A stretch of 64,000 bases of DNA from an uncultured candidate division Zixibacteria bacterium (GTDB lineage: Bacteria > Zixibacteria > MSB-5A5 > UBA10806 > 4484-95): assembly GCA_963668625.2 (NCBI GenBank), contig CAXXKA010000008.1, forward strand, positions 160,001 through 224,000. Reading direction: 5' to 3'. Both the position numbers and the translations under genes were made by a program. Numbering within the stretch: position 1 is the first letter of the stretch; each line of letters starts with the position of its first letter. The notes beneath the pieces are model-generated. The model did not search any database. It was given only the letters and a program-made list of their open reading frames with translations, and was not told the origin of the DNA. Below are positions 1 to 64,000 of the stretch, in pieces.

Positions 1-1701
1 AAAGAGATAGACAAAGCCCGCGAGGATAAAATTCACGCCATGGCCCGTCACGAAGTACCCCATGTGGAGAAAGGCTCGTTTTGGAAATGGCTGGCGGGTT
101 CGCACAACTCCCGACCCGGGATAATAATGCTCGGTCTATTTCTATTCGCTCTGTTGGTATTCACTCCCGCGCCCGATCGTTTGATGACTCTCGTCTCCTC
201 GCAAAAGACCGGCCAGATGAGTGATCCGAATATGGGATATCCCAGTTACGGCCAGATGAAGCAGGGCGATAATATCGCCGACTATTACAGCAGTAAATAT
301 AAGATCGGCAAAACGGTGATAGATGAAAACGGCAAGAAGACTTTCGAGGGCAAAACTCCCGCTCAAGTTGCCACCAAGGCCAAGGTGATGCTGGGAATAT
401 TAGTCATCGCCGCCTTGTTCTGGGCGACCGGAGCGGTGCCTGTCGGCATAACTGCGCTGGCCGTAGGTGTGATAATGTATTTCTTCGGTGTGTTAAAACC
501 AGATGATATCGCCCAGGCCTATGCCAAGGATGCCGTGATATTCATATTCGGTGTGCTGGCGATATCCACCGCCATAAGCAAAACCGGTCTCGACCGTCGA
601 ATAGGTTTACTGCTTTTGGGGCCGGCCAAATCTCTTAAGCTTTTGCTCTTCTTATTCCTGCCCTTATTCGCGATGTCCTGTTCGTTCGTTTCCGAGCACG
701 CTCTCATAGCTTTTATCATGCCGCTTTTCATGATGGTATACATAACCTCGATACGCGCTGTGGGTATCAAGCAGGATAAAGCCCTGGCAACGATGTTCGT
801 GCTTTCGCTATGCTTCGTAGCCAATATTGGCGGGCCGGGCTCGCCGGCGGCAGGCGGCAGGAACGCGGTCATGCTAGGTATACTGACCGATTACGGTATC
901 GCACCCTCGTTCGGAGAGTGGGTTCAGTACGGTTTGCCGTTCGTGCCGGTTATGGCGTTGGCTATCGCGGCTTATTTCTTCATAGTGTTTTCACGTAAGA
1001 TAAAAGTCAAACAACTGGATGTCGCCTCGATCGTCAGGCACGCTTCGGAGAAAATCGGCCCGATGAACAAAAAAGAATATATCACCGCCGTGGGATTGAT
1101 CGTGCTGATACTCCTCTGGATAACGGTTAGCGATAAGTTCGGTATGGGCGGCCCGGTGATATTGATACTCGTCGCGTTAAACATATTCCGCGTTATTCGC
1201 TGGCGAGATATCGCCGCTATCCCCTGGGATGTGGTAGCTCTTTACGCCAGCGCCAGCGCGCTCGGTAAAGGCTTGGCGGTAACCGGTGGAGCGCTTTATT
1301 TAGCCGATAGTTTCATCAGCATTCTGCCTGACTTTTTCACCAGCGGTGAGGGATTGGCGATAGCTACCAGCCTGTTTACCGGTATCACCACCAATTTCAT
1401 GAGCGATGGCGCCACCGTATCTGCTATAGGACCCATCACCGTACCGATGGCGAAAATATCTGGGACGCATCCCTGGATGATCGGCTTCGCCACCGCTTTT
1501 GCCTCCTCGTTCGCTCACATGCTGATTATCGGTACGCCAAACAATGCAATCGCTTACGCTATGGCTAAAGACCCGGTCACCGGTGAGCAGCTCGTTACGC
1601 TGTCTGATTTCTTCAAGCATGGTTTCGCGGTGTTATTGCTGTCGTTCGCCGTGCTCTGGGGATGGGTATTTTTCGGCTACTGGAGAATAATTGGATTTTA
1701 A
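1..1701 (+). CDS. SLC13/DASS family (divalent anion:Na+ symporter) permease, probably 5'-partial
   Basis: Many TM helices; GSPAAGGRN and IGTPNNAI motifs of the DASS family; the frame is open from base 1, so the true start may lie upstream of the window. Confidence 0.85.
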   Translation, partial: KEIDKAREDKIHAMARHEVPHVEKGSFWKWLAGSHNSRPGIIMLGLFLFALLVFTPAPDRLMTLVSSQKTGQMSDPNMGYPSYGQMKQGDNIADYYSSKYKIGKTVIDENGKKTFEGKTPAQVATKAKVMLGILVIAALFWATGAVPVGITALAVGVIMYFFGVLKPDDIAQAYAKDAVIFIFGVLAISTAISKTGLDRRIGLLLLGPAKSLKLLLFLFLPLFAMSCSFVSEHALIAFIMPLFMMVYITSIRAVGIKQDKALATMFVLSLCFVANIGGPGSPAAGGRNAVMLGILTDYGIAPSFGEWVQYGLPFVPVMALAIAAYFFIVFSRKIKVKQLDVASIVRHASEKIGPMNKKEYITAVGLIVLILLWITVSDKFGMGGPVILILVALNIFRVIRWRDIAAIPWDVVALYASASALGKGLAVTGGALYLADSFISILPDFFTSGEGLAIATSLFTGITTNFMSDGATVSAIGPITVPMAKISGTHPWMIGFATAFASSFAHMLIIGTPNNAIAYAMAKDPVTGEQLVTLSDFFKHGFAVLLLSFAVLWGWVFFGYWRIIGF

Positions 1702-1717
1702 ATAAAGGATGGAGCGC

Positions 1718-2206
1718 ATGGAGAAGAAAATAAAACTTCTCATTGTTGATGACGAGGTGCAATTTCTGGAGTCGATCGCCAAGCGATTGGAGCTACGCGA
1801 TTTCGAGGTCACTAAAGCGGCCAACGGCGAACAGGCAATTAAGGCGGCCGAGGATGACAAATTCGACCTCGTGCTTCTGGATTTGAAAATGCCGGGCATG
1901 GATGGTACTCAGGTGTTGGAGGTTTTAAAACGAGAGCACAAATTCCTCGAGGTCATCATCTTGACAGGTCATGGCTCGGTCGACTCGGCGGTCGAATCGA
2001 CCAAACTGGGGGCGTTTAGCTACCTGCCGAAACCGTACGAGTTGGAGAAGCTGCTGGAAACTTTAAAGAATGCCTACAAAACCAGGATGGAGAAGAAATT
2101 CGTCGCCGACCAGGAACGGGCAGCCAAAATCGCAGATATGGCAACCGGCTCCAGCCCGCTGGCAATATTGCGCGAGCTGCGTAAGCTGGATGATGACGAG
2201 AAGTAA
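1718..2206 (+). CDS. Single-domain response regulator (receiver)
   Basis: LLIVDDE, DLVLLDLKMPGMDG, ILTGHG and KP receiver motifs; ATG at 1718 follows GGAG (track start 1709). Confidence 0.9.
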   Translation: MEKKIKLLIVDDEVQFLESIAKRLELRDFEVTKAANGEQAIKAAEDDKFDLVLLDLKMPGMDGTQVLEVLKREHKFLEVIILTGHGSVDSAVESTKLGAFSYLPKPYELEKLLETLKNAYKTRMEKKFVADQERAAKIADMATGSSPLAILRELRKLDDDEK

Positions 2207-2241
2207 TCGAAAGGATTGATATAGTATCATAGATGAAAATT

Positions 2242-2273
2242 AAAACGCCCTATCGGAAACGGTAGGGCGTTTT
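2242..2273. terminator. Bidirectional rho-independent terminator
   Basis: AAAACGCCCTATCG-GAAA-CGGTAGGGCGTTTT hairpin between convergent genes. Confidence 0.75.
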
Positions 2274-2295
2274 GATTTTTGACCTACTCCGGCTG

Positions 2296-3951
2296 TCATC
2301 TTTTTCCCCAAAGCCGTATAGGATTCAAATGTAAATAGAAGGCACCAAAAAGTTTTAATTCGTTCAATGGTATTGGAGTATCTGATTCATTCACAAACAC
2401 GCAGCTAACTTCAGATAAGGGAGTTAACGGTGTATCTTCTTTGTTGTCGAAGTTATACCTGCTCCCATTATACCAAATTGAAAAATGCTTTGCCTTTTGT
2501 ATTGTATATAGCAATTCTGTACTTTTAATTGTTGCATAAACTTTAGTTTTGTAAACCTTTTTTTCGCATTTTTTGAAATCTTTATATACATCATATGAGC
2601 TTGCTGTGGCATAAAAAAACCTGATATTGGATACTTCTCTATTGAGAGAATCAACACCCCAAAAAGTAATTGGCTCGTCATAGTATTCAAATTTCAAATC
2701 TCTAAGTGTTATTATTCTATTAATTGTTGTAGGATGTGAATCCATTGAGCCTGAGTTAAAATTAATTTCCGCTTCGTTATAGGCATATTTTAGTTTATCC
2801 AATACCTTCTTCAAGTAAACATTACTATGGTCATCATAGACTTTGTACATATAAAGTGTTGCTATTTCATCTGCTTCTAACTCAAATCCACGTGAATACC
2901 CGGCCAAAGCAATAGTATTTGATATATTAGTAATCGACTCAGCCAAAGCTAGCGATGTATGAACAGCATCTGCATCTTCGGTAGCTAAACCTACAACGAC
3001 TCCGGTAGCTAATGTTCCAATGATTCCTAATACTTTATTATTCTCTGATTTTATCAGAGTTCTATACCCATGCCTTAACTCAACATGAGCAATTTCATGC
3101 GCTAATACTGCCTCTAATTCTCTTTCATCATCGCACAATTCTATCAGTCCTGAATGAACGAATATTGTACCGGCAGGCAAAGCAACAGCATTTGGATATG
3201 AATTGTCTACAGCAATAAAATTATATTCATAACCTCTTAATTTTAAAGGCCAATTATTTAATATTTTTTGTCCAATGTTCTTACAATAGTCCTGTAAGCT
3301 ATCGTTAACAATTACCATATTATATTTTCTATATTCAGCAGCCGCTGATTGAGCCAATGCAATCTCTTCATCAATGTTAGGAATGTGTTTAACAGCTTTA
3401 AAACAAGATGTACAATATGAGTAATCTTCATAATTACTAAGATTACTTTCAGCGATATAAATAATGTTAGGCGATAAGTGATTACAGCCCCTCAGGTGAA
3501 TTTTCTTTTTATGAGTATCTAACGCGAAATATTGATATTCTTTCTCAGTTTGATTTTTCTCGAATATTCTATCAAACAGAGATAGAATTACTTCCTTTGA
3601 AATTTTAGTCTCTTTAGGCGAAATAATACTAATTTTTTGTTTCCCTGTAACATTATTATCATATTCTATTTCGAATTTAGTATGATTACTGTTTATTTTA
3701 AATTTAGTTATTGATACCATTCTATCTTTTTTATAAAGAAAAACTCTTTTATCATCGAACTGAGCAAATACCATTGAGGTATCATATGGAGGATCTGGGT
3801 ATATTATTCTTGAGTGGTTAATTATCTTCCTTAGCAGAAACTGTCTATTTTCGTAGTCTTCTTTATCTATATCTTGACAAAAAGCTAAAGCGTTGATTAA
3901 AACGCAAGTTAATACAATCAGGAAAGAAATTCTTATAGCATTAGATTTCAT
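2296..3951 (-). CDS. Secreted M48 family zinc metallopeptidase, AT-rich
   Basis: Signal peptide; PNAVALPAGTIFV, LAHEIAHV (HExxH), ELEAD and SHP motifs; Cys/His motif upstream of the protease domain. Confidence 0.85.
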   Translation of the reverse strand: MKSNAIRISFLIVLTCVLINALAFCQDIDKEDYENRQFLLRKIINHSRIIYPDPPYDTSMVFAQFDDKRVFLYKKDRMVSITKFKINSNHTKFEIEYDNNVTGKQKISIISPKETKISKEVILSLFDRIFEKNQTEKEYQYFALDTHKKKIHLRGCNHLSPNIIYIAESNLSNYEDYSYCTSCFKAVKHIPNIDEEIALAQSAAAEYRKYNMVIVNDSLQDYCKNIGQKILNNWPLKLRGYEYNFIAVDNSYPNAVALPAGTIFVHSGLIELCDDERELEAVLAHEIAHVELRHGYRTLIKSENNKVLGIIGTLATGVVVGLATEDADAVHTSLALAESITNISNTIALAGYSRGFELEADEIATLYMYKVYDDHSNVYLKKVLDKLKYAYNEAEINFNSGSMDSHPTTINRIITLRDLKFEYYDEPITFWGVDSLNREVSNIRFFYATASSYDVYKDFKKCEKKVYKTKVYATIKSTELLYTIQKAKHFSIWYNGSRYNFDNKEDTPLTPLSEVSCVFVNESDTPIPLNELKLFGAFYLHLNPIRLWGKR

Positions 3952-4128
3952 TTTTATCCCCTATTTTTATTATTAAAAAAGACGAGATATTACCAACGTG
4001 CTCTATCACTGGTTTGTCTTTTCGTTTTTCTATAATAATTCTAATTGCTTTTCGTATTATTACAAAAATATTTTATATAATTCCATTCTCAATATTTTGC
4101 ATTAATAAAACTAGACCCATATTCCACT

Positions 4129-4187
4129 ATAAAATACTCCCCTCCCCATACATGTCAAGAATTATATTCCTTAATAGGGTGATTAAT
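4129..4187 (-). promoter_or_regulatory. 59-bp promoter-like cassette (TTGACA-16 nt-TATTTT), copy 1, upstream of the M48 gene
   Basis: 52/59 identical by manual alignment to 33087-33145 (+), upstream of the OLD nuclease. Confidence 0.65.
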
Positions 4188-4209
4188 ATTGAATGCCGAA
4201 CGTTTGACT

Positions 4210-4240
4210 AGGTCAAAACCGCAGGGGTTTTGACCTACTC
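4210..4240 (-). repeat. REP-like hairpin family B (GAGTAGGYCAAAACCCCTGYGGTTTTGRCCT)
   Basis: GTAG plus palindrome; other copies at 13189-13219 and 33040-33069, half copy at 2277-2289. Confidence 0.7.
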
Positions 4241-4292
4241 GGCCTTTATATATCCCCGTTTTCCCGGGGATGACAGCCAATGATTCAACTAT

Positions 4293-6884
4293 TTATATCA
4301 CCCTCGCCACCAGCGCGGTGTAGTCATCCGAAAGAGGCACTTCACCAATAAAGCTGTTAACATCCGCCTCGAGCTTTTCAAGTATCTCCGATGTGGGAAG
4401 AGTCAGGTCGGCTATTATCAGCTTCTCGATTCTCTCCTCGCCATACATGTCCTCGATGGAGTTCTCCGCCTCGCTTACGCCATCGGTGTAAAGGAATACG
4501 ATATCACCTTTAGCCAGTTTGACCGTTCCCTGTTCGTAGGGCATATTCGGAAGTGCGCCTAAAAGGAGCCCGCCGGCATCCAGAAGCTCTACCGGCTGAT
4601 CCGCGCCACGGAACACCATAGGCAGGTTATGCCCGGCGTTGACATAGGTAAACAAGCTCTCCGAGGAATCGTACACGCCAACGAAAAACGTGATGAACTG
4701 CCCTGGCGGCGTGTTGCTGTGAATCAGGTTGTTTATGCGATAAACGATATCGGCTATCGATGCGCCCTCTTTGCCGCCGCCTGTTTTCGTACCCAAACCA
4801 ACCGCGGTACGGAACGAGGCCTGAATGTTAGACATCATGAGCGCCGCCGCCGCGCCCTTGCCGGAGACATCCCCGATAGCAACCACCGTGCGATGCTCAT
4901 CGATATTGATGACATCGTAATAGTCACCCGCGACCTCGAGACAGAACTTGCTCTGGGCGGCGATCTCCAGACCCGGCGTTTCGGGTATTTGTCCGGGTAG
5001 AAGTCCCTGCTGGACGGATCGTGCCATGCCCAGTTCTTTCTCCAGGCGGTTCTTCTCGATATTATCCTCCAGTAATTGAAGGTTCTCCGAGGCTACCCCA
5101 ATCTGCGAGGCTAATGACATCAGGATGCTGCATTCCTCGGCGTTGTAATCATCACGCTCGGCTTTGAATCCCAGCCCGATAAAGCCTACGAGTTTCGAGC
5201 GAGTCTCCAGTGGCAGTACGAGCGCGATATTCTGCTGTTGCAACCAGGCTTTCTCCTCATCGGAAAGCTCCATGCGTTTGGACTGCAATACCTCATCCAT
5301 CATTAAGGGGCATGTTTTGAGCCCGTACAGCGTGCGAATAAACGGTCTTTCCTGATCGAACGGCGCTTGAGTCATCTTACGCCAGTGATAGAATGTGCCA
5401 TCCTGCTCGTTATACAAATAGGTATTAACCGCCTCGATTTTCAGCACATCTTTGAGATGGTTTTCCATATCGTTCCAGAATGAGGTTTTATCGGCATAGG
5501 TGACAGCCTGGCTCAAAAAATCACGAAGCATCTCCCGCAGGCGATTTCTTTCGGGGTACATCTTGCGCTCGGCGAACCCCTGAATCTTGCGCTGAGCCGG
5601 CGTGAAACCGATTGCCAGCAAGAGCGCCAACGCCAATGCCGGAGCTCGACTTTCTATGTTGAACGAATCGAGCAGGGTTTCGCTTATGAAATAAATAGCT
5701 ACGTAGAATACAACCAATAGTAATACCGTGAGGAAAGCGAAACGTGTGCCCCGGCGAAGTTTACCCTCTACCTCCAGCAGACGGTATTTCCCGAAAGCGT
5801 ATGCGAACGATATGGGAATCATCAGAAGAAGCAAGAAAATAAAACTGATAATGCCCAATATAACGGTGTAACCAAGACCGGCAAACCAGTCTTTAAAAAC
5901 CAGCGCGATAAGCGCCATGAGAAATAAGCCCGACAACCCGGCGCCGGATCCCCATAGCACCAGTCTTGTCTGCCTTTTCTCTAATGGATCCTTTGCCTTA
6001 GCGTAATTTCTGGAAAGTATAATAAAACCACCCCATACCTGGGCCATTATCAATATAGTTGTTAAGGTTGCCCATATAGATGTTGGAAATACTATGGTTA
6101 AAGCCGCCACAATCACCACAGGCAGGTAAATTAATGTGAGATGTGATAGAAATGGATGCTTTTCAACTAACTTCAACGGTTTGGGAAACAAGAAATTAAG
6201 GTTTAACCAGAATGCGCCAAACAATATTGATATCGGCCTGATTACAGGTTGCAGGTAATCAAGTAATAATATATCCATGCCCCTCATACCATCAAAACTG
6301 ATACTCACCGAGGCAGTTAGAAATCCGGCCATCGAGAAACTGAACAACGATAGCGCGTAAATAGCACCCGCGTTAGGTCGTTTGATAAATGCCCATAAAC
6401 CAACCAACAGGAATCCAATAGCGCCTAAAAAACGTAAGGTTTCTATTATGATATTGGATAATTTATCAGTATTACTTGCCGGTCGAGTTTTCAACACTGC
6501 CGTCAATGTATCCTCACCGTGGACATAATCGAAAATAAGCTCGGTTCCAATAGGCATTCCACGATAAATGTTTCTCAATTCCAGCCTGAATCCGGTCGTG
6601 GTATCAATATCAGCTATAACCAAATCACCGGAATCGGGAATAGTAGAGTTAATATAATCGAGTGAATCAACATGATTAACGATGATCGTGCTGTCTTCGT
6701 TAATCGTGAAACTTGATTGGGGTACGCCTGAGGAAGACCAGACCATTATAGTTGATAAATCATCGACAATAAATAGAACCGTGGTAACTACAGATAATAT
6801 TCCCACTGCAAGAACAATTATTTTCAATACTTTTTTAAGCATAATAAACTCTTTTGGTTTTATTTTTCGCTCTAACTTGACCAA
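4293..6884 (-). CDS. Membrane-bound SpoIIE/RsbU-type PP2C phosphatase with GAF-like domain
   Basis: N-terminal TM region; EVAGDYYD, GDVSGKG, VNAGH, YTDGVSEA and DDYT motifs; start may be 6842. Confidence 0.9.
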   Translation of the reverse strand: MVKLERKIKPKEFIMLKKVLKIIVLAVGILSVVTTVLFIVDDLSTIMVWSSSGVPQSSFTINEDSTIIVNHVDSLDYINSTIPDSGDLVIADIDTTTGFRLELRNIYRGMPIGTELIFDYVHGEDTLTAVLKTRPASNTDKLSNIIIETLRFLGAIGFLLVGLWAFIKRPNAGAIYALSLFSFSMAGFLTASVSISFDGMRGMDILLLDYLQPVIRPISILFGAFWLNLNFLFPKPLKLVEKHPFLSHLTLIYLPVVIVAALTIVFPTSIWATLTTILIMAQVWGGFIILSRNYAKAKDPLEKRQTRLVLWGSGAGLSGLFLMALIALVFKDWFAGLGYTVILGIISFIFLLLLMIPISFAYAFGKYRLLEVEGKLRRGTRFAFLTVLLLVVFYVAIYFISETLLDSFNIESRAPALALALLLAIGFTPAQRKIQGFAERKMYPERNRLREMLRDFLSQAVTYADKTSFWNDMENHLKDVLKIEAVNTYLYNEQDGTFYHWRKMTQAPFDQERPFIRTLYGLKTCPLMMDEVLQSKRMELSDEEKAWLQQQNIALVLPLETRSKLVGFIGLGFKAERDDYNAEECSILMSLASQIGVASENLQLLEDNIEKNRLEKELGMARSVQQGLLPGQIPETPGLEIAAQSKFCLEVAGDYYDVINIDEHRTVVAIGDVSGKGAAAALMMSNIQASFRTAVGLGTKTGGGKEGASIADIVYRINNLIHSNTPPGQFITFFVGVYDSSESLFTYVNAGHNLPMVFRGADQPVELLDAGGLLLGALPNMPYEQGTVKLAKGDIVFLYTDGVSEAENSIEDMYGEERIEKLIIADLTLPTSEILEKLEADVNSFIGEVPLSDDYTALVARVI

Positions 6885-6988
6885 ACCAATATAGTTGACT
6901 TAGTTAATTTTGCCAATAAAAATAAAAGTGTTGCGCTATCTGCCGATCTTTCTTACTATCTGCAAAAATTACAGTTAGGAGAACGTAG

Positions 6989-8839
6989 ATGAACATAGAG
7001 ATAATAAAAGAGTTTTTAGGCCAGGTAGAGCTTCTGAAGCAATTCACGACCGAGGAGTTAGAAACATTCGCAAATGCCGTGGAGCCGCGGGAGTATGAGG
7101 CCAATTCACTTTTATTCGAGGAAAACAGTCCGCGCAAATCCCTTTATTTAATATACAAGGGAGAGATAGAATTATTCAAACGTACCGCGTTCGGCAAGGA
7201 AGAACGTCTGTCTTTTTTCAGTAAATACGATTTTCTGGGCGAAGGCGCTTTCATGGATGACTACCCTCATTCTACTTCAGCCAGAACACTTCTGAACACT
7301 ACCGTATTGGCTATAAGCCGAGATGCCTTTCAGGGGTTAATCCAGACAAACCCGGCAATCGCCGGGAAAATACTTTCGGCGGTCGCTAAGGTTATCTCGA
7401 GGCGGATTCGTCAGGCCAGCACGCGCGTTACCAACATAGCCGCCCAGTATATATCGGGGCGAACCCGACAGGAACACGACCTTCTGGGTAACCGGGATGT
7501 TCCCTACGAATTTTATTACGGCGTGCAGACTCTTCGCGCTACCGAGAATTTCAATATCAGCGGTATATCGTTAACCCAGTTTCCTACGTTAATTGTGGCG
7601 CTGGCGATGGTAAAACTGGCTGCCGCAGAGGCTAATTTCGAGCTGGGGTCGTTGTCCAGCCCGATCAGGGATGCCATAGTGCAAGCCTGTAACGAGATCA
7701 TAAACGGGCGGTATCACACACAATTCGTCGTCGATATGATACAGGGCGGAGCCGGCACCTCCACGAACATGAACGCTAACGAGGTTATCGCTAACAGGGC
7801 TTTGGAGATATTGGGCTACGAACGCGGTGACTATAAATACTGCCACCCCAACAACCATGTCAACCTGTCACAGTCTACCAATGACGCTTACCCGACCGCC
7901 TTGAAAATCGCCCTTATATATTCCAACGAAAAGTTGGTAAAAGTATTGAAGCAGTTATCCGATTCGTTTTATGATAAAGCGAAGGAGTTTGCCGAGATCA
8001 TCAAGATGGGACGCACCCAGCTTCAGGATGCCGTACCGATGACACTGGGACAGGAGTTCGAGTCGTACGGTTCTACACTAGAGGAGGAGATTGAGCGTTT
8101 GAACACCAACGCCGAGTTGTTCCTCGAAATGAATATGGGGGGCACCGCTATCGGCACCGGTATCAATGCCGACCCCAATTACTCCAGGAAAGTGATCGAG
8201 CACCTCAAGGAGATTACCGGTCTCGAGGTCAGCCTGGCCCCGAACCTGGTCGAGGCAACTCAGGACACCGGGGCGTTCGTGATGTATTCCTCGGCTATCA
8301 AACGCCTGGCGGTTAAACTTTCGAAAATTTCCAACGATTTACGCCTTTTATCCTCGGGACCTCGGGCCGGTTTCAACGAGATAAACCTTCCTCCAATGCA
8401 ACCTGGCTCCTCGATAATGCCCGGCAAGGTCAATCCGGTAATCCCCGAGGTGGTAAACCAGATTGCCTTTAAAGTAATCGGTAATGATCTAACCGTCACC
8501 CTGGCGGCGGAGGCCGGTCAACTCGAGCTTAATGTGATGGAGCCGGTGATCGCCCAGAGCACGTTCGAGTCAATCGAGATGTTGAAAAACGGTATGGCCA
8601 CGTTGAAATATCGCTGCGTGGATGGTATAACCGCCAACGCGGAACATTGCCGGAAGGTGGTGCAGAACAGTATCGGGCTGGTGACGGCGCTTAATCCCGC
8701 GCTTGGCTATGAAACATGCTCATCACTGGCAAAAGAGGCGCTGGAAACCAACCGGGGCGTTTACGAACTGGTGATCGAGAGAAATCTGCTTTCCAAAGAG
8801 GAACTGGATAGACTTCTGGCGCCGGAGAATATGGTTTAA
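6989..8839 (+). CDS. aspA: Aspartate ammonia-lyase with N-terminal cyclic-nucleotide-binding domain
   Basis: GSSIMPGKVNP, GAGTSTNMNANEV and KMGRTQLQDAVP motifs; N-terminal ~145 aa has cNMP-fold motifs (LYLIYKGEI, FLGEGAF, HSTSART). Confidence 0.9.
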   Translation: MNIEIIKEFLGQVELLKQFTTEELETFANAVEPREYEANSLLFEENSPRKSLYLIYKGEIELFKRTAFGKEERLSFFSKYDFLGEGAFMDDYPHSTSARTLLNTTVLAISRDAFQGLIQTNPAIAGKILSAVAKVISRRIRQASTRVTNIAAQYISGRTRQEHDLLGNRDVPYEFYYGVQTLRATENFNISGISLTQFPTLIVALAMVKLAAAEANFELGSLSSPIRDAIVQACNEIINGRYHTQFVVDMIQGGAGTSTNMNANEVIANRALEILGYERGDYKYCHPNNHVNLSQSTNDAYPTALKIALIYSNEKLVKVLKQLSDSFYDKAKEFAEIIKMGRTQLQDAVPMTLGQEFESYGSTLEEEIERLNTNAELFLEMNMGGTAIGTGINADPNYSRKVIEHLKEITGLEVSLAPNLVEATQDTGAFVMYSSAIKRLAVKLSKISNDLRLLSSGPRAGFNEINLPPMQPGSSIMPGKVNPVIPEVVNQIAFKVIGNDLTVTLAAEAGQLELNVMEPVIAQSTFESIEMLKNGMATLKYRCVDGITANAEHCRKVVQNSIGLVTALNPALGYETCSSLAKEALETNRGVYELVIERNLLSKEELDRLLAPENMV

Positions 8840-8857
8840 CAAGCTATTAAATATGAC

Positions 8858-8903
8858 AAAACATAGCTCAGGATGCCGTACCTTCCATCCTGAGCTATGT
8901 TTT
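8858..8903. repeat. Hairpin repeat family C (CAGGATG-YCGTACCTTC-CATCCTG); this copy probably also terminates aspA
   Basis: Other copies at 13240-13271 and 14556-14587 share the loop and have covarying outer stems. Confidence 0.7.
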
Positions 8904-9259
8904 AATTAGCAATCAGGTTACGCCTAATCGGGGCGTGCCTGCCAGCCGAATGACTGGCCCGCGTATTGACATACTCGGCACGTCATAAGAGCAGGCTAAT
9001 CCCCTGCGGTATTGACTATCGACATGGATTAACTCAATATCATGTTGTAGTTGCGAATTCAACTTTAACGACTATAATGACGTAAAAATGTCAATTGTCA
9101 CGGGGGTTTAGCCAGGCAGATTGCTTTTTGAAATTGCCGATGTCGAGAATTCCGACTACTCTTATCCAATGAGTTACATTTTTAACTGAATATAAAAAAG
9201 GAATGAATAATTATCGCATCACGCTTAAAGAATGACATTTTTAAAATATTATTCGTTTT

Positions 9260-9513
9260 CACCATTGTCCGGCCTTCCCATCTCGTTGCGAAGCGCTGCT
9301 TCGCAACGTGACTTTTGGGCCGGCAAAATGCGCATTCTACATGACACAAGAAGGTTTCCAGGCAGCGCTTGGAAACCAGGGAACTAAGCCTAACATAGGC
9401 AGGACATATCAGGATGCATGATACGCTGAATATATAATTATATCGGAAAAAATCTTTCACTAACAATTCCAAGGAGAATTTTAAAATTTACTGAAAAACA
9501 CCGGACACTAGTG
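9260..9513. mobile_element. IS4-type MITE, copy 1 (254 bp)
   Basis: Ends CACCATTGTCCGG...CCGGACACTAGTG; 9-bp target duplication ATTCGTTTT on both sides. Confidence 0.85.
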
Positions 9514-9708
9514 ATTCGTTTTAGTTTTATATCTTTCCACCACATTCATGATTCGCAGTATTCCGTATCAAAGGCTTTAATATTCCTTAAGCGATAATCG
9601 TCTATTACTCAGGGCAAACTTCCACAGGGCCGGTGGCTTTTAAGATCAATAAAAAAGCAGGCCGAACAAAGACCTGCTTCGAAATTGAACTTGATAATAT
9701 CATTAGCT

Positions 9709-10812
9709 TTATTTCAAAAACTTGCCGTTCTTGAAAAACATCTCGCCATCGGCGTACATAGCGCCTTTCTTGCGCAAGTCACAGATCATATCCCAGTGCA
9801 GCGCCGATTTGTTTTTACCGCCCGATTCGGGATAGGAGTTACCCAGCGCCATGTGGAAAGTGCCGCCGATCTTCTCATCATAAAGGATATTCTTGGTGAA
9901 CTGTTGTATGCCGTAATTGGTACCGATCGCCACCTCGCCTAAGTATTTCGCGCCTTTGTCTATGTTGGTCATGGCGTGAAGGTAATCCTCGCCGGTGGCG
10001 GCATTGGCTTTTACCAGCTTACCGTTTTTGAACTCGAGGCGTACATCGGTAACCTCCCTGCCGCGATAAACAGCCGGGAACGAGAACCGGATATGGCCGT
10101 TGACCGAATTCTCCACCGGGGCGGTAAATACCTCGCCATCGGGGAAATTATTGTCACCGTCGCAATTAATCCATTTACGGCCGGCGACATTGAAAGTAAT
10201 ATCGGTATCCGGCGCTTCGAGACGGATCACTTTTTTACGCCTGACATACTTGATCACTTTCTCGTTCTGTTTCGACATCTTCTTCCACTCGGCTACCGGG
10301 TCCTTCTTATCGACCATGCAAGCCTTGAACACGAAATCCTCGTAATCCGCCAGGGACATGCTACCATCCTGGGCCGAGGCGTTGGTAGGATACTGTGTCA
10401 ATACCCACGATAACTCACCCTCGGCGGAGCGCTTGGAGAATTTCTGGTTGATCTTACCGCGTGATCTGAACAGCATCGCTTGCCTCTGAGGGTCAACCCC
10501 GGAGAGAGCCTTAGTGTTCTGTGGCGACCTGATCACGATAAAAGCATCCAGCTTATTCACCTCCATGTTATCCATCGGCGAGATATATTGGATCTGGTCG
10601 GCGCTGGCGTTTTTGAAAAATATATCCTCGAATTCTTCGGAGTTCAAACGAACGTAAGGATATGCGCCTGCTTTAAGAACCTCGCGGTATACTTCTTTCA
10701 ATAGCGGCAGTGATTCGATACCGCCGATTATTTTAACCAGTTGTTTACGTTTAATTTTGCAAGAATAGTGCACCAGCACCTGTGCCAGTTTAGTATTTCT
10801 AGGATCTACCAT
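9709..10812 (-). CDS. M29 family aminopeptidase (AmpS/PepS/aminopeptidase T type)
   Basis: NFPDGEVFTAP, LGEVAIG, LYDEKIGGTFHMALG and SALHWD motifs. Confidence 0.9.
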   Translation of the reverse strand: MVDPRNTKLAQVLVHYSCKIKRKQLVKIIGGIESLPLLKEVYREVLKAGAYPYVRLNSEEFEDIFFKNASADQIQYISPMDNMEVNKLDAFIVIRSPQNTKALSGVDPQRQAMLFRSRGKINQKFSKRSAEGELSWVLTQYPTNASAQDGSMSLADYEDFVFKACMVDKKDPVAEWKKMSKQNEKVIKYVRRKKVIRLEAPDTDITFNVAGRKWINCDGDNNFPDGEVFTAPVENSVNGHIRFSFPAVYRGREVTDVRLEFKNGKLVKANAATGEDYLHAMTNIDKGAKYLGEVAIGTNYGIQQFTKNILYDEKIGGTFHMALGNSYPESGGKNKSALHWDMICDLRKKGAMYADGEMFFKNGKFLK

Positions 10813-11160
10813 ATTAAATTCCTTCCTCTAATATAATCTTAGTAATCAATAATAATCTTTTTACTCATACATGTCAATTAATGCTTGAAACAATTAGACT
10901 TATAGATCAATCTCCGGCTGATTTCGCTTGATTAGCATGGCGAGTATTATTATGATTATCATGGCGATATGTAAGTGAGGAACGCCCCGCTAAATTGAAA
11001 ATAATACGTAATGATGGGCATGTCGAGAAAATAAGTAGCCGCGAAAGTTGACTTAAACTGAATAAAGGATACGACCCAAAACAACCCTAAGACCGGATGT
11101 ATCCTCGCTGAAACTTCACGATGCCGCTTATTCGAGCTGCCCCAGGCAAAAGGAAATATC

Positions 11161-13173
11161 ATGTTCGAATTTCAGGAAATAACACCATCGGGAATTGAGG
11201 CCATCGTTTACTACCTGGCTTTTCTGGCTGGTATGGGAATTTTCTCTTTTATCATTAGCAAATATATCAGGCTTTTAACTAAATTCAAGAAACTCGATTA
11301 CACCGTTGATATCGGCGAGGGCGCGGCCCGGGTGTTCAGGTTCGTGTTCGGGCAAAAACGCCTCCTGGATGATCCATTCTCGGGCGGCGCGCATTTTCTG
11401 ATATTCTGGGGTTTCCTGATCATCGCCTTCGGTACTCTAAACTTTTTCGGCAAAGGTTTCTGCGCCGATTTCCATATCCCTGTCTTATACGGCGCATTCA
11501 AAACCGAATTCCTGTTTCTGTTGGATCTATTCAGTGTACTGGTCATCGCCGGCGTCATAGGCGCGGTGGTAAAACGCTATGTTGTCCGGCCCGAACGTCT
11601 TTCGCAAAGCCCGGGAGCTCTTCTGATACTGGTACTGATATTCGGCCTGATGGTATTCGATTTGCTCTCCGACGGTTTCAACATGGTCTCCCAGCAGCTC
11701 GTAGTTAAAGGTAGTTTCGTCGGCAATTACCTGGCCTCCGTTTTCTGGGATATGCCTCAAAAAAGCGCGACTACCTGGGCGCATGTTTTCTGGTGGCTTC
11801 ATTTCTTGTTTTTCATGATCATGCTCAATTATGTCCCCACCGGCAAACACATGCACGTATTCAGCTCGTTTTTCAACGTGTTCTTGACCAAGAAAGACGC
11901 CGGCACGAAACTCTCCACGCCCGACCTGGAGGATGACGATCTCGAATCGTTCGGTATTACCGTAGTCGAGGAGCATAATTGGAAAGACTTGCTCGATGCT
12001 TACTCGTGTACCGAGTGCGGGCGTTGTCAGGATGTTTGCCCGGCGTACAATACCGGCAAGCCTCTTTCACCGAAAAATATTACCATACAGCTTCGTAAGC
12101 ACGCCGAGAAGAAAGCCCCGTATCTATACTCCGGCAAATCGGAGGAGTTCGAGGAGAGCCTCATCAAGGATGTTATCACCGAGGATGTCATCTGGTCATG
12201 TACCACCTGTTATGCTTGCCAGCGGGCCTGTCCGCTTTTCATAAAGCAGTTCACCAAGCTAATCGACTACCGCCGTTCACTCGTACTCAACGAGGGCGAG
12301 ATATCCACGCAGGGAGCGTTGTGTTTGAAAAACCTGGAGAAATCCGGCGATCCCTGGGGGCTGGGACAGTCGGCGCGCGCCGATTGGTACAAGGGGCTCG
12401 ATGTCAAACATATCTCTGATAATCCCGATGCCGAGTGGTTGTTCTGGGTCGGCTGCGCCGGGGCGCTCGATCAGCGCAATATCAAGGTCAGCCGGGATAC
12501 CGTAAAGCTGATGAACGCCGCCGGTCTCGATTTCGCAATACTCGGCGCCGATGAGACCTGCACCGGTGACTCGGCTCGCAGGTTAGGCGAGGAGTACCTG
12601 TTCCAGACACTGGCGCAGGGCAATGTCGAGATGCTTAACGAGCTGAAAGTTAAAAAGATATTCACCAACTGCCCTCACTGTTTCAACACGCTTAAAAACG
12701 AGTATCCCGATTTCGGTGGTAATTTCGAGGTGGTTCATACGCATCAGTTATTAGAGCAGTTGATCCGTCAGGGAGATTTGCATATCAATACCGATAAAAT
12801 CAAAAGCCGGGTGATGGTTGATAATACTAAGATCACTTTCCATGATTCCTGTTATCTTGGCCGTCATAACGATATGTACGAACCCTCTCGCATACTGATA
12901 AGCATGTTCGGTGACCTGATCGAGATGAAACGTTCGGGTGAGAACTCGTTCTGCTGCGGCGCTGGCGGCGGCAACATGTGGCTCGAGGAGCATATCGGCA
13001 AGCGGGTGAACGTGGAGCGCACCGAGGAGGCGTTGGAGACAGGCGCCGGCACGATAGGTGTAGCCTGCCCGTTCTGCATGACCATGTTCGAGGACGGCGT
13101 AAAGGCCAAGGACAAGGTAGAGACCAACCGAGTGCTGGAGATCACCGAGATACTGGCCGCGGGCGTGGATTGA
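11161..13173 (+). CDS. FadF-like heterodisulfide-reductase-related membrane Fe-S oxidoreductase
   Basis: N-terminal TM domain; CTECGRCQDVCP and CTTCYACQRACP 4Fe-4S motifs; CCG-domain motifs (HDSCYLGR, CCGAGGG). Confidence 0.88.
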   Translation: MFEFQEITPSGIEAIVYYLAFLAGMGIFSFIISKYIRLLTKFKKLDYTVDIGEGAARVFRFVFGQKRLLDDPFSGGAHFLIFWGFLIIAFGTLNFFGKGFCADFHIPVLYGAFKTEFLFLLDLFSVLVIAGVIGAVVKRYVVRPERLSQSPGALLILVLIFGLMVFDLLSDGFNMVSQQLVVKGSFVGNYLASVFWDMPQKSATTWAHVFWWLHFLFFMIMLNYVPTGKHMHVFSSFFNVFLTKKDAGTKLSTPDLEDDDLESFGITVVEEHNWKDLLDAYSCTECGRCQDVCPAYNTGKPLSPKNITIQLRKHAEKKAPYLYSGKSEEFEESLIKDVITEDVIWSCTTCYACQRACPLFIKQFTKLIDYRRSLVLNEGEISTQGALCLKNLEKSGDPWGLGQSARADWYKGLDVKHISDNPDAEWLFWVGCAGALDQRNIKVSRDTVKLMNAAGLDFAILGADETCTGDSARRLGEEYLFQTLAQGNVEMLNELKVKKIFTNCPHCFNTLKNEYPDFGGNFEVVHTHQLLEQLIRQGDLHINTDKIKSRVMVDNTKITFHDSCYLGRHNDMYEPSRILISMFGDLIEMKRSGENSFCCGAGGGNMWLEEHIGKRVNVERTEEALETGAGTIGVACPFCMTMFEDGVKAKDKVETNRVLEITEILAAGVD

Positions 13174-13321
13174 TATTCGAGTGATATTGAGTAGGCCAAA
13201 ACCCCTGTGGTTTTGGCCTGTGTTGATGTAGATAGATAAGCGTCAGGATGTCGTACCTTCCATCCTGACGCAGGTGGTTTTGGTCAGATTCAAGTTTGAA
13301 AGCTATAGAGCTATCAACCCG

Positions 13322-13764
13322 GAGCTGTCAGGAATCCTTTCCTGACAGCTAACCGGTAGCGCGTATGTTAGCGCAGTTGAGCTTGAATATAAGCTAATGA
13401 TATGGAAGCTAAAATTAAAATAATGCTAACAGTGGTTGACATGTCTGCGGGGGTGGAGCCGTCGGGAAAGGATTCCCAACGGCTCTGGGGGAAGGACTGC
13501 CTCCGCCCCACGGCTTAAGGTATAAAAGCAAATAGTAATTTCATTGAGCGGTTAGGAATCCTTTCCTGACCGCTAACCTGTAGCGCGTTTGTTAGCGCAG
13601 CAGAGATTGAATATAAGCTAATGATATGGAAGCTAAAATTAAAATAATGCTAACAGTGGTTGACATGTCTGCGGGGGCGTAGCCGTCGGGAAAGGATTCC
13701 CAACGGCTCTGGGGGAAGGACTGCCTCCGCCCCACGGCTTAAGGTATAAAAGCAAATAGTAATT
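13322..13764. repeat. Tandem duplication (~224-bp period) of a REP-pair unit, family A, directly upstream of RAYT
   Basis: Each unit has a reverse REP (GAGCTGTCAGGAATCCTTTCCTGACAGCTAAC-like) and a forward REP (G[T/G]AGCCGTCGGGAAAGGATTCCCAACGGCT). Confidence 0.85.
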
Positions 13765-13780
13765 TGAGGGTTAAGCAAAC

Positions 13781-14347
13781 ATGCGCAGTAGAGATAGAAA
13801 ACATTACGAAGATCATGGTAATTTGTTTTTTATTACTTCAACGGTAGTAGGTTTTATGAACATTTTCAAGCAAAAGGAAGCCTGCGAAATATTCGTAAAC
13901 TGCTTGCGTTTCTATCAGGATAGAGGTGATATGAAAATACTCGCATGGGTGCTTATGCCTAATCATTTTCATCTGATAATAAAAGTTGGCGATAGATCTA
14001 ATATCTCTACCTTAATAGGAGGAATCAAAAGGTATTCCTCAAGATTATTAGGCAAACTGCTTCGGCAAAATAATGCTAAAGCCATATTAATGAAAATCAA
14101 AGAAGCAGCATTACTTGAATCTGGGAAAGGAGCATCCATTTGGAAACCGAGATTCGATAGCCTTGTGATAGTATCAGAAAGCATATTGAAACAGAAGATA
14201 GAATATATTCATTATAATCCAGTCCTAAAAGGATTTGTAGAATATCCTCATCAGTGGTATTATTCCAGTGCAACAGCTTATGATAATAGGCCAGGAATCG
14301 ACTTAGTTACTGATGCTAAATGGGAGTGCCTTGGATACGGAGCGTAG
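13781..14347 (+). CDS. REP-associated tyrosine transposase (RAYT, Y1 HUH)
   Basis: FFITSTV, AWVLMPNHFHL (HUH), IWKPRF, YIHYNPV and WYYSS motifs; flanked by family A REPs; the stop codon lies within the GTAG of a REP. Confidence 0.92.
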   Translation: MRSRDRKHYEDHGNLFFITSTVVGFMNIFKQKEACEIFVNCLRFYQDRGDMKILAWVLMPNHFHLIIKVGDRSNISTLIGGIKRYSSRLLGKLLRQNNAKAILMKIKEAALLESGKGASIWKPRFDSLVIVSESILKQKIEYIHYNPVLKGFVEYPHQWYYSSATAYDNRPGIDLVTDAKWECLGYGA

Positions 14348-14374
14348 CCGTCGGGAAAGGATTCCCAACGGCTC
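14344..14374 (+). repeat. REP family A copy downstream of RAYT
   Basis: GTAGCCGTCGGGAAAGGATTCCCAACGGCTC. Confidence 0.85.
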
Positions 14375-14702
14375 AAGGATGTTTTAATCAACCTCAACAT
14401 GCCATACTTTCCATCCCGACATATGTGATGACAACCACAAAAAAAAACCGGCATAACCAGGGCTAATAAATTTTCACCTCGTTACCAAACTCCAGTTTGG
14501 TAATGCAATTGCCTGAGAAACTCCGTTTCGAGTTTAAGCATCGGTAGTAGCCTTAGCATCAGGATGTCGTACCTTCCATCCTGATGCATGTGGTACTTTT
14601 ACTAAAATTGACCTCGTTACTCAATCAGATAGCTAATACGCAGAGATGATCAAAGAGCTGCGTCCGCCCAACGGTTCAAATAAGATTCTGATAAACAATC
14701 AC

Positions 14703-14726
14703 AAAAAACCCCGGCATAACCGGGGC
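14703..14726 (-). terminator. Terminator of the 14754-15800 gene (degenerate duplicate at ~14431-14474)
   Basis: A-tract plus CCCCGG-CATAA-CCGGGG hairpin. Confidence 0.65.
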
Positions 14727-14753
14727 TAATAAATTTCCGTAAATCAAATCGGA

Positions 14754-15800
14754 TTATTCACCCGACCAGGGATCGGTGAAGACATCCGTTGGCAGTACGC
14801 TGAAATCGAACAGTAAATCATCATCAAGATAATCATCGAACTCGGATATCAAACTCGTGCCCTCGCTGTAATTTGGGCCGAAAACCTGCTCGGAGCTGCC
14901 CGATTCGTTAACCTGCGAAAAATCATTCGGTAAATACTCGCGATATTTAAGCGCGAACTCGGTCTGATTGTTGCCGCCGCCTATGACACATCTGTACAGA
15001 TCGGTCTCAGGATTGGCGTTGCCATACCAGCTGAGACGATATGCGAAGTCTCCCGTGGATGTTGAATACATATGAAACGCGTTTAAAAACTCCTCATCAT
15101 TTTGGTCGGTATATTGATTATAAGCCAGACCTTTAAACACGAACGTGTTGTTTGTCAGATCGAGGCGGGAATAGCGAAGTTTGCATCTTACATGAGACTC
15201 TCCCGGAGCGCTGAGATTGTACTCTAGTATCAGTTGCTCGGTATCATTAACGGTTAAGCCGATTCGTATAACCTCACCCGGCTCATCCTCTATCTCCAGT
15301 TCGACCATGTAATCGACATCAACATTGGTACCGATAATCGCCTGGCATTCGGTCGGAATAGGCGTGGTAGCCGATATCTGGGCGACCGTGGCGGTATAGA
15401 ACACTGTCATCGTATCGCCGTCCTCGTTGACAAATATCGAATCATCATAAGCGCCGGTAACGAGATCACCGTCATCATTTACCCTCAGGATGTTTTCCAG
15501 TAATTCGATGTTAAACTGAAACGATTCGACATTGTTATAGAGAGACTGTGGCTGTTCGCCGAATACCAGTTCCAACAAAGCCATATCGCCCTCGGTCCAA
15601 ACAGAATCAACACCCGCGGGGGAGGCATCCGGCCCCTCATATTCCGGCGGCGCGACATCCTCAACCAATTCCGATAGATCTACCAGATCAAGCGTATTGT
15701 TTCCGTCATCCGGATTGGTGGAGTTATCACTACATCCAATAATAGATACGACAAGAAAGATTACTGCTGCTAAAATTATTGGGTATCCTGCCCTATGCAT
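14754..15800 (-). CDS. Acidic hypothetical lipoprotein
   Basis: Lipobox-like IIGC after a hydrophobic stretch, followed by SDNSTNP; no recognisable catalytic motif. Confidence 0.75.
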   Translation of the reverse strand: MHRAGYPIILAAVIFLVVSIIGCSDNSTNPDDGNNTLDLVDLSELVEDVAPPEYEGPDASPAGVDSVWTEGDMALLELVFGEQPQSLYNNVESFQFNIELLENILRVNDDGDLVTGAYDDSIFVNEDGDTMTVFYTATVAQISATTPIPTECQAIIGTNVDVDYMVELEIEDEPGEVIRIGLTVNDTEQLILEYNLSAPGESHVRCKLRYSRLDLTNNTFVFKGLAYNQYTDQNDEEFLNAFHMYSTSTGDFAYRLSWYGNANPETDLYRCVIGGGNNQTEFALKYREYLPNDFSQVNESGSSEQVFGPNYSEGTSLISEFDDYLDDDLLFDFSVLPTDVFTDPWSGE

Positions 15801-16032
15801 ACCGGTTTCCTTTCATGTAGAGTTTACGATTGTTTTCTCCAGTATCGGATACAATTATTATGACTTTAAAACTCTTTGATACTGGAATTTATAATCTATG
15901 TAACAGGCAAAATAATATGGCTATTGCAAAGGAAGATTATATATGGGGATTATTGTCAGGAGGCTTTTAGCGTTAAGATGCTTTTTATTATATCTGGTTG
16001 AATGTTTAAACTGATTATTAAATTAGAGAAAT

Positions 16033-16286
16033 CACTACTGTCCGGCCTTTCCATCTCGTTGCGAAGCGCTGCTTCGCAACGTGGCTTGTTTGCCGGCAGA
16101 ATGCTTATTCTACATGACTCAAGAAGGTTTCCAAGCAGCGCTTGGAAACCAGGAAACTAAGCCTGACATCGACAGGACATATCAGAATGTATGATACGGT
16201 GAATGTTTAATTACATCGAAAAATATCTTTAGCTAACAATTCTAAGGAAAAATTTAAAATTTATCGAAAAACACCGGACACTAGTG
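16033..16286. mobile_element. IS4-type MITE, copy 2 (254 bp)
   Basis: TIRs CACTACTGTCCGG / CCGGACACTAGTG; perfect 9-bp TSD TAGAGAAAT. Confidence 0.9.
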
Positions 16287-16295
16287 TAGAGAAAT

Positions 16296-16480
16296 ATAAA
16301 ATGATTTTCGGGAAAGCCATTTTGCATGCCAATCGCCTATTTCACAAGTTTTATCTCTTTCCCATTTTAGATTAGAGTGAATAATGTAATCAATTTCAGG
16401 TAATTCGCCTAATGCGCTCATTGCAGCTAATGTTGTAGATTGAACTCCTTTTCCCAAAGAAAGAACGCGTATGGAATTAC
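16296..16480 (-). pseudogene. N-terminal fragment of a PAPS-reductase-like (adenine nucleotide alpha hydrolase) gene
   Basis: IRVLSLGKGVQSTTLAAM...DYIIHSNLKWE resembles the SLGAGVQST...D.AIFADT.WE N-terminus; stranded between two MITEs. Confidence 0.5.
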
Positions 16481-16519
16481 TCAATAATGCACTCCTAATA
16501 GAAATGTTATAATTTAAAT

Positions 16520-16774
16520 CACTACTGTCCGGTCTTTTCATCTCGTTGCGAAGCGCTGCTTCGCAACGTGGCTTGTTTGCCGGCAGAATGCGCATTCTAC
16601 ATGATTCAAGAAGGTTTCCAAGCAGCGCTTGGAAACCAGAAAACCAAGCCTAACATCGGCAGGATATGTCAGGATGAATGATACGCTGAATAAAATAATT
16701 ATATCGGAAAATATTTTTCATTAACAATTCCAAGGAGAAATTTAAAATTTAACGAAAAACACCGGACACTAGTG
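16520..16774. mobile_element. IS4-type MITE, copy 3 (255 bp)
   Basis: Same TIRs; TSD AATTTAAAT / AATTCAAAT (8/9). Confidence 0.88.
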
Positions 16775-16792
16775 AATTCAAATATTAAATAA

Positions 16793-17419
16793 TCACTTAC
16801 TTAGATTATAAAATTCCTCTTGAAGTTCATTGAAATTATGCTTCAGTTTAATATCTAATTCATCGGGATAAACATAATTTTTAAATCTTTCTACATCGCC
16901 TTGTAGCTTCCCTTCATAGGCAAGCCTAATAACGCGGAAATGTATTATAACTGCTGGTAATAAGCCTATTCCCTTTAATTTTACATCAGTAATTGTTGGA
17001 TCTGGCACATAATCGAACATTAGAGTTTTATCATTTACTAAACCAGCATTACTTAAGATAATTTCTTCAATCGTTTTGCTTATTTCTACGATTTCATTTA
17101 GTAAAGTTTTATCAGTATCAGTAAGGACTACTTTCTCTTTTTTGTTATCGAAATCATAAAGTTGCTCTGGGTTTAAAACGAATGTTAAAGTTCTAAATCC
17201 TGGTGGCTTATCTCTACGGAATATTTTGAATAAACCTTTAGTTACCTCTAGATAAGAAATAACTGGTCCATAAAAATCGTTTAATCTCTTTGCTATACTC
17301 TTTTTTCTTTCTGACCTCTTTTTCTCCTTTAGAATTGATTTACTATGAAAATAATTCATTGTTACAGCAGTTATTGCTGACGCGGCTGGTATTATTATTG
17401 CTAATAACTTCGCATCCAT
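16793..17419 (-). CDS. Hypothetical protein with N-terminal TM anchor, AT-rich
   Basis: 208-aa ORF; hydrophobic N-terminus followed by a basic helix. Confidence 0.7.
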   Translation of the reverse strand: MDAKLLAIIIPAASAITAVTMNYFHSKSILKEKKRSERKKSIAKRLNDFYGPVISYLEVTKGLFKIFRRDKPPGFRTLTFVLNPEQLYDFDNKKEKVVLTDTDKTLLNEIVEISKTIEEIILSNAGLVNDKTLMFDYVPDPTITDVKLKGIGLLPAVIIHFRVIRLAYEGKLQGDVERFKNYVYPDELDIKLKHNFNELQEEFYNLSK

Positions 17420-17594
17420 ATTTTTCTAACCTAATCAAATATGTTAGCCAATTTTGACTAATCATACATTATCATTTTATTAATGTAAAGTATTTCTTTC
17501 AACTTAAGCAACTGTCATCTTCCAAAACTGCCAGCAGCCTCTCGCAGCCTATAGTCTAATCCCTGTTCTCTTTTGGCTAAACGCCAATTTTTCT

Positions 17595-17760
17595 GAGCTG
17601 TCGGGAATACTTTCCTGACAACTAACCAGCAGCGCGTATGTCAGCGCAGCCGAGATCTAATTATACGCAAAGCCCAAGGAAACTAGAGCTACATAATGTT
17701 AATGGTGGTAGTATTGTTTATCGGAGCGTAGCCGTCGGGAAAGGATTCCCAACGGCTCTG
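17595..17760. repeat. Diverged distal copy of the family A REP-pair unit
   Basis: Reverse REP at 17595-17626 and forward GTAG REP at 17728-17758; spacer similar to 13322-13486. Confidence 0.8.
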
Positions 17761-17823
17761 GGAAAAAACATTTTTAAAGATTGTATTTTGTCTTCACCGA
17801 TTTTTTATATATTATAGCTGCCT

Positions 17824-19959
17824 ATGAATAATACACATGTCAAAAAAATTGCCGATGAGCTAAAGCTTAAACCGACACAGGTGGCCGCCACTGTCGAGTT
17901 ACTCGATGATGACGCTACCGTGCCGTTTATCGCTCGTTATCGCAAAGAGGCCACCGGCAGCCTCGATGAGGTGCAGATAACCACGATCCGCGACCGCATA
18001 GGCCAGCTTCGCGAGCTGGATAAACGCCGCGAGGCCATATTAAAATCACTTACCGAACGCGAGCTTCTGACCGAGGAGCTGGAGGCTAAAATAAACGCCG
18101 CCGAAACCATGGCCGAGCTCGAGGATATATACCTTCCCTATAAACCCAAACGTCGCACCAGGGCCACTATCGCTCGCGAGAAAGGTCTCGAGCCGTTGGC
18201 CGAGCTGATATTCGCGCAGGAGGACGGCGTCGATCCGTTGGCTGAGTCCCAAGCCTATATCAATGAGGAAAAGGGCGTAGCGGATGAGGAAGCCGCCTTA
18301 GCCGGCTCGCGCGATATAATCGCCGAATGGGTGTCCGAGGATGCCGAAGTACGTTCGCGGATGCGCGAGATGTATGTTTCGAATGCTATCATCACCTCGA
18401 CTGTTTCCGATAAGGAGCACGAGAATGCTTATAAGTACGAGGATTATTACGAGTGGGACGAGCCGTTGTTCGAGTCTGCCTCGCATCGCCTGCTGGCAAT
18501 GAGGCGCGGAGAATCGGAGGGGATTCTTCGTTTGTCCATCGATGTTTCGCATGATGAGGCGATCGGGCTTTTGCAGCACTCGTTTTTGGATGGCGACAAC
18601 GCCTGTTCCGAGCAAGTCAATCTCGCTATCGGGGATAGTTTCAAACGTCTTCTGGCGCCCTCGATGGAAACCGAGATGCGCACCGAATCGAAAAAGGAAG
18701 CCGATATCGAGGCTATTCGGGTGTTCGCCGCCAACCTTCGCGAGCTTCTGATGACCTCCCCGCTGGGTCGTAAGGATATGATCGCTATCGATCCTGGTTT
18801 CCGTACCGGCTGTAAGGTAGTGGCATTGGATAGCCAGGGAAAGCTCCTGGAAAACCTGACAATCTTCCCGTTCGGGTCCGATCATCAAAAACAATCCGCG
18901 GAATCGGATATCAAAGCGCTGGCGCGAAAGTACAAACCGAAAGTCATCGCTATAGGGAACGGCACTGCGGGGCGGGAGTCCGAAACGTTTATCCGCTCGC
19001 TCGAGCTTTCCGGTGTGGATGTCGAAATGGTCAACGAGGCCGGAGCCAGTGTCTACTCCGCCTCGGAGGTTGCCCGCGAGGAGTTCCCCAACCACGATGT
19101 CACCGTGCGTGGCGCGGTCAGCATCGGCCGCCGCTTGATGGATCCGCTGGCGGAGCTTGTGAAAATCGATCCGAAAGCAATCGGGGTGGGACAGTATCAA
19201 CATGATGTCGACCAGATCATGCTAAAGCAGGGATTGGATGACACCGTGATTAGCTGTGTCAACTCGGTAGGCGTGGAATTGAACACGGCCAGCAAACAGC
19301 TTCTAACTTATGTCTCGGGACTGGGGCCATCATTAGCGCAGAAAATTATCGATCACCGCAACGAGAATGGACCGTTTAAAAATCGTGTGGCATTGAAAAA
19401 GGTAGCGCGCCTCGGGCCGAAAGCGTTCGAGCAAGCGGCCGGTTTCCTTCGCATAAGCGATTCCAATAATCCACTCGATAAAAGCGCGGTACATCCCGAA
19501 AGCTATCATGTGGTGGAGAAAATGGCTAAAGACTCCGGCTGCACGGTTGCCGATCTGATGGCTGACGCGGAAATACGCAGAAAGATTCACCTCGACAAAT
19601 ATGTCACCGATAAAGTCGGTTTGCCTACACTCGAGGATATCATCACCGAGCTGGCCAAGCCGGGACGAGATCCGCGAGCGGTATACGTGCCGTTCAAGTT
19701 CGAGGACTCGGTGCATGAGATAGGCGATCTCTCGCCAGGTATGATATTACCGGGCATCGTTACTAATGTCACCAATTTCGGCGCGTTCGTGGATGTCGGC
19801 GTACATCAGGACGGCCTTGTGCACATTAGCCAGTTGGCCAACCGGTTCGTGAAATCGCCAACCGATGTCGTGAAAGTACATCAGAGGGTACGGGTGAAAG
19901 TGCTGACAGTAGAGGTCGAGCGAAAACGAATAGCTCTTTCGATGAAGGAAGCCGAGTAG
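17824..19959 (+). CDS. tex: Tex family RNA-binding transcriptional accessory protein
   Basis: TVPFIARYRKEATG, IDPGFRTGCK, EAGASVYSAS and GVGQYQHDV motifs; C-terminal S1 domain. Confidence 0.95.
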   Translation: MNNTHVKKIADELKLKPTQVAATVELLDDDATVPFIARYRKEATGSLDEVQITTIRDRIGQLRELDKRREAILKSLTERELLTEELEAKINAAETMAELEDIYLPYKPKRRTRATIAREKGLEPLAELIFAQEDGVDPLAESQAYINEEKGVADEEAALAGSRDIIAEWVSEDAEVRSRMREMYVSNAIITSTVSDKEHENAYKYEDYYEWDEPLFESASHRLLAMRRGESEGILRLSIDVSHDEAIGLLQHSFLDGDNACSEQVNLAIGDSFKRLLAPSMETEMRTESKKEADIEAIRVFAANLRELLMTSPLGRKDMIAIDPGFRTGCKVVALDSQGKLLENLTIFPFGSDHQKQSAESDIKALARKYKPKVIAIGNGTAGRESETFIRSLELSGVDVEMVNEAGASVYSASEVAREEFPNHDVTVRGAVSIGRRLMDPLAELVKIDPKAIGVGQYQHDVDQIMLKQGLDDTVISCVNSVGVELNTASKQLLTYVSGLGPSLAQKIIDHRNENGPFKNRVALKKVARLGPKAFEQAAGFLRISDSNNPLDKSAVHPESYHVVEKMAKDSGCTVADLMADAEIRRKIHLDKYVTDKVGLPTLEDIITELAKPGRDPRAVYVPFKFEDSVHEIGDLSPGMILPGIVTNVTNFGAFVDVGVHQDGLVHISQLANRFVKSPTDVVKVHQRVRVKVLTVEVERKRIALSMKEAE

Positions 19960-19967
19960 TTTAGAAT

Positions 19968-19993
19968 AGCCGGGTCGGACGATCCGGCTTTTT
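19968..19993 (+). terminator. Rho-independent terminator after tex
   Basis: AGCCGGGTCG-GA-CGATCCGGCT hairpin followed by a T-tract. Confidence 0.7.
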
Positions 19994-20278
19994 GTATCGA
20001 CACGGATATTACGGGAAAACGCTCAGGTGTATCGTTCAAATCACGGGCGATGGATAATTACCTGATAATACAATAGCCTCATGAGCAAGAAGTTATAAGG
20101 ATATGAGATATTCCAATCGAACTCCATCGGTAAGTTATTACCATTCAATCGATCTTAAAAATCATCCCGATTGATATGAAAGATCATAATTATATTTCGC
20201 GCAACCAAATTAAGCTGAAATCGTACCATTAAATGGTAAATTGTCACTATCTGCCAACCCCGAGCAGCGAGGTGTTTA

Positions 20279-22030
20279 ATGAAAAAGATGTTATTTATTG
20301 TTGCCCTCATTAGTATCTTTGCGATTCAAATAGCTTCGGCAACATCGAATGAACCGATTAACAACGGTTCGATGAAAATCACTATTAAGGATGATAAAGT
20401 AACCGTAAAACTCCGCGACCTGAACGGCAAATATAAGAGAATCTCTTTTGATAAAGATGATTTTTCTAATTTGGATAATTTCAAGAAAGAGTTCGAAATC
20501 GCCCGGGATCCGCGTTTCCAGGTTCGGGACGAGTTATTGATCGAAAATGGTAACATTATAATTGATGGTGAAACGATAGCTTACGAAGATATCACCAAAA
20601 TACATGTATCCGGAGAATTTGATCAGGGAGTATCGCTTCACACCGAACTGCCTTTTTACCACAGATGCGAGATGACTTGTGACAAAGATATCCATGTCGA
20701 TAGCGAATCCACCAAAGATCGTTTTGGGTTCGGAGGGCTGGTTGTCGAGGCCGGCGAAACGATCTACGGAGATGTGGTCGCGCTAACCGGTGATATTACT
20801 GTCTACGGCGAGGTTATGGGGGATGTCGTGTCGGTATTCGGGGATGTTGTCATGTATGACGGCGCTTTCGCGGCCGGGGATGTTGTCACGCCATTCGGCG
20901 AACTGGTAGAACGCGGCAGTATTCGTATCGACGGTAATTCGATGCCTCGCAGTAGAACCAGGATTATGGGACGAGATAGTGATGTAGATTTCGATTTGAC
21001 GGCTCGTTACAACCGCGTCGAGGGGTTCACGCTGATAAGCGGCATTAAATACGAGGATTCTTACGGTGAACTGCCGGACTTTTATTTCAAAGGAGGTTAT
21101 GCGTTCTCGCTCGAAAAGTGGGATCTCGAAGCCGGCCTTCGCCAGCAGTTCGGGAATGATTACGCGTTTTATTTCGGCGCCGATTTGTACCAGGGCGCCG
21201 CAACCTCGGACGAGTGGATGTTCAGCATACACGAAAACACTATCGCAAGCTTGATATTCAAAGAGGACTATCACGATTTCTACTATCGTAAAGGAATTAA
21301 CCTCTATGCCGGGCAAACTCTCAGCGATGAGGTAACGTTCCAGCTAAACTACACCGCCGAGAATATCGACACGCTTACGAAAAACACAAATTCGGCCCTG
21401 TTCGGCGGCAAGAAAAATTTCCGCGAGAACTACTCGACAATCGATAATCCCTATGTTTTAAACTCGTTGGAGGGGGAACGTCAAACACTTGCCCTGTCAT
21501 TTACCTGGGATAATCGTGATAGCGAGGAATGGACTCGTCGCGGCCAGTATGCCAATATTGTCCTGGAAACAGCCGGTGATGACGGCTATATCGGTGGTTT
21601 GGGCGGCGATCATTCCTATGACCGTATTAGCGCCACATTCGCCAACTATCTGCCGTTAAACCGTAAACAGCATCTCGGGCTGGTTTTGAAAGGCGGTTAC
21701 TCTGAGGATAACCTGCCTTTAGATAAGTGGTTCTTCTTAGGAGGCCCGGGTAGCCTTCGCGGTTACGACTTCAAGGAGTACTACGGGAATAGGTATTTCC
21801 TGGCCAACCTTGATTACTATTTCGAGTTCTCCAACGATTTCTCGCTGGCAATATTCGGGGATATAGGCAAAGCCGGTACATCGCAGTATAGTTTCGAAAA
21901 TAACGATTTCAAAAGCGATATCGGCGTGGGCATAATGTTCGAGGATGCTTTCCGTCTGGATATATCGCAACGTCTGGATGACCTGGATAAAAGCCCGGTC
22001 GTAATGGCCCGCTCGGTAATTCATTTTTAA
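20279..22030 (+). CDS. BamA/TamA-like outer-membrane beta-barrel with bactofilin-like beta-helix segment
   Basis: Signal peptide; GDVV repeats; RYNRVEG; LGGPGSLRGY (Omp85 VRGY-like); C-terminal Phe. Confidence 0.75.
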   Translation: MKKMLFIVALISIFAIQIASATSNEPINNGSMKITIKDDKVTVKLRDLNGKYKRISFDKDDFSNLDNFKKEFEIARDPRFQVRDELLIENGNIIIDGETIAYEDITKIHVSGEFDQGVSLHTELPFYHRCEMTCDKDIHVDSESTKDRFGFGGLVVEAGETIYGDVVALTGDITVYGEVMGDVVSVFGDVVMYDGAFAAGDVVTPFGELVERGSIRIDGNSMPRSRTRIMGRDSDVDFDLTARYNRVEGFTLISGIKYEDSYGELPDFYFKGGYAFSLEKWDLEAGLRQQFGNDYAFYFGADLYQGAATSDEWMFSIHENTIASLIFKEDYHDFYYRKGINLYAGQTLSDEVTFQLNYTAENIDTLTKNTNSALFGGKKNFRENYSTIDNPYVLNSLEGERQTLALSFTWDNRDSEEWTRRGQYANIVLETAGDDGYIGGLGGDHSYDRISATFANYLPLNRKQHLGLVLKGGYSEDNLPLDKWFFLGGPGSLRGYDFKEYYGNRYFLANLDYYFEFSNDFSLAIFGDIGKAGTSQYSFENNDFKSDIGVGIMFEDAFRLDISQRLDDLDKSPVVMARSVIHF

Positions 22031-22056
22031 AAGATAAATCTAAATAGAGAAGATTG

Positions 22057-22085
22057 AAAAAGGGCGTATTCAATACGCCCTTTTT
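22057..22085 (+). terminator. Rho-independent terminator
   Basis: AAAAAGGGCGTATT-C-AATACGCCCTTTTT. Confidence 0.75.
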
Positions 22086-22092
22086 ACTTTCA

Positions 22093-22312
22093 GTAGGTCA
22101 AGTCCACTCGGGGCTTGACTAACCCGCGTACAGAGTAACAAACGAGAATTGCATAATATGCATAAGTTAAGATTCGCCGCGGGGAGAGGTTTTAACGACC
22201 CCGATTATATCCGTAGGGTGTCGATCTAAGATCGACCCGCTTGCGCGCTTGATCATGTAAAACGGGTATAGAATTCATCAGTATCGCGGGATGGTCTTAG
22301 ACCATCCCCTAC
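22093..22312. repeat. REP cluster: family D hairpin (22093-22123) plus a GTAG REP doublet (22213-22312)
   Basis: GTAGGTCAAGTCC...GGGCTTGACTAAC (similar at 25472, 26321, 27099, 32196); GTAGGGTGTCGATCTAAGATCGACCC...GGGATGGTCTTAGACCATCCCCTAC. Confidence 0.7.
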
Positions 22313-22407
22313 GAGTGAATTTGATGATAGGGGTGGCAATCAGATATTCCCACCTTAAGGAAACTAAGGCGGGCCCCACTATAATCATTGAATCATTTTA
22401 TCCCAAC

Positions 22408-22440
22408 AAAAAAAGCAACCCACCTTAATGGGTTGCCTTT
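22408..22440 (-). terminator. Terminator after ferritin
   Basis: A-tract plus GCAACCCA-CCTTAA-TGGGTTGC hairpin. Confidence 0.7.
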
Positions 22441-22480
22441 CAAAGATTCTATTTCAAATCAGCGTATCTGTCGGATTGCC

Positions 22481-22999
22481 TTACTCAGCTGTAGCATCAG
22501 CAGCAGGGGTGAATGTTCTCTGCCCCATCTCACGATCGAGCATGAACACGCCATGACCGGCGTTGCCAACCAGCTTCAGATTCTGTACGATCTCATCGGC
22601 GTTTGACTCTTCCTCTACCTGCTCGGTTACGAACCATTCAAGGAATATCTGGGTGGCGCGGTCTTTCTCATCCACTGCCAGATGGTACAAATCATTGATA
22701 CAGCCGGTGATATGCTGCTCGTGCTTGTAAGCCGCCTCGAACGCCTCGAGCGGTGACTCCCATTTCAACTGGGGCTCTTTTATACCATCAAGTTTCACGG
22801 TTCCGCCACGCTCGTTGATATAACTGAATATCTTCATGGCGTGAATCTGCTCCTCCTGATTCTGTATCATCATCCAATTGGCGAAACCTTTCAGGTTTAT
22901 CGATTCGAACCAGGCGGACATCGACAGGTACAAATACGCTGAGAAAAGCTCTTCGTTTATCTGGCCGTTTAAGGCTTTTTCGATCTTTTCATTCAACAT
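22481..22999 (-). CDS. ftnA: Non-heme ferritin
   Basis: LNGQINEELFSAYLYLSMSAW, EEQIHA, HEQHIT and FLEWFVTEQVEEE ferroxidase motifs. Confidence 0.93.
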   Translation of the reverse strand: MLNEKIEKALNGQINEELFSAYLYLSMSAWFESINLKGFANWMMIQNQEEQIHAMKIFSYINERGGTVKLDGIKEPQLKWESPLEAFEAAYKHEQHITGCINDLYHLAVDEKDRATQIFLEWFVTEQVEEESNADEIVQNLKLVGNAGHGVFMLDREMGQRTFTPAADATAE

Positions 23000-23114
23000 T
23001 TATCTACGCTCCTTCTACACGATTAGAATTTACGGTTTCGGTGTGTTGTCTTTTCATAGTAGAACCGTAAAACCACTAAGAAGGTTGCGAAATTATCCAA
23101 ATAATGAACGTGAT

Positions 23115-23567
23115 TTAATTTTCGCGCAACACGTACTCATCGTACTCGACCTCGAAACGAAGTTTATGCTTGGCCTCCTCCTGCGCCAGGCTGAAAAACA
23201 TCGCCGAAAGATTTTCGTCATCGGTGGAATTAGCCAGATCGTTGTACAGGATATAGGCGTTTTTCTCGGCTTTCATGGCCAGGATAAGAGCATCCTGGTA
23301 ATCGATAGTGGCATCTAAATCAACTTCCTCGAGGTGATCGCCAATCTTGAGATCCATGACTTTCTTTTCCGACTTGATCATCAGCTTGCCCTCTTTGACA
23401 GCCTGGAGTTTCGACTTATGGCCGGCTTCCTCTTTGGCAAACTGCTCGAAAATCTTCTTCATGTTTTCCTGTTTCATTCTTCCGGCCAAATCCAGGTAGA
23501 ACTGACGGGCGTCTTCTTCCTTTTCTATGGCATAGTCCAAGATCGCGTCAACCGAATCGAACTTCAT
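23115..23567 (-). CDS. Rubrerythrin-like ferritin-family diiron protein
   Basis: Duplicated AIEKE..FY / EEAGH and AMKAE..LY / EEAKH motifs. Confidence 0.88.
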   Translation of the reverse strand: MKFDSVDAILDYAIEKEEDARQFYLDLAGRMKQENMKKIFEQFAKEEAGHKSKLQAVKEGKLMIKSEKKVMDLKIGDHLEEVDLDATIDYQDALILAMKAEKNAYILYNDLANSTDDENLSAMFFSLAQEEAKHKLRFEVEYDEYVLREN

Positions 23568-23623
23568 TACATCCTCCTAAGTAAATTTATGCCGGCCGTG
23601 GGGCCGAATCATTCATTATTATT

Positions 23624-23998
23624 TTATGCTTTCCATAGTCCGTGAAGGTTACAGAATTCACGGGCAACGACATTATCAGCTTTTATACAGAATGTAGCCT
23701 CGGGTGGTTCGCCGGGATTGAGGAATTTACGATAGGAAATGCCATCGGCGATAAGCTCGATCCACTCGATATAGTGTTTGTCCTCCATTGGATGAGCCAC
23801 GCTGCCGATTTTGACCTTGTAGCCGTCGGCGGTTTTCTCTACAACCGGGACATGTTTTTCGGTAGCGGCGTCGGTTTCGCCCTCGTTTAGAAGTACCATC
23901 GGTTGGCCGCAGCACACCAGCTCACCGCCGGCCTCATGCACGACCTGCACCATATTGCCACAATTCAAGCATTTATAGATTTGTAATCTTTCAGTCAT
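23624..23998 (-). CDS. dfx: Desulfoferrodoxin (superoxide reductase)
   Basis: [24 protein letters not shown]...HYIEWI and FCNLHGLW motifs; start at MTERLQ after GGAGG. Confidence 0.93.
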
Positions 23999-24250
23999 TT
24001 GGGCATCCTCCTTGGATTTATATATCCTCTTCAACCGCAAATTATAATCAAAAAGATCGCACAAAACAAAGATTTTCGCTGTTTTCGGGGATTTTTATTG
24101 TGTTAGGGGGATATAGATTGCGTAATATCAGGTATCAAGTTATTATGGATAGATATATTTTATTGACAATAATAGATTGGTATATATATTAAATTATAAT
24201 AAGAGGAGTTGGGCTTATTTAAAAGCAGTAAGATTGGGGAGGATGATCTA

Positions 24251-25456
24251 ATGTTTAGAAGTACTATTTATGGTGTTATTGTATTATTAATTGTTGTTGT
24301 CAATGTATTTGCACAAGAATTTCGTTGGACTGAACCAGTACCGGTCGATATTTTAAATACTCCTGCAAATGAGCGATATTTGTATTTATCTACCGATGGC
24401 AATATACTTCTCTGGAATGCCCAGGGGGCAATCTGCATGAGTAGATGGAATGGAGATTGGTGGGAACCGCGTGAGATCCTTCCTGAACCTGTTAATAGTG
24501 ATGGCCTTGAAGAAGCAATTGCTATAACGCCTGATCATAGTTTTTTCTATTGGGTAAGCTGGCGCGAAGGCGGTATGGGCGGTTGGGATATCTGGCGTTG
24601 TAGTTGGGATGAAGAGACCAATATTTTTGGTGAGGCCGAATTACTTGGTGAAAATGTTAATAGTTATGCGTATGAGTGGAGCATAGGTTTTACCCCGGAT
24701 GGAAAAAGAATGTATTTTTCCTCAAATACGCCCTATAAAAACGGTCAAAATGGTTATGGTAGTGATGATATTTGGTATTGTGACTGGGATTCTACTATTA
24801 ACGATTGGGGACTCGCTTATAATGTTGGTATGTCTGTAAATACAAGCGGTGATGATTATAGTCCATATATAATCAGAAATGGTTCGATGTTGGATTATAT
24901 TTTATTTTTTACCTCTAATGACCATCATGATTTACCTGAATACTATGGACATATCGATATATTTTATGCCGACTGGGATGGAAATAGTTGGAACCAGGTA
25001 CATAATATTGGTGAACCTATAAATAGTCCCACATTTGATGGTGAGCAGTGTTTGACGCAATCTGGTTGCGTTATGTATTTTATCGCCCCCGAAAACAGAG
25101 ATCCATCAGGAAATGGAGATATTTATGTTTCTTATAAGGTATCTTCTGCGATTAAGGAGGAGCAAACTGATACTACCAGTAAATTGAATATAAGGGTTTA
25201 CCCTAATCCTTATAATAACAGTTGCAAAATACAAGTTGATAGTGACGAATTACTAAACAATTTGCAGCTTAGAATCTATGACATACAAGGAAAGGAGGTG
25301 AAGAATTTAGGAAAAAAATATTCCCAGAATACGAATGAAATCTTCTGGGATGGTACGAATAACGCGGGGGTTAAAATAAGTTCAGGGGTATATTTCATTA
25401 ATTGCCTATTAAACGATACAGTAGTCGAAAAAAAGGCAATATCACTAATTAAATAA
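24251..25456 (+). CDS. Secreted PD40/WD40-like repeat protein with C-terminal FlgD/T9SS-type-A-like domain
   Basis: Signal peptide; repeats such as GGWDIW, TPDGKRMYFSS and NIGEPINS; tail YPNPYN...IYDIQG..V...WDG....SSGVYF; ATG at 24251 after GGAGG (track start 24209). Confidence 0.8.
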   Translation: MFRSTIYGVIVLLIVVVNVFAQEFRWTEPVPVDILNTPANERYLYLSTDGNILLWNAQGAICMSRWNGDWWEPREILPEPVNSDGLEEAIAITPDHSFFYWVSWREGGMGGWDIWRCSWDEETNIFGEAELLGENVNSYAYEWSIGFTPDGKRMYFSSNTPYKNGQNGYGSDDIWYCDWDSTINDWGLAYNVGMSVNTSGDDYSPYIIRNGSMLDYILFFTSNDHHDLPEYYGHIDIFYADWDGNSWNQVHNIGEPINSPTFDGEQCLTQSGCVMYFIAPENRDPSGNGDIYVSYKVSSAIKEEQTDTTSKLNIRVYPNPYNNSCKIQVDSDELLNNLQLRIYDIQGKEVKNLGKKYSQNTNEIFWDGTNNAGVKISSGVYFINCLLNDTVVEKKAISLIK

Positions 25457-25554
25457 CACCTATATAATACAGTAGATCAAGCCTACTTGGGGCTTGACTA
25501 ACCCGCGTTTAGTAGCCCCGATCTGCCAGTTATTCACCGAAATCTCCATCAACG

Positions 25555-27375
25555 GGTAACCCACCAGCAGGGTGGGTAAATACAGAATTACCACAAAGCT
25601 GAATTACGTTATAACTTATATATCCAGCGTAAAGTTCTAATATCATTTATAAAACAATAACTATTAAATTGAGAATCCTCAGTTGATCTTACAGGCCCCC
25701 GTTTTATAGGTTTGTCTCAAGTGCTTTTGCATCATTGGCCATCAGCCATGCAAGATTACCCACCCTGCTGGTGGGCTACCCCAATCCCCTCCACCGCCTA
25801 TTTTGCGGGGACATACAGAAACGACAGGGACGTAGGGACAAATAGGTAACCCACCAGCAGGGTGGGTAAATACAGAATTACCACAAAGCTGAATTACGTT
25901 ATAACTTATATATCCAGCGTAAAGTTCTAATATCATTTATAAAACAATAACTATTAAATTGAGAATCCTCAGTTGATCCTACAGGCCCCCGGCTGATAGG
26001 TTTGTCTGTAGTGCTTTTGCATCATTGGCCATCAGCAATGCAAGATTACCCACCCAACTGGTGGGTTACCCCATCCCCTCCGCCGCCTATTTTGCGGGGA
26101 CATACAGAAACGACAGGGACGTAGGGACAACCACACCAGTGCTGTCCGGGAGATAGGCAAAATGCCACCGGCGTCTACAACAGATAATCCACCTGAAGGG
26201 TGGGTAGATACAGAATTATCGCAAAGCTGGTTTGCGCAATCTTATACATTTTGAGGGCAAGACTCTAATATCCTTCATAAAACGAAAACTATTAAATAGA
26301 TAACAGGTAACCCAGTAACCGTAAGTCAAGCCTACTAGAGGCTCGACTAATCCGCGCACGATTGCTACGATCTATTAACAGGTAATCCACCAGCAGGGTG
26401 GGTAGATACATAAATACCACAAAGCTGAATTGTGCTATCACATACATATCTACCGCAAAGTTTTAATATGATTTATAAAGCAATAACTACTAAATCGATA
26501 ATCCTCAGTTGATCTTACAAGTCCCCGTTTTATAGGTTTGTCTCAAGTGCTTTTGCATCATTGGCCATCAGCCATGCAAGATTACCCACCCTGCTGGTGG
26601 GCTACCCCAATCCCCTCCACCGCCTATTTTGCGGGGACATACAGAAACGACAGGGACGTAGGGACAAATAGGTAACCCACCAGTAGGGTGGGTAAATACT
26701 GAATTACCGCAAAGCTGAATTACGTTATAACTTATATATCCAGCGTAAAGTTCTAATATCATTTATAAAACAATAACTATTAAATTGAGAATCCTCAGTT
26801 GATCTTACAGGCCACCGGTTGATAGGTTTGTCTTTAGTGCTTTTGCATCATTGGCCATCAGCCATGCAAGATTACCCACCCTGCTGGTGGGCTACCCCAA
26901 TCCCCTCCACCGCCTATTTTGCGGGGACATACAGAAACGACAGGGACGTAGGGACAAATAGGTAACCCACCTGAAGGGTGGGTAGATACAGAATTATCGC
27001 AAAGCTGGTTTGCGCAATCTTATACATTTTGAGGGCAAGACTCTAATATCCTTCATAAAACGAAAACTATTAAATAGATAACAGGTAACCCAGTAACCGT
27101 AAGTCAAGCCTACTAGAGGCTCGACTAATCCGCGCACGATTGCTACGATCTATTAACAGGTAACCCACCAGCAGGGTGGGTAGATACATAAATACCACAA
27201 ATCTGAATTGTGCTATCACATACATATCTACCGCAAAGTTTTAATATGATTTATAAAGCAATAACTACTAAATTGATAATCCTCAGTTGATCTTACAAGT
27301 CCCCGTTTTATAGGTTTGTCTCAAGTGCTTTTACATCATCAACAATCAGCCATGCCGGCTTACCCACCCTGATAT
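25555..27375. repeat. Higher-order tandem array of REPIN-like units (family E REP: GGTARCCCACCAGCAGGGTGGGTA)
   Basis: Forward REPs at 25555, 25845, ~26182, 26381, 26671, 26961 and 27159; inverted partners ~200 bp downstream in the long units; periods ~290/337/198. Confidence 0.88.
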
Positions 27376-27798
27376 GGAAGGACCTTGTCAAATCCTTTAG
27401 TATTGTTTCTTGCTAATTTGTTACATTTTATTAATGCCATAGTTAGAGTTATAGGCGACGGTTAATCAACCTGATATCCGCGGATTGGTTACCGCATGTT
27501 AACTTTTCGTCGGGGGGGCTGTCTCAAACTACTGGCTCAGGTTCAAAGACATTTAATCTTCTACTGAATAGGGTGGTCGAGAATTCCCCTTGACCTAACT
27601 CTAACTATGGCCATCCTTGTTTAAAATCTACTGCATCATTGACCAGATAAACCCAACTAATTCACGAGCAACTGCTACTATTGCTTTACTGGAGGATTTA
27701 CGATTAGCTATTTTCCAATATTTTTTATACAAACGTCGTTGAGCTTTCCAGGATATGGCTACTGCTATAGTTAGCTGATTTTTTTGACGAATCTTGAG

Positions 27799-27998
27799 TT
27801 GTTTGCCGGCAGAATGCGCATTCTACATGACTCAAGAAGGTTTCCAGGCAGTGCTTGGAAACCAGGAAACTAAGCCTAACATCGACAGGGCATGTCAGGA
27901 TGCATGATACGCTGAATATATAATTAATCGGAAAATATCTTTCGCTAACAATTTCAGGAAGAAATTTAAAATTTATCGAAAAACACCGGACACTAGTG
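27799..27998. mobile_element. IS4-type MITE, copy 4, left end missing
   Basis: Matches the right ~200 bp of copies 1-3 and ends in CCGGACACTAGTG; lacks the left TIR. Confidence 0.8.
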
Positions 27999-28241
27999 AA
28001 GATTAATTTTAAATGATAAAGACTAATAAAAGTGTTACCCATGCCGCCGGTCTGATCTGTTACCTATGTGCCAGAACATTCAGTTTATTGAACCACAGCT
28101 TGGTCTGTTCAAAAAGAAGGCAATAAATTGACATAGAATACGATATCGAAAAGAGTTGCGAGGTAAGGGGCTGTTTATTAACTTAGTGCACGCTTTAGTT
28201 CACTTTGTTGTAATGCGTACACTAATTTGAGGAAGGTAGAA

Positions 28242-28715
28242 ATGCAAGTTCCGATTCTGCAGAGTACTTACAAGATTCTGAATGAGAAGATTACTGAAAC
28301 CAAGAAGGAGATCAAACAGAACTCGAAAGACATTGGCGCAGCCGCCGAGCTTGGTGATCTTAAGGAGAATGCCGAATATCATGCTGCCAAGGAAAAACAG
28401 GTGCTGCTCATGGAACGCATGCAACGGCTCAAAAGCTACCTGAATTTCTTGAGAGTCGACCTGAGCGACAGCGTGCCTAAAACAGTCTCATTCGGATGCT
28501 CGGTAACTGTTGTTGATACAATAACAAAGGAATCACACACGTACAACCTCATCGGACCAGCCGAATACGAGCTCGAACTGTATCCTGACATGGTAACAAT
28601 TGGCGCACCTGTGGCAAAATTGCTGGTGACGAAAAAGGTCGGTGATATTGTGAATTTCAAGTTTGGGAGTATTGACTGGACAGGTGAAATAACTGAAATT
28701 TGCGTTCTTAAGTAA
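28242..28715 (+). CDS. GreA/GreB family transcription elongation factor
   Basis: GDLKENAEYHAAKE, VSFGCSV and GAPVAKLL...KVGD motifs; ATG at 28242 after GAGGAAGG. Confidence 0.88.
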   Translation: MQVPILQSTYKILNEKITETKKEIKQNSKDIGAAAELGDLKENAEYHAAKEKQVLLMERMQRLKSYLNFLRVDLSDSVPKTVSFGCSVTVVDTITKESHTYNLIGPAEYELELYPDMVTIGAPVAKLLVTKKVGDIVNFKFGSIDWTGEITEICVLK

Positions 28716-29334
28716 GCGTTGCTCAGAAACGTCCCCTAGATGCGTACTGGCATCCGGAGCCAGTCCAGATTCTGTTGCCATGTTTCATTGCCAACCGGCG
28801 AGCAACCGTTCTAAGACCATCAGAGCCACAGTTCAGGTAGTCTTCAGTCATATACTTATCACCTATACGGTCGAAAAGACGAGCGAGTTGTTCGTCTGAT
28901 TCAGAAATCCCGAGCTTCACCGCAAGATTGAGAATGAGGACACGCATGTCTCGCTGATACAGTACCTATGACCCCAGTTCGGCAAGTCATGATTCCCACG
29001 ATCCTGTCGATCCAAACGGATGAAAGACATTGCGAACCTCCTGCGCGAGACGTAACCAGGAGCGAGCATTGTCATGTCTCTCCATTCGCTTAGCGAACTT
29101 CAAGATTTAATAAACTCAACTATATTTAGCCCTCAAGGGCCTACCGAGCTAAATAGGCATTTGTGATGAAATCTCATCCGCGTATCAACAATACGGTAAC
29201 AATCACGGTATATATGTGGTATTTAGGGTGGTTTCTGATGACTAAAAGTGGAGGCCAGATTCACCGTAACACGCTTCCAGATAATAGAATAAGATAAATA
29301 TCAACAAGTTAGTAAAATATCGCCGATAGCAATT

Positions 29335-29373
29335 ATAATCCTCGTGTCCGGGGTTCAAGTCCCTGTTACGCTA
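29335..29373 (+). other. 3'-half tRNA remnant (att-like), most similar to a Met-type tRNA
   Basis: ATAATCCTCGTGTCCGGGG-TTCAAGT-CCCTGTTACGCTA gives an intact T-arm and 3' acceptor strand, with no D-arm upstream. Confidence 0.6.
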
Positions 29374-29639
29374 TATTGGAACTCTCCAAACAACGATAAG
29401 CCTCAAATAACCAAACGTATAATATCTCTTTGATTCTATAATAAGTAATAAAACACTCAACAATGATAATTAGGTTGACTATATGAATTTAAAGATTATA
29501 CTTGCCAAGTTTCAATGTTTTCCGGGCAGAGAAATATCTGTCTGGTTGATACGTGATTATTCCCTGCAAGTTTAATCCGTAGATTTTTATAATATTTTTA
29601 CTTTGCAGATATCTCTGCCGTTGAAAGGTGTATTGGAAA

Positions 29640-30283
29640 ATGACCGATATCGCTCGCATCAGGAACCTTGCTAATTTTGCTCATATTTATCACGATAAAA
29701 CGACACTCATCGATTCTGTTTTTAAAGCTACTCGAACTTTCCGAAAAACCAATAAGTTACCGATCAACTAATGGACAGCAATGTATTGGAACGTGAACGC
29801 GGTATAACGCGGGTTGAAACCGATGAAATATCTGCCGAAAATATTGCCCGGTTAGCCGGGCCGCCGGAGATTAGTATCGGCGATACTTTCTCTAAAAGAG
29901 AAGATCCCAATAAAGCGCATAAACCTCTTGAGATTGAAGAATCTACTCTTTCGATTTTCCCCCCTGTTATTAATGGCTCATTCTCAGGGCAAGATGGCAA
30001 AGCAATTATGCTCCGTCAGTTAAAAGAAAGACTTGAGAGAGGACTTCGCGTAAATGCAACTCTTCTAATGGAAGATACCGGCGTCAAATTCGTTGTTCCG
30101 CGTAAAATGACATTCGGGCAGGCAATGGAGTGGATCAGAGATGACGAGTTAGTTGAAGTGACTCCAAAATGTATTCGTATTAGAAAAACAATATTAGATA
30201 TAGACGATCGAAAGCACGCCGAGAAAAAGCAGCTTTCCCCGGGTGATACCTCAAAAGATTCGCGAAAACGACTTTATGTATAG
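29640..30283 (+). pseudogene. typA: Internally deleted typA/bipA remnant
   Basis: IRNLANFAHIYHDKTTLID (degenerate G1), then MDSNVLERERGIT, a domain II/III piece and EWIRDDELVEVTPKCIRIRK in only ~640 bp, with a frame break. Confidence 0.8.
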
Positions 30284-30432
30284 TTGTTTTACAGCCTATA
30301 TTTTCTTTGACAATTATCGTTTTAGAGATTTATTGTCAAGGCAGCCGGTCTCCCCCATTAACCTTAAACTTCAGAGATAGTGATTTGAATTCAAATAAAC
30401 AATTACAATCGACTACAGTGAAAAGCAACAGA

Positions 30433-31797
30433 ATGAAACTTGACGAATCAATCCGGAGATCTACTAACGGATTTTGTGATCTGGGTATTAACCGTAGATT
30501 AATAACGTTGATCGATAAACTTAATTTCGAAAATCCAACTCCAATCCAAGAAGAATCTATACCGGCCGGTATTCGAGGCGACGATATAATCGCTAATGCT
30601 CGCACAGGTTCCGGCAAAACTCTGGCATTTGGAATTCCGATGATACAGCGCTTGTTGGAAAACAAAAAAGGAAAGGGGCTTATTATAGTCCCGACTCGCG
30701 AACTGGCGATTCAAGTGGCAAAATCACTCCAACCTATTATCCGTTCCTTAAATATCCGCACGGTAGTTCTGATTGGTGGAGTTTCAATATCTTTACAACG
30801 GAATACGCTTGAGAAAAATCCGCGTATTATCATAGCCACCCCGGGGCGCTTAAAGGATCACATCCAAAGAAAGACTGTCAATCTTTCCAATATAGATGTG
30901 TTTGTGTTGGATGAAGCTGATCGTATGCTTGATATGGGTTTTATTCCTGATATCAAGAAAATAATGGAATCTCTTCCCGAAAACCGTCAAACATTACTGT
31001 TCTCGGCAACTATACCGAAAGATGTTGAAGCCATTGCCGAGGAATTCATGAAATTTCCGACCCGAATCGCAGTGGACAGTTCCGGCACAGTACCAACCGA
31101 AGTTAGTCAGGAAATGTTTATCATTAGAGATCAGGATAAAACCCCGCTCCTGGTGGCACATCTAAAATTGTTTTCGGGGCCGGTTCTTGTTTTTACCAGA
31201 ACCAGAAGGAAAGCTCATAAATTGACAGCGAAAGTAAGCGGTTTTGGGTTCACCGCCGCTGAAATCCATTCCAATCGAAGCCTCGCCCAGAGGCATACTG
31301 CTCTGGAAGGATTTAAACGGGGGAAATATCAGGTTCTTATTGCTACCGATATTGCAGCTCGTGGTATTGATGTAGCAGGGATCGCTCTGGTGGTAAACTA
31401 CGATATGCCGGCGAACTCTGAAGATTATATCCACCGTATCGGTCGTACCGGCCGTGCCGGAAAAGTTGGCTGTGCTATTTCCTATGTTACAAACGGTGAA
31501 AAGAGATCTGTTATAAATCTAGAAAGATTCCTGAATACTAAATTAATTATTTCGACTCCGCCGGCCCTGGCCTCCGAGAAACTTTTCATAGAGAAAACTG
31601 ATCAAATGAATTCGAGAAGCAAACCTTCCAACGATGAAAAACTTTCGAAACCAAATTCATCAAATAGTAGCTCTTCAAGACACCGGGGCTACTCAAAGTT
31701 CAATTCCAATAACAACTCTTCGAACGGGAATAAATCAAGGCCGAAAAGATTCAAAAAAACGAATTCAAAACGTAAAAAATCAAAATGCAATGCCTGA
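30433..31797 (+). CDS. DEAD-box RNA helicase (RhlE-like)
   Basis: TGSGKT, PTRELA, TPGRL, DEAD, SAT, ARGID and HRIGRTGR motifs; basic C-terminal tail; start uncertain (track 30307). Confidence 0.92.
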   Translation: MKLDESIRRSTNGFCDLGINRRLITLIDKLNFENPTPIQEESIPAGIRGDDIIANARTGSGKTLAFGIPMIQRLLENKKGKGLIIVPTRELAIQVAKSLQPIIRSLNIRTVVLIGGVSISLQRNTLEKNPRIIIATPGRLKDHIQRKTVNLSNIDVFVLDEADRMLDMGFIPDIKKIMESLPENRQTLLFSATIPKDVEAIAEEFMKFPTRIAVDSSGTVPTEVSQEMFIIRDQDKTPLLVAHLKLFSGPVLVFTRTRRKAHKLTAKVSGFGFTAAEIHSNRSLAQRHTALEGFKRGKYQVLIATDIAARGIDVAGIALVVNYDMPANSEDYIHRIGRTGRAGKVGCAISYVTNGEKRSVINLERFLNTKLIISTPPALASEKLFIEKTDQMNSRSKPSNDEKLSKPNSSNSSSSRHRGYSKFNSNNNSSNGNKSRPKRFKKTNSKRKKSKCNA

Positions 31798-31824
31798 AAC
31801 TAGTTAATCACGATCGATATATTT

Positions 31825-32021
31825 TGAAATGCCCCCCTTTGTCCGGACCAAAAAGGTTAGAATATCTGGCAAGATGGTGATATGATTGTAGCTAAGGAGA
31901 GAATCTTGCCATGAGGAAGAAACGGAGTTTTTCAAAGGAATTTAAGAGATCGATGAGTGGAATAACGGATAACCGCCAGAACATTCTAACCCTGAATGTC
32001 CTAAATTAGGGGTGGAATCCG
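31825..32021 (+). mobile_element. Internally deleted IS3-family remnant or MITE (~197 bp)
   Basis: Imperfect terminal IRs sharing CCCC..GGAC..GGTTAGAAT..TCTGGC; RBS plus MRKKRSFSKEFKR, typical of an IS3 OrfA start. Confidence 0.6.
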
Positions 32022-32227
32022 GATAGTAATTCCTGCTTAATATTGGATTTCTATCAAGCGTGACAGTTTTAATAGAAAAGATATCCCTGAGAATAATATG
32101 TTCTTAGATTGTGTATAGCTTATTATATGCATAACTCGATGAGGTATCAAGCATCAGTGGTAGATTTGAGTGGTATCTGTATTTTGAACGCTGGCCGGTT
32201 AAGTCCCAAGTAAACTTGACTAACGAA

Positions 32228-32935
32228 CTAGATCATCACCCGCCTGATTTTCCCGCCATCTTTAAACACCCAATACGCGTTGGCCGTGCTATCTGATTTA
32301 ATCGCCTCGATTTGGTCCTCGACTATTTTCACGCAGGCGTTATCCTCAATGGCGATACCCAGGATATTCTTTTTGGCCACGAGCCGATCGAAATATTTCT
32401 TGCGGCCTACCTGCGAATCGTAATGTGGCGTGCAGGCGTAATCGAGGAAACCCAGGCCGCGGACATTTGTCCAGCGCGGGTAGTAAGCATCTGAAAGCCC
32501 CCAGCTAAACCAGCAGTTGGCGCCGGCGGAAAGACCGGCCATCACCTTGCCGCTTTTCCACGCCCGTTGAAGGCATCTGTCGACATCGTAAATACGCCAC
32601 ATCCTCATCATGGCCGGGGTCGATCCGCCTCCCACATAGACGAAATCGCAGCGGTCAATCTGACGGCGTACCGAGGCTTTCGAGCGCTGCTTGCCGTAGA
32701 GAAACAGGAAATCAGCCTTGCAGCCAAGCGCCCTCTCATAGATAGTCTCGAACGCCTCGCAATATTCGGGATCCCCCTCCGAGGCGGTAGGGATAAACAG
32801 CGCCTTTAATCTGCGCCGTCGGTTTTTACGCAGCTTATCGGCGGTAAGCACGATTTGCTCATCGATCGGGTAAGTTTCGTAATCATCAAGCTCCCCGCCG
32901 CCGATAGCGAATATGGTTTTGGACGAGTTACTCAT
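32228..32935 (-). CDS. Peptidase E (S51 family)
   Basis: IGGGE, FIPTAS, VYVGGGST, GLSAGA (nucleophile Ser) and PHYD motifs. Confidence 0.88.
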   Translation of the reverse strand: MSNSSKTIFAIGGGELDDYETYPIDEQIVLTADKLRKNRRRRLKALFIPTASEGDPEYCEAFETIYERALGCKADFLFLYGKQRSKASVRRQIDRCDFVYVGGGSTPAMMRMWRIYDVDRCLQRAWKSGKVMAGLSAGANCWFSWGLSDAYYPRWTNVRGLGFLDYACTPHYDSQVGRKKYFDRLVAKKNILGIAIEDNACVKIVEDQIEAIKSDSTANAYWVFKDGGKIRRVMI

Positions 32936-33086
32936 GATGGGGATTATACTGTCAGGATGATGGCGAGGTCAATGATATCATAGGGGAGGGGTGCGGCGTT
33001 GATCGTGTTGATTGCAGCCTAATGATTCTTTCATTGAGCGTCAAGACCGCAGGGGTTTTGGCCTACTCCAACGGCCGCCATACAGA

Positions 33087-33145
33087 ATTAATCACCCCAC
33101 GATAGAATATAATTCTTGACATGTGTGGTGAGGGGAGTATTTTAT
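33087..33145 (+). promoter_or_regulatory. 59-bp promoter-like cassette, copy 2, upstream of the OLD/UvrD pair
   Basis: TTGACA at 33116; near-identical to 4129-4187 (-). Confidence 0.65.
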
Positions 33146-33208
33146 GGGGGAGATTGGGTATGACAGCTCAATTATTTGAAGTTTTGGACATTCATGACCG
33201 GGGGAATA

Positions 33209-35269
33209 ATGTTTATTTCGCAAATTAAAATAAATAACTTTAGAAACTTTAAAAATGAAGTCGTAATAGATTTTAATCCAGGAATCAATGTTATAATAGG
33301 TGAAAATAATTCAGGTAAATCAAACCTTCTTAAAGCACTTTCACTACTGTTTGATTCTAATTCTACAAAGCGATTAGATGTTGACGATTTTAACAAAAAC
33401 ACTTCAATTGAATGCTTAAAAAGAGAACCACCTAAAGTAACAATAACAGCTTTAATTGATGAATCACAAAATGAAGAAAAATACTCAGATGATTTAGTTA
33501 CGGTATCAACGTGGTTAATTCAATTAGAAAAGCCTTATAAAGCTCAGATAACATATATATTTTCACTCCCAGAGAAGGAACATGATGATTATAGAACATC
33601 CATGAATAAGAGCAATGGTAATGATATTGAAGATTATTGGAGATTAATTAAATATAAGTTTATTAGAAAATATATATATAAACTATATGTTGGTAATCCT
33701 GAATTTGAGAATGTATTGGACTCAGATTCTATAAGTAAATTTGATTTCCAATTTTTAGATGCCATTAGAGATGTTGAAAGAGATTTATTTACAGGAAAAA
33801 ATACTCTTCTTAGAGAAGTATTAGATTTCTTTATGGACTATGATATTAAAATATCCGGCAAAGATAATAGCGAGCAACAAGAAGAGATTGATAAGAGAAA
33901 GAATGAATTTTCGGAAAATGCTAAAGTCCTAGTAGATAAACTAAAGAAACGTATGGTTGATGGTAAAAATGAAATGCTTGAATATGCCAGCTCAACAGGT
34001 GCTTCTATAAGTAACTCGATGTTAGATTTTGACGGTCATATTCTTGACACAGAATTGTACTCTGCATTAAAACTAATATTAGAATATGAAACAGGGATAA
34101 AGATACCAGCTTCAAGAAATGGCTTAGGATATAACAATTTAATTTATATATCATTATTATTAGCCAAAATGCAAAAAGACGCTAGAGGGGATTATTTAGG
34201 TAGTAATGCTAAAATATTCCCTATTCTGGCTATCGAGGAACCAGAGGCACATTTACATCCATCGATGCAATACAAGTTTTTGAAGTTTCTAAAAGATAAT
34301 CAGAAAGATAAGGCAAGGCAGATATTTATAACTACTCATTCGCCCAATATAGCATCTGCAGTTGATTTAGATGAGATACTAATATTGCAATCCAAAGATA
34401 ATGAAAACATAAAAGTATCATATCCTGGTTTAGTGTTGTCTGGGGATGAGAATAAATCGTCAAAGGCTTATGTTAGAAGATTCCTTGATGTTACAAAATC
34501 TGATATGCTTTTCGCAAAAAGAATTATATTTGTTGAGGGGATTGCAGAACAATTATTAGTATCGATATTTGCAAAGATACAGGGTATTAATATTGAAGAT
34601 AAACATATTGCTATAATTAATGTAGGTGGAAGATATTTTGACCATTTTTTAAAATTATTTTGTAACCATGATAATGGTATTTATAAAAAAGTAGCATGCT
34701 TAACTGATTTAGATCCAATGATGAGGAAAGACGGTGGAAGCTTTGAGGCTTGTTATCCTTTTGAATTAAATACTGAAGATGGTTGTGAATATAAATCTTA
34801 TTCAAATGATTTAGTTGATAAGGATTTCCCTGGTGGAAATGTACGAGTATTTAGTCAAGAAAAAGGAAGAGGGAAAACATTTGAATATGAATTGGTTTTA
34901 GCTAATCCTTGTTGTGATTTCCTAATAACTGATAGTTTACATAATAGCGCAGAAATTGCTGATTTGATGAATTCATATAATGATGATAAATCAATAATGG
35001 AAATGCTAGAAATATTGAGTGATACCGGTGTTGAAAGCAAACGTATTAGAGATGGTATGTTAAAATTAAAAACTGGTGATTGGGAGGAAGGTGAAATAAA
35101 AAAGCATCTTATTGCTGCGCGTTACTTAAATTCTGTCAACAAGGGTGAAAACGCTCTTGAGATTGCAAGCAAATTAGAAGAGAAACTAGGCAATCTCAAG
35201 GAAGGAGAAAACGTGGCATTTAACGTACCCAACTATATAAAAGACGCTCTATTATGGATAACGGAATAG
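33209..35269 (+). CDS. OLD-family ATP-dependent nuclease (ABC ATPase + TOPRIM), GajA-like
   Basis: IKINNFRNF, GENNSGKS, IEEPEAHLHP, TTHSP, FVEGIAE and TDLD motifs. Confidence 0.9.
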   Translation: MFISQIKINNFRNFKNEVVIDFNPGINVIIGENNSGKSNLLKALSLLFDSNSTKRLDVDDFNKNTSIECLKREPPKVTITALIDESQNEEKYSDDLVTVSTWLIQLEKPYKAQITYIFSLPEKEHDDYRTSMNKSNGNDIEDYWRLIKYKFIRKYIYKLYVGNPEFENVLDSDSISKFDFQFLDAIRDVERDLFTGKNTLLREVLDFFMDYDIKISGKDNSEQQEEIDKRKNEFSENAKVLVDKLKKRMVDGKNEMLEYASSTGASISNSMLDFDGHILDTELYSALKLILEYETGIKIPASRNGLGYNNLIYISLLLAKMQKDARGDYLGSNAKIFPILAIEEPEAHLHPSMQYKFLKFLKDNQKDKARQIFITTHSPNIASAVDLDEILILQSKDNENIKVSYPGLVLSGDENKSSKAYVRRFLDVTKSDMLFAKRIIFVEGIAEQLLVSIFAKIQGINIEDKHIAIINVGGRYFDHFLKLFCNHDNGIYKKVACLTDLDPMMRKDGGSFEACYPFELNTEDGCEYKSYSNDLVDKDFPGGNVRVFSQEKGRGKTFEYELVLANPCCDFLITDSLHNSAEIADLMNSYNDDKSIMEMLEILSDTGVESKRIRDGMLKLKTGDWEEGEIKKHLIAARYLNSVNKGENALEIASKLEEKLGNLKEGENVAFNVPNYIKDALLWITE

Positions 35270-37044
35270 ATACAATAACTCTTAAAGACTCCGATGAATT
35301 GCTTAATGATATTGAGCATCATTTTAAGCTTATTGCCGGCCCCGGTGCGGGTAAAACGCGTTGGTTGACTAATCATATAAAAAATGTCCTTCATAATTCT
35401 AAAAGGTTAAAAAAATGTAGGAAAATTGCTTCTATTACATATACAAATGTCGGGGTTAATACAATTCGTGAGAGGCTTGGCGAAGTATCCGAGCATGTTG
35501 AAGTAGCTACTATTCATAGTTTCCTTTATAAACACATTGTCAAACCTTACATATTTTTACTTGCTGATGAATATAATATTAATGTTGCCCTAATTGATGG
35601 CCATGATGAACATATCGTTCGAATTAAAAAAGTAAAAGAATGGATAAGTAATAATATTAGACAACTCCGATACCTTTATAAGGATTTAGATTTAACTAAA
35701 CAACACTTAGCCAATTTATCTTGGTATTATGAAGAAGATGATTGTTTATTAAAGGTGAGAGATCATAAGGACTATAATAAACGATTCAAATTGGATGATG
35801 GAAGCCAATTGCCTTTTATTTTAGATTATAAAAAGCATCAGCAAATATATTTTCAGTATAAACAAACTTACTGGGGAGATGGCATTATAGACCATGAAGA
35901 TGTGCTCTTTTTTAGTTTTCAATTAATTAATAGATTTGAGGAAGTTAGAAGGATATTGAGGTCAAAGTTCCCTTATTTTTTTTTAGATGAATTTCAGGAT
36001 ACGCATCCGATTCAGACTAGCATAATATATAGATTAGCTGAAGATGAAACTATTATAGGTGTTATTGGAGACGATGCTCAGTCTATATACGGTTTTCAGG
36101 GTGCTGATCTTGAACAGTTCAGGAATTTTTCTTTGCCAAGTATTAAGATTTATAAAATAGAAAATAATCATCGAAGCACAAATGATATAATAAAAGTACT
36201 AAATCATATGAGGGATGATCTTGTACAAAAAAACATTGAAGATAAAACCGGAAGAAGGCCAACCTTAGTTATAGGAGAAATTCCAAGAACGATCAAGAGA
36301 GTTGAAAAATTAGTAAATAATGATCTATTTAGTCTAAGTTATGCCAACGTCACCGCAAATGAAATGAAATATGGAATAAACAGGCCGACAGGCGGTGGTA
36401 TTTATGATATTTTTAATGATAGTAATTATTCTAGAATGAAATTAATGATAGCGGCTATTAATGCTGTGGAATATGCAAGATATAATCAATTTCGAGATTC
36501 GATTAAATCATTATCTAATCGTTTAAAAATTCAAGATAAATTTAAAAGGAATAGCTTAGCTTTATCAATAGTGAAAGCATTATTAAATGAGTATAACTCT
36601 TTCAGATCTGTCAAGCTTATTAGTTTTTATAATATTTTTAAAGATACATATGAAAAGTATTCAATTGATAAAGTGCCATCTCTTAGAAACAATACAAAGC
36701 CATATGAATTTTATAATTCCATTACTTATAAAGAAGTCGCTTTGTACGTTAGATTCAATGAAGAAGAAAGCAGGCATAGAACTATCCATAAATCAAAAGG
36801 TGAAAATCTGAAAAATGTTTTAGTTGTGGTTAGAGGTAAGTTTGGGAGAGAATTCGATGAAACAGATGATTTAAGCTTTCTTTTAGTGCCTAACTTAAAC
36901 GACGAAAATCATCGAGTCTATTACGTCGCCATGAGCCGAGCTGAGGAAAATTTATTTATTAATGTTCCTTCTTTAACGGATGGTAGTAAAGAAAAGCTTC
37001 GGGAAATAGGATTCGATATAATGGATATTGGTCAAACAGGTTAA
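35254..37044 (+). CDS. UvrD/Rep SF1 helicase, GajB-like
   Basis: AGPGAGKT, ITYTN, TIHSF, DEFQDT, GDDAQSIYGF, NHRS, TIHKSKG and YVAMSRA motifs; overlaps the OLD gene. Confidence 0.9.
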   Translation: MDNGIDTITLKDSDELLNDIEHHFKLIAGPGAGKTRWLTNHIKNVLHNSKRLKKCRKIASITYTNVGVNTIRERLGEVSEHVEVATIHSFLYKHIVKPYIFLLADEYNINVALIDGHDEHIVRIKKVKEWISNNIRQLRYLYKDLDLTKQHLANLSWYYEEDDCLLKVRDHKDYNKRFKLDDGSQLPFILDYKKHQQIYFQYKQTYWGDGIIDHEDVLFFSFQLINRFEEVRRILRSKFPYFFLDEFQDTHPIQTSIIYRLAEDETIIGVIGDDAQSIYGFQGADLEQFRNFSLPSIKIYKIENNHRSTNDIIKVLNHMRDDLVQKNIEDKTGRRPTLVIGEIPRTIKRVEKLVNNDLFSLSYANVTANEMKYGINRPTGGGIYDIFNDSNYSRMKLMIAAINAVEYARYNQFRDSIKSLSNRLKIQDKFKRNSLALSIVKALLNEYNSFRSVKLISFYNIFKDTYEKYSIDKVPSLRNNTKPYEFYNSITYKEVALYVRFNEEESRHRTIHKSKGENLKNVLVVVRGKFGREFDETDDLSFLLVPNLNDENHRVYYVAMSRAEENLFINVPSLTDGSKEKLREIGFDIMDIGQTG

Positions 37045-37146
37045 CCGCCCCCCATAAAAAACCCCAACCGCAATCTTGCTTTTCTCCCCGAAATCTGTTA
37101 TATATCACCCCTTAAATGACGATATCAACTTAAACTGGAAAAACTT

Positions 37147-38544
37147 ATGGATTATTACAAACGAATCAAAATCGCCCAAATTCTCAAACAGGCCGATAAG
37201 GCCGTCGATGATGCCATCGTTTTAGGCTGGGTGCGCACCCGGGCCGATAAACCCAATATGACCTTTTTGCAGGTCAATGATGGCAGCACACTTAATAATC
37301 TGCAGATATTCGTGGAAAATCCCGAACGGTTCGCTGATATCGAGAAGATGAAAACCGGCAGCTCGATCCGCGCCCAGGGCAAACTCGTGCCCGCCCCGGA
37401 TCGTCCGCATAAGATAGAACTTCACCCGGAAAGCCTGACATTATTAGGCGAGTGCCCCTCCGATTACCCGATGCAGAAGAAACGTCACTCGTTCGAGTAC
37501 CTTCGCGAGATAGCTCATCTGAGGCCCCGCTCCAACACGTTTGGGGTGATCAACCGGTTCCGCTCCAAGATGGCTTACGCGGTGCATAAATTTTTCCAGG
37601 ACAGGGATTTTTACTACATCCACTCGCCCATAATCACGGCCACTGATGCCGAGGGCGCCGGCGAGACATTCCGGGTAACCTCGCTTGATATGAAGAACCT
37701 GCCCATGGCCGAGGGCGCTATCGATTACAACGAGGACTTTTTCGGCATGGAGACATTCCTGTCGGTATCGGGACAGCTCGAGGCCGAGATACTGGCTACG
37801 GCAATCGGGGATGTTTACACGTTCGCGCCCACTTTCCGCGCCGAGAACTCCAACACCAGCCGTCACCTGAGCGAGTTCTGGATGATCGAGCCGGAGATGG
37901 CGTTCTGCGACCTGTTCGAGGATATGACCTTAGCCGGTGAGTTCCTCAAGTACCTGTTCCAGTTCGGACTCGAGAACTGTGCCGAGGAGATGGCGTTTTT
38001 CGACAAGTGGATTGACAAGGACCACATCCGGATAAAGACCCTGGAGAAAGTGATCAACACCGATTTCATCCAGTGCGAATACGGCGAGGCGGTGGATATA
38101 CTGATGAAGGCCAAAAAGAAATTCGAGTTCCCGGTTAGCTGGGGAACCGATTTGCAGTCCGAACACGAGCGATATCTGTGCGAGGAGTATTTCAACGCGC
38201 CGGTGATGGTGTACAACTATCCCCGCGATATCAAGGCGTTCTACATGCGCGTAAACGATGATGAGAAAACCGTAGCGGCCGTGGATGTCCTGGTGCCGCT
38301 GGTGGGCGAGATTATCGGTGGCTCCCAGCGCGAGGAGCGTTTCGATGTGTTGGAGAGCCAGATCGAGAAGTTCAATATCCGCAAGGACACGGTTGACTGG
38401 TATCTCGATTTGCGTCGATTCGGCACGGTACCGCATGCCGGTTTCGGGCTGGGGTTTGCGCGGGTACTGATGTATATGTCGGGGATGACCAATATCCGTG
38501 ATGTCATCCCGTTCCCGAGAGTGCCCCGCTGGGCCAAGTTTTAG
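37147..38544 (+). CDS. asnS: Asparagine--tRNA ligase
   Basis: GWVRT, NDGS, AHLRPRSN, FRAENSNTSRHL, EIIGGSQRE and PHAGFGLG motifs. Confidence 0.96.
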   Translation: MDYYKRIKIAQILKQADKAVDDAIVLGWVRTRADKPNMTFLQVNDGSTLNNLQIFVENPERFADIEKMKTGSSIRAQGKLVPAPDRPHKIELHPESLTLLGECPSDYPMQKKRHSFEYLREIAHLRPRSNTFGVINRFRSKMAYAVHKFFQDRDFYYIHSPIITATDAEGAGETFRVTSLDMKNLPMAEGAIDYNEDFFGMETFLSVSGQLEAEILATAIGDVYTFAPTFRAENSNTSRHLSEFWMIEPEMAFCDLFEDMTLAGEFLKYLFQFGLENCAEEMAFFDKWIDKDHIRIKTLEKVINTDFIQCEYGEAVDILMKAKKKFEFPVSWGTDLQSEHERYLCEEYFNAPVMVYNYPRDIKAFYMRVNDDEKTVAAVDVLVPLVGEIIGGSQREERFDVLESQIEKFNIRKDTVDWYLDLRRFGTVPHAGFGLGFARVLMYMSGMTNIRDVIPFPRVPRWAKF

Positions 38545-38583
38545 GGGTAAAGTATTGTCAAAAAATCCATAAAAAGAATTATC

Positions 38584-39339
38584 TTAAAGCTTAACTTTGC
38601 TTAACGAAAACAAAGCGAAAGATAACGCGACTATAGTGACAATAAATAGAATTAATAATTGCAGCAGATAGTCGGCAGGAAGGTTATTCAAATAACATCC
38701 GCGGAATAAATTGCAGATATAAGTCAGCGGATTAATTAGCGCTATCCAGCGAATAACTGCCGGCATCCTGTCGATCCCATAATACATCGAACTGGCAAAT
38801 GTCAACGGTAGGGATACCAGGGTTATCACTACCGCCCGCACATCCTCGCGAGGCAAGTATATACCACCGATCATGCCCAGTGAAAACCAGATACCCGCGC
38901 CTAAAATTAGTGTTATGATAAAAATAGCACTATTAAATAAAGTAACTTCAGGCAAGTTTTTAGCTAGTATGACAGCAATCATCATTATGAGTAATATCTT
39001 TATCAGGGTCAGACAAAACTGAAAAATGTATTTGCCCCAGAAATACCCCGTTAACGAGGCTTTAGACATAGCGATAACCGATAATATACCCGTGCGTGAA
39101 TCCAGCGATAAAAAAGAAAAACTGGTACCGAAAAGGAAAAAAGTCATATAACCGAACAAGCCAGGAGCAAAAAATTCTATATAGCTGACTTGCGAATCAG
39201 CCATGGCTATTTTGCCGATATTTCCCGATAGCGCCGTGGCAAATAACAATATCATAAATACCGGCGTCGCAAAATGCGAAACGGCGCCGAATATGCTGCT
39301 AAAAGTAACTTTTATTTCCCGCCAAATTATAGCATTCAT
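38584..39339 (-). CDS. ABC-2 type exporter permease (RiPP cluster)
   Basis: Six TM helices; SYIEFFAPG and INPLTY motifs. Confidence 0.85.
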   Translation of the reverse strand: MNAIIWREIKVTFSSIFGAVSHFATPVFMILLFATALSGNIGKIAMADSQVSYIEFFAPGLFGYMTFFLFGTSFSFLSLDSRTGILSVIAMSKASLTGYFWGKYIFQFCLTLIKILLIMMIAVILAKNLPEVTLFNSAIFIITLILGAGIWFSLGMIGGIYLPREDVRAVVITLVSLPLTFASSMYYGIDRMPAVIRWIALINPLTYICNLFRGCYLNNLPADYLLQLLILFIVTIVALSFALFSLSKVKL

Positions 39340-39341
39340 GA

Positions 39342-40250
39342 TTACTCTCCCTTAACCGCTCTGAACACATCTATAAGCGATGGTTTTTCTACATTCACTC
39401 CCGTTATAGCGCCAAATTCACCAAGCTTGCTTAGAAGAGGTCGAAGATCAAAATTAACATCATCCACATGAATTGTGACACAACCATTTTTATGGCTGAT
39501 CGGATAACCTAATTTTTGCATCAATGATTCATCTATCGATTGTTCGAAAGTGACTTTGATTTGCCGGCCTGCAGCCTGGTTTTTTAATTGATCGGGTGTG
39601 CCGATTTTAATAAGTTTCCCCTGCTGGAGAAAGCCAATCCTATCCGCTAAGCTCTCAGCCTCAGCCATATCATTCGTACATAGAATGACTGTCCATTTAT
39701 TCTCTCGTGTATACTTTTTTATCATATCCCAAATTTTAAACTTACCGACAACATCAACACCCAGGGTAGGTTCATCAAAAATTACTACCGGTCTATCCGA
39801 TAGAAAGCAGCGGGCAAGCTGCAATCTTCTCACCTGGCCACCTGATAGAGTCATTACATTAGCATATTTTTTTTCGGCTAAATCGAATTCACTTAATATC
39901 TCATCAGCCAGTTTATGCCATTTTTTCATATCTATTTGTTCGAGTCTGGCATAGAACTTAAGATTATCATAAACCGAAAGGAAAGCATCAATGGCGGCCC
40001 CCTGTGACATCAGAGTGATTGCCCGGCGAATATCTTTATAGTCGCGGATTAAATCCTTTCCCAATATCGTGGCGTTTCCGGATGTGGGCTTTTGCAACGT
40101 AGTTAATAAATTAACGGTTGTGGATTTACCGGCGCCATTGGCTCCCAGAAAAGTGAATATCTCTCCCTGTTCGATACTTATAGATAGGTCATTAATAGCC
40201 TGGATTTTACCATAGTGTTTGCATAGATGCTCGGTTTTAATTACTATCAC
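39342..40250 (-). CDS. ABC exporter ATP-binding protein (RiPP cluster)
   Basis: GANGAGKST, LSGGQ and DEPT motifs. Confidence 0.9.
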   Translation of the reverse strand: MIVIKTEHLCKHYGKIQAINDLSISIEQGEIFTFLGANGAGKSTTVNLLTTLQKPTSGNATILGKDLIRDYKDIRRAITLMSQGAAIDAFLSVYDNLKFYARLEQIDMKKWHKLADEILSEFDLAEKKYANVMTLSGGQVRRLQLARCFLSDRPVVIFDEPTLGVDVVGKFKIWDMIKKYTRENKWTVILCTNDMAEAESLADRIGFLQQGKLIKIGTPDQLKNQAAGRQIKVTFEQSIDESLMQKLGYPISHKNGCVTIHVDDVNFDLRPLLSKLGEFGAITGVNVEKPSLIDVFRAVKGE

Positions 40251-40261
40251 GTTAGTCTCCT

Positions 40262-41652
40262 TCAGGCCACGGGATCGGCTTTAGGGCAGATAGGATTGGT
40301 TTGATATATAGTACCAAAAGCTTTCCATGCATCTCTTGAACACCAGCCATTCTTAATAACGCATAAATCATAATGTTCACAATCGTAACAAATGGTTCCC
40401 TGGAACAATGAACGATCGGGTGCAAAAAAGCCTTTGAATCTTTGAGAATTCCAAATTTCTGATAATGTTTGTCGGGAAGTATCACCTAGTACGTATTCAT
40501 CTTCGCATGGTAATTGTTCACAAGGAATTACCTTGCAATTTGGTAATATTACCATACCCGTCCTTCCTGCTGAACAAGCTCCTCTATTAGCAAATCGTTT
40601 TATTTCTTCTTCCTTTGTTTTCGATTTGCTATTTTCAATAGATTCACCAGTGCCGGATAAATGTAAATAAATATCGGGGTGTTTGCTTACAAAATTATCA
40701 ACGAATTCCCTTAACTTAGTTTCTTGAGATTCTAACAGGAACAATTCATCTGAATGCTTATATGCTGATCTAAAATATCTGCTCAGGCGCATTACCTTTA
40801 CTCCAATGTTGTAAAGTTCACACACCAATTCGGGTACATTCTCAGCATTCAGACAGGTAACAATGGTGTTGGTCGAGACCTCAATTTCATTTTTCTGTAA
40901 TCTCTTTATTGTATCAAATGCTTTTGCAGCATACATAGAAACACCTGTCATTATTTTTGCAAGCTCATTTTCAAAGGCATCAATGCTGATTTGAATACTG
41001 CGCAAGCCTATATTTTTCAATCGTGAGATAGTATTATCGGTTAAAAATTGTTTTGTTGACAACTGCAAATCTATTTTTGCTTCAACAATCATCTGAATAA
41101 TATCTATTATATTTTTATGAACAAAAGGATCTCCACCCGATAAGGTTATCACTACTACCTTATTAGTCTTAGCCTGCTCGATAATTTTTGCAATATGCTT
41201 GAACTCCATTTCACCAAGGTGACATGATGATTCATCCTGCGCATAGCAATATATGCAATTTCTCCCCCCGCATTTCTGTGTTATGCACAATACCAAACTT
41301 AATGGGAACTCTAAACAGAAATTATCTAAATTTATTTGTTTTTCGGTATAATAAAATCAAAGGGGTTGTCACTCCTAATAATATCGTTAACTTCTATCAA
41401 GTATTCTTTCCACTCTGTTTGAAGGCGATTTAGAAACTCTATCGCTTCTTGTTCTGTTATAGAAAACAAATATTCTACGATTTTCCTAATATCATCAATA
41501 CTGTTAGCCCCATTAAAATGAGATAAAACAATAGCCGTATTGGGATGTATTGTCTTCATGTCTTTATAATCAAATGAGTCCTCGTTATATTTCACAAATG
41601 CAATATTAGTTCTACATCTATACAACTTGCAGCTAGGGTCCAAGGCAAGCAT
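40262..41652 (-). CDS. RRE(PqqD-like)-radical SAM/SPASM peptide maturase, split by a 1-bp frameshift near 41339-41343
   Basis: Adding one A to the A5 run joins the two ORFs (...PKKQINLDNFCLEFPLSLVLCITQKCGGRNCIYC); SGGDP and QISID motifs; SPASM CSAG...PCE...CYDCEHYDLC...C. Confidence 0.8.
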
Positions 41653-41785
41653 TTTTACAGGTCAAGCACGTCATTTCACAACCGATCGAACATCCAATAC
41701 CATAAGAAATTGCAATGCCTTCAATTGTATTTTTGGAAATTAGACCTGCATTATCCATTGCTGTTTTAAGATCTGTTAGTGACAT
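41633..41785 (-). CDS. Putative RiPP precursor peptide, 50 aa: MSLTDLKTAMDNAGLISKNTIEGIAISYGIGCSIGCEMTCLTCKNACLGP
   Basis: Manual translation; AAGGAAGG RBS upstream; Cx3Cx3Cx2Cx3C core; overlaps the maturase start by 20 nt; absent from the ORF track. Confidence 0.8.
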   Translation of the reverse strand: MSLTDLKTAMDNAGLISKNTIEGIAISYGIGCSIGCEMTCLTCKNACLGP

Positions 41786-42430
41786 TTTCCCTTCCTTTTC
41801 ATGCAATTTAATATTCAGTAAACGTTATCTGAAATAATTTAATTAACAAAAGGGGCGGGCCTCGTTTACGCTCCAAACTATAACCACATAAATAAGGTAG
41901 CATTTATTAATGCCTTTATTTGTCTATTAATTAAAACGCTTAATGTATATTAAAATCCATTTATATTCTCGTGCATTGCAATAGGAGTTTTAGTGATCTG
42001 ATTACGTTATACATTTGAACCATTTTTAGGATAAAAACAGTTGTAATAAATGTGTTTGTATAATATTCTTTTGTCAAAATATCCCTTTCTAAATACGAAG
42101 GTTTTATGTGATTAATTACATCTATTAGATCTATAAGTCAATAATTATAAATATGGTAATATATGCGTAAACAAAAATACTTATATATATATATAAAGCA
42201 ATATTGCTCATTAGGTTAACTTGTTTATCATGCTCCTTGATTCGGGGTCAAAGATTTAATGGATAGTATTACGGTTCAGGTTAAAAATATACAAGGACAG
42301 GACAATTCACTTGCTACTCCACTGGCCCATTGCACTGGCAAACCAAATGGCAATGTCAATTTTAACGTGAGCAAAATGCAAAATAGTTTGCGTTAAGCGA
42401 TGATTTGAATATATTAGAGATTCGATATTG

Positions 42431-42484
42431 GGGCGGTTAGCTCAGCCTTATAGAGCACCCCGACTTGTAGTCGGAAGGGCCGCA
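42431..42484 (+). pseudogene. Truncated tRNA-Val-like duplicate with altered anticodon arm
   Basis: GGGCGGTTAGCTCAG..TAGAGCAC..GGGCCGCA matches the 5' part of the downstream tRNA, but the anticodon arm is CCGAC-TTGTA-GTCGG and there is no T-loop. Confidence 0.55.
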
Positions 42485-42506
42485 TTGAAAATTAGATAGT
42501 TACTTT

Positions 42507-42580
42507 GGGCGGTTAGCTCAGTTGGTTAGAGCACCTGCCTTACACGCAGGGGGCCGCAGGTTCGAGTCCCGCACCGCCCA
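42507..42580 (+). tRNA. tRNA-Val (TAC)
   Basis: Cloverleaf: acceptor GGGCGGT/ACCGCCC, anticodon arm CCTGC-CTTACAC-GCAGG, TTCGAGT T-loop; one A-C mismatch in the T-stem. Confidence 0.92.
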
Positions 42581-42873
42581 TTTGTCCCGCAACGACTTAC
42601 GAGGATTTAGCCAACCTCAAAAAACGCACTATGCCGATTTTATGCCAGGGATTTGGCATATTTAATCTTAGCTGATCACTATTGGCCCAATTTATAAGGT
42701 TCAAATTGGTGCAAAAAACACTACTGATATATCGCTATCGTTACCTTATTGTTGACGTGAGTGTTTCCTTTATAAGTAATATTGAATAATTAACACAGTG
42801 AGTTCTGAACGGCTACAATAAAAGTACAGGCTTTAGTTTGATTTTATCAAAACTGTCTCTTAGATTTTTGCTA

Positions 42874-42903
42874 AATCTGTCGAAAGGGTTCTGAAGACGT
42901 ACA
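42874..42903 (+). repeat. Left 30-bp inverted repeat bracketing the Liv-like module
   Basis: AATCTGTCGAAAGGGTTCTGAAGACGTACA; 28/30 match to the reverse complement of 49995-50024. Confidence 0.8.
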
Positions 42904-42989
42904 CTCCTTAAAAATTAGGTTTTAGCTTGAATCTAAGTTTTTTAGAAGTTATATTTTTAACAATTCGAAAAAAACGATGGAGCGTGTTT

Positions 42990-43145
42990 GTGGTTTCTAA
43001 AAAGAAAGCTTATGTTCGGTCTTTTAAGATGATTTATATTCGACTTGCCAATGACGTTCACCGAAAGCTGAAAATGGAAACCGTAAAGCAAGCGACTACT
43101 ATTCAGAAGTGGGTAGCTAAACTCATTGAAGAAAAATTATCATAA
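42990..43145 (+). CDS. Small ribbon-helix-helix (CopG/HicB-like) DNA-binding protein
   Basis: MIYIRLANDVHRKLK...IQKWVAKLIEEKL beta-alpha-alpha pattern; GTG after GGAG (start uncertain). Confidence 0.6.
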   Translation: MVSKKKAYVRSFKMIYIRLANDVHRKLKMETVKQATTIQKWVAKLIEEKLS

Positions 43146-43182
43146 GGAGTGAAGACAAATTTTAAATTTAGGAGAATAGACC

Positions 43183-44337
43183 ATGCGTATTTTGCAAAAA
43201 ACAGTGCAATCGTTTTCTATTCTGTTACTCACGTTTTTTTTCATCCAATTTTTTCTTATTGGATGCGGTGAAAGAGATAATTCAGTCAATGTGGGTGTGA
43301 TTCTTCCCCTAACCGGTGGTGCTGGGAAATACGGTATTGATGCCAAAGAAGGAATTGAACTAGCGGTTAGTTTAACAAAACCTAGAGGAGAATTAGCCGG
43401 CAAAACCATAAAACTTGCAATTGAAGACGATCAAACATCTCCATCACAAACCGTCAGTGCGTTTCAAAAACTTATTGCCTCTATAAAACCATCTGCTGTA
43501 ATTGGGGGGATGACAAGCACTAGTGCTCTTGCAGCAGCCCCGATTGCTGAGCAAAATGGAGTAGTTTTTTTGTCTCCCTCAGCGTCAACTCCTGATCTTA
43601 CAGATGCGGGCGATTTTATATTTCGAAACGAACTATCGGATGCTATTGGAGGAATTGAACAAGCAGTTTTTGCTAGAGATTCTTTAGATTTATTTAAAGT
43701 AGCTATTTTGTACATAAACAACGACTACGGTATTGGAGTAAAAAATGCTTTTACTAACACTTTCAAGAGCTATGGTGGCAGCATTGTTTGTAGTGAGCCA
43801 TTTGAAGCCGATGCTCAGGATTTTAGATTTGTACTGACCAAAATAATCGCAAGCAAGCCACAAGCACTATTTTTCATCGCATATAAAGAATCAATACCTA
43901 TTCTTAGGCAATTAAAAGAACTTGGAGCCAAATTTAAATTACTAAGCACGCCAGTTTTTGAAGATCGTGATGTATTAAATCAACTTGGTGACCTAGCGGA
44001 TGGAGTTATCTATGTATACTACGGTGGTTTTTCCGTGGACGCGGACAACCAATTAGTTAAGAATTTTGTAGACAAATTTAAAAACGCGTACGGACGTGAA
44101 CCAGGCTACTATGCTGCACTAGGATTTGATGCGATGAATTTACTAATTAATGCGATGGAGAATGGTGGTCTTTCAAGTGAGGAAATACGTGATGCTTTAT
44201 ACAAGATAAAGGATTATAGGGGGGTAACAGGTTTAACGAGTTTCACAAAGGATGGAGATGTTGAAAAACCAGTGATTTTTAAAGATGTGGAAAACGGGCA
44301 GTTTGGGATTTGGCAACGGAATAACGAAAATGAGTGA
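43183..44337 (+). CDS. LivJ/LivK-type (HAAT) ABC substrate-binding lipoprotein
   Basis: Lipobox LIGC; VGVILPLTG, IEDD, NNDYG and GVTGLTSF..DGD motifs. Confidence 0.9.
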   Translation: MRILQKTVQSFSILLLTFFFIQFFLIGCGERDNSVNVGVILPLTGGAGKYGIDAKEGIELAVSLTKPRGELAGKTIKLAIEDDQTSPSQTVSAFQKLIASIKPSAVIGGMTSTSALAAAPIAEQNGVVFLSPSASTPDLTDAGDFIFRNELSDAIGGIEQAVFARDSLDLFKVAILYINNDYGIGVKNAFTNTFKSYGGSIVCSEPFEADAQDFRFVLTKIIASKPQALFFIAYKESIPILRQLKELGAKFKLLSTPVFEDRDVLNQLGDLADGVIYVYYGGFSVDADNQLVKNFVDKFKNAYGREPGYYAALGFDAMNLLINAMENGGLSSEEIRDALYKIKDYRGVTGLTSFTKDGDVEKPVIFKDVENGQFGIWQRNNENE

Positions 44338-45796
44338 TAAGGTAAAGCGTTGGATATTTTGGGCAGCCGCTACAATTATATCAATTCTTGTCTCTTCGGC
44401 ACTTGTCGCAAATGTGCTTGATCCAACCTTGGAGGATATATTAAGGAACTGGCTTGGTAAGGATTCTGTAGAAATCCCATTTTGGGTCGAATTATTAGAA
44501 ACAATAGTGGTCGCCACTCTTACATTCCTTAGCTTAATATATCTAAGTAGTATAGCATATTTAAATCTTCGCGGTGTTCATGAAGAGGTGTTAAAAGAGT
44601 TAATGACTAAAACCATTGAAGATGATTTAAGGCGAGTCCACTTAGAAGTAATGAGAGATACTATCAATGATTTAATTAATAAGGGTTTACGAACAGTACA
44701 TGAGCAAATATTAAATGACACATTTAATGTCCAGGTAGCGAATAAGCTTAAGATTGTAATGAGTGCTTTAATGGAAGAATTGGCTAGGACCTCCGAGGCA
44801 GAAACATATTTTGCATATCATACGCTACTTAAACATACAACCGGAATGCGTAATTTAATAAATAGGATTGTAGATCTTCCGTGTCATCCTACGACAATGA
44901 GTGTACTGATTGATGATTATGGGAAGAAGGCCAATCAGTCCAAATTCCTGGTAGATTTTCCCACATTTCTTAAACTCGGAGAGACTCTGGTAGGGGTTTC
45001 CAAAAAGATGTGTTTTGTAAATACTACGCCACCATATGAGTGGTGGTATCTTAATCAATCTGGCCGAATAACTGAAACAACCGAGGCAATTAAATCCTAT
45101 AGGAATTGTATAGGTGAAAAGCTCACTGCAGGTGCTCAAGTAGGTAGAATTACCTTATTGAGGCATGAGGAAGCACTTACGTCGTTTTTAAAGTATGAAC
45201 TTGAAGGATATCATCAACGACGCGGAATAAATATCTTTGGGTCAGATCTTGATGACGAATCTGCCCTACCGGTCGTAGAATGGTTTCAGATTATTTTAAG
45301 GACTATTCAAACGCGTTTACAGTCGACAAAGGCGTACGCTGACGAAACACTGAAGAAAATTGAATCGGCCAAAAGTTCTAAAGAAAAGCTGATAAAATTA
45401 CTCGACCATATAAATCCAGATAGAAAAAAGTTTACTGGCGAGTTTGAACAGTTGTCAAAAGAATGTTCAGATCTAGTTATGGCTGATTTTAGTCCTTTGC
45501 ATTCACCCGAGAATGATGGTATTTATGTAATAAAACAACATCTAACTGAAGGTATGCAAGATGATTTTGAATCAGTTATGAGAGAAGAGGGTATTTTCTA
45601 CGACAATAATGACAGAGCGTATTTGCTTAGGATGGAAGAAGCAAATAGCGTAAATGTACTAATAGCAACTGTCAAAACGCTTTCAGAATCAGATTTGGGA
45701 AAAACAAATTTTAAAAGAATTCTGGATAACTTTGTTAACGCAGTTGGACAATCTCAGGCAGTTGGTTATTTTAGGAGTACTGCAAAGGCTTATTAA
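44330..45796 (+). CDS. Hypothetical protein: two N-terminal TM helices, helical repeats, large unknown soluble domain
   Basis: ATG overlaps the binding-protein stop (ATGAGTGA); LRGVHEEV/LRRVHLEV/LRTVHEQI repeats. Confidence 0.75.
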   Translation: MSDKVKRWIFWAAATIISILVSSALVANVLDPTLEDILRNWLGKDSVEIPFWVELLETIVVATLTFLSLIYLSSIAYLNLRGVHEEVLKELMTKTIEDDLRRVHLEVMRDTINDLINKGLRTVHEQILNDTFNVQVANKLKIVMSALMEELARTSEAETYFAYHTLLKHTTGMRNLINRIVDLPCHPTTMSVLIDDYGKKANQSKFLVDFPTFLKLGETLVGVSKKMCFVNTTPPYEWWYLNQSGRITETTEAIKSYRNCIGEKLTAGAQVGRITLLRHEEALTSFLKYELEGYHQRRGINIFGSDLDDESALPVVEWFQIILRTIQTRLQSTKAYADETLKKIESAKSSKEKLIKLLDHINPDRKKFTGEFEQLSKECSDLVMADFSPLHSPENDGIYVIKQHLTEGMQDDFESVMREEGIFYDNNDRAYLLRMEEANSVNVLIATVKTLSESDLGKTNFKRILDNFVNAVGQSQAVGYFRSTAKAY

Positions 45797-45797
45797 T

Positions 45798-46703
45798 ATG
45801 GATAAAGAGCATCCCTATCGCAATACGATGGTCATAGTTTCTGGAGTCGGCTGTCGTAAAGCGGAACGTATTTTCGATCAAAAGACACATGATCCAATTC
45901 TATTGGATGGCATAACATATAAAATGAACATCGGGGCATCGATAGCAAAACTCTTGGCTGTGGCTGGTGCAAGAATATTCATGTTGGCAAGAAATGAAGC
46001 TTCATTAGAGGCCGTGCATAATCATATTGTTAAATTAGAAGGTGTTGATAGCTCGAATTTAACATATTGTGCGATAGACTTACTTGAAAAGAAGCGAGTT
46101 TATAAGCTCTTAGAAGGCGTTTCTTCTTCAGAAAGGATCTGGCTAGTTCATAGCGTTGGGCTAGGTTCGGAAAATTATAGTGATACGCATGGGAATCCAT
46201 ATTTACCATTTCATGAGTTAAATTCGGACTTATTATCGCTTGAATATGAATTGCCAGTTAAAAGTCTTCTACATTTGATCGCGCCATTAAAACGTAGGTT
46301 TGACAATCAAGATTGTTCAAAATTAGTTGTAGTTTCCTCAATGAGTGGTATCAGACCATATATATATGGTTTTTCTCATGCTGCTGCTAAGGCCGGGCTA
46401 CACCACGCCATCAGAAGTCTTGGTCTAGAGCTGTCTTATTCAAATCCTAGAATACATGTATCAGAAATTCTTCCGGGCATAGTGGATACTGGATTATATG
46501 ATTCGCCTGAAGTAATAGATGCCGTTTCTCATATTGCCGAATCTTTTGGATATACAGGCTCAAGGAAGTTGACTGAGCATAATTTCCCGTTAATGTCGCC
46601 AAAAGATGTAGCATCTGCCATTCACTATTGTTTGACTACTAAATCTCACGTGTTGTCAATGAATCTTATCCCTCCAGGACAATTCGTTAATCAGGGCGCA
46701 TGA
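45798..46703 (+). CDS. Atypical SDR-family oxidoreductase
   Basis: VIVSG...IGASIA (with insertion), VSSMSG, HAAAK in place of YxxxK, PGIVDT. Confidence 0.8.
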   Translation: MDKEHPYRNTMVIVSGVGCRKAERIFDQKTHDPILLDGITYKMNIGASIAKLLAVAGARIFMLARNEASLEAVHNHIVKLEGVDSSNLTYCAIDLLEKKRVYKLLEGVSSSERIWLVHSVGLGSENYSDTHGNPYLPFHELNSDLLSLEYELPVKSLLHLIAPLKRRFDNQDCSKLVVVSSMSGIRPYIYGFSHAAAKAGLHHAIRSLGLELSYSNPRIHVSEILPGIVDTGLYDSPEVIDAVSHIAESFGYTGSRKLTEHNFPLMSPKDVASAIHYCLTTKSHVLSMNLIPPGQFVNQGA

Positions 46704-46707
46704 TGAT

Positions 46708-47603
46708 ATGATTGACCAGCCTAGTTTAATAAGTAGTGCGATAGTATATGGAATTATTGCAGGGAGTATATATGTTTTAGTTGCCCTTGGGTTTACTATT
46801 ATTTATCGGACAGTGAAGTTTTTTCATTTCGCCCATGGAGCGGTTTATGCAGTGGGGGCATATGCAGCCTATAGTCTTATCATCGGGCTTGAGTGGAATC
46901 CAATCCTGAGTTTTTTTTTGCCATTTTAATTTCAAGTATCGTTGGAGTATTAATTGATCGAGCGGTTTACCTTCCTCTCCGTAAACGCAAAGCATCGAAT
47001 CTTGTATACTTACTGGCTTCGTTTGGTATCTTTATATTCATACAAAATGTCTTCCAATTGCTTTATGGCGCGCAGATATTATCCATCCGTACCGGTGAGG
47101 TGAAAGTCGGGCACAGCGTATTCGGAGCGATTATAACCGATATACAGATACTCATACTTGTGGTCAGCTTAGTCTTATCATCAGGCTTGTGGATCTATAT
47201 CAAATACACCAAGCTCGGCAAAGCCATGCGCGCAGTTGCCGATGATCCTGTGGCGGCACGCGTTGTCGGGATAAACTCCGAGCGTGTTATTTCATGGTCT
47301 TTTGCTATTGGTTCTATGTTAGCAGGAGCTGCCGGAGTTTTAATCGCTTACGAGACAAACCTTGAGCCGACCATGGGTATGAATGCAATACTTAAAGGAA
47401 TAATTGCTTCAATAGTAGGCGGTATCGGTTCAATACCAGGGGCTATGTTGGGTGGGTTCTTTCTAGGACTGGCTGAGAACCTCGGAATCTGGAAAATACA
47501 AGCGGGCTGGAAAGATGCAATAGCTTTCGCCATACTAATTATATTTTTGCTTTTTAGGCCAGGCGGAATTATGGGTGTAAACATTCACAAAGATAGGCTT
47601 TAG
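46708..47603 (+). CDS. livH: LivH-like ABC permease, frameshifted at the T9 run (46911-46919)
   Basis: LVALGFTIIY..FAHG in the first frame; GKAMRAVA and IVGGIGSIPGA in the second; one extra T joins them. Confidence 0.8.
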
Positions 47604-47605
47604 CT

Positions 47606-48475
47606 GTGGAATATATTGTTCATATACTGATAATAACAGGCATTTACATTATCCTTACTCTGAGCCTGAACCTCGTTGTAGGTTATACGGGGATGCCTGC
47701 GCTCGGTCACGCTGCCTTTACTTGCATGGGTGCTTACACGTCATCATTACTTGCATTAAACTATGGCATCACTCCCTGGCTTGGATTAGTTGTAGGAGCC
47801 ATATTTGCATCTATATTGGGAATAATAATAAGCTTGCCCTCAATACGCCTAAAGGGCGATTACTTTGCTTTAGCGACTTTCGGTTTGGGCATAATAGTAT
47901 ACTCTATATCTAAAAACTGGGTAGGGCTAACAAGAGGGCCATTAGGCTTACCTGGCATACCGGGATTCAGTATATTCGGATTTGAATTGTCCAGTGTCTG
48001 GACATATATCTTGCTGGTCGTAGTATTTATTGCAATCACCTACATAATAATGCGAAATATAGTCAACTCACCATTCGGCAGAATATTGAAAGGCATACGC
48101 GAGGATGAAGTAGCTTCACAAGCTATGGGAAAAGATGTAAATCGCTACCGAGTTATTGTATTTATTGTGAGTGCGTTTTTTGCGGGTATTGCTGGAAGCT
48201 TATACGCTCATTATATCACGTTCATCGATCCCTCAAGTTTCACAGTGATGGAGTCAATCACTATACTCCTGATGGTAGTATTTGGTGGTATGGCAAGCTT
48301 AGGTGGATCTTTCGTCGGTGCAGCGATACTTGTAATATTCCCTGAATTGCTTCGTTTTCTGGGAATGCCTAGTTCAGTAGCGGCTCCGCTCCGTCAGATG
48401 ATATATGGCTTGCTGTTGATTCTACTGATGATTAAAAGGCCTCAGGGGATATTGGGGAAGTACAGGTTTAGATAA
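47606..48475 (+). CDS. livM: LivM-like ABC permease
   Basis: SLNLVVGYTG..LGHAAF, RLKGDYFALAT, IREDE and RPQGILG motifs. Confidence 0.88.
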   Translation: MEYIVHILIITGIYIILTLSLNLVVGYTGMPALGHAAFTCMGAYTSSLLALNYGITPWLGLVVGAIFASILGIIISLPSIRLKGDYFALATFGLGIIVYSISKNWVGLTRGPLGLPGIPGFSIFGFELSSVWTYILLVVVFIAITYIIMRNIVNSPFGRILKGIREDEVASQAMGKDVNRYRVIVFIVSAFFAGIAGSLYAHYITFIDPSSFTVMESITILLMVVFGGMASLGGSFVGAAILVIFPELLRFLGMPSSVAAPLRQMIYGLLLILLMIKRPQGILGKYRFR

Positions 48476-48479
48476 AAGT

Positions 48480-49253
48480 ATGCCGTTACTAGAACTAAAA
48501 AATATCAAAAAAGATTTTGATGGCGTAAGAGCTGTCGATAAACTCTCAATGGAGATTTCCTGCGGAGAGCTTGTTGCATTAATAGGTCCTAACGGTGCTG
48601 GCAAAACTACTGCTTTTAATATTATTACCGGGTTTATTAAAGCAAATGAAGGAAAAATAACTTACAATAACGTAGATATAACAAGTAATCCACCACATCA
48701 AATAGCATTGTCCGGAATCGGGAGAACATTCCAAAATATCAGACTCTTCCCGCAACTTACGGTGCTTGATAATGTGCTACTTGCTTTAAAGTACAAGTCG
48801 GGTGACTCATTATTTAGTGCTATCTTGCAAACTCGAAACATGAAATCAGAAGAAAAATCAAATATAGAAAAAGCAATGGAATTACTAGATTTTGTCAATA
48901 TTGCAGAAAAGCGGGATCAATTAGCTCAGAACATGTCTCATGGCCAGAGACGTCTCTTAGAAATAGCAAGAGCCATGGCTTTAGATCCACAGCTATTACT
49001 ATTAGATGAGCCGATGTCCGGGTTATCGCCAACGATGATCATCGAAATGAAGAATATCATCCAGGAATTAGAATCCAAAGGAAAAACTATTCTTTTTATT
49101 GAGCATAATATGGATGTGGTAATGAATCTGGCTAAAAGAATTATTGTACTTAACCATGGAAAAAAGATTGCGGATGGAATGCCTGATGAGATTAGGTCAA
49201 ATACTGAGGTAATAAACGCCTATCTAGGGCGGAGGTCCAATGGCGCTGCTTGA
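48480..49253 (+). CDS. livG: LivG-like ABC ATPase
   Basis: GPNGAGKTT, GRTFQNIRLF, LLDEP, IEHNM and AYLG motifs. Confidence 0.9.
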   Translation: MPLLELKNIKKDFDGVRAVDKLSMEISCGELVALIGPNGAGKTTAFNIITGFIKANEGKITYNNVDITSNPPHQIALSGIGRTFQNIRLFPQLTVLDNVLLALKYKSGDSLFSAILQTRNMKSEEKSNIEKAMELLDFVNIAEKRDQLAQNMSHGQRRLLEIARAMALDPQLLLLDEPMSGLSPTMIIEMKNIIQELESKGKTILFIEHNMDVVMNLAKRIIVLNHGKKIADGMPDEIRSNTEVINAYLGRRSNGAA

Positions 49254-49965
49254 TGTTAATAACCTTGATGTGTATTATGGCAAGGTAAAAGCGTTAGAAA
49301 ATGCGTCCTTCTTTGTTGAAAAATCAGAGATTGTAGCGATGATTGGCCCGAATGGCGCAGGTAAATCTACGGCATTAAAAGCTATAGCATCACTATTAGA
49401 TAATTACGATGGATCAATTAGCTCGGGAAGTATTAGTTTCAATGGAAAAAATATAAAGGATTTAAGAACAGATCAATTAGTTAAACTTGGTATTGCCATT
49501 GTGCCGGAAGGTAGACGAGTTTTTCATTCGCTGACCGTTAAAGAGAATTTAGAAATGGGCGGAATCAGCGTTGATTCTAAAGATAAACTTGAAAAACAGC
49601 TAGAGAAAGTCGTGAGTCTTTTCCCCGTGTTGAAGGATCGCTTTAAGCAAAAGGGGGGCACATTATCCGGAGGAGAACAGCAAATGTTGGCACTTGGCAG
49701 AGCGTTGATGTTGAATCCAGGTTTGCTTTTGGCTGATGAACCATCATTAGGTTTATCACCGAATTATATAGAAGCTATATTTGACAAGTTAACGGAAATA
49801 ATTAAAACAGGAACAGCTATATTATTGGTAGAGCAAAACGCACGCAAAGCCCTCGAAATAGCTCACCGCGGATATCTATTTGGTATTGGTAAAATAATAA
49901 AAGATGATTCTTGCGAAAACCTTAAGAAAGATGAACAGGTGCAGAAAGCCTATTTAGGTGGCTAG
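49240..49965 (+). CDS. livF: LivF-like ABC ATPase
   Basis: GPNGAGKST, VPEGRRVF, LSGGEQQML, LVEQN and AYLGG motifs. Confidence 0.9.
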   Translation: MALLDVNNLDVYYGKVKALENASFFVEKSEIVAMIGPNGAGKSTALKAIASLLDNYDGSISSGSISFNGKNIKDLRTDQLVKLGIAIVPEGRRVFHSLTVKENLEMGGISVDSKDKLEKQLEKVVSLFPVLKDRFKQKGGTLSGGEQQMLALGRALMLNPGLLLADEPSLGLSPNYIEAIFDKLTEIIKTGTAILLVEQNARKALEIAHRGYLFGIGKIIKDDSCENLKKDEQVQKAYLGG

Positions 49966-49994
49966 GAAATTCACTTCAGATCCTTCTGCCCACA

Positions 49995-50024
49995 TGTACG
50001 TCTTCAGAACCTTTTTGACAGATT
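49995..50024 (-). repeat. Right 30-bp inverted repeat bracketing the Liv-like module
   Basis: TGTACGTCTTCAGAACCTTTTTGACAGATT on the + strand. Confidence 0.8.
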
Positions 50025-50062
50025 GGATCAAACTTTTTAAATGATAGATTAGGTATTAGTAC

Positions 50063-51472
50063 ATGAATACTGAACACAAGTTAGACAATCATATAGCTAA
50101 AATCGACGATGAAGTTGTAGCAACTCTATACAGAAGATTAGTAGATTATGTTGCAAGAAAATTACCAGAATCAGAAATTAATTTTAATAGCGAATACACT
50201 TACTTTAAATATAACGGAAAAAGATTCTTAAGATTCTTTGCGCAAAAAAGCAAAATGGCTATAGACGTATTCGGTGATTACTATCAATATCCAAAAACTA
50301 AAACTATTAAACGGGGATCCAAATTTAAAACTGGTGAAATAAATTTTCACATTTATTCAACATCTTCATTTAAAGAGATAACTAAAATAATTGATTGCTC
50401 TTATAACCTTCAGATATCTAAGGAAAACAAAAATAAAAGTGATAAGATTATATTTTTTAATATCGGATGGATGAAATATTATCAAGGATTATCATCAGAT
50501 TTTGACGATGATATCAAGTTTGGCGGAGCTTTTGTAGATAAAAATAGTTTTGGCCACGAAATATACAATTTTCAACCTCATTCAGGAAAGCTATATGGGT
50601 ATGTACAACCTGTATATAAAAAAAGCCATGAAATGGGGACAATCAACATAAATCGACTAAGTGGTGTTAGATCAAACAAAAAAATTAAAGATGTATTAGT
50701 CGTTTTCGTAGCAAAATCACCAATTACAGAATCCAGAAGGATCGTAGGGTGGTATAAAAATGCTACAGTTTATAGAAATTATCAAGAACCTCCTCCAAAT
50801 TCAAACAGGATTTATAATGGTGAAAAAATAGGGTATTATACTGAAGCCAATTTAGCTGACTGTAGACTACTTAAAGATGAACAGCGAGAGAACTCTAATA
50901 TATTGATACCAGCTGGAAAAGGTCAAAAAGGAATGGGGCGTTCTAATGTATGGTATGCCGATAAAGAAACCAATAAGCCGCTAGTGAAAAGCGTTTTAAA
51001 ATTTATTAATAATTATTCAGGAGAGAAAGAAACTGATCTTGAGTATCAAGAAAGAATACTAAAGGCTAAACCATTAAAGTTACCTTCAGGACCTATTTCC
51101 CGCCCAGCTCGATCAGGCGGAATCAATAAACAATGGAAGAAGGATGCTTCAATTGCAAAAGGAGTTCTGAATAAATATAAATTCAAATGTGAAGTTGATA
51201 AAAAGCATATAACATTCATTTCTAAATCGACTAAAAATAACTATGTTGAGGCACATCATTTAATTCCTATGAGTGCGCAGGATGATTTTTATTACAGTTT
51301 AGATGTACCTGGAAATATTATTTCACTATGTCCGATTTGTCATCGCTTAGTACATTTTGCTACGAAAAGTAAAAAACAAAAAATACTTCAATTTCTCTTT
51401 AAAAAAAGGATTGATGAAATCAAGGCGCATGGACTAGAAATAACATATGAAAAATTGACTAGTTATTACTAA
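50063..51472 (+). CDS. Multidomain HNH endonuclease (possible modification-dependent restriction enzyme)
   Basis: C-terminal CE...H.TF...YVEAHHLIP...N..SLCPICHRLVH; central NIGWM..Y.G/GHE.YNF/IVGWYKNA domain; N-terminal DUF5655-like segment. Confidence 0.8.
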   Translation: MNTEHKLDNHIAKIDDEVVATLYRRLVDYVARKLPESEINFNSEYTYFKYNGKRFLRFFAQKSKMAIDVFGDYYQYPKTKTIKRGSKFKTGEINFHIYSTSSFKEITKIIDCSYNLQISKENKNKSDKIIFFNIGWMKYYQGLSSDFDDDIKFGGAFVDKNSFGHEIYNFQPHSGKLYGYVQPVYKKSHEMGTININRLSGVRSNKKIKDVLVVFVAKSPITESRRIVGWYKNATVYRNYQEPPPNSNRIYNGEKIGYYTEANLADCRLLKDEQRENSNILIPAGKGQKGMGRSNVWYADKETNKPLVKSVLKFINNYSGEKETDLEYQERILKAKPLKLPSGPISRPARSGGINKQWKKDASIAKGVLNKYKFKCEVDKKHITFISKSTKNNYVEAHHLIPMSAQDDFYYSLDVPGNIISLCPICHRLVHFATKSKKQKILQFLFKKRIDEIKAHGLEITYEKLTSYY

Positions 51473-51999
51473 CTTGTCAATTGGGTGGATAGTAATGCCG
51501 GATCATATTAAATTAGTTTATTATTCAGCATATAATATCATGGGAATATCACCAAGATAAAGCACCCTGCTAACCAAGCCTATAGCCAGATCTGCTCCTA
51601 TCTCTGTTTCTTATTAAATACCAAAAAGTTATACGTACAAACAAATCAAATGTATTAATAATATGTCAATATTATGCCGTTGATTAATTATAATTAGTCA
51701 TCATATCACAACCCAAATGTTCGGTAAGTAGAAATTCTCTTTTCGACACCAGAGAGCACCAGAAAGCACCACAGATATACCGCTGATGTTACCATATTGT
51801 TGACGCGAATAAAGTTAGGTCTTTATATATTTCCAAAGTTACAGAAATCACAGTGTCTGGTGTTTTCCTTTAAATTTTGTTATTTGATCAAGTTTTTTTA
51901 GAAATAGGTGTATGCCAAATAGGAAATGGGCGATAGCGTTAACCTTAGTTATTATTTATGGATACATCTGCCGAATTTAGTGCAACATAATTAATATAT

Positions 52000-53327
52000 C
52001 ACTACTGTCCCAACGTTAGTTGAATAGTTTCAATTGGTTAGGGATTTCGGTTATAATTTCTTCCGTATCAATATCGCTAAGTCCTTGTTCTATAGGGATT
52101 TTCTCAAACAGGGTAACGCTTAAAATCTGTAGAATTTGATATAAGCTCGCTCTAAGATTTAAACGTTTCTTCACTATCGCTACCAGCACATAGATGCTGA
52201 TTGCTATCCATATCTGAGTCTTGACTGCATTGTCTGATAGCCCGAAAAACTTCTTTATCCTGAGATGGCTTTTAATCCATTTGAAGAACAGTTCCACCTG
52301 CCAACGACAGCGATATAGTTCAGCAATTGTTATTGCCGGTAAATCAAAGTTATTGGTCAGAAAGATAAAGCGTTTGTTCAATATCTGATCAATATAACTT
52401 ATGCGTCTGAGCTTCTCAGGATAATCTAATCCGGCATAATAACCTTTAAGCATAACCGTCTGGTCACTTCTTATTCCGGCTTTTACATTCTTGGGATGAG
52501 AGTAAAGGCGTCTGTAGTTGAAGTTCTTCTTGGCACGAGTTACAAAAAATGCCAGAGATTTGTGAATGCCGTATAGACGAGCATAATCTATATAAGCCTT
52601 GTCCAGAATATAAATCGCGCCGGCTTCCACCATCAGATTATCCAGGATATTTACATCATGAACCTTTCCGGGAGTAACAATTACCATGCTGGGTATATTG
52701 CCGCGCAAATCCAGAAGAGTGTGCATCTTTATAGCTCCCTTCCTTCGCCTGAATTCAGCCCAGGGGAAAAGAGACAAACACAAATCGATGGTAGTCGAAT
52801 CGAGAGCATAAACAGTCTGCTCCAATTCCACTCCGAAAGGCTCGTTAACATACAACCCTCTGGCCGTGCTGATAAGTGTCCTGGTAAAATCCTCATAAAT
52901 GCGATAATCCCTCACCTCATTGGCATGAGCTAGAGTATTGCGTGATACTTTGCCTCTGATACCCATATGATAAAGCTTAACATGAGCCGCCCTCAGGCAA
53001 GCCTCGATATCCCGCAGACTCTCTCGGTAAGTAAGCTGAGCAAAAGCCATGCAAAGATATTGGTCCCAGCAGGAAAAGCTTTTGATCTTGTAATTGCCCC
53101 GGTAACGTCCCACACATTTGAGAAATTCGTATCTCGGGACAAAGTCCATAAGCTGCGATAAAAGAATCTTGCCTGAATGCATCAGCCATCTCCTTCCGAG
53201 TTCCCCCCTCGGAAGTATGGCTAAATCGGCTTTCCAAGTTCAAATCGAAAAATTCTATTTTTTGCTAAAATCCCTTGCCAGTTATCTACTTACAGCAACT
53301 CAAAAACAAAACGTTGGGACAGTAATG
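52000..53327 (-). mobile_element. IS4-family insertion sequence, apparently complete
   Basis: TIRs CACTACTGTCCCAACGTT / AACGTTGGGACAGTAATG; 9-bp TSD TTAATATAT. Confidence 0.92.
52016..53182 (-). CDS. IS4-family DDE transposase
   Basis: ALDSTTIDL, LDKAY and YRCRWQVELFFKWIK (YREK-like) motifs. Confidence 0.95.
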   Translation of the reverse strand: MHSGKILLSQLMDFVPRYEFLKCVGRYRGNYKIKSFSCWDQYLCMAFAQLTYRESLRDIEACLRAAHVKLYHMGIRGKVSRNTLAHANEVRDYRIYEDFTRTLISTARGLYVNEPFGVELEQTVYALDSTTIDLCLSLFPWAEFRRRKGAIKMHTLLDLRGNIPSMVIVTPGKVHDVNILDNLMVEAGAIYILDKAYIDYARLYGIHKSLAFFVTRAKKNFNYRRLYSHPKNVKAGIRSDQTVMLKGYYAGLDYPEKLRRISYIDQILNKRFIFLTNNFDLPAITIAELYRCRWQVELFFKWIKSHLRIKKFFGLSDNAVKTQIWIAISIYVLVAIVKKRLNLRASLYQILQILSVTLFEKIPIEQGLSDIDTEEIITEIPNQLKLFN

Positions 53328-53678
53328 TTAATATATATTATTTAACCCAATACTCTATAAAAAATTTGACTAATCTTTATTCTACTAGCTATAATATTAA
53401 AGATTGGGAATGGAGCGAATATCTTGAGATGTTAACTTATTTTGGTCAGCAATCCCAAAAGGTTTTCGAGAATTTTAGACATTAAGTATTTTATGGATTT
53501 ATTTGCCTGAAATAAAGGCGTGATCTGGAAAGGTGTTTTATAATTAATAGTAGTATATTATTCTCAACAAATTTATTTATGGCAGTATGCCCTAAAATAC
53601 CCCATAAGCAAAATAGCTTAAACTCAAATGTAGATCTATATAGGTTTTCTATAACCAATATAGATGCTGTAGGCTGAA

Positions 53679-54743
53679 ATGCAGAAGAAAGTAATAATTT
53701 TTCAAAGGTGGATTAAAATGATAGAATGTAGAATGTATAGATACTTGCATTTTTATATTTTTATTATATTAATAGCCAGTGCTTTTGTTTGCTTGGCAGG
53801 TGAACGAGAAGAAATAGACTGCTCGAAGAAAGCACTCCGTTGCAACCCAGGGGAAAAAATCGATAATTTGCTATCTTCGCAAATTAGACGCCTCAACGGT
53901 GCGATGAACGCGAACATATTAATAGAATTTTTAGCCTACGACCATTTGAATTATTTCCAAACCCCAGAGTATCTCAATGTCCTGAATGATGAACTAAATA
54001 CACATCCTAATTTTTCAGCTTTTTTGATTGTGCCCCCACCAGAAGAAAAAGCTGAAACTCTAGCAGTTAATCGATTCGTCGAAAAATTACCGATTGGCAA
54101 ACTTCAAGTTATTATTGATACCTTGAATTACGCAAATTTCTTGGGTTTAGAACGCAATTGCTATATGGCTGTGTTAGTTGACTCCGAAGATGTGGTACAA
54201 TTTATTAGTAGTATAACTTTGCACAACAAAACGCTTAGTCAATTGGCTAATACTTACGGAGGAGCTGTATCTAATTTAGATGCGGTGGTTGACACACTCG
54301 ATATACTCTTTGGGGTGGGAAAGATAGTACCTGATCTTGATATGACTGCTTTAAGTAGCATGGATAGGATTAATCTGGCAGATTTTAATGATAAGGAATG
54401 CACGTGCTTTTTATTTAGTGCAGCTTGCAGTAAATGTCAAATACGTTCATTTTTATTCAAGCTCTCTCATCTACAGCCAAAATTAGTAAGTGAGGGAAAT
54501 AGGAAATTGCTTTGCTTAATCGATGGTTCGCTAGAAGAAAACGAATTGGTTGATTATGTTGAATCGTTTGATATCAATGTACCGGTGTTTATAACTTATC
54601 AATTTGATAACGTGCCCAGTAGACACTTTGGCGCTGATGAAGAAGAAACCAATTCTAAAGTTATAAAATGGGATGAGAGAGGCGTTATTTACGATAGCGA
54701 AAATATTGAAGCTTATTTCGAACGTTTGGAAGGAAAACAATAA
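53679..54743 (+). CDS. Exported thioredoxin-fold (TlpA/AhpC-like) protein with CxxC
   Basis: Hydrophobic N-terminus; second half VGKIVPD...INLADF..K...LFSAACSKC; start may be later. Confidence 0.6.
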   Translation: MQKKVIIFQRWIKMIECRMYRYLHFYIFIILIASAFVCLAGEREEIDCSKKALRCNPGEKIDNLLSSQIRRLNGAMNANILIEFLAYDHLNYFQTPEYLNVLNDELNTHPNFSAFLIVPPPEEKAETLAVNRFVEKLPIGKLQVIIDTLNYANFLGLERNCYMAVLVDSEDVVQFISSITLHNKTLSQLANTYGGAVSNLDAVVDTLDILFGVGKIVPDLDMTALSSMDRINLADFNDKECTCFLFSAACSKCQIRSFLFKLSHLQPKLVSEGNRKLLCLIDGSLEENELVDYVESFDINVPVFITYQFDNVPSRHFGADEEETNSKVIKWDERGVIYDSENIEAYFERLEGKQ

Positions 54744-54760
54744 CTAATTAAGGGACTTTT

Positions 54761-55855
54761 ATGTATAGGTACAATACGCTTATAAACGCAATTTTGATTT
54801 CTATGATTTGTATGCCTTGTAGTATCACTCTCGCGGTAGATCGTATTATTCCTGTTGATACTCTTTATTATGATGTAACATTCGGCCAAGGAAAAGATAT
54901 TAGTTTGAATCACCCTGACGCATTTACCGCTTTGCCCGATGGAAGTGTTTTAGTTTCAGATGATGAAGAGAACAGATTAGTACATTTTTCATCTGATGGA
55001 GAATTCCTCGGGACGTTCGGAACATTGGGATCAGGTGAAAACCAATTCTACAATCCCACTGATATCATTTGTAACTCCGAAACAATATTTATCGCAGACC
55101 GAGGCAATCAGAGAATAGCTATGTTGTCTTGTGATTTAAGCTGGAAAGGAGCTATCGATGTGGAAATATACCCTGACGTAATAGCCCTTTCATCGGACAG
55201 TACGATATTTGTTGGTTCCCGATATCAATTACCTGACGGAAATTTACTAATGCAATATGATCTTAAAGGTCATTTATTAGGTTCCTGCGGAACTCCTTTT
55301 GGCACGGAAGAAGATCCATTCGGTTGCAGGACTGCTATTAATATTCTAACGGCATCAATGGTAGGTCAGGATCATTTATTTATGTGCTTTAAGGGATTGG
55401 CTTATTGTAAATGCTGCAAACACGAAGACGAGGAATGGCAAATTAAATATGATATTGATATAGTCAGGACAGCATTTTATGAAAACTATTTTCCTTCAAA
55501 GACTTTATTCAGCATTAGTGGACGAAATAAGGTTGAAGATTTCGTTGATGATTTAAGGGATAAATATAGTATTGATCATGCGGTTAATGTTGTCTTATTT
55601 ATTCAAGATATTATTGGGGTTGACGATCGCATGTTAGCCGTTGTTTTTAACACAATACATGAATATTCGAATTCGGGAGAATTATTAAAGCGATCGATTA
55701 TTCTGGACGGTGATGGCGAGCAGATTTCCTTTGAGCGAATTGCGATGGGACTTAATAACCAATTATTCGTTATGTCAAAATATCATTCATCCAGCTGCTG
55801 GAGGGTTAACTATAATTTTCAACAAAATTACATGGAGGAAAACCATGAAAAGTAA
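54761..55855 (+). CDS. Secreted 6-bladed beta-propeller / NHL-repeat protein
   Basis: Signal peptide; LNHP...VSD...RLVHF..DGEFL..FG..GSG..QF..P and IADRGNQRI NHL repeats. Confidence 0.8.
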   Translation: MYRYNTLINAILISMICMPCSITLAVDRIIPVDTLYYDVTFGQGKDISLNHPDAFTALPDGSVLVSDDEENRLVHFSSDGEFLGTFGTLGSGENQFYNPTDIICNSETIFIADRGNQRIAMLSCDLSWKGAIDVEIYPDVIALSSDSTIFVGSRYQLPDGNLLMQYDLKGHLLGSCGTPFGTEEDPFGCRTAINILTASMVGQDHLFMCFKGLAYCKCCKHEDEEWQIKYDIDIVRTAFYENYFPSKTLFSISGRNKVEDFVDDLRDKYSIDHAVNVVLFIQDIIGVDDRMLAVVFNTIHEYSNSGELLKRSIILDGDGEQISFERIAMGLNNQLFVMSKYHSSSCWRVNYNFQQNYMEENHEK

Positions 55856-56069
55856 TTCCATGACGGTTATTGCCGTCGCTTTGTTACTGGTTCTCGGTAT
55901 GGCCTTTACCGCAATTGCTGACGGAATACCAATGTGCAGTTGCTCTAGGACATGTAGTTCCGGTTGGTCTTTGAGTTGCTCTTTAACTGGACCATGTCCC
56001 TGTGACAGCGGGTGTAAATCTTACGAGGGGGCTTGGTGCACTTGCGGTAATCTGCCAGTTGGTTCCTAA
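55845..56069 (+). CDS. Small secreted Cys-rich peptide (74 aa; 25-aa signal, 49-aa mature part with 9 Cys)
   Basis: GGAGG RBS; AIA|D cleavage site; mature DGIPMCSCSRTCSSGWSLSCSLTGPCPCDSGCKSYEGAWCTCGNLPVGS. Confidence 0.8.
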   Translation: MKSNSMTVIAVALLLVLGMAFTAIADGIPMCSCSRTCSSGWSLSCSLTGPCPCDSGCKSYEGAWCTCGNLPVGS

Positions 56070-56089
56070 TTTCAGCATGAATTAAAATC

Positions 56090-56127
56090 GGGGATCCGGG
56101 GGTGGAATATCCTTTTGCCGGATCCCC
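56090..56127 (+). promoter_or_regulatory. GC-rich stem-loop after the peptide gene (transcript stabiliser or partial terminator)
   Basis: GGGGATCCGG...CCGGATCCCC 10-bp stem. Confidence 0.55.
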
Positions 56128-56167
56128 CTTGAGTGAACTTTTAGTTTAAACGAGGTTAAAATTACTG

Positions 56168-57550
56168 GTGAGAAGAGATAATGGTAATATATCAACGTTA
56201 CTAACAATGACTCTCTGGCGTATTTACCGAAATATTTGGAATCTTAAAATCGCAATGGCTATAATTGCCTCGATAGCTCTCGGTATAGGGCACGGATATT
56301 TAGATGGGCTTCGGTTTTCTCAGGTTAGAAATGAGTATGTCAATCTCCAGAAATCAAATGAAGCCAATTTTGAAAAAGCTGCGACTTATTCGCAAATACT
56401 GCCATCAGTAGTAGCCCGGCCTAACCCAAATAGCATAATATGTGGTAATGCAAGAGATCTTGTGGTCGGAGCAGCTGTTTTACGTGGGATATTAGGGCAA
56501 CCTATTTTTTATAATCCCTATACTTTAGATAATCCCTACCTTTATTTTGCCGTTTCAGGAGGATTCGGAGGCTCAATATTGCTTTTACATGCGCTTTTTG
56601 CGCTTGCGTTAACTTACAACTCCGTATCCACTGATACCAGAATTAGTGCAGTTCGTCTCCTTTTTTCATTTGGAATTAGCCGTCTTGCTTATCTTTTTGC
56701 CGAGTGGCTTGCGGCTGTAGTCACCATGTTAATCCCCCTGGTTATAGGATTAATCGTGTTTATAGTTGCCGCTGGTACGGCTGGCGCTGAAATCAAGATA
56801 TTCTCAACTCCAATAGTAGGACTGATATTGTTATCTTTGTGTATTACATCAGCATACGCGTGGTTAGGGTTATGGTTATCGGCAAGCATGAAATCGTCTC
56901 ATTCCGCCCTTACCCTTGCTGTCGTGATCTGGGCTTGTACTACCTGGTTACTACCTTCGTTAGCATCCGAAACCGCTCGCTTAATTCAACCAATAAACAA
57001 TGATATAAATGCTAAACTTGAAGGGCCTTCATTTCAAGATTCCATCATTGTGGCTTCCTTGCCAACAAAACCCTCAGAAGGTGTTGACAACTGGACTGCA
57101 AGTAGTGTACAATTTACGATTGAGGGATATTATAGCAAGCAATCACTGAATATACAACAGAGAAATATGCTAACGGAACAATTCAAGGTATATGAGATAC
57201 TGTGCATCTCTTCTCCAATTGCATATTCGCAACTTTCATTAGCATCGATTTGTGAAGCGGGAGAAAATGGCGCTAGGGACTTTATTAAATATTGTCTCTT
57301 ACAAAATGATTTTTTGTATCAATGGCAGCGTGAGCATATTAAACGTGACCCGCAAAGATTTTTCGTAAAGACGGGTACTGACGATCCCTTGGATCTAAAT
57401 GGCTTGGAGAATATTCAACATTACGCTTCAACCAGTTCACCTGTAAGAACGTTTGTTGTCTCGTTTTTGCCTTTAATAATATGGAATACCATATTAGCTA
57501 TTGGATCTATAATTTCTTTCAATAAAAAATCACTGGTGCAGACTCAATGA
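56168..57550 (+). CDS. ABC-2-like permease subunit 1
   Basis: Multi-TM with large extracytoplasmic loops; YNSVS...RLLFS..ISR..YL motif. Confidence 0.75.
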   Translation: MRRDNGNISTLLTMTLWRIYRNIWNLKIAMAIIASIALGIGHGYLDGLRFSQVRNEYVNLQKSNEANFEKAATYSQILPSVVARPNPNSIICGNARDLVVGAAVLRGILGQPIFYNPYTLDNPYLYFAVSGGFGGSILLLHALFALALTYNSVSTDTRISAVRLLFSFGISRLAYLFAEWLAAVVTMLIPLVIGLIVFIVAAGTAGAEIKIFSTPIVGLILLSLCITSAYAWLGLWLSASMKSSHSALTLAVVIWACTTWLLPSLASETARLIQPINNDINAKLEGPSFQDSIIVASLPTKPSEGVDNWTASSVQFTIEGYYSKQSLNIQQRNMLTEQFKVYEILCISSPIAYSQLSLASICEAGENGARDFIKYCLLQNDFLYQWQREHIKRDPQRFFVKTGTDDPLDLNGLENIQHYASTSSPVRTFVVSFLPLIIWNTILAIGSIISFNKKSLVQTQ

Positions 57551-58992
57551 TTAGCATTATTGCCTGGCATAGTTTTCGCGGAAAAAAAGCGACTGGATTA
57601 TTCAAGTATTATATTTTGGGCCTTTTTCTGCTATTCCTTGTTTGTTCTATTAGTTTTATATTTGATATTTGGAGAAACCAAAAGGAGTATAATCAAAATT
57701 TACTGAAACTAAGAAGCAAATCAACACTGGAACGTACCTATGCCATATTACCGATGAGTACCTTAGCTTTTATTTCAGCTTCAAATGATGCGATTTTACC
57801 ATCTTGGCTAGAAGTATTACCCTATGAGGTCGTCGACAATGGTGGAAAATCCGAACCTGGCAGTTATTTGATTAGTGGAGGATCGATAGACTGGTGTTTC
57901 ATAATAGGCATTTGGTCAAGCCTGGCGGCAATTCTTTTTTCATCAAATTCCGTGTCTAACCGTAGAACAAGCAGAATATTGCGTCTCTATTGGTCATATC
58001 CGATATCAAGAGGTCAGTATTTCTGGGGGAATTTTGCGGGCCAATTTTTTTCAGCATATTTGCCGCTACTTATTTTTGCGAGTTTGAGCCTGTTGGTTAA
58101 CATGGTTTTTCTCATGGTTGGAGGTATTCAATTTAATATTATAGATTCGGTTTTAAAGGCAATAATAGTAATAATTTCTGCTATACCATACTTGGGTTTT
58201 TTTATACTAGTTGGTTGGCTTACCTCATTGTTATGGGAATCAAAGTCGGCCTCGATTTTAGGTAGTTTAACGATCTGGGTAATACTTGTATGGATGTGGC
58301 CGATTTTGGGAATGATGATAGGAGGTTTTGTACAACCTCTTGAACATTATGAAGATGCAAAACTTAAGTGGAGTAAAATCGAAAATGAATCTCTAGGATC
58401 GCTTTCAACTCGGCCTTTAATGAAGATTGTTGACAGCTATGCAAATAGTAATGAGAAACTAAAACAAATAAAGTTACTTGAAACTGATATAGAGCGAGAG
58501 GCAGAGGCTGAAATCCAGCGAGCCGATGATAAAGCTCGATCTATACGTAAAAATTATTATTTTAAAAGAAAAAGCCAAACTGAGGCAGCGATATCATTGA
58601 TTATTATCTCGCCGTATGGTCTATGGAAGAATATGGTTGATATTCTCGTTCCAGCGAATTTTAATCGTTACCACGAGTTTGCCAGACAGGCTAATGAATA
58701 TTCCAGGGAGTTTGGCATTTTTTCGGATGATTTTAAAAAACAGGTTATCAACAAAGCTCAATACACCACTATTGCTAGCACTTCATATAGAGGATATACT
58801 ATGGAATACCGAGCTAAGCCTGTCTTTAATCATATTGTTTTACCAGAGTCTGCCCCCAAATATTTCTGGATTACACCATCTCTAGTAAGTCTGTTACATA
58901 TCTGGTCTATAAGGTTTGGGTTCATGTGTGCATATTTCTTGACGATATATATATTTATAATGCTGTTATTTCGAAAATGCAGTTTGGCTTGA
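57547..58992 (+). CDS. ABC-2-like permease subunit 2
   Basis: Paralogous layout; IDW.FI, LRLYWSYPISR and ISPYG motifs; ATGA overlap with the previous gene. Confidence 0.75.
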   Translation: MISIIAWHSFRGKKATGLFKYYILGLFLLFLVCSISFIFDIWRNQKEYNQNLLKLRSKSTLERTYAILPMSTLAFISASNDAILPSWLEVLPYEVVDNGGKSEPGSYLISGGSIDWCFIIGIWSSLAAILFSSNSVSNRRTSRILRLYWSYPISRGQYFWGNFAGQFFSAYLPLLIFASLSLLVNMVFLMVGGIQFNIIDSVLKAIIVIISAIPYLGFFILVGWLTSLLWESKSASILGSLTIWVILVWMWPILGMMIGGFVQPLEHYEDAKLKWSKIENESLGSLSTRPLMKIVDSYANSNEKLKQIKLLETDIEREAEAEIQRADDKARSIRKNYYFKRKSQTEAAISLIIISPYGLWKNMVDILVPANFNRYHEFARQANEYSREFGIFSDDFKKQVINKAQYTTIASTSYRGYTMEYRAKPVFNHIVLPESAPKYFWITPSLVSLLHIWSIRFGFMCAYFLTIYIFIMLLFRKCSLA

Positions 58993-59001
58993 CGAGGTAC
59001 T

Positions 59002-60498
59002 ATGGTTAAGGGATTTTGGAAAGAGAAATTTAGCAAGATAGCAGTGATAAAGCCCAAATACAGTTATTTTACAGCTATATGTTTTATAGCTTTATATTGG
59101 ATTATCTTATGGGGAAGTTCTATAGCGCAGATAATTTATAATCCTAATGATGAAAGGTTTCGGCAATTAGCACTGGAAAAATGCGTCTGGACCTATCGTG
59201 AAAATCGCGATGTTTACAATCGAGCAATCAGATTAAAAGATAAAGATTTGATTTCGGATGCGGAGTATATATCTATTGAGCGAGAATATAAAATCGCCGA
59301 AATCGAACTTAAACAGGCGCTGCTGGCTCTAACTCAGGAAGCACCTCATATTGCAGTTGAGCGGGCTATTACTCACCGCGATTCTGCCGGCCGGATAACA
59401 ATAGAGATTGTCTTAAAAAATTTAAGCCAGGTCTCGGAATCCATTGAAATAGATTCGTTATTTTCCGAAATTGCCGGAGATATTTCGATAAATGATATTT
59501 CTACCTTGAGAAATGTATTTGTTTCTTTAAAAGACAATGGGGTAATTATTGCTTTACCATATGAGCGCAGAATTGATATTCTATATCCAGGTGATTCCGT
59601 TAGTCTTGAGTTCGAACTTCTAAGGGATTTAGAACAGGTTGAGGTATACGCCCAGTACTCAGGCAAAATGGAAACGAAACAAATACTCATCCAGAAAGGT
59701 ACCGGCACGGCGGCGCTCCAAATAAGTTCATCACCTATGGCCCAAGAAGCTGCATATGCTTCAACTGCCTCGTATCTTATGCAATTTGATAGGGGAACAG
59801 ATGAAGCGATAGGGTATGACCTTCGTATTGAAGGTTTGCCAGAGTTGTTTCAGGCGAATTTCATCGATGTCGCGACTCAAGCTAGGGTATCGAAACTCAT
59901 CTTTAGCCCTGCAAGTTTAAGCCATCAGCTTACGTTGGAAGTTCACTTGCCGGATCGTAAAACCGAAACGGGACCAGCTGCCGATTCGTTGCTCCGTTTT
60001 ACTGTGGCGGCAGTATCAACTATCGATGAAAACAGGCAAAGCCGCATCGAATTAGAATTGGTACCTATAGGAATAGGCGAAATTACTTTGCGTGCTGATA
60101 ACTGGCAATATAACGGGACTATTAAACAACCTCCAATCTTGAACATTGTAGCTCGTAATACAGGTTCTGTTGAGCTTAAGGATATTCGTTGGGATGTAGA
60201 CATGCCGGCGGGGTGGCAGGCAGATATCAAGCCGCCCAATATCGAAATACTGAAACCGGGTGATGAAGTTATATCTCAGATTTCTATCATTCTTCCTCCC
60301 GATGAGTTTCAAGGAGATTATGAAATTAATATTCGAGCCTTTACTATATATGCCGGTCGCCATATCGACAGTGGCAGGAAAACATTTCGTATAGAATTGC
60401 ATTCCACAAGTAATAGGGTAATTATTTGGGTTATACTATTGGGGATAATAATTATATCAGCCGCTGCTTGGTTAGGCATTCGGATTAATAAAAGGTAA
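59002..60498 (+). CDS. NEW3/Ig-like domain membrane-anchored protein with N-terminal alpha-hairpin
   Basis: RNTGS.EL.DI...DMPAGW...I..L.PG...PPD..QGDY (NEW3-like); C-terminal TM plus basic tail. Confidence 0.7.
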   Translation: MVKGFWKEKFSKIAVIKPKYSYFTAICFIALYWIILWGSSIAQIIYNPNDERFRQLALEKCVWTYRENRDVYNRAIRLKDKDLISDAEYISIEREYKIAEIELKQALLALTQEAPHIAVERAITHRDSAGRITIEIVLKNLSQVSESIEIDSLFSEIAGDISINDISTLRNVFVSLKDNGVIIALPYERRIDILYPGDSVSLEFELLRDLEQVEVYAQYSGKMETKQILIQKGTGTAALQISSSPMAQEAAYASTASYLMQFDRGTDEAIGYDLRIEGLPELFQANFIDVATQARVSKLIFSPASLSHQLTLEVHLPDRKTETGPAADSLLRFTVAAVSTIDENRQSRIELELVPIGIGEITLRADNWQYNGTIKQPPILNIVARNTGSVELKDIRWDVDMPAGWQADIKPPNIEILKPGDEVISQISIILPPDEFQGDYEINIRAFTIYAGRHIDSGRKTFRIELHSTSNRVIIWVILLGIIIISAAAWLGIRINKR

Positions 60499-60507
60499 GA
60501 GGTATAT

Positions 60508-61233
60508 ATGTTACGAGCTAGTTCAATTAACATGAAATATCCTGGAGGTGCTCAAGCTTTAGATAATGTTTCTTTGACAGTGCCTAATGGTCATATTTAT
60601 TGTTTATTGGGCTCAAATGGAGCCGGGAAATCTACTTTGATTCATCTTTTTCTAGATTTTATCAGGCCTGATTCTGGGAACACATATGTTGACGATATAC
60701 TAGTCCAGGAAAATCCTGTATTAGCAAGACATAATCTTGCTTATCTTCCCGATCAAGTGGAGTTGTTCGAAGAGATGTCTGGCGCAGACAATCTGACGTT
60801 TTTTTGCAGGATTGCGAAACAAAATATAAACTCCAATCAAATAACTAATTTGTTCGATGCTGTCAATTTAGAGCCGCATTGGAGCACAAAAAAAGTTGGG
60901 ACCTATTCTCGAGGAATGAGGCAAAAACTTGGCCTGGCGATTCTGATAGGAAGAAATGCAGGATCATTTTTGATGGATGAACCGACACTGGGTCTTGATC
61001 CACAATCAAGTCGAGATTTAGTTGAGGTTATTTTAAAATTAAAATCGGAAAATTCATCTGTTTTGGTTTCAACACATGATCTATTGCGAGCCCAACAAAT
61101 TGCGGATACAATAGGAATATTAAAAAAAGGGAAACTTATAACCGAAATAAGTAAATCTGATATAGCTAAAATTGATTTGGAAAAAGTATATTTGGAATAT
61201 CTGGATTATTGTGAAAAGGATACGCCTGTATAA
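60508..61233 (+). CDS. ABC transporter ATP-binding protein
   Basis: GSNGAGKST, YSRGMRQK, MDEPT and STHD motifs. Confidence 0.9.
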   Translation: MLRASSINMKYPGGAQALDNVSLTVPNGHIYCLLGSNGAGKSTLIHLFLDFIRPDSGNTYVDDILVQENPVLARHNLAYLPDQVELFEEMSGADNLTFFCRIAKQNINSNQITNLFDAVNLEPHWSTKKVGTYSRGMRQKLGLAILIGRNAGSFLMDEPTLGLDPQSSRDLVEVILKLKSENSSVLVSTHDLLRAQQIADTIGILKKGKLITEISKSDIAKIDLEKVYLEYLDYCEKDTPV

Positions 61234-61390
61234 AATAGTTAATACAATTTAAAGCCAGATATAGAATATAACGCCGGTAGGGGGTTGGATAAACAATTTC
61301 AGGAAATGTTTATTTCGATAATTAGCTGGTCAATAATCCTCTTAATATCATAGCACTTAGCTTCCCCCCATTGTTTGGACAGTAATTTAG

Positions 61391-62260
61391 CTAAAATAAG
61401 GTGGAATTTCTAAGTATTAGTCCATTATTTTTCTGTTTAATCGATTCCTTTTTTGAATTTAAATTATAAACCTCATAAGGCGTCTTGCCGTTTAAGGCCT
61501 GATGGAAACGTTCGGTGTTGTAGAATTCGAAATACCTCTTCAAACCGAGGTAAGCCTCCGCCGGCGTCTGGTAATCGTGAATGTATACCTCCTCGTACTT
61601 GACCGATCTCCACAGACGCTCGACAAAAATATTGTCAAGATACCGACCGCGACCGTCCATGCTGATAGCGATCCGCTTGTCTTGCAGTACACCGGTGAAA
61701 TCCTTGTCGGTAAACTGTGTTCCCTGATCGCTGTTGAATATCTCCGGCTGTTTGCCATCCAACGATTCCTCCAATGCCTCCACGCAGAAAGAGCTCTCAA
61801 GAGTATTGGACAAACGCCAGGCAAGAACGTAACGCGAGAACCAATCAATCACTGCCGCCAGATAGAGAAAGCCCCGGCTAAGACGAATATACGTGATATC
61901 GGCGCTCCAGACCTGGTCAACATGATCAATCAGGACATCGCGTAAAAGATACGGATATATCTTGTTAGACGGACAAGGCTTGCTCGTATTTGGAACAGCT
62001 TGAAGACCCATAATCCTCATCAGACGTTCAACCCGCTTGTGATTTATATCATATCCCTGAGACTTTAGACAGAGTGTCATCTTAGGACTGCCGTAAAACG
62101 GGGTCCTGGTATATTGCTCGTCAAGCAGACGCATAAGTGTCAGGTTCAAATCGCTTTCCCCAGTAGGCCGGTAGTAGTAGCTTGAACGGGGAAGCCCCAA
62201 AAGCTGGCACTGACGGCTAATTGAAATGTCCGGGTTTGATCGTTCCACCAGATTCCTCAA
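61391..62260 (-). CDS. IS3 OrfB (DDE integrase core)
   Basis: WSADITY, NSDQGTQF, DNIFVERLWRSVKYE and YNTERFHQAL motifs. Confidence 0.92.
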   Translation of the reverse strand: MRNLVERSNPDISISRQCQLLGLPRSSYYYRPTGESDLNLTLMRLLDEQYTRTPFYGSPKMTLCLKSQGYDINHKRVERLMRIMGLQAVPNTSKPCPSNKIYPYLLRDVLIDHVDQVWSADITYIRLSRGFLYLAAVIDWFSRYVLAWRLSNTLESSFCVEALEESLDGKQPEIFNSDQGTQFTDKDFTGVLQDKRIAISMDGRGRYLDNIFVERLWRSVKYEEVYIHDYQTPAEAYLGLKRYFEFYNTERFHQALNGKTPYEVYNLNSKKESIKQKNNGLILRNSTLF

Positions 62261-62264
62261 ATCC

Positions 62265-62552
62265 TCAGGCGAGACGCCCGCTCCTTTTTTTTAGAAATGC
62301 CAACTCCACCTGAAGCTTGCCAATCTCCTGATAGAGAGCATCCATCCTGGCTTGCTCATCCTCCCGCAACTTGGCCTTGCCGTTAGAAAAGGCTTCCGGG
62401 AGAGACTGTAAAGCCTGCTTCTTCCACATACCAACCTGATTAGGGTGTACTTCGTATTCCGAGGCTATCTGATTAACGGTCTTCTGACCGCGAATGGCCT
62501 CTATGGCTACTTTTGCTTTAAGCTCCCCGCTGTATCGACTTCGCTTCATCAA
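62265..62552 (-). CDS. IS3 OrfA (HTH)
   Basis: YSGELKAKVAIEA...YEVHPNQV..WKK; A8 slippery run near the 3' end. Confidence 0.9.
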   Translation of the reverse strand: MMKRSRYSGELKAKVAIEAIRGQKTVNQIASEYEVHPNQVGMWKKQALQSLPEAFSNGKAKLREDEQARMDALYQEIGKLQVELAFLKKRSGRLA

Positions 62553-62624
62553 TTACCCTTTCTGGACATTTCTACTAATTTAATACCACCTTAAACAATT
62601 GTCCAGTTTTTGGGGGAAAGCTCA

Positions 62625-63344
62625 ATCCGTTATTATATTATGACGACTATCAGTGGTAACATGATCAAGATAATAGAAACCCTCACCCTTACGGTCACGA
62701 CACATGTAACCGCTGTCGGGATCAGTCAAGCTACGCTTAATATGACGGTTCTCAGGTATCTCCTCTTTTGGCTTTAAAGGCTTCTTGTCGTGTGCCAGAC
62801 GCTCCTCGTTGACTGCCGCCTCAAGCTCCTCCAGATAATCACGGGGAGCCTGTTCAACCTCAACAATCTCCCGACGGTTACGATTGGCCGAGGCTTTCAA
62901 ATGAGTCGAATCAGTGAACAGATATTTGCCACCAACCAGACCTCTGGCAATAGCCTGACGAACGATCTCATCAAACACCTCCCGGAAAACATCGCTGTCG
63001 GTGAAACGCCGCCGACGGTTCTGGCTGATAGTCGAATGATCAGGAACCGGATCAGTCAATCCCAAACCTAAAAACCAGCGATAAGCAACATTCACCTTGA
63101 TATCCCGCTCCAGTTGACGCTCTGAACGAATGCCATACAAATAACCAATCAACATCATCTTAAATAACACCACCGGATCAAGACCGGGACGACCTTTATC
63201 CGAGTATAAATCCTTCACCTTCTCGTAAATAAATGAAAACTTAACGCTCTTCTCCACCTTCCGAAGAAGATGATCTTTGGGCACTAAATCCTCGATGCAT
63301 ACAAACTCACTTTTACTCTGTGAACTATCATTACGCGTAAACAT
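62625..63344 (-). pseudogene. IS1182-family transposase, 3'-truncated by the IS3 insertion
   Basis: LVPKDHLLRK, GRPGLDP, YLYGIRSER, PDHSTIS, DSTHLKASA and TDPDS motifs; C-terminal half absent; palindromic end region at ~63420-63451. Confidence 0.85.
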
Positions 63345-63452
63345 CTAGCCACCTCCGATAATCACCTGAACTATAATATTCCTATTAAAAGGGATAATAT
63401 CAATACGAGTAAATTAAAAAGGCTGTCGACATGACTTTGTCAACAGCCTGAA

Positions 63453-63474
63453 AGGCGGCCTGTTGAGGCCGCCT
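63453..63474 (-). terminator. Terminator of the final gene, abutting the IS1182 end
   Basis: AGGCGGCCT-GTTG-AGGCCGCCT hairpin. Confidence 0.6.
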
Positions 63475-63550
63475 CCAGTAGATCAAGGTCAAAGTGTTAG
63501 AGCACTTTTAAAGAAGTAGTAGCTGAGTTTAATTACTCGAATCAAGGAGT

Positions 63551-64000
63551 TCATTCACAATTCGGCCAACCATCGGGAGCCTCGGCCGGTAAATCACCGC
63601 TGCTTTGCCAGGTTGGTTCATAGTCAGGGCAGAAATGCAATTCGTTCGCGCCTCGGAAATACTGAACCAGGTAGGTGACATCCGCACCGATTACCGAACA
63701 ATCTCCGTTAGCATCAGCCGAGTTATAGAAACCACCGACCAGACACGGTGCGGCAATAGCCCGGAAATAGTTCACCAGGTAGGTTACATCAGCGCCGATT
63801 ACATTCGGCGGCCACGAGCCGGCAGCCATGTTGGCATCACCGGGGAGGTATTCGTATCCTGGATTACCAGTGGCAATGCCGGTCACATGTATAGTATAAT
63901 CGCCCATAGCTCCAATAGCCATTTTTATTGGATACCAATATTCACCAGCGGGCAGATCGTTCCACATAAAAAGCATGTTTTCATCTTCGCACAAGGATGT
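63551..64000 (-). CDS. C-terminus of a secreted protein with a duplicated dockerin-like Ca-binding repeat (5'-partial)
   Basis: GDAN...IGADVTYLVNYF and ADANGDC.VIGADVTYLVQYF repeats; the frame is open to the window end. Confidence 0.8.
   Translation of the reverse strand, partial: TSLCEDENMLFMWNDLPAGEYWYPIKMAIGAMGDYTIHVTGIATGNPGYEYLPGDANMAAGSWPPNVIGADVTYLVNYFRAIAAPCLVGGFYNSADANGDCSVIGADVTYLVQYFRGANELHFCPDYEPTWQSSGDLPAEAPDGWPNCE

Follow-up and report, generated by a model that had tools for sequence, protein, structure and literature searches.

A putative REP-linked promoter module at the borders of two acquired loci in an uncultured Zixibacteria genome

Introduction

Why should nearly the same short piece of non-coding DNA, each time beside a REP hairpin, stand in front of two unrelated and AT-rich loci of one bacterial genome? 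The question is raised by a window of 64,000 nucleotides (the whole stretch of DNA analysed here) from an uncultured member of the Zixibacteria, in which a 59-mer lies upstream of an M48 peptidase gene and again upstream of a pair of genes encoding an OLD-type ATPase and a UvrD-type helicase. A first, sequence-only reading of the window had proposed a portable promoter or landing pad that expresses newly acquired genes, loosely analogous to the Pc promoter of integrons and possibly spread together with REPs. The explanation that we prefer, and which we regard as evenly poised between right and wrong, is that a REP-linked promoter module of ~120 bp has been duplicated once in the genome and now heads two acquired loci, a case of promoter reuse. 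We infer the promoter activity of the module, the selection on its core and the route by which it was copied from the sequence. One of the two loci is a predicted Gabija defence system, and the host belongs to an uncultured and little studied phylum.

The shared module

The 59-mer is found at both positions and on both strands given by the sequence-only reading, with 52/59 identical nucleotides (88%) between the copies, and reading of both loci bore out that each copy is oriented into the adjacent low-GC cargo. The two copies and the longer module in which they lie are the following.

4129..4187, minus strand: 59-mer, copy 1, upstream of the M48 gene; -35 TTGACA at 4158-4153, -10 TATTTT at 4136-4131
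33087..33145, plus strand: 59-mer, copy 2, upstream of gajA; -35 at 33116-33121, -10 at 33138-33143
4115..4234, minus strand: 120-nt module, copy 1, made up of REP, 23-nt spacer, 59-mer and ~14 nt
33040..33159, plus strand: 120-nt module, copy 2, in ungapped alignment to 4115-4234

Five of the seven mismatches in the 59-mer pair are concentrated in a single 7-nt block. According to BLAST and MAFFT, the homology is longer than 59 nt and extends without gaps over ~120 nt, with 95/120 positions (79%) identical. It runs from the REP hairpin through the spacer and the TTGACA-16-TATTTT motif to ~15 nt beyond the -10, where DNA similarity stops. The identity between copies 1 and 2 is distributed unevenly over these blocks:

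REP: 23/29
Spacer: 11/18
ATTAATCACCC: 11/11
Variable block: 2/7
Core: 39/41
Next 16 nt: 10/16
Beyond the next 16 nt: none

The pattern of the 41-nt core, identical at 39/41 positions, matches solely 4129-4169(-) and 33105-33145(+) in the window, and 100 dinucleotide-preserving shuffles gave 0 matches. The two module copies are 29 kb apart and in opposite orientation, and by-eye reading of both sequences revealed no small ORF in a frame common to them. Contigs assembled independently (two runs of one sample) span 30916-37866 with zero differences, so the junctions of the Gabija locus are not an assembly artefact, and the core of copy 1 is present on one further contig. No empty-site allele was found among the sample contigs, which come from one sample and one study. 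As a separate observation, the spacer of copy 1 (window 4193-4213) contains a 19-nt exact match to the inside of a ruvB-like gene on another contig (C6:440093-440111); the match extends to 25/26 with one gap (BLAST E 0.002) and may be due to chance.

Two foreign cargo loci

The genes downstream of the module had been described as an M48 peptidase and as an OLD-type ATPase with a UvrD helicase, all AT-rich, and this description holds: their GC content is 30-31%, against 45% for the genome.

2296..3951, minus strand: Peptidase_M48 gene, 551 aa, ~30% GC; Peptidase_M48 E 8e-27
33209..35269, plus strand: gajA, OLD-family ATPase/TOPRIM nuclease, ~31% GC; PADLOC GajA E 6e-281
35254..37044, plus strand: gajB, UvrD-type helicase; PADLOC GajB E 3e-200

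Both cargo loci are foreign and horizontally acquired. They are set among host genes of ~50% GC, encoding a response regulator, a SpoIIE/GAF phosphatase, an S51 peptidase and an asnS-type synthetase. The M48 protein has no PADLOC match, and the proteins most similar to it, at 74%, 53% and 51% identity, are rare and metagenomic. It occurs in 5/284 other genomes of the phylum, at <=39% identity, and in 0/23 genomes searched within its own order. Its subfamily, of 550 aa, is rare and almost never found outside metagenomic contigs; the nearest named homologue, at 38% identity, is from candidate division GN15. The protein has an N-terminal signal-like segment and 220 aa without a Pfam match ahead of the protease domain. 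In a genome of the same genus (G001) synteny downstream of the SpoIIE gene is lost, so that an empty site for the M48 locus is not definable. Elsewhere in the window, at 6989-8839, lies a gene whose product joins a cyclic-nucleotide-binding domain, at the N-terminus, to a lyase of the class II fumarase/aspartase type; G001 has the same fusion, at 80% identity.

The OLD/UvrD pair, adjacent and overlapping, is a predicted Gabija system composed of GajA (ATPase and TOPRIM) and GajB. For GajA the most likely start is 33209 and not 33176, since the first residue covered by the PADLOC model is number 12 of the longer ORF. The closest relatives of GajA belong to other phyla and do not exceed 61% identity. 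In G001 the genes for the S51 peptidase and the asnS-type synthetase are adjacent and divergent, separated by a 216-bp spacer that holds neither the REP nor the 59-mer nor a Gabija system. The promoter-like sites of these two genes are conserved there:

32943..32972, minus strand: promoter-like site of the S51 peptidase gene, TTGACC-18-TATAAT, conserved in G001
37074..37107, plus strand: promoter-like region of the asnS-type gene, TCTTGCTTTTC ... TTATATATCA, conserved in G001; right limit of the Gabija insertion

The empty slot and the conserved promoter sites bound the Gabija insertion to ~32975-37073, and the conservation of both -35/-10 sites indicates that the lineage uses canonical promoters. 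The insert is bracketed by an imperfect inverted repeat of 17 nt (15/17), at 33134-33150 and 37049-37065; the left arm of the repeat overlaps the -10 and start region of the module, and the gajB stop codon precedes the beginning of the right arm by 5 nt. No counterpart of this inverted repeat was found at the M48 insert, and no REP remnant at the far end of the Gabija insert.

The REP hairpin

Each copy of the module begins with a hairpin of one REP family, and a further half REP lies at the other end of the M48 gene.

4211..4240, minus strand: REP of copy 1, GTAG head, 0 mismatches to the family core; hairpin DNA fold z = -4.5
33039..33068, minus strand: REP of copy 2, 3 mismatches, weakened stem; DNA fold z = -0.6
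2277..2289, minus strand: half REP (left arm only), right behind the M48 stop codon; direct repeat of the REP arm 4228-4245

The REP cores lie 23 and 18 nt from the 59-mers, in keeping with the ~20 bp reported earlier, and the half REP that had been placed at the far end of the M48 gene is real. In copy 1 as in copy 2, 23 nt separate the hairpin stem from ATTAATCACCC, and this equal spacing argues that at least the proximal REP arm lies within the duplicated unit. The REP loop, read towards the promoter, is inverted between the copies (CCTGC vs GCAGG), which means that the module may not include the REP as a rigid part; such an inversion could result from template switching in the palindrome, or the second REP could be an independent one in the opposite orientation. 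Immediately before the REP of copy 1, and on the same strand, the SpoIIE-type phosphatase gene has its terminator-like hairpin.

The hairpin has the characteristics of GTAG REPs and REPINs, being a short imperfect palindrome with a GTAG head, present in multiple copies and extragenic. There are 31 copies in the genome at up to 6 mismatches, and the REP recurs in 15/25 relatives, distributed over two families of the order; its stem varies there in a compensatory manner, and a control search with the reversed pattern found 0. Only 2/31 REPs carry the 59-mer, the other 29 being without it, and the 59-mer is not part of the repeated REP unit. The REP is old and lineage-native, in contrast to the promoter part, which is private to the present genome. 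Of the suggested link with REPs, the physical tie of the module to a REP at identical spacing in both copies is supported.

Transposase genes of the type associated with such repeats are present: the Y1_Tnp family (PF01797) has 8 matches in the genome, 7 of them over the Pfam cut-off. One lies inside the window.

13781-14347: RAYT-like gene, 188 aa, HUH motif; the only Y1_Tnp noted inside the window

This gene is flanked on both sides, at ~13678-13705 and 14343-14375, by a different GTAG-headed hairpin repeat. The surrounding region (window 13300-14600) holds a cluster of several other short repeat families, and a tandemly duplicated unit of ~230 nt precedes the RAYT-like gene.

Promoter-like features and conservation of the core

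Both copies contain TTGACA and TATTTT separated by 16 nt, which amounts to 10/12 against the sigma-70 consensus, and the spacer falls within the 16-18 nt taken as the criterion for a sigma-70 promoter. The AT-rich blocks ATTAATCACCC and GAATATAATTC are located at the position of an UP element or operator. Transcription is predicted to start near 4127(-) in copy 1, ~175 nt before the M48 ATG, and near 33150(+) in copy 2, ~60 nt before the GajA ATG. The 59-mer of copy 2 occupies -122..-64 relative to the ATG at 33209; that of copy 1 occupies -236..-178 relative to the ATG at 3951, which is far for a promoter, and three more promoter-like matches lie nearer to the M48 start. Such matches are close to chance level in the AT-rich module regions, with 4 found vs 2.7 expected and 3 vs 1.8 expected. 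Two RNA-based candidates were rejected: the 188-nt M48 leader does not qualify as a structured leader (fold z = -1.3), and the only Rfam match in the window is a tRNA at 42507-42580, away from the module.

Within the 91 non-REP positions the best 41-nt window contains 39 matches, a value that was reached in 693/100,000 permutations of the match pattern (p ~0.007) and is moderately significant; the longest perfect run, 20 nt, was equalled in 9,394/100,000 permutations and is not unusual. A Fisher test on the blocks gives 4e-6, a value inflated by the post hoc choice of the blocks. That the core has stayed near-identical while the flanks drifted suggests selection on a promoter or operator function, and a short gene-conversion patch could yield the same picture of conservation.

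Copy number and distribution

The genome searched comprises 4.30 Mb in 10 contigs and is 95.9% complete. Within it, blastn-short finds the promoter part at two sites only, and an nhmmer --max profile returns two hits (E 1e-22 to 1e-24), with the next best at E > 6. BLAST of 60 relatives with a 71-nt query gave only four matches of 19-44 nt (E 0.002-0.005), taken as noise, and an 84-nt BLAST query gave 0 matches at E <= 0.001 in 284 other genomes of the phylum. Exact-pattern scans, which miss copies diverged beyond a few percent, gave 0 matches for a 25-mer spanning -35 to -10 in genome, metagenome and viral contig collections, 0 for a 34-letter pattern over the upstream blocks in metagenome contigs, and 0 for a 20-mer in viral contigs. 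Plasmid and phage collections contained 0 matches to the module, and upstream of the 80 nearest GajA relatives (all <=61% identical) nhmmer found nothing better than E 8.6. The nearest relatives are distant, the asnS product being 74% identical in G001, and absence from them is therefore uninformative on events younger than the genus. In a repeat census of the genome, 1,184 loci of 35-200 nt proved to be repeated at >=80% identity, and 438 of these had only one partner; short repeats are so common that a two-copy repeat is unremarkable by itself.

The sequence-only reading had called for a BLASTN search of the genome and its relatives and had named the finding of only these two copies as the outcome that would speak against it; only these two copies were found, and the notion of a portable family is not supported. 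Its promoter claim survives in part, namely as a sigma-70-type match of 10/12 that faces the cargo and has been copied at least once.

Behind one other REP, at C1:6840 (C1:6795-6869), an 18-nt stretch matches the left part of copy 2 (p=0.003 by Smith-Waterman). The match lies at nearly the distance seen in the copies, with ATTAATCATC 26 nt after the REP, and a weak resemblance to the -35 region accompanies it. The site is without the promoter core and has normal GC and no clear downstream gene, the spacer around it being gene-poor and 1.15 kb long; either chance or the decay of a third, cargo-less copy may account for it.

REPs were also compared with the positions of low-GC DNA. A 1-kb flank of <33% GC borders 5/31 REP copies, or 4/24 REP loci, as against 3.1% of random sites. 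With ORF-free sites as background (6.1%) the proposed enrichment of REPs at low-GC DNA is not significant (4/24, P=0.056), there is no excess at a threshold of 36% GC, and two of the four loci are those that had prompted the idea. The module is absent from the other two (C6:234889-236022 and C8:151399-153407; p >=0.05). At the first, a candidate third promoter copy at C6:234825 was rejected, since it consists of an 11-nt match after the -10 with p=0.05 vs copy 1 and 0.95 vs copy 2. Here (C6:234889-236222 with the REPs) a lone 377-aa ORF of 28% GC stands between normal-GC genes, with one REP overlapping its stop codon, a second REP 177 nt further on and a promoter-like site of its own, TTGACT-17-TAAATT. 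At the second, the REP at C8:153505, upstream of two low-GC ORFs, was likewise rejected, showing no similarity to the module. These ORFs of ~30% GC (262 and 288 aa, minus strand) lie together with the REP in C8:151399-153534, 6.5 kb before the window, and the REP is ~100 nt upstream of the first of them.

Origin of the arrangement

In the duplication that we prefer, the unit would consist of the lineage-native GTAG-type REP hairpin, a 23-nt spacer and a sigma-70-type promoter with AT-rich upstream blocks; a resident REP-linked promoter of this kind would have been copied once within the genome. Both copies now mark the exact 5' border of acquired AT-rich DNA, namely the M48 gene and gajA-gajB. 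The copies would most likely drive this cargo, from the starts predicted near 4127(-) and 33150(+), with the REP as a hairpin upstream of the promoter. As to the copying route, we favour REP-associated recombination, or a RAYT-type transposase that would co-mobilise the REP and its flank. The arrangement is not a gene-capture system but a single, two-member case of promoter reuse.

The main rival view, which we consider unlikely, is that imported cassettes share the module as their conserved left end; promoter and cargo would then have arrived jointly, and twice, by REP-seeking integration next to or into REP hairpins. Such an origin would account for the low GC that starts at the module in both loci, for the foreign nature of both cargoes, for the REP-arm direct repeat that brackets the M48 insert and for the 17-nt imperfect inverted repeat that brackets the Gabija insert. 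It sits badly, however, with a module whose REP half is lineage-native and held at a fixed spacing, which has no copy in any collection searched and which is carried by 0/80 of the nearest GajA loci. The M48 insert, moreover, is without a matching inverted repeat and the Gabija insert without a far-end REP remnant, and no recombinase gene adjoins either locus.

We consider it quite unlikely that the pair is a functionless relic, that is, an old segmental duplication or a gene-conversion patch between REP-adjacent spacers which looks like a promoter by chance in AT-rich DNA. Each copy stands exactly at the border of the cargo and is directed into it, the conservation is focused on the -35, the -10 and the two AT-rich upstream blocks, the match of TTGACA with its 16-nt spacer is strong, and the conserved stretch is broken by the 7-nt variable block in a way unusual for a conversion tract. 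These features are to be set against the abundance of short repeats (1,184 loci, 438 of them single-partner), the near-chance level of the promoter-like hits and the possible partial copy at C1:6840, which has neither core nor cargo.

That the mobility of the REP itself carried the promoter seems to us very unlikely. A RAYT, or REP-primed recombination, would in that event have copied the REP together with ~90 nt ('flank transduction') and so placed a ready-made native promoter at the margin of acquired AT-rich genes that would otherwise be poorly expressed. The fixed spacing, the half REP at the far end of the M48 gene and the site at C1:6840 are compatible with flank transduction without demonstrating it; if it were true, REPs would be vehicles for domesticating foreign genes.

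Scarcely credible, finally, is a dedicated landing pad or portable expression platform that captures genes in the manner of an integron Pc and is spread by REPs, for although 2/2 copies adjoin REPs and are occupied by foreign genes and 4/24 REP loci border DNA of <33% GC, only two copies exist in all collections searched, the other two REP/low-GC loci are without the module, the link between REPs and low GC reaches P=0.056 against ORF-free sites with the prompting loci included, and there is no integrase, attC-like site or array.

Should the promoter prove active, the duplicated module would be a natural example of acquired genes gaining expression by the reuse of a resident, REP-tied promoter.

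Comparison with known systems

In integrons, acquired genes are expressed from the Pc promoter upstream of them; the platform comprises the IntI integrase and attI, and promoterless cassettes ending in attC are lined up in an array. The present module resembles Pc in being a promoter-like element ahead of acquired genes, and the likeness to a landing pad drawn in the sequence-only reading goes no further than this, as only two copies exist and neither an integrase nor an attC-like site lies beside either of them. No integron integrase or attI was found next to the module, the neighbours being the response regulator, the SpoIIE phosphatase, the S51 peptidase and the asnS-type synthetase, and the repeat scan detected no 3'-end element common to the cargo loci that could indicate an attC-like array. 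In contrast to an integron, each cargo has its own copy of the promoter and the loci are separate. The Gabija pair recalls a variable slot of the minimal-mobile-element kind, as it lies between the S51 and asnS genes that are adjacent in G001, the one distant relative compared.

The hairpin of the module is like the GTAG-type REPs of Di Nocera et al. (2013; PMC3733652), being a GTAG-headed, multi-copy, extragenic imperfect palindrome in a genome with Y1 (HUH) genes. It differs from GTAG REPs and REPINs in that the promoter part lies outside the REP family and the RAYT-like gene of the window is flanked by a different repeat. With MITEs and Correia elements the module shares the character of short, gene-less DNA able to put a promoter before unrelated genes (PMC3575422). 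Unlike a MITE with an outward promoter, it has two copies only, and no terminal inverted repeats or target-site duplication surround its 120 nt.

The closest parallel is offered by the putative mobile promoters (PMPs) of Matus-Garcia, Nijveen and van Passel (2012; commentary PMC3575422), which are similar stretches of non-coding DNA before non-homologous genes of one genome. They are defined by >=80% identity over >=50 nt upstream of unrelated genes, in a window of -150..-50, and form >4,000 families, mostly pairs, with a mean identity of 92%; their mechanism of mobilisation is unknown, and REPIN, ERIC and Correia elements have been named as promoter carriers (PMC3575422). The pair described here lies within the limits of identity and length at 52/59 (88%) over the 59-mer, the identity over 120 nt being 79%, and its downstream genes are non-homologous, Peptidase_M48 and AAA_15/OLD-TOPRIM having no common Pfam family. 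In position, copy 2 falls inside the window (-122..-64) and copy 1 outside it (-236..-178). What distinguishes this pair from the PMPs is that both downstream loci were horizontally acquired and that a REP is attached at a fixed spacing, so that it adds one data point to the literature on promoter reuse together with a hint of REP involvement.

What the first reader, a model, noticed from the sequence alone, without database searches (positions are those of the whole stretch)
42874..50024. Inverted-repeat-bounded ~7.1-kb module: RHH regulator, Liv-type importer, unknown 2-TM protein and atypical SDR
Seen: 30-bp inverted repeats (28/30 identical) at 42874-42903 and 49995-50024 tightly enclose RHH - binding protein - unknown 2-TM protein - SDR - livH - livM - livG - livF. 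The genes are closely coupled and no transposase or recombinase lies inside. The module is ~300 bp downstream of tRNA-Val and next to an HNH nuclease. Established: ordinary liv operons do not carry such inserted genes between binding protein and permeases. Inference: this is a mobile or invertible self-contained unit in which an enzyme pair makes or modifies a small molecule that the dedicated importer takes up (signalling, scavenging or defence). It is a candidate undescribed system.
Basis: partly seen in the sequence, partly recalled or inferred. Interest (0 to 1): 0.75.

Follow-up and report, generated by a model that had tools for sequence, protein, structure and literature searches.

The report
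Swappable-cassette Liv importer flanked by IS scars
The inverted repeats are leftover tips of a decayed insertion sequence, but the operon they flank belongs to an undescribed group of amino-acid-type importers whose binding-protein-plus-two-genes block is swapped between strains and whose permease gene carries a conserved slippery run of nine T.

Summary
The 30-nt inverted repeat (28/30) tightly flanks RHH, binding protein, 2-TM protein, SDR and livHMGF, 293 nt after tRNA-Val.

The "mobile or invertible unit" reading does not hold. Both arms are right-end tips of a decayed IS3-family element found at five other sites in this genome. The tips point inward, the IS bodies are gone, and none of 19 related loci carries the repeat.

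The operon itself is unusual. In this Zixibacteria phylum, 10 of 285 genomes carry this LivM subfamily. All 9 readable loci have two extra genes between the binding protein and livH, and the genes differ from locus to locus: ORFan 2-TM proteins, SDR, methyltransferase, radical SAM, polyprenyl-synthase-like.

Two genomes share 88-92% nucleotide identity through RHH and livHMGF but none across binding protein-X-Y. That block is therefore an exchanged cassette. The window's allele (PLD-fold 2-TM protein plus an HxxxK SDR) recurs in a Clostridia MAG.

livH is split at a T9 run conserved in 9 of 10 loci. It is out of frame in 4, yet the downstream frame is under strong purifying selection, which suggests slippage or phase variation.

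The function, ligand-specific uptake plus tailoring, is inferred.

The parts
42506..42581 (+). tRNA-Val (TAC), context landmark
   Evidence: ARAGORN and Rfam, 70.3 bits. In relatives this tRNA sits about 55 nt after the conserved gene at window 37147-38544.
42828..42903 (+). 76-nt remnant of the right end (IRR side) of a decayed IS3-family IS, with its tip at 42903.
   Evidence: 88-90% identical over 73-78 nt to C8:255370-255442, C8:1005587-1005664 and C6:831386-831462, which continue into transposase remnants.
42951..42965 (+). Conserved ATATTT(T/G)TAACAATT motif upstream of RHH. Candidate promoter or operator of the operon.
   Evidence: It is the only upstream stretch conserved between G000 and G039/G136 (alignment). 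Function is inferred.
42990..43145 (+). Small RHH-type regulator (51 aa, GTG start; a longer TTG start at 42927 is possible)
   Evidence: 61-63% identical to small ORFs in the same position in G039 and G136. The G039 homologue hits HicB, RHH_10, Omega_Repress and CopG.
43183..44337 (+). Substrate-binding protein (Peripla_BP_6, LivJ/K-like). Its N-terminus ends in LIGC, read as a lipobox.
   Evidence: Pfam E 2.5e-55. Best PDB relatives are branched-chain/amino-acid binding proteins, 3td9 at E 2.5e-45. NCBIfam LivJ-type model scores 120.8 bits against a cut-off of 477.
44330..45796 (+). Unknown protein P0001: two N-terminal TM helices, a coiled-coil stalk, and a C-terminal PLD-like fold without the HKD motif
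   Evidence: No Pfam, NCBIfam or PADLOC hit. Only 21 representatives in 1.84 billion proteins. AF2 model pLDDT 78.6. Residues 217-500 match Nuc, Zucchini, SauUSI, BfiI and the TrmB sugar domain at Z 8.5-10.6.
45798..46703 (+). Atypical SDR: HxxxK in place of the catalytic YxxxK, and a 22-residue insert in the glycine-rich loop
   Evidence: adh_short E 2e-19. The PDB alignments place His where Tyr stands. His is conserved in 3 of 3 family members.
46708..46929 (+). livH, N-terminal part (73 codons, ends at TAA just after the T run)
   Evidence: BPD_transp_2 profile positions 2-59.
46911..46919 (+). T9 run: frameshift / candidate slippage site in livH. One extra T, or a -1 ribosomal shift, gives S-F-F-F-A and the full-length permease.
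   Evidence: Sequence. The same T9 sits at the same site in 9 of 10 phylum loci and is out of frame in 4. The downstream frame is under purifying selection.
46920..47603 (+). livH, C-terminal part in the shifted frame (227 codons after the T run)
   Evidence: BPD_transp_2 profile positions 55-269. 70-84% aa identity to relatives.
47606..48475 (+). livM permease
   Evidence: Pfam E 4.2e-49. 68-82% identity to the 9 other phylum loci.
48480..49253 (+). livG ATPase
   Evidence: ABC_tran plus BCA_ABC_TP_C. LivG model 257 bits, below the cut-off of 362.
49240..49965 (+). livF ATPase
   Evidence: ABC_tran. LivF model 244 bits, below the cut-off of 441.
49995..50024 (-). 30-nt remnant of the same IS3-family right end, tip at 49995 facing the operon.
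   Evidence: 29/30 identical to the IRR tips at C8:255412-255441, C8:1005588-1005617 and C6:831433-831462. Homology stops after 30 nt.
50063..51472 (+). HNH nuclease, type IV methyl-directed restriction-enzyme-like (neighbour, not part of the operon)
   Evidence: Pfam HNH_2/HNH, weak. PADLOC mREase_IV E 2.4e-9.

Best explanation
This is two separate things.

(1) The inverted repeat is a pair of scars. Each arm is a truncated right-end tip of a decayed IS3-family insertion sequence, 76 nt on the left and 30 nt on the right. The two lie in opposite orientation with their tips facing the operon. They record old IS insertions or rearrangements in a low-GC variable region next to tRNA-Val, possibly the inside ends of a former composite transposon. 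They do not make the block mobile or invertible today.

(2) The enclosed genes are one allele of a polymorphic Liv/HAAT-type ABC importer operon. The chassis is conserved: livH-livM-livG-livF, preceded in a subset of loci by a small RHH regulator. The block [binding protein + two genes] is exchanged as a cassette by recombination in the conserved flanks.

Proposed working (inferred). The lipoprotein binding protein captures a cassette-specific small ligand, probably amino-acid-like, and LivHMGF imports it. The two cassette proteins act on that same molecule at the inner face of the membrane, either tailoring it after uptake or making the compound that is later recaptured. Here those proteins are a membrane-anchored PLD-fold protein without the HKD catalytic motif and an SDR with His in place of the catalytic Tyr.

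Full-length LivH needs one extra U added by RNA polymerase slippage, a -1 ribosomal shift on U_UUU_UUG, or T9/T10 phase variation. The importer would therefore be made at a low or switchable level.

Shown: the IS origin and polarity of the repeat, the cassette exchange, the co-variation of binding protein with the cassette, the conserved T9, and purifying selection downstream of it. Inferred: the ligand, the direction of the chemistry, and how the frameshift is overcome.
For: IS origin of the repeat:
- The 16-nt tip occurs at 7 sites against 1 for the control pattern.
- The left arm's homology extends 73-78 nt outward and, at three other sites, continues for 344-445 nt into IS3-type orfA/orfB remnants (NF033516 E 2.8e-38).
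- The ends finish in ...CA.
- The element's left end differs from its right end, so both window arms are right-end type.

Operon family and cassette exchange:
- The same binding protein-UNK-SDR-livH-livM-livG order occurs in a Clostridia MAG and a metagenome contig. Identities are binding protein 57-59%, UNK 35%, SDR 47-49%, LivM 74%.
- All 9 phylum loci with a readable 5' part have two different genes between binding protein and livH.
- G039 against G136: LivH 92%, LivM 97%, LivG 96%, LivF 95% and RHH 90% identical, but binding protein only 36%.
- The blastn breakpoints lie 16 nt before the RHH stop and 32 nt into livH, with no similarity between them.
- G000's binding protein is closest to the Clostridia allele (57%), while its LivH and LivM are closest to G001 (84% and 81%).

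T9 run:
- It sits at the same site in 9 of 10 loci, in three different codon contexts, and is absent from 4 outgroup loci.
- It is out of frame in G000, G039, G123 and G136, yet 227 downstream codons stay open with pN 0.04-0.18 against pS 0.55-0.87.
- G123 has no start codon that could make a separate C-terminal part.
- Five further database proteins from other contigs are called in the shifted frame.
- The assembly holds seven A/T runs of 10, so run length is not capped at 9.

Literature: a run of nine A (Thermus dnaX) and a run of U (Shigella mxiE) drive transcriptional slippage (PMC1088944, Background section read).
Against: - No ligand, expression or read-level data are available.
- The cassette has only two genes, and one partner is usually an ORFan, so the chemistry is unknown.
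- Some cassette genes fit a tailoring role poorly, for example an AAA+ sigma-54-type ATPase in G257.
- All genomes are MAGs, and the window's organism is at only about 4x depth in the two runs that hold it. Those runs may be its own source data. One of them breaks its contigs at the T run. A systematic T10-to-T9 miscall cannot be excluded from sequence alone.
- RHH was found in only 3 of 10 loci.
- The composite-transposon origin is conjecture: no IS body, outer end or target duplication remains.
- Three loci sit beside defence genes, which would fit a conflict role equally well.
Confidence: 0.55

Rival explanations
1. The 7.1-kb block is a self-contained mobile or invertible element whose ends are the 30-nt inverted repeats, moved in trans by a transposase or recombinase encoded elsewhere.
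For: The repeat is real and tightly flanks the operon. Related transposase remnants exist elsewhere in the genome. The operon family is clearly horizontally mobile.
Against: The IS tips face inward, the opposite polarity to that of transposon ends. All copies of the IS in this genome are decayed or truncated. The repeat is absent from 19 related loci. No alternative joints appear in the contigs of two runs. Exchange in relatives happens at RHH and livH, not at the operon's outer borders.
Confidence: 0.04
2. A defence or conflict system. The variable cassette (ORFan membrane protein plus enzyme) is an effector/sensor pair under diversifying selection. The importer brings in, or senses, an extracellular or phage-derived cue.
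For: - The cassettes are hypervariable, and their proteins are ORFans or near-ORFans. P0010 has no relative among 5.8 billion sequences and the P0001 family has 21 representatives.
- Distribution is patchy.
- Neighbouring genes are defence genes: a type IV restriction-like HNH in G000, HmaC (E 6.8e-130) in G001 and HKD+Snf2 in G012.
- 2-TM proteins and radical SAM enzymes recur in known defence systems (recalled knowledge, no call).
- A phase-variable T run would suit a contingency locus.
Against: No module protein hits a PADLOC model beyond generic domain matches. A binding-protein-dependent importer has no known place in a defence system (recalled knowledge, no call). The Clostridia locus has housekeeping neighbours, tyrS and a deoxynucleoside kinase.
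Confidence: 0.17
3. An ordinary amino-acid importer with unrelated genes that happen to have landed between the binding protein and livH, a recombination hotspot with no functional link.
For: The chassis is a standard LivHMGF set. The binding protein's best solved relatives bind branched-chain or aromatic amino acids.
Against: The binding protein is exchanged together with the two genes. The same three-gene block recurs across phyla with tight gene coupling. Every member of the LivM subfamily has such an insert, whereas a more distant liv operon in G029 does not.
Confidence: 0.1
4. A decaying relic. The livH frameshift is an inactivating mutation or an assembly error, and the operon in this genome does nothing.
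For: livH is split. IS scars and low GC mark a decaying island. Depth is about 4x.
Against: Every other ORF is intact and coupled. The identical out-of-frame T9 occurs in four genera with saturated synonymous divergence and low pN downstream. It also occurs in five further contigs.
Confidence: 0.1

Closest known systems
E. coli LIV-I system (LivJ/LivK-LivHMGF; HAAT family, TC 3.A.1.4)
   Same: A Peripla_BP_6 binding protein, two BPD_transp_2 permeases, and two ATPases of which one carries the BCA_ABC_TP_C tail.
   Different: - All NCBIfam Liv models score below their cut-offs.
- Two extra genes lie between binding protein and livH.
- The binding protein is part of an exchangeable cassette.
- There is an RHH gene in front.
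- livH carries a T9 frameshift site.
IS3-family insertion sequences and composite transposons such as Tn10/Tn5 (general knowledge, recalled)
   Same: The arms are homologous to the right end of an element with IS3-type orfA/orfB, and the ends finish in CA. Inverted IS ends facing a cargo resemble the inside ends of a composite transposon.
   Different: Only 76 and 30 nt remain. No IS bodies, outer ends or target duplications survive, and every copy in the genome is decayed.
Operons that combine an ABC importer with enzymes for the transported small molecule: Lsr (AI-2) and the cnt staphylopine/pseudopaline operons
   Same: A binding-protein-dependent importer is co-transcribed with a few enzymes that make or process its own ligand. 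In the opine metallophores, enzyme variants and receptor specificity co-vary.
   Different: The transporter family is different, the enzymes are unrelated, no exporter lies in the window's operon, and cassette swapping within one chassis has not been described for those systems.
Polymorphic pherotype loci such as Bacillus comQXP
   Same: A variable block sits between conserved flanks, with a receptor that co-varies with a modifying enzyme. ComQ is polyprenyl-synthase-like, as are 3 of the 9 cassettes (plus one outgroup locus).
   Different: No precursor-peptide gene is visible in the window's tightly packed cassette. The receptor is an importer's binding protein rather than a histidine kinase.
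Transcriptional slippage sites: Shigella mxiE (run of U fuses two ORFs) and Thermus dnaX (A9)
   Same: A run of nine A/T inside a gene, with two overlapping ORFs that become one after insertion of a single nucleotide (PMC1088944 Background; sequence).
   Different: This is a membrane permease gene. The run is conserved both in orthologues where it is in frame and where it is out of frame. No RNA evidence is available.
Single-domain PLD-fold proteins (Nuc, NucT, Zucchini, BfiI, the SauUSI N-domain) and the non-catalytic TrmB sugar-binding domain
   Same: The fold of P0001 residues 217-500: Z 8.5-10.6, 125-150 residues aligned, rmsd 3.0-4.1.
   Different: No HxK(x)4D motif; the His and Lys seen in close relatives are not conserved across the 22-sequence family. 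P0001 also has a helical insert, two TM helices and a coiled-coil stalk. Foldseek gave nothing at E <= 0.001.

Membership tests
IS3-family IS terminal repeat | Arms homologous to the end of an element encoding IS3-type OrfA/OrfB (DDE) | tested here: met
   Homology of 344-445 nt into transposase remnants at three sites. NF033516 E 9.3e-13 and 2.8e-38, below the whole-protein cut-off because these are fragments; the orfB part also hits IS481 at 3e-36.
IS3-family IS terminal repeat | Element ends 5'-TG...CA-3' | tested here: met
   All right ends finish ...GACGTACA. The candidate left end in L005 starts TGTATCTTGTCAG.
IS3-family IS terminal repeat | Complete element (both ends plus transposase) at the site | tested here: not met
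   Only 76 nt and 30 nt are present in the window, and there is no transposase between or beside them.
Composite transposon / invertible segment bounded by the repeat | Repeat tips at the outer borders of the unit, or two whole IS copies | tested here: not met
   Tips face inward and the left arm's homology extends outward.
Composite transposon / invertible segment bounded by the repeat | Alternative junctions (inverted or excised form) | tested here: inconclusive
   No such joints in the contigs of two runs, but these are contigs at about 4x depth, not reads.
LIV-I / HAAT ABC importer | Binding protein, two permeases and two ATPases of the family | tested here: met
   Pfam domains. livH is in two frames.
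LIV-I / HAAT ABC importer | Equivalog-level match to LivJ/K, LivM, LivG, LivF | tested here: not met
   Scores of 120.8 against a cut-off of 477, 185.7 against 366, 257.4 against 362, and 244.3 against 441 bits.
Classical SDR | Rossmann-type adh_short domain | tested here: met
   E 2e-19.
Classical SDR | Catalytic Tyr in YxxxK | tested here: not met
   The sequence is S-H-A-A-A-K, with His aligned to the Tyr of 9fe6 and 2c07. Conserved in 3 of 3.
PLD superfamily | PLD fold | tested here: met
   Z 8.5-10.6 to 16 PLD-fold entries. The model's pLDDT is above 90 over most of residues 220-500.
PLD superfamily | HKD catalytic motif | tested here: not met
   No conserved HxK in the 6- or 22-sequence alignments.
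Programmed slippage / recoding site | Run of 9 or more A/T with two ORFs that fuse after a 1-nt change | tested here: met
   T9 at 46911-46919. A T10 or a -1 shift gives S-F-F-F-A.
Programmed slippage / recoding site | Conservation across orthologues with selection on the downstream frame | tested here: met
   Four genomes are out of frame at the same T9, with pN 0.04-0.18 against pS 0.55-0.87. Five more shifted-frame proteins appear in the database.
Programmed slippage / recoding site | Heterogeneous transcripts or a full-length protein | not testable with these tools
   No RNA run holds the stretch.
Known anti-phage defence systems (PADLOC) | Match of module proteins to a defence model | tested here: inconclusive
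   0 hits for RHH, the binding protein, UNK and SDR. Other cassettes gave only generic domain hits.

The most novel reading that the evidence does not exclude
A lock-and-key uptake system built on a conserved chassis. The chassis is livHMGF, preceded in some loci by an RHH regulator. Strains swap a three-gene cassette into it: a binding protein, a fast-evolving membrane-anchored protein and a tailoring enzyme. Each cassette makes and recognises its own private small molecule, whether a signal, a metallophore-like public good or a conflict cue. Importer production is gated by a conserved T9 slippage or phase-variation site in the permease gene. This would be a new class of polymorphic import locus, spread by horizontal transfer across phyla.
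Probability: 0.2. Interest if true: 0.85.

Novelty: new variant of a known kind. Interest (0 to 1): 0.62.

Why it matters
The repeat itself is ordinary, an IS scar, and should not be read as a new mobile element. The operon is of more interest, for three reasons.

First, it shows an ABC importer whose specificity module is exchanged wholesale between near-identical chassis. The exchanged module is the binding protein plus two cytoplasmic or membrane proteins. That pattern is usually seen at loci under diversifying selection, such as pherotype, siderophore-receptor and defence loci.

Second, the cassettes are a source of ORFan membrane proteins paired with SDR, methyltransferase, radical SAM and prenyl-synthase-like enzymes. 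Each comes with a dedicated binding protein that could be used to fish out the ligand.

Third, the conserved T9 run is a candidate new case of slippage-dependent or phase-variable expression in a transporter gene. It is out of frame in four genera (plus five further database proteins called in the shifted frame), yet the downstream frame is under purifying selection. This can be tested directly by amplicon sequencing of DNA and RNA.

Tried and rejected
- Complex prediction of P0001 (residues 170-503) with the SDR gave no verdict: score 0.00, controls not run. It says nothing either way.
- Foldseek against the PDB gave no match at E <= 0.001. Only the VIA-align wide search showed the PLD fold.
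- The ESM Atlas gave no usable lead for P0001 (best score 0.86, unnamed clusters) or for P0010.
- P0010, the 2-TM partner in G001, has no detectable similarity to the P0001 family by hhalign (probability 0.6%) or phmmer, and no relative in the word-indexed database. I could not test whether the different 2-TM partners share a fold. The second structure job was not spent, because single-sequence models of ORFans are poor (the Atlas model of P0010 has pLDDT 0.38).
- The sigma-70 promoter and terminator scan of 42500-50200 was not above shuffled expectation: 23 against 24.2, and 7 against 5.1.
- Synteny between G000 and its congener G001 around the operon and downstream of tRNA-Val: none beyond the liv genes. 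The apparent peptidase match is a repeated domain. No empty-site allele could be defined.
- Run X3 held next to none of the stretch.
- Earlier-findings look-ups by sequence and by words found nothing.
- Literature searches found no description of Liv-type operons with embedded variable genes. The terms were: branched-chain amino acid / ABC transporter / radical SAM / polyprenyl / defense; livH / livM / radical SAM / gene cluster; Zixibacteria / ABC transporter / branched-chain amino acid. Only listings were seen, and subscription journals are not covered.
- I considered a hidden precursor peptide (a RiPP-like cassette). The window's cassette has no intergenic room for one. Small ORFs of 62-70 aa exist in the G245, G123, G253 and G254 loci but were not examined.

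Full report
**1. Observation**

The repeat is real. Arms 42874-42903 and 49995-50024 are 30 nt long, 28/30 complementary, 7091 nt apart. With up to 3 mismatches these are the only two copies in the window, and none appeared in 100 shuffles.

Between the arms lie closely coupled ORFs:
- a 51-aa RHH-like ORF (42990-43145)
- a Peripla_BP_6 binding protein (43183-44337)
- an unknown protein (44330-45796)
- an SDR (45798-46703)
- livH, livM, livG, livF (46708-49965)

tRNA-Val lies at 42506-42581 and an HNH protein starts at 50063. No transposase lies inside.

One correction: livH is split into 46708-46929 and 46893-47603 by a frameshift at a T9 run, 46911-46919.

**2. What the repeat is**

The 16-nt tip GTTCTGAAGACGTACA occurs at 7 places in the 4.3-Mb genome, against 1 for the control pattern.

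The left arm's homology to other copies runs 73-78 nt and extends outward, to 42828. The right arm's homology stops after 30 nt.

At C8:255k, C8:1005k and C6:831k the same end continues for 344-445 nt into ORFs that end in ...YYNNQRYHESLDNLTPADVYYGR.... The C6 copy, about 1.5 kb long, has an orfA and a broken orfB that hit the IS3-family transposase model at E 9.3e-13 and 2.8e-38, and IS481 at 3e-36.

Homology ends sharply at ...CGTACA, the CA terminus expected of the IS3 family. The candidate left end of the C6 copy (TGTATCTTGTCAGAGCC) differs from the right end, and a search allowing 8 substitutions found only right-end-type copies. Both window arms are therefore right-end fragments.

Their tips face the operon, 86 nt before the RHH start and 29 nt after the livF stop. 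The IS bodies that should lie outside them are gone. This polarity is the reverse of what a transposon bounded by these repeats would need.

The repeat is not linked to the operon elsewhere: no match at 2 or fewer mismatches in 258 kb of 19 related loci. Contigs of two public runs from one sample carry the stretch unchanged and show no inversion or excision joint. Depth is only about 4x, and the runs may be the assembly's own source.

The region is low in GC, 0.31-0.43 against 0.45 genome-wide, and rearranged relative to kin. In relatives tRNA-Val follows the conserved gene at 37147-38544 by about 55 nt, whereas here about 4 kb intervene. I read the arms as IS scars. A former composite transposon with inside ends facing the cargo is possible but unproven.

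**3. The operon is not an ordinary liv operon**

The unknown protein P0001 has 5 relatives of about 35% identity in the 5.8-billion-sequence index, and 21 representatives at E <= 0.001 among 1.84 billion.

Both loci retrieved with it show the same order: binding protein, P0001-like, SDR, livH, then livM and livG on the longer contig. One is a Clostridia MAG contig with housekeeping neighbours, the other a metagenome contig. Identities are binding protein 57-59%, UNK 35%, SDR 47-49%, LivM 74%.

Within the window's own phylum, the LivM subfamily (68-82% identity) is present in 10 of 285 genomes. Database names on two G001 proteins identify the phylum as Zixibacteria (counts). In the Clostridia MAG's order it is present in 1 of 5 genomes, and in its phylum in 1 of 401 sampled.

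In all 9 loci whose 5' part is on the contig, two genes lie between binding protein and livH, and they differ:

| Genome | First cassette gene | Second cassette gene |
|---|---|---|
| G000 (window) | 2-TM PLD-fold protein | SDR |
| G001 (same genus) | 2-TM ORFan | SAM methyltransferase |
| G012 | 258-aa unknown | ThiH/HydG-like radical SAM |
| G039 | polyprenyl-synthase-like | 2-TM unknown |
| G123 | 2-TM unknown | polyprenyl synthase |
| G136 | SPASM radical SAM | 735-aa unknown |
| G245 | 2-TM unknown | B12-type radical SAM |
| G252 | unknown | unknown |
| G257 | polyprenyl-synthase-like | AAA+ ATPase |

A protein with two N-terminal hydrophobic helices recurs in 5 of these 9 loci (G000, G001, G039, G123, G245), and a single-helix one in G012, by a hydropathy scan. 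A more distant liv operon (G029, LivM 40%) has no such insert. Four loci with 52% LivM also carry radical SAM, methyltransferase or prenyl-synthase genes before livH.

**4. Cassette exchange**

G039 and G136 are 92%, 97%, 96% and 95% identical in LivH, LivM, LivG and LivF, and 90% in RHH. Their binding proteins are only 36% identical and their middle genes are unrelated.

At the DNA level, 92% identity runs to 16 nt before the RHH stop. Nothing aligns over the next 3.66 kb in G039 or 4.99 kb in G136. Then 88% identity resumes 32 nt into livH and runs through livF.

G257 and G252 behave the same way, with 84% identity from 30 nt into livH. G000's binding protein is closest to the Clostridia allele (57%), whereas its LivH and LivM are closest to G001 (84% and 81%; the G001 binding protein is 36%).

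So [binding protein-X-Y] is a unit exchanged within a conserved chassis, and the binding protein co-varies with the two genes.

**5. The window's cassette**

P0001 was modelled at pLDDT 78.6. It has a two-helix membrane hairpin, a low-confidence coiled-coil stalk that is 60 residues longer here than in relatives, and a C-terminal domain (217-500). That domain matches single-domain PLD-fold proteins and the TrmB sugar-binding domain at Z 8.5-10.6.

The HKD motif is absent. With two TM helices and a basic N-terminus, the domain should be cytoplasmic; this is inference.

The SDR has His where the catalytic Tyr should be, plus a 22-residue insert in the glycine-rich loop. Both features are conserved in 3 of 3 family members.

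**6. The T9 run**

A run of exactly nine T occupies the same position of livH in 9 of 10 phylum loci, in three codon contexts:
- AGC-T9-GCC, in frame (G012, G016)
- TC-T9-ATC, in frame (G245, G252, G257)
- G-T9-GCC, out of frame (G000, G039, G123, G136)

It is missing in G001 and in four outgroup loci, and is T7 in the Clostridia locus.

In the four out-of-frame genes, one extra T (or a -1 shift on T_TTT_TTG) restores S-F-F-F-A. The 227 downstream codons are open in all four. Synonymous sites are near saturation (pS 0.55-0.87) while pN is 0.04-0.18. G123 has no start codon that could give a separate C-terminal protein.

Among the 120 best database relatives of the C-terminal part, five more proteins from other contigs start at, or read through, the site in the shifted frame. 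They are P0036, P0041, P0100, P0037 (named Planctomycetes) and P0050.

The assembly contains seven A/T runs of length 10, so run length is not capped at 9.

Runs of nine A or of U are known slippage sites, in Thermus dnaX and Shigella mxiE (PMC1088944, Background read; PMC5009743 seen in the search listing only).

I conclude that the frameshift is a conserved feature, overcome by slippage or by T9/T10 switching. A shared miscall cannot be excluded without reads.

**7. Mechanism and rivals**

The best-supported reading is a ligand-specific uptake-and-tailoring module on an exchangeable cassette, with the importer made at a low or switchable level. The ligand and the direction of the chemistry are inferred.

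A defence or conflict role is a serious rival. Cassettes are hypervariable ORFan-rich blocks, and defence genes sit beside three loci: a type IV restriction-like HNH here, HmaC in G001 and HKD+Snf2 in G012. However, no module protein matches a PADLOC model.

MATE exporter genes lie just upstream of the binding protein in G245 and G252. That would fit a make-export-recapture cycle.

**8. Novelty**

I found no description of such operons in three literature searches (listings only) or in earlier notes of this scan. The repeat is ordinary. The polymorphic operon and its conserved T9 are, as far as these searches show, undescribed variants of known kinds.

Noticed in passing
window 42712-42760, 51740-51813, 29185-29248 (about 8 more copies in the genome, e.g. 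C8:675259, 988547, 1015561, 1073908; C10:429466): A dispersed element of about 70 nt. It has three CACCAGA-like direct repeats followed by GTTACCGTATTGTTGAC(A/G), which looks like an upstream activator site plus a -35 box. It is conserved in several copies in relatives. One copy points towards the operon, about 230 nt before RHH. Several other copies are followed by a GGCGGC...GCCGCC hairpin.
   Followed up: partly
window 51987-53337: An IS4-family IS (DUF4372 + DDE_Tnp_1, ORF 52016-53182 on the minus strand) with five further 100%-identical copies in the genome. It is a currently active IS, unlike the decayed IS3-type element.
   Followed up: no
window 42432-42478: A tRNA-like 5' fragment (D-arm, an anticodon stem-loop that would read TGT, start of the T-stem) lies about 30 nt before tRNA-Val. 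Neither ARAGORN nor Rfam calls it. Together with the roughly 4 kb inserted between the conserved gene 37147-38544 and tRNA-Val relative to kin, it marks a rearranged tRNA hotspot.
   Followed up: partly
window 42802-42817 and 42917-42930: There is a third, degenerate copy of the IS tip (GTTCTGAACGGCTACA) 85 nt upstream of the left arm. In addition, 14 nt after the tip, an exact 14-mer (AGGTTTTAGCTTGA) repeats the start of the 76-nt IS-end fragment. These suggest nested or tandem IS-end debris.
   Followed up: no
L009:3999-4447: In the metagenome contig that carries the same cassette, livH stops after about 50 codons and unrelated sequence follows. This is either a truncated operon or a chimeric contig.
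   Followed up: no
L043:10573-10959 (G245): A 128-aa 23S-rRNA-intervening-sequence / bAvd-like four-helix protein gene sits between livH and livM of an otherwise standard chassis.
   Followed up: no
G000 C8:565938-566543: A gene that lies about 12 kb downstream of tRNA-Val in the congener G001 maps in G000 to C8:565938-566276. That is about 250 nt from another 20-nt remnant of the same IS tip (C8:566524-566543). This hints at IS-mediated large rearrangements.
   Followed up: no
window 50063-51472: The HNH neighbour resembles type IV methyl-directed restriction enzymes (PADLOC mREase_IV, E 2.4e-9). The right IS tip carries TTGACA pointing towards it, 17 nt before a weak -10-like TAAATG. That could explain why the 30 nt were retained; this was read by eye only.
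   Followed up: no
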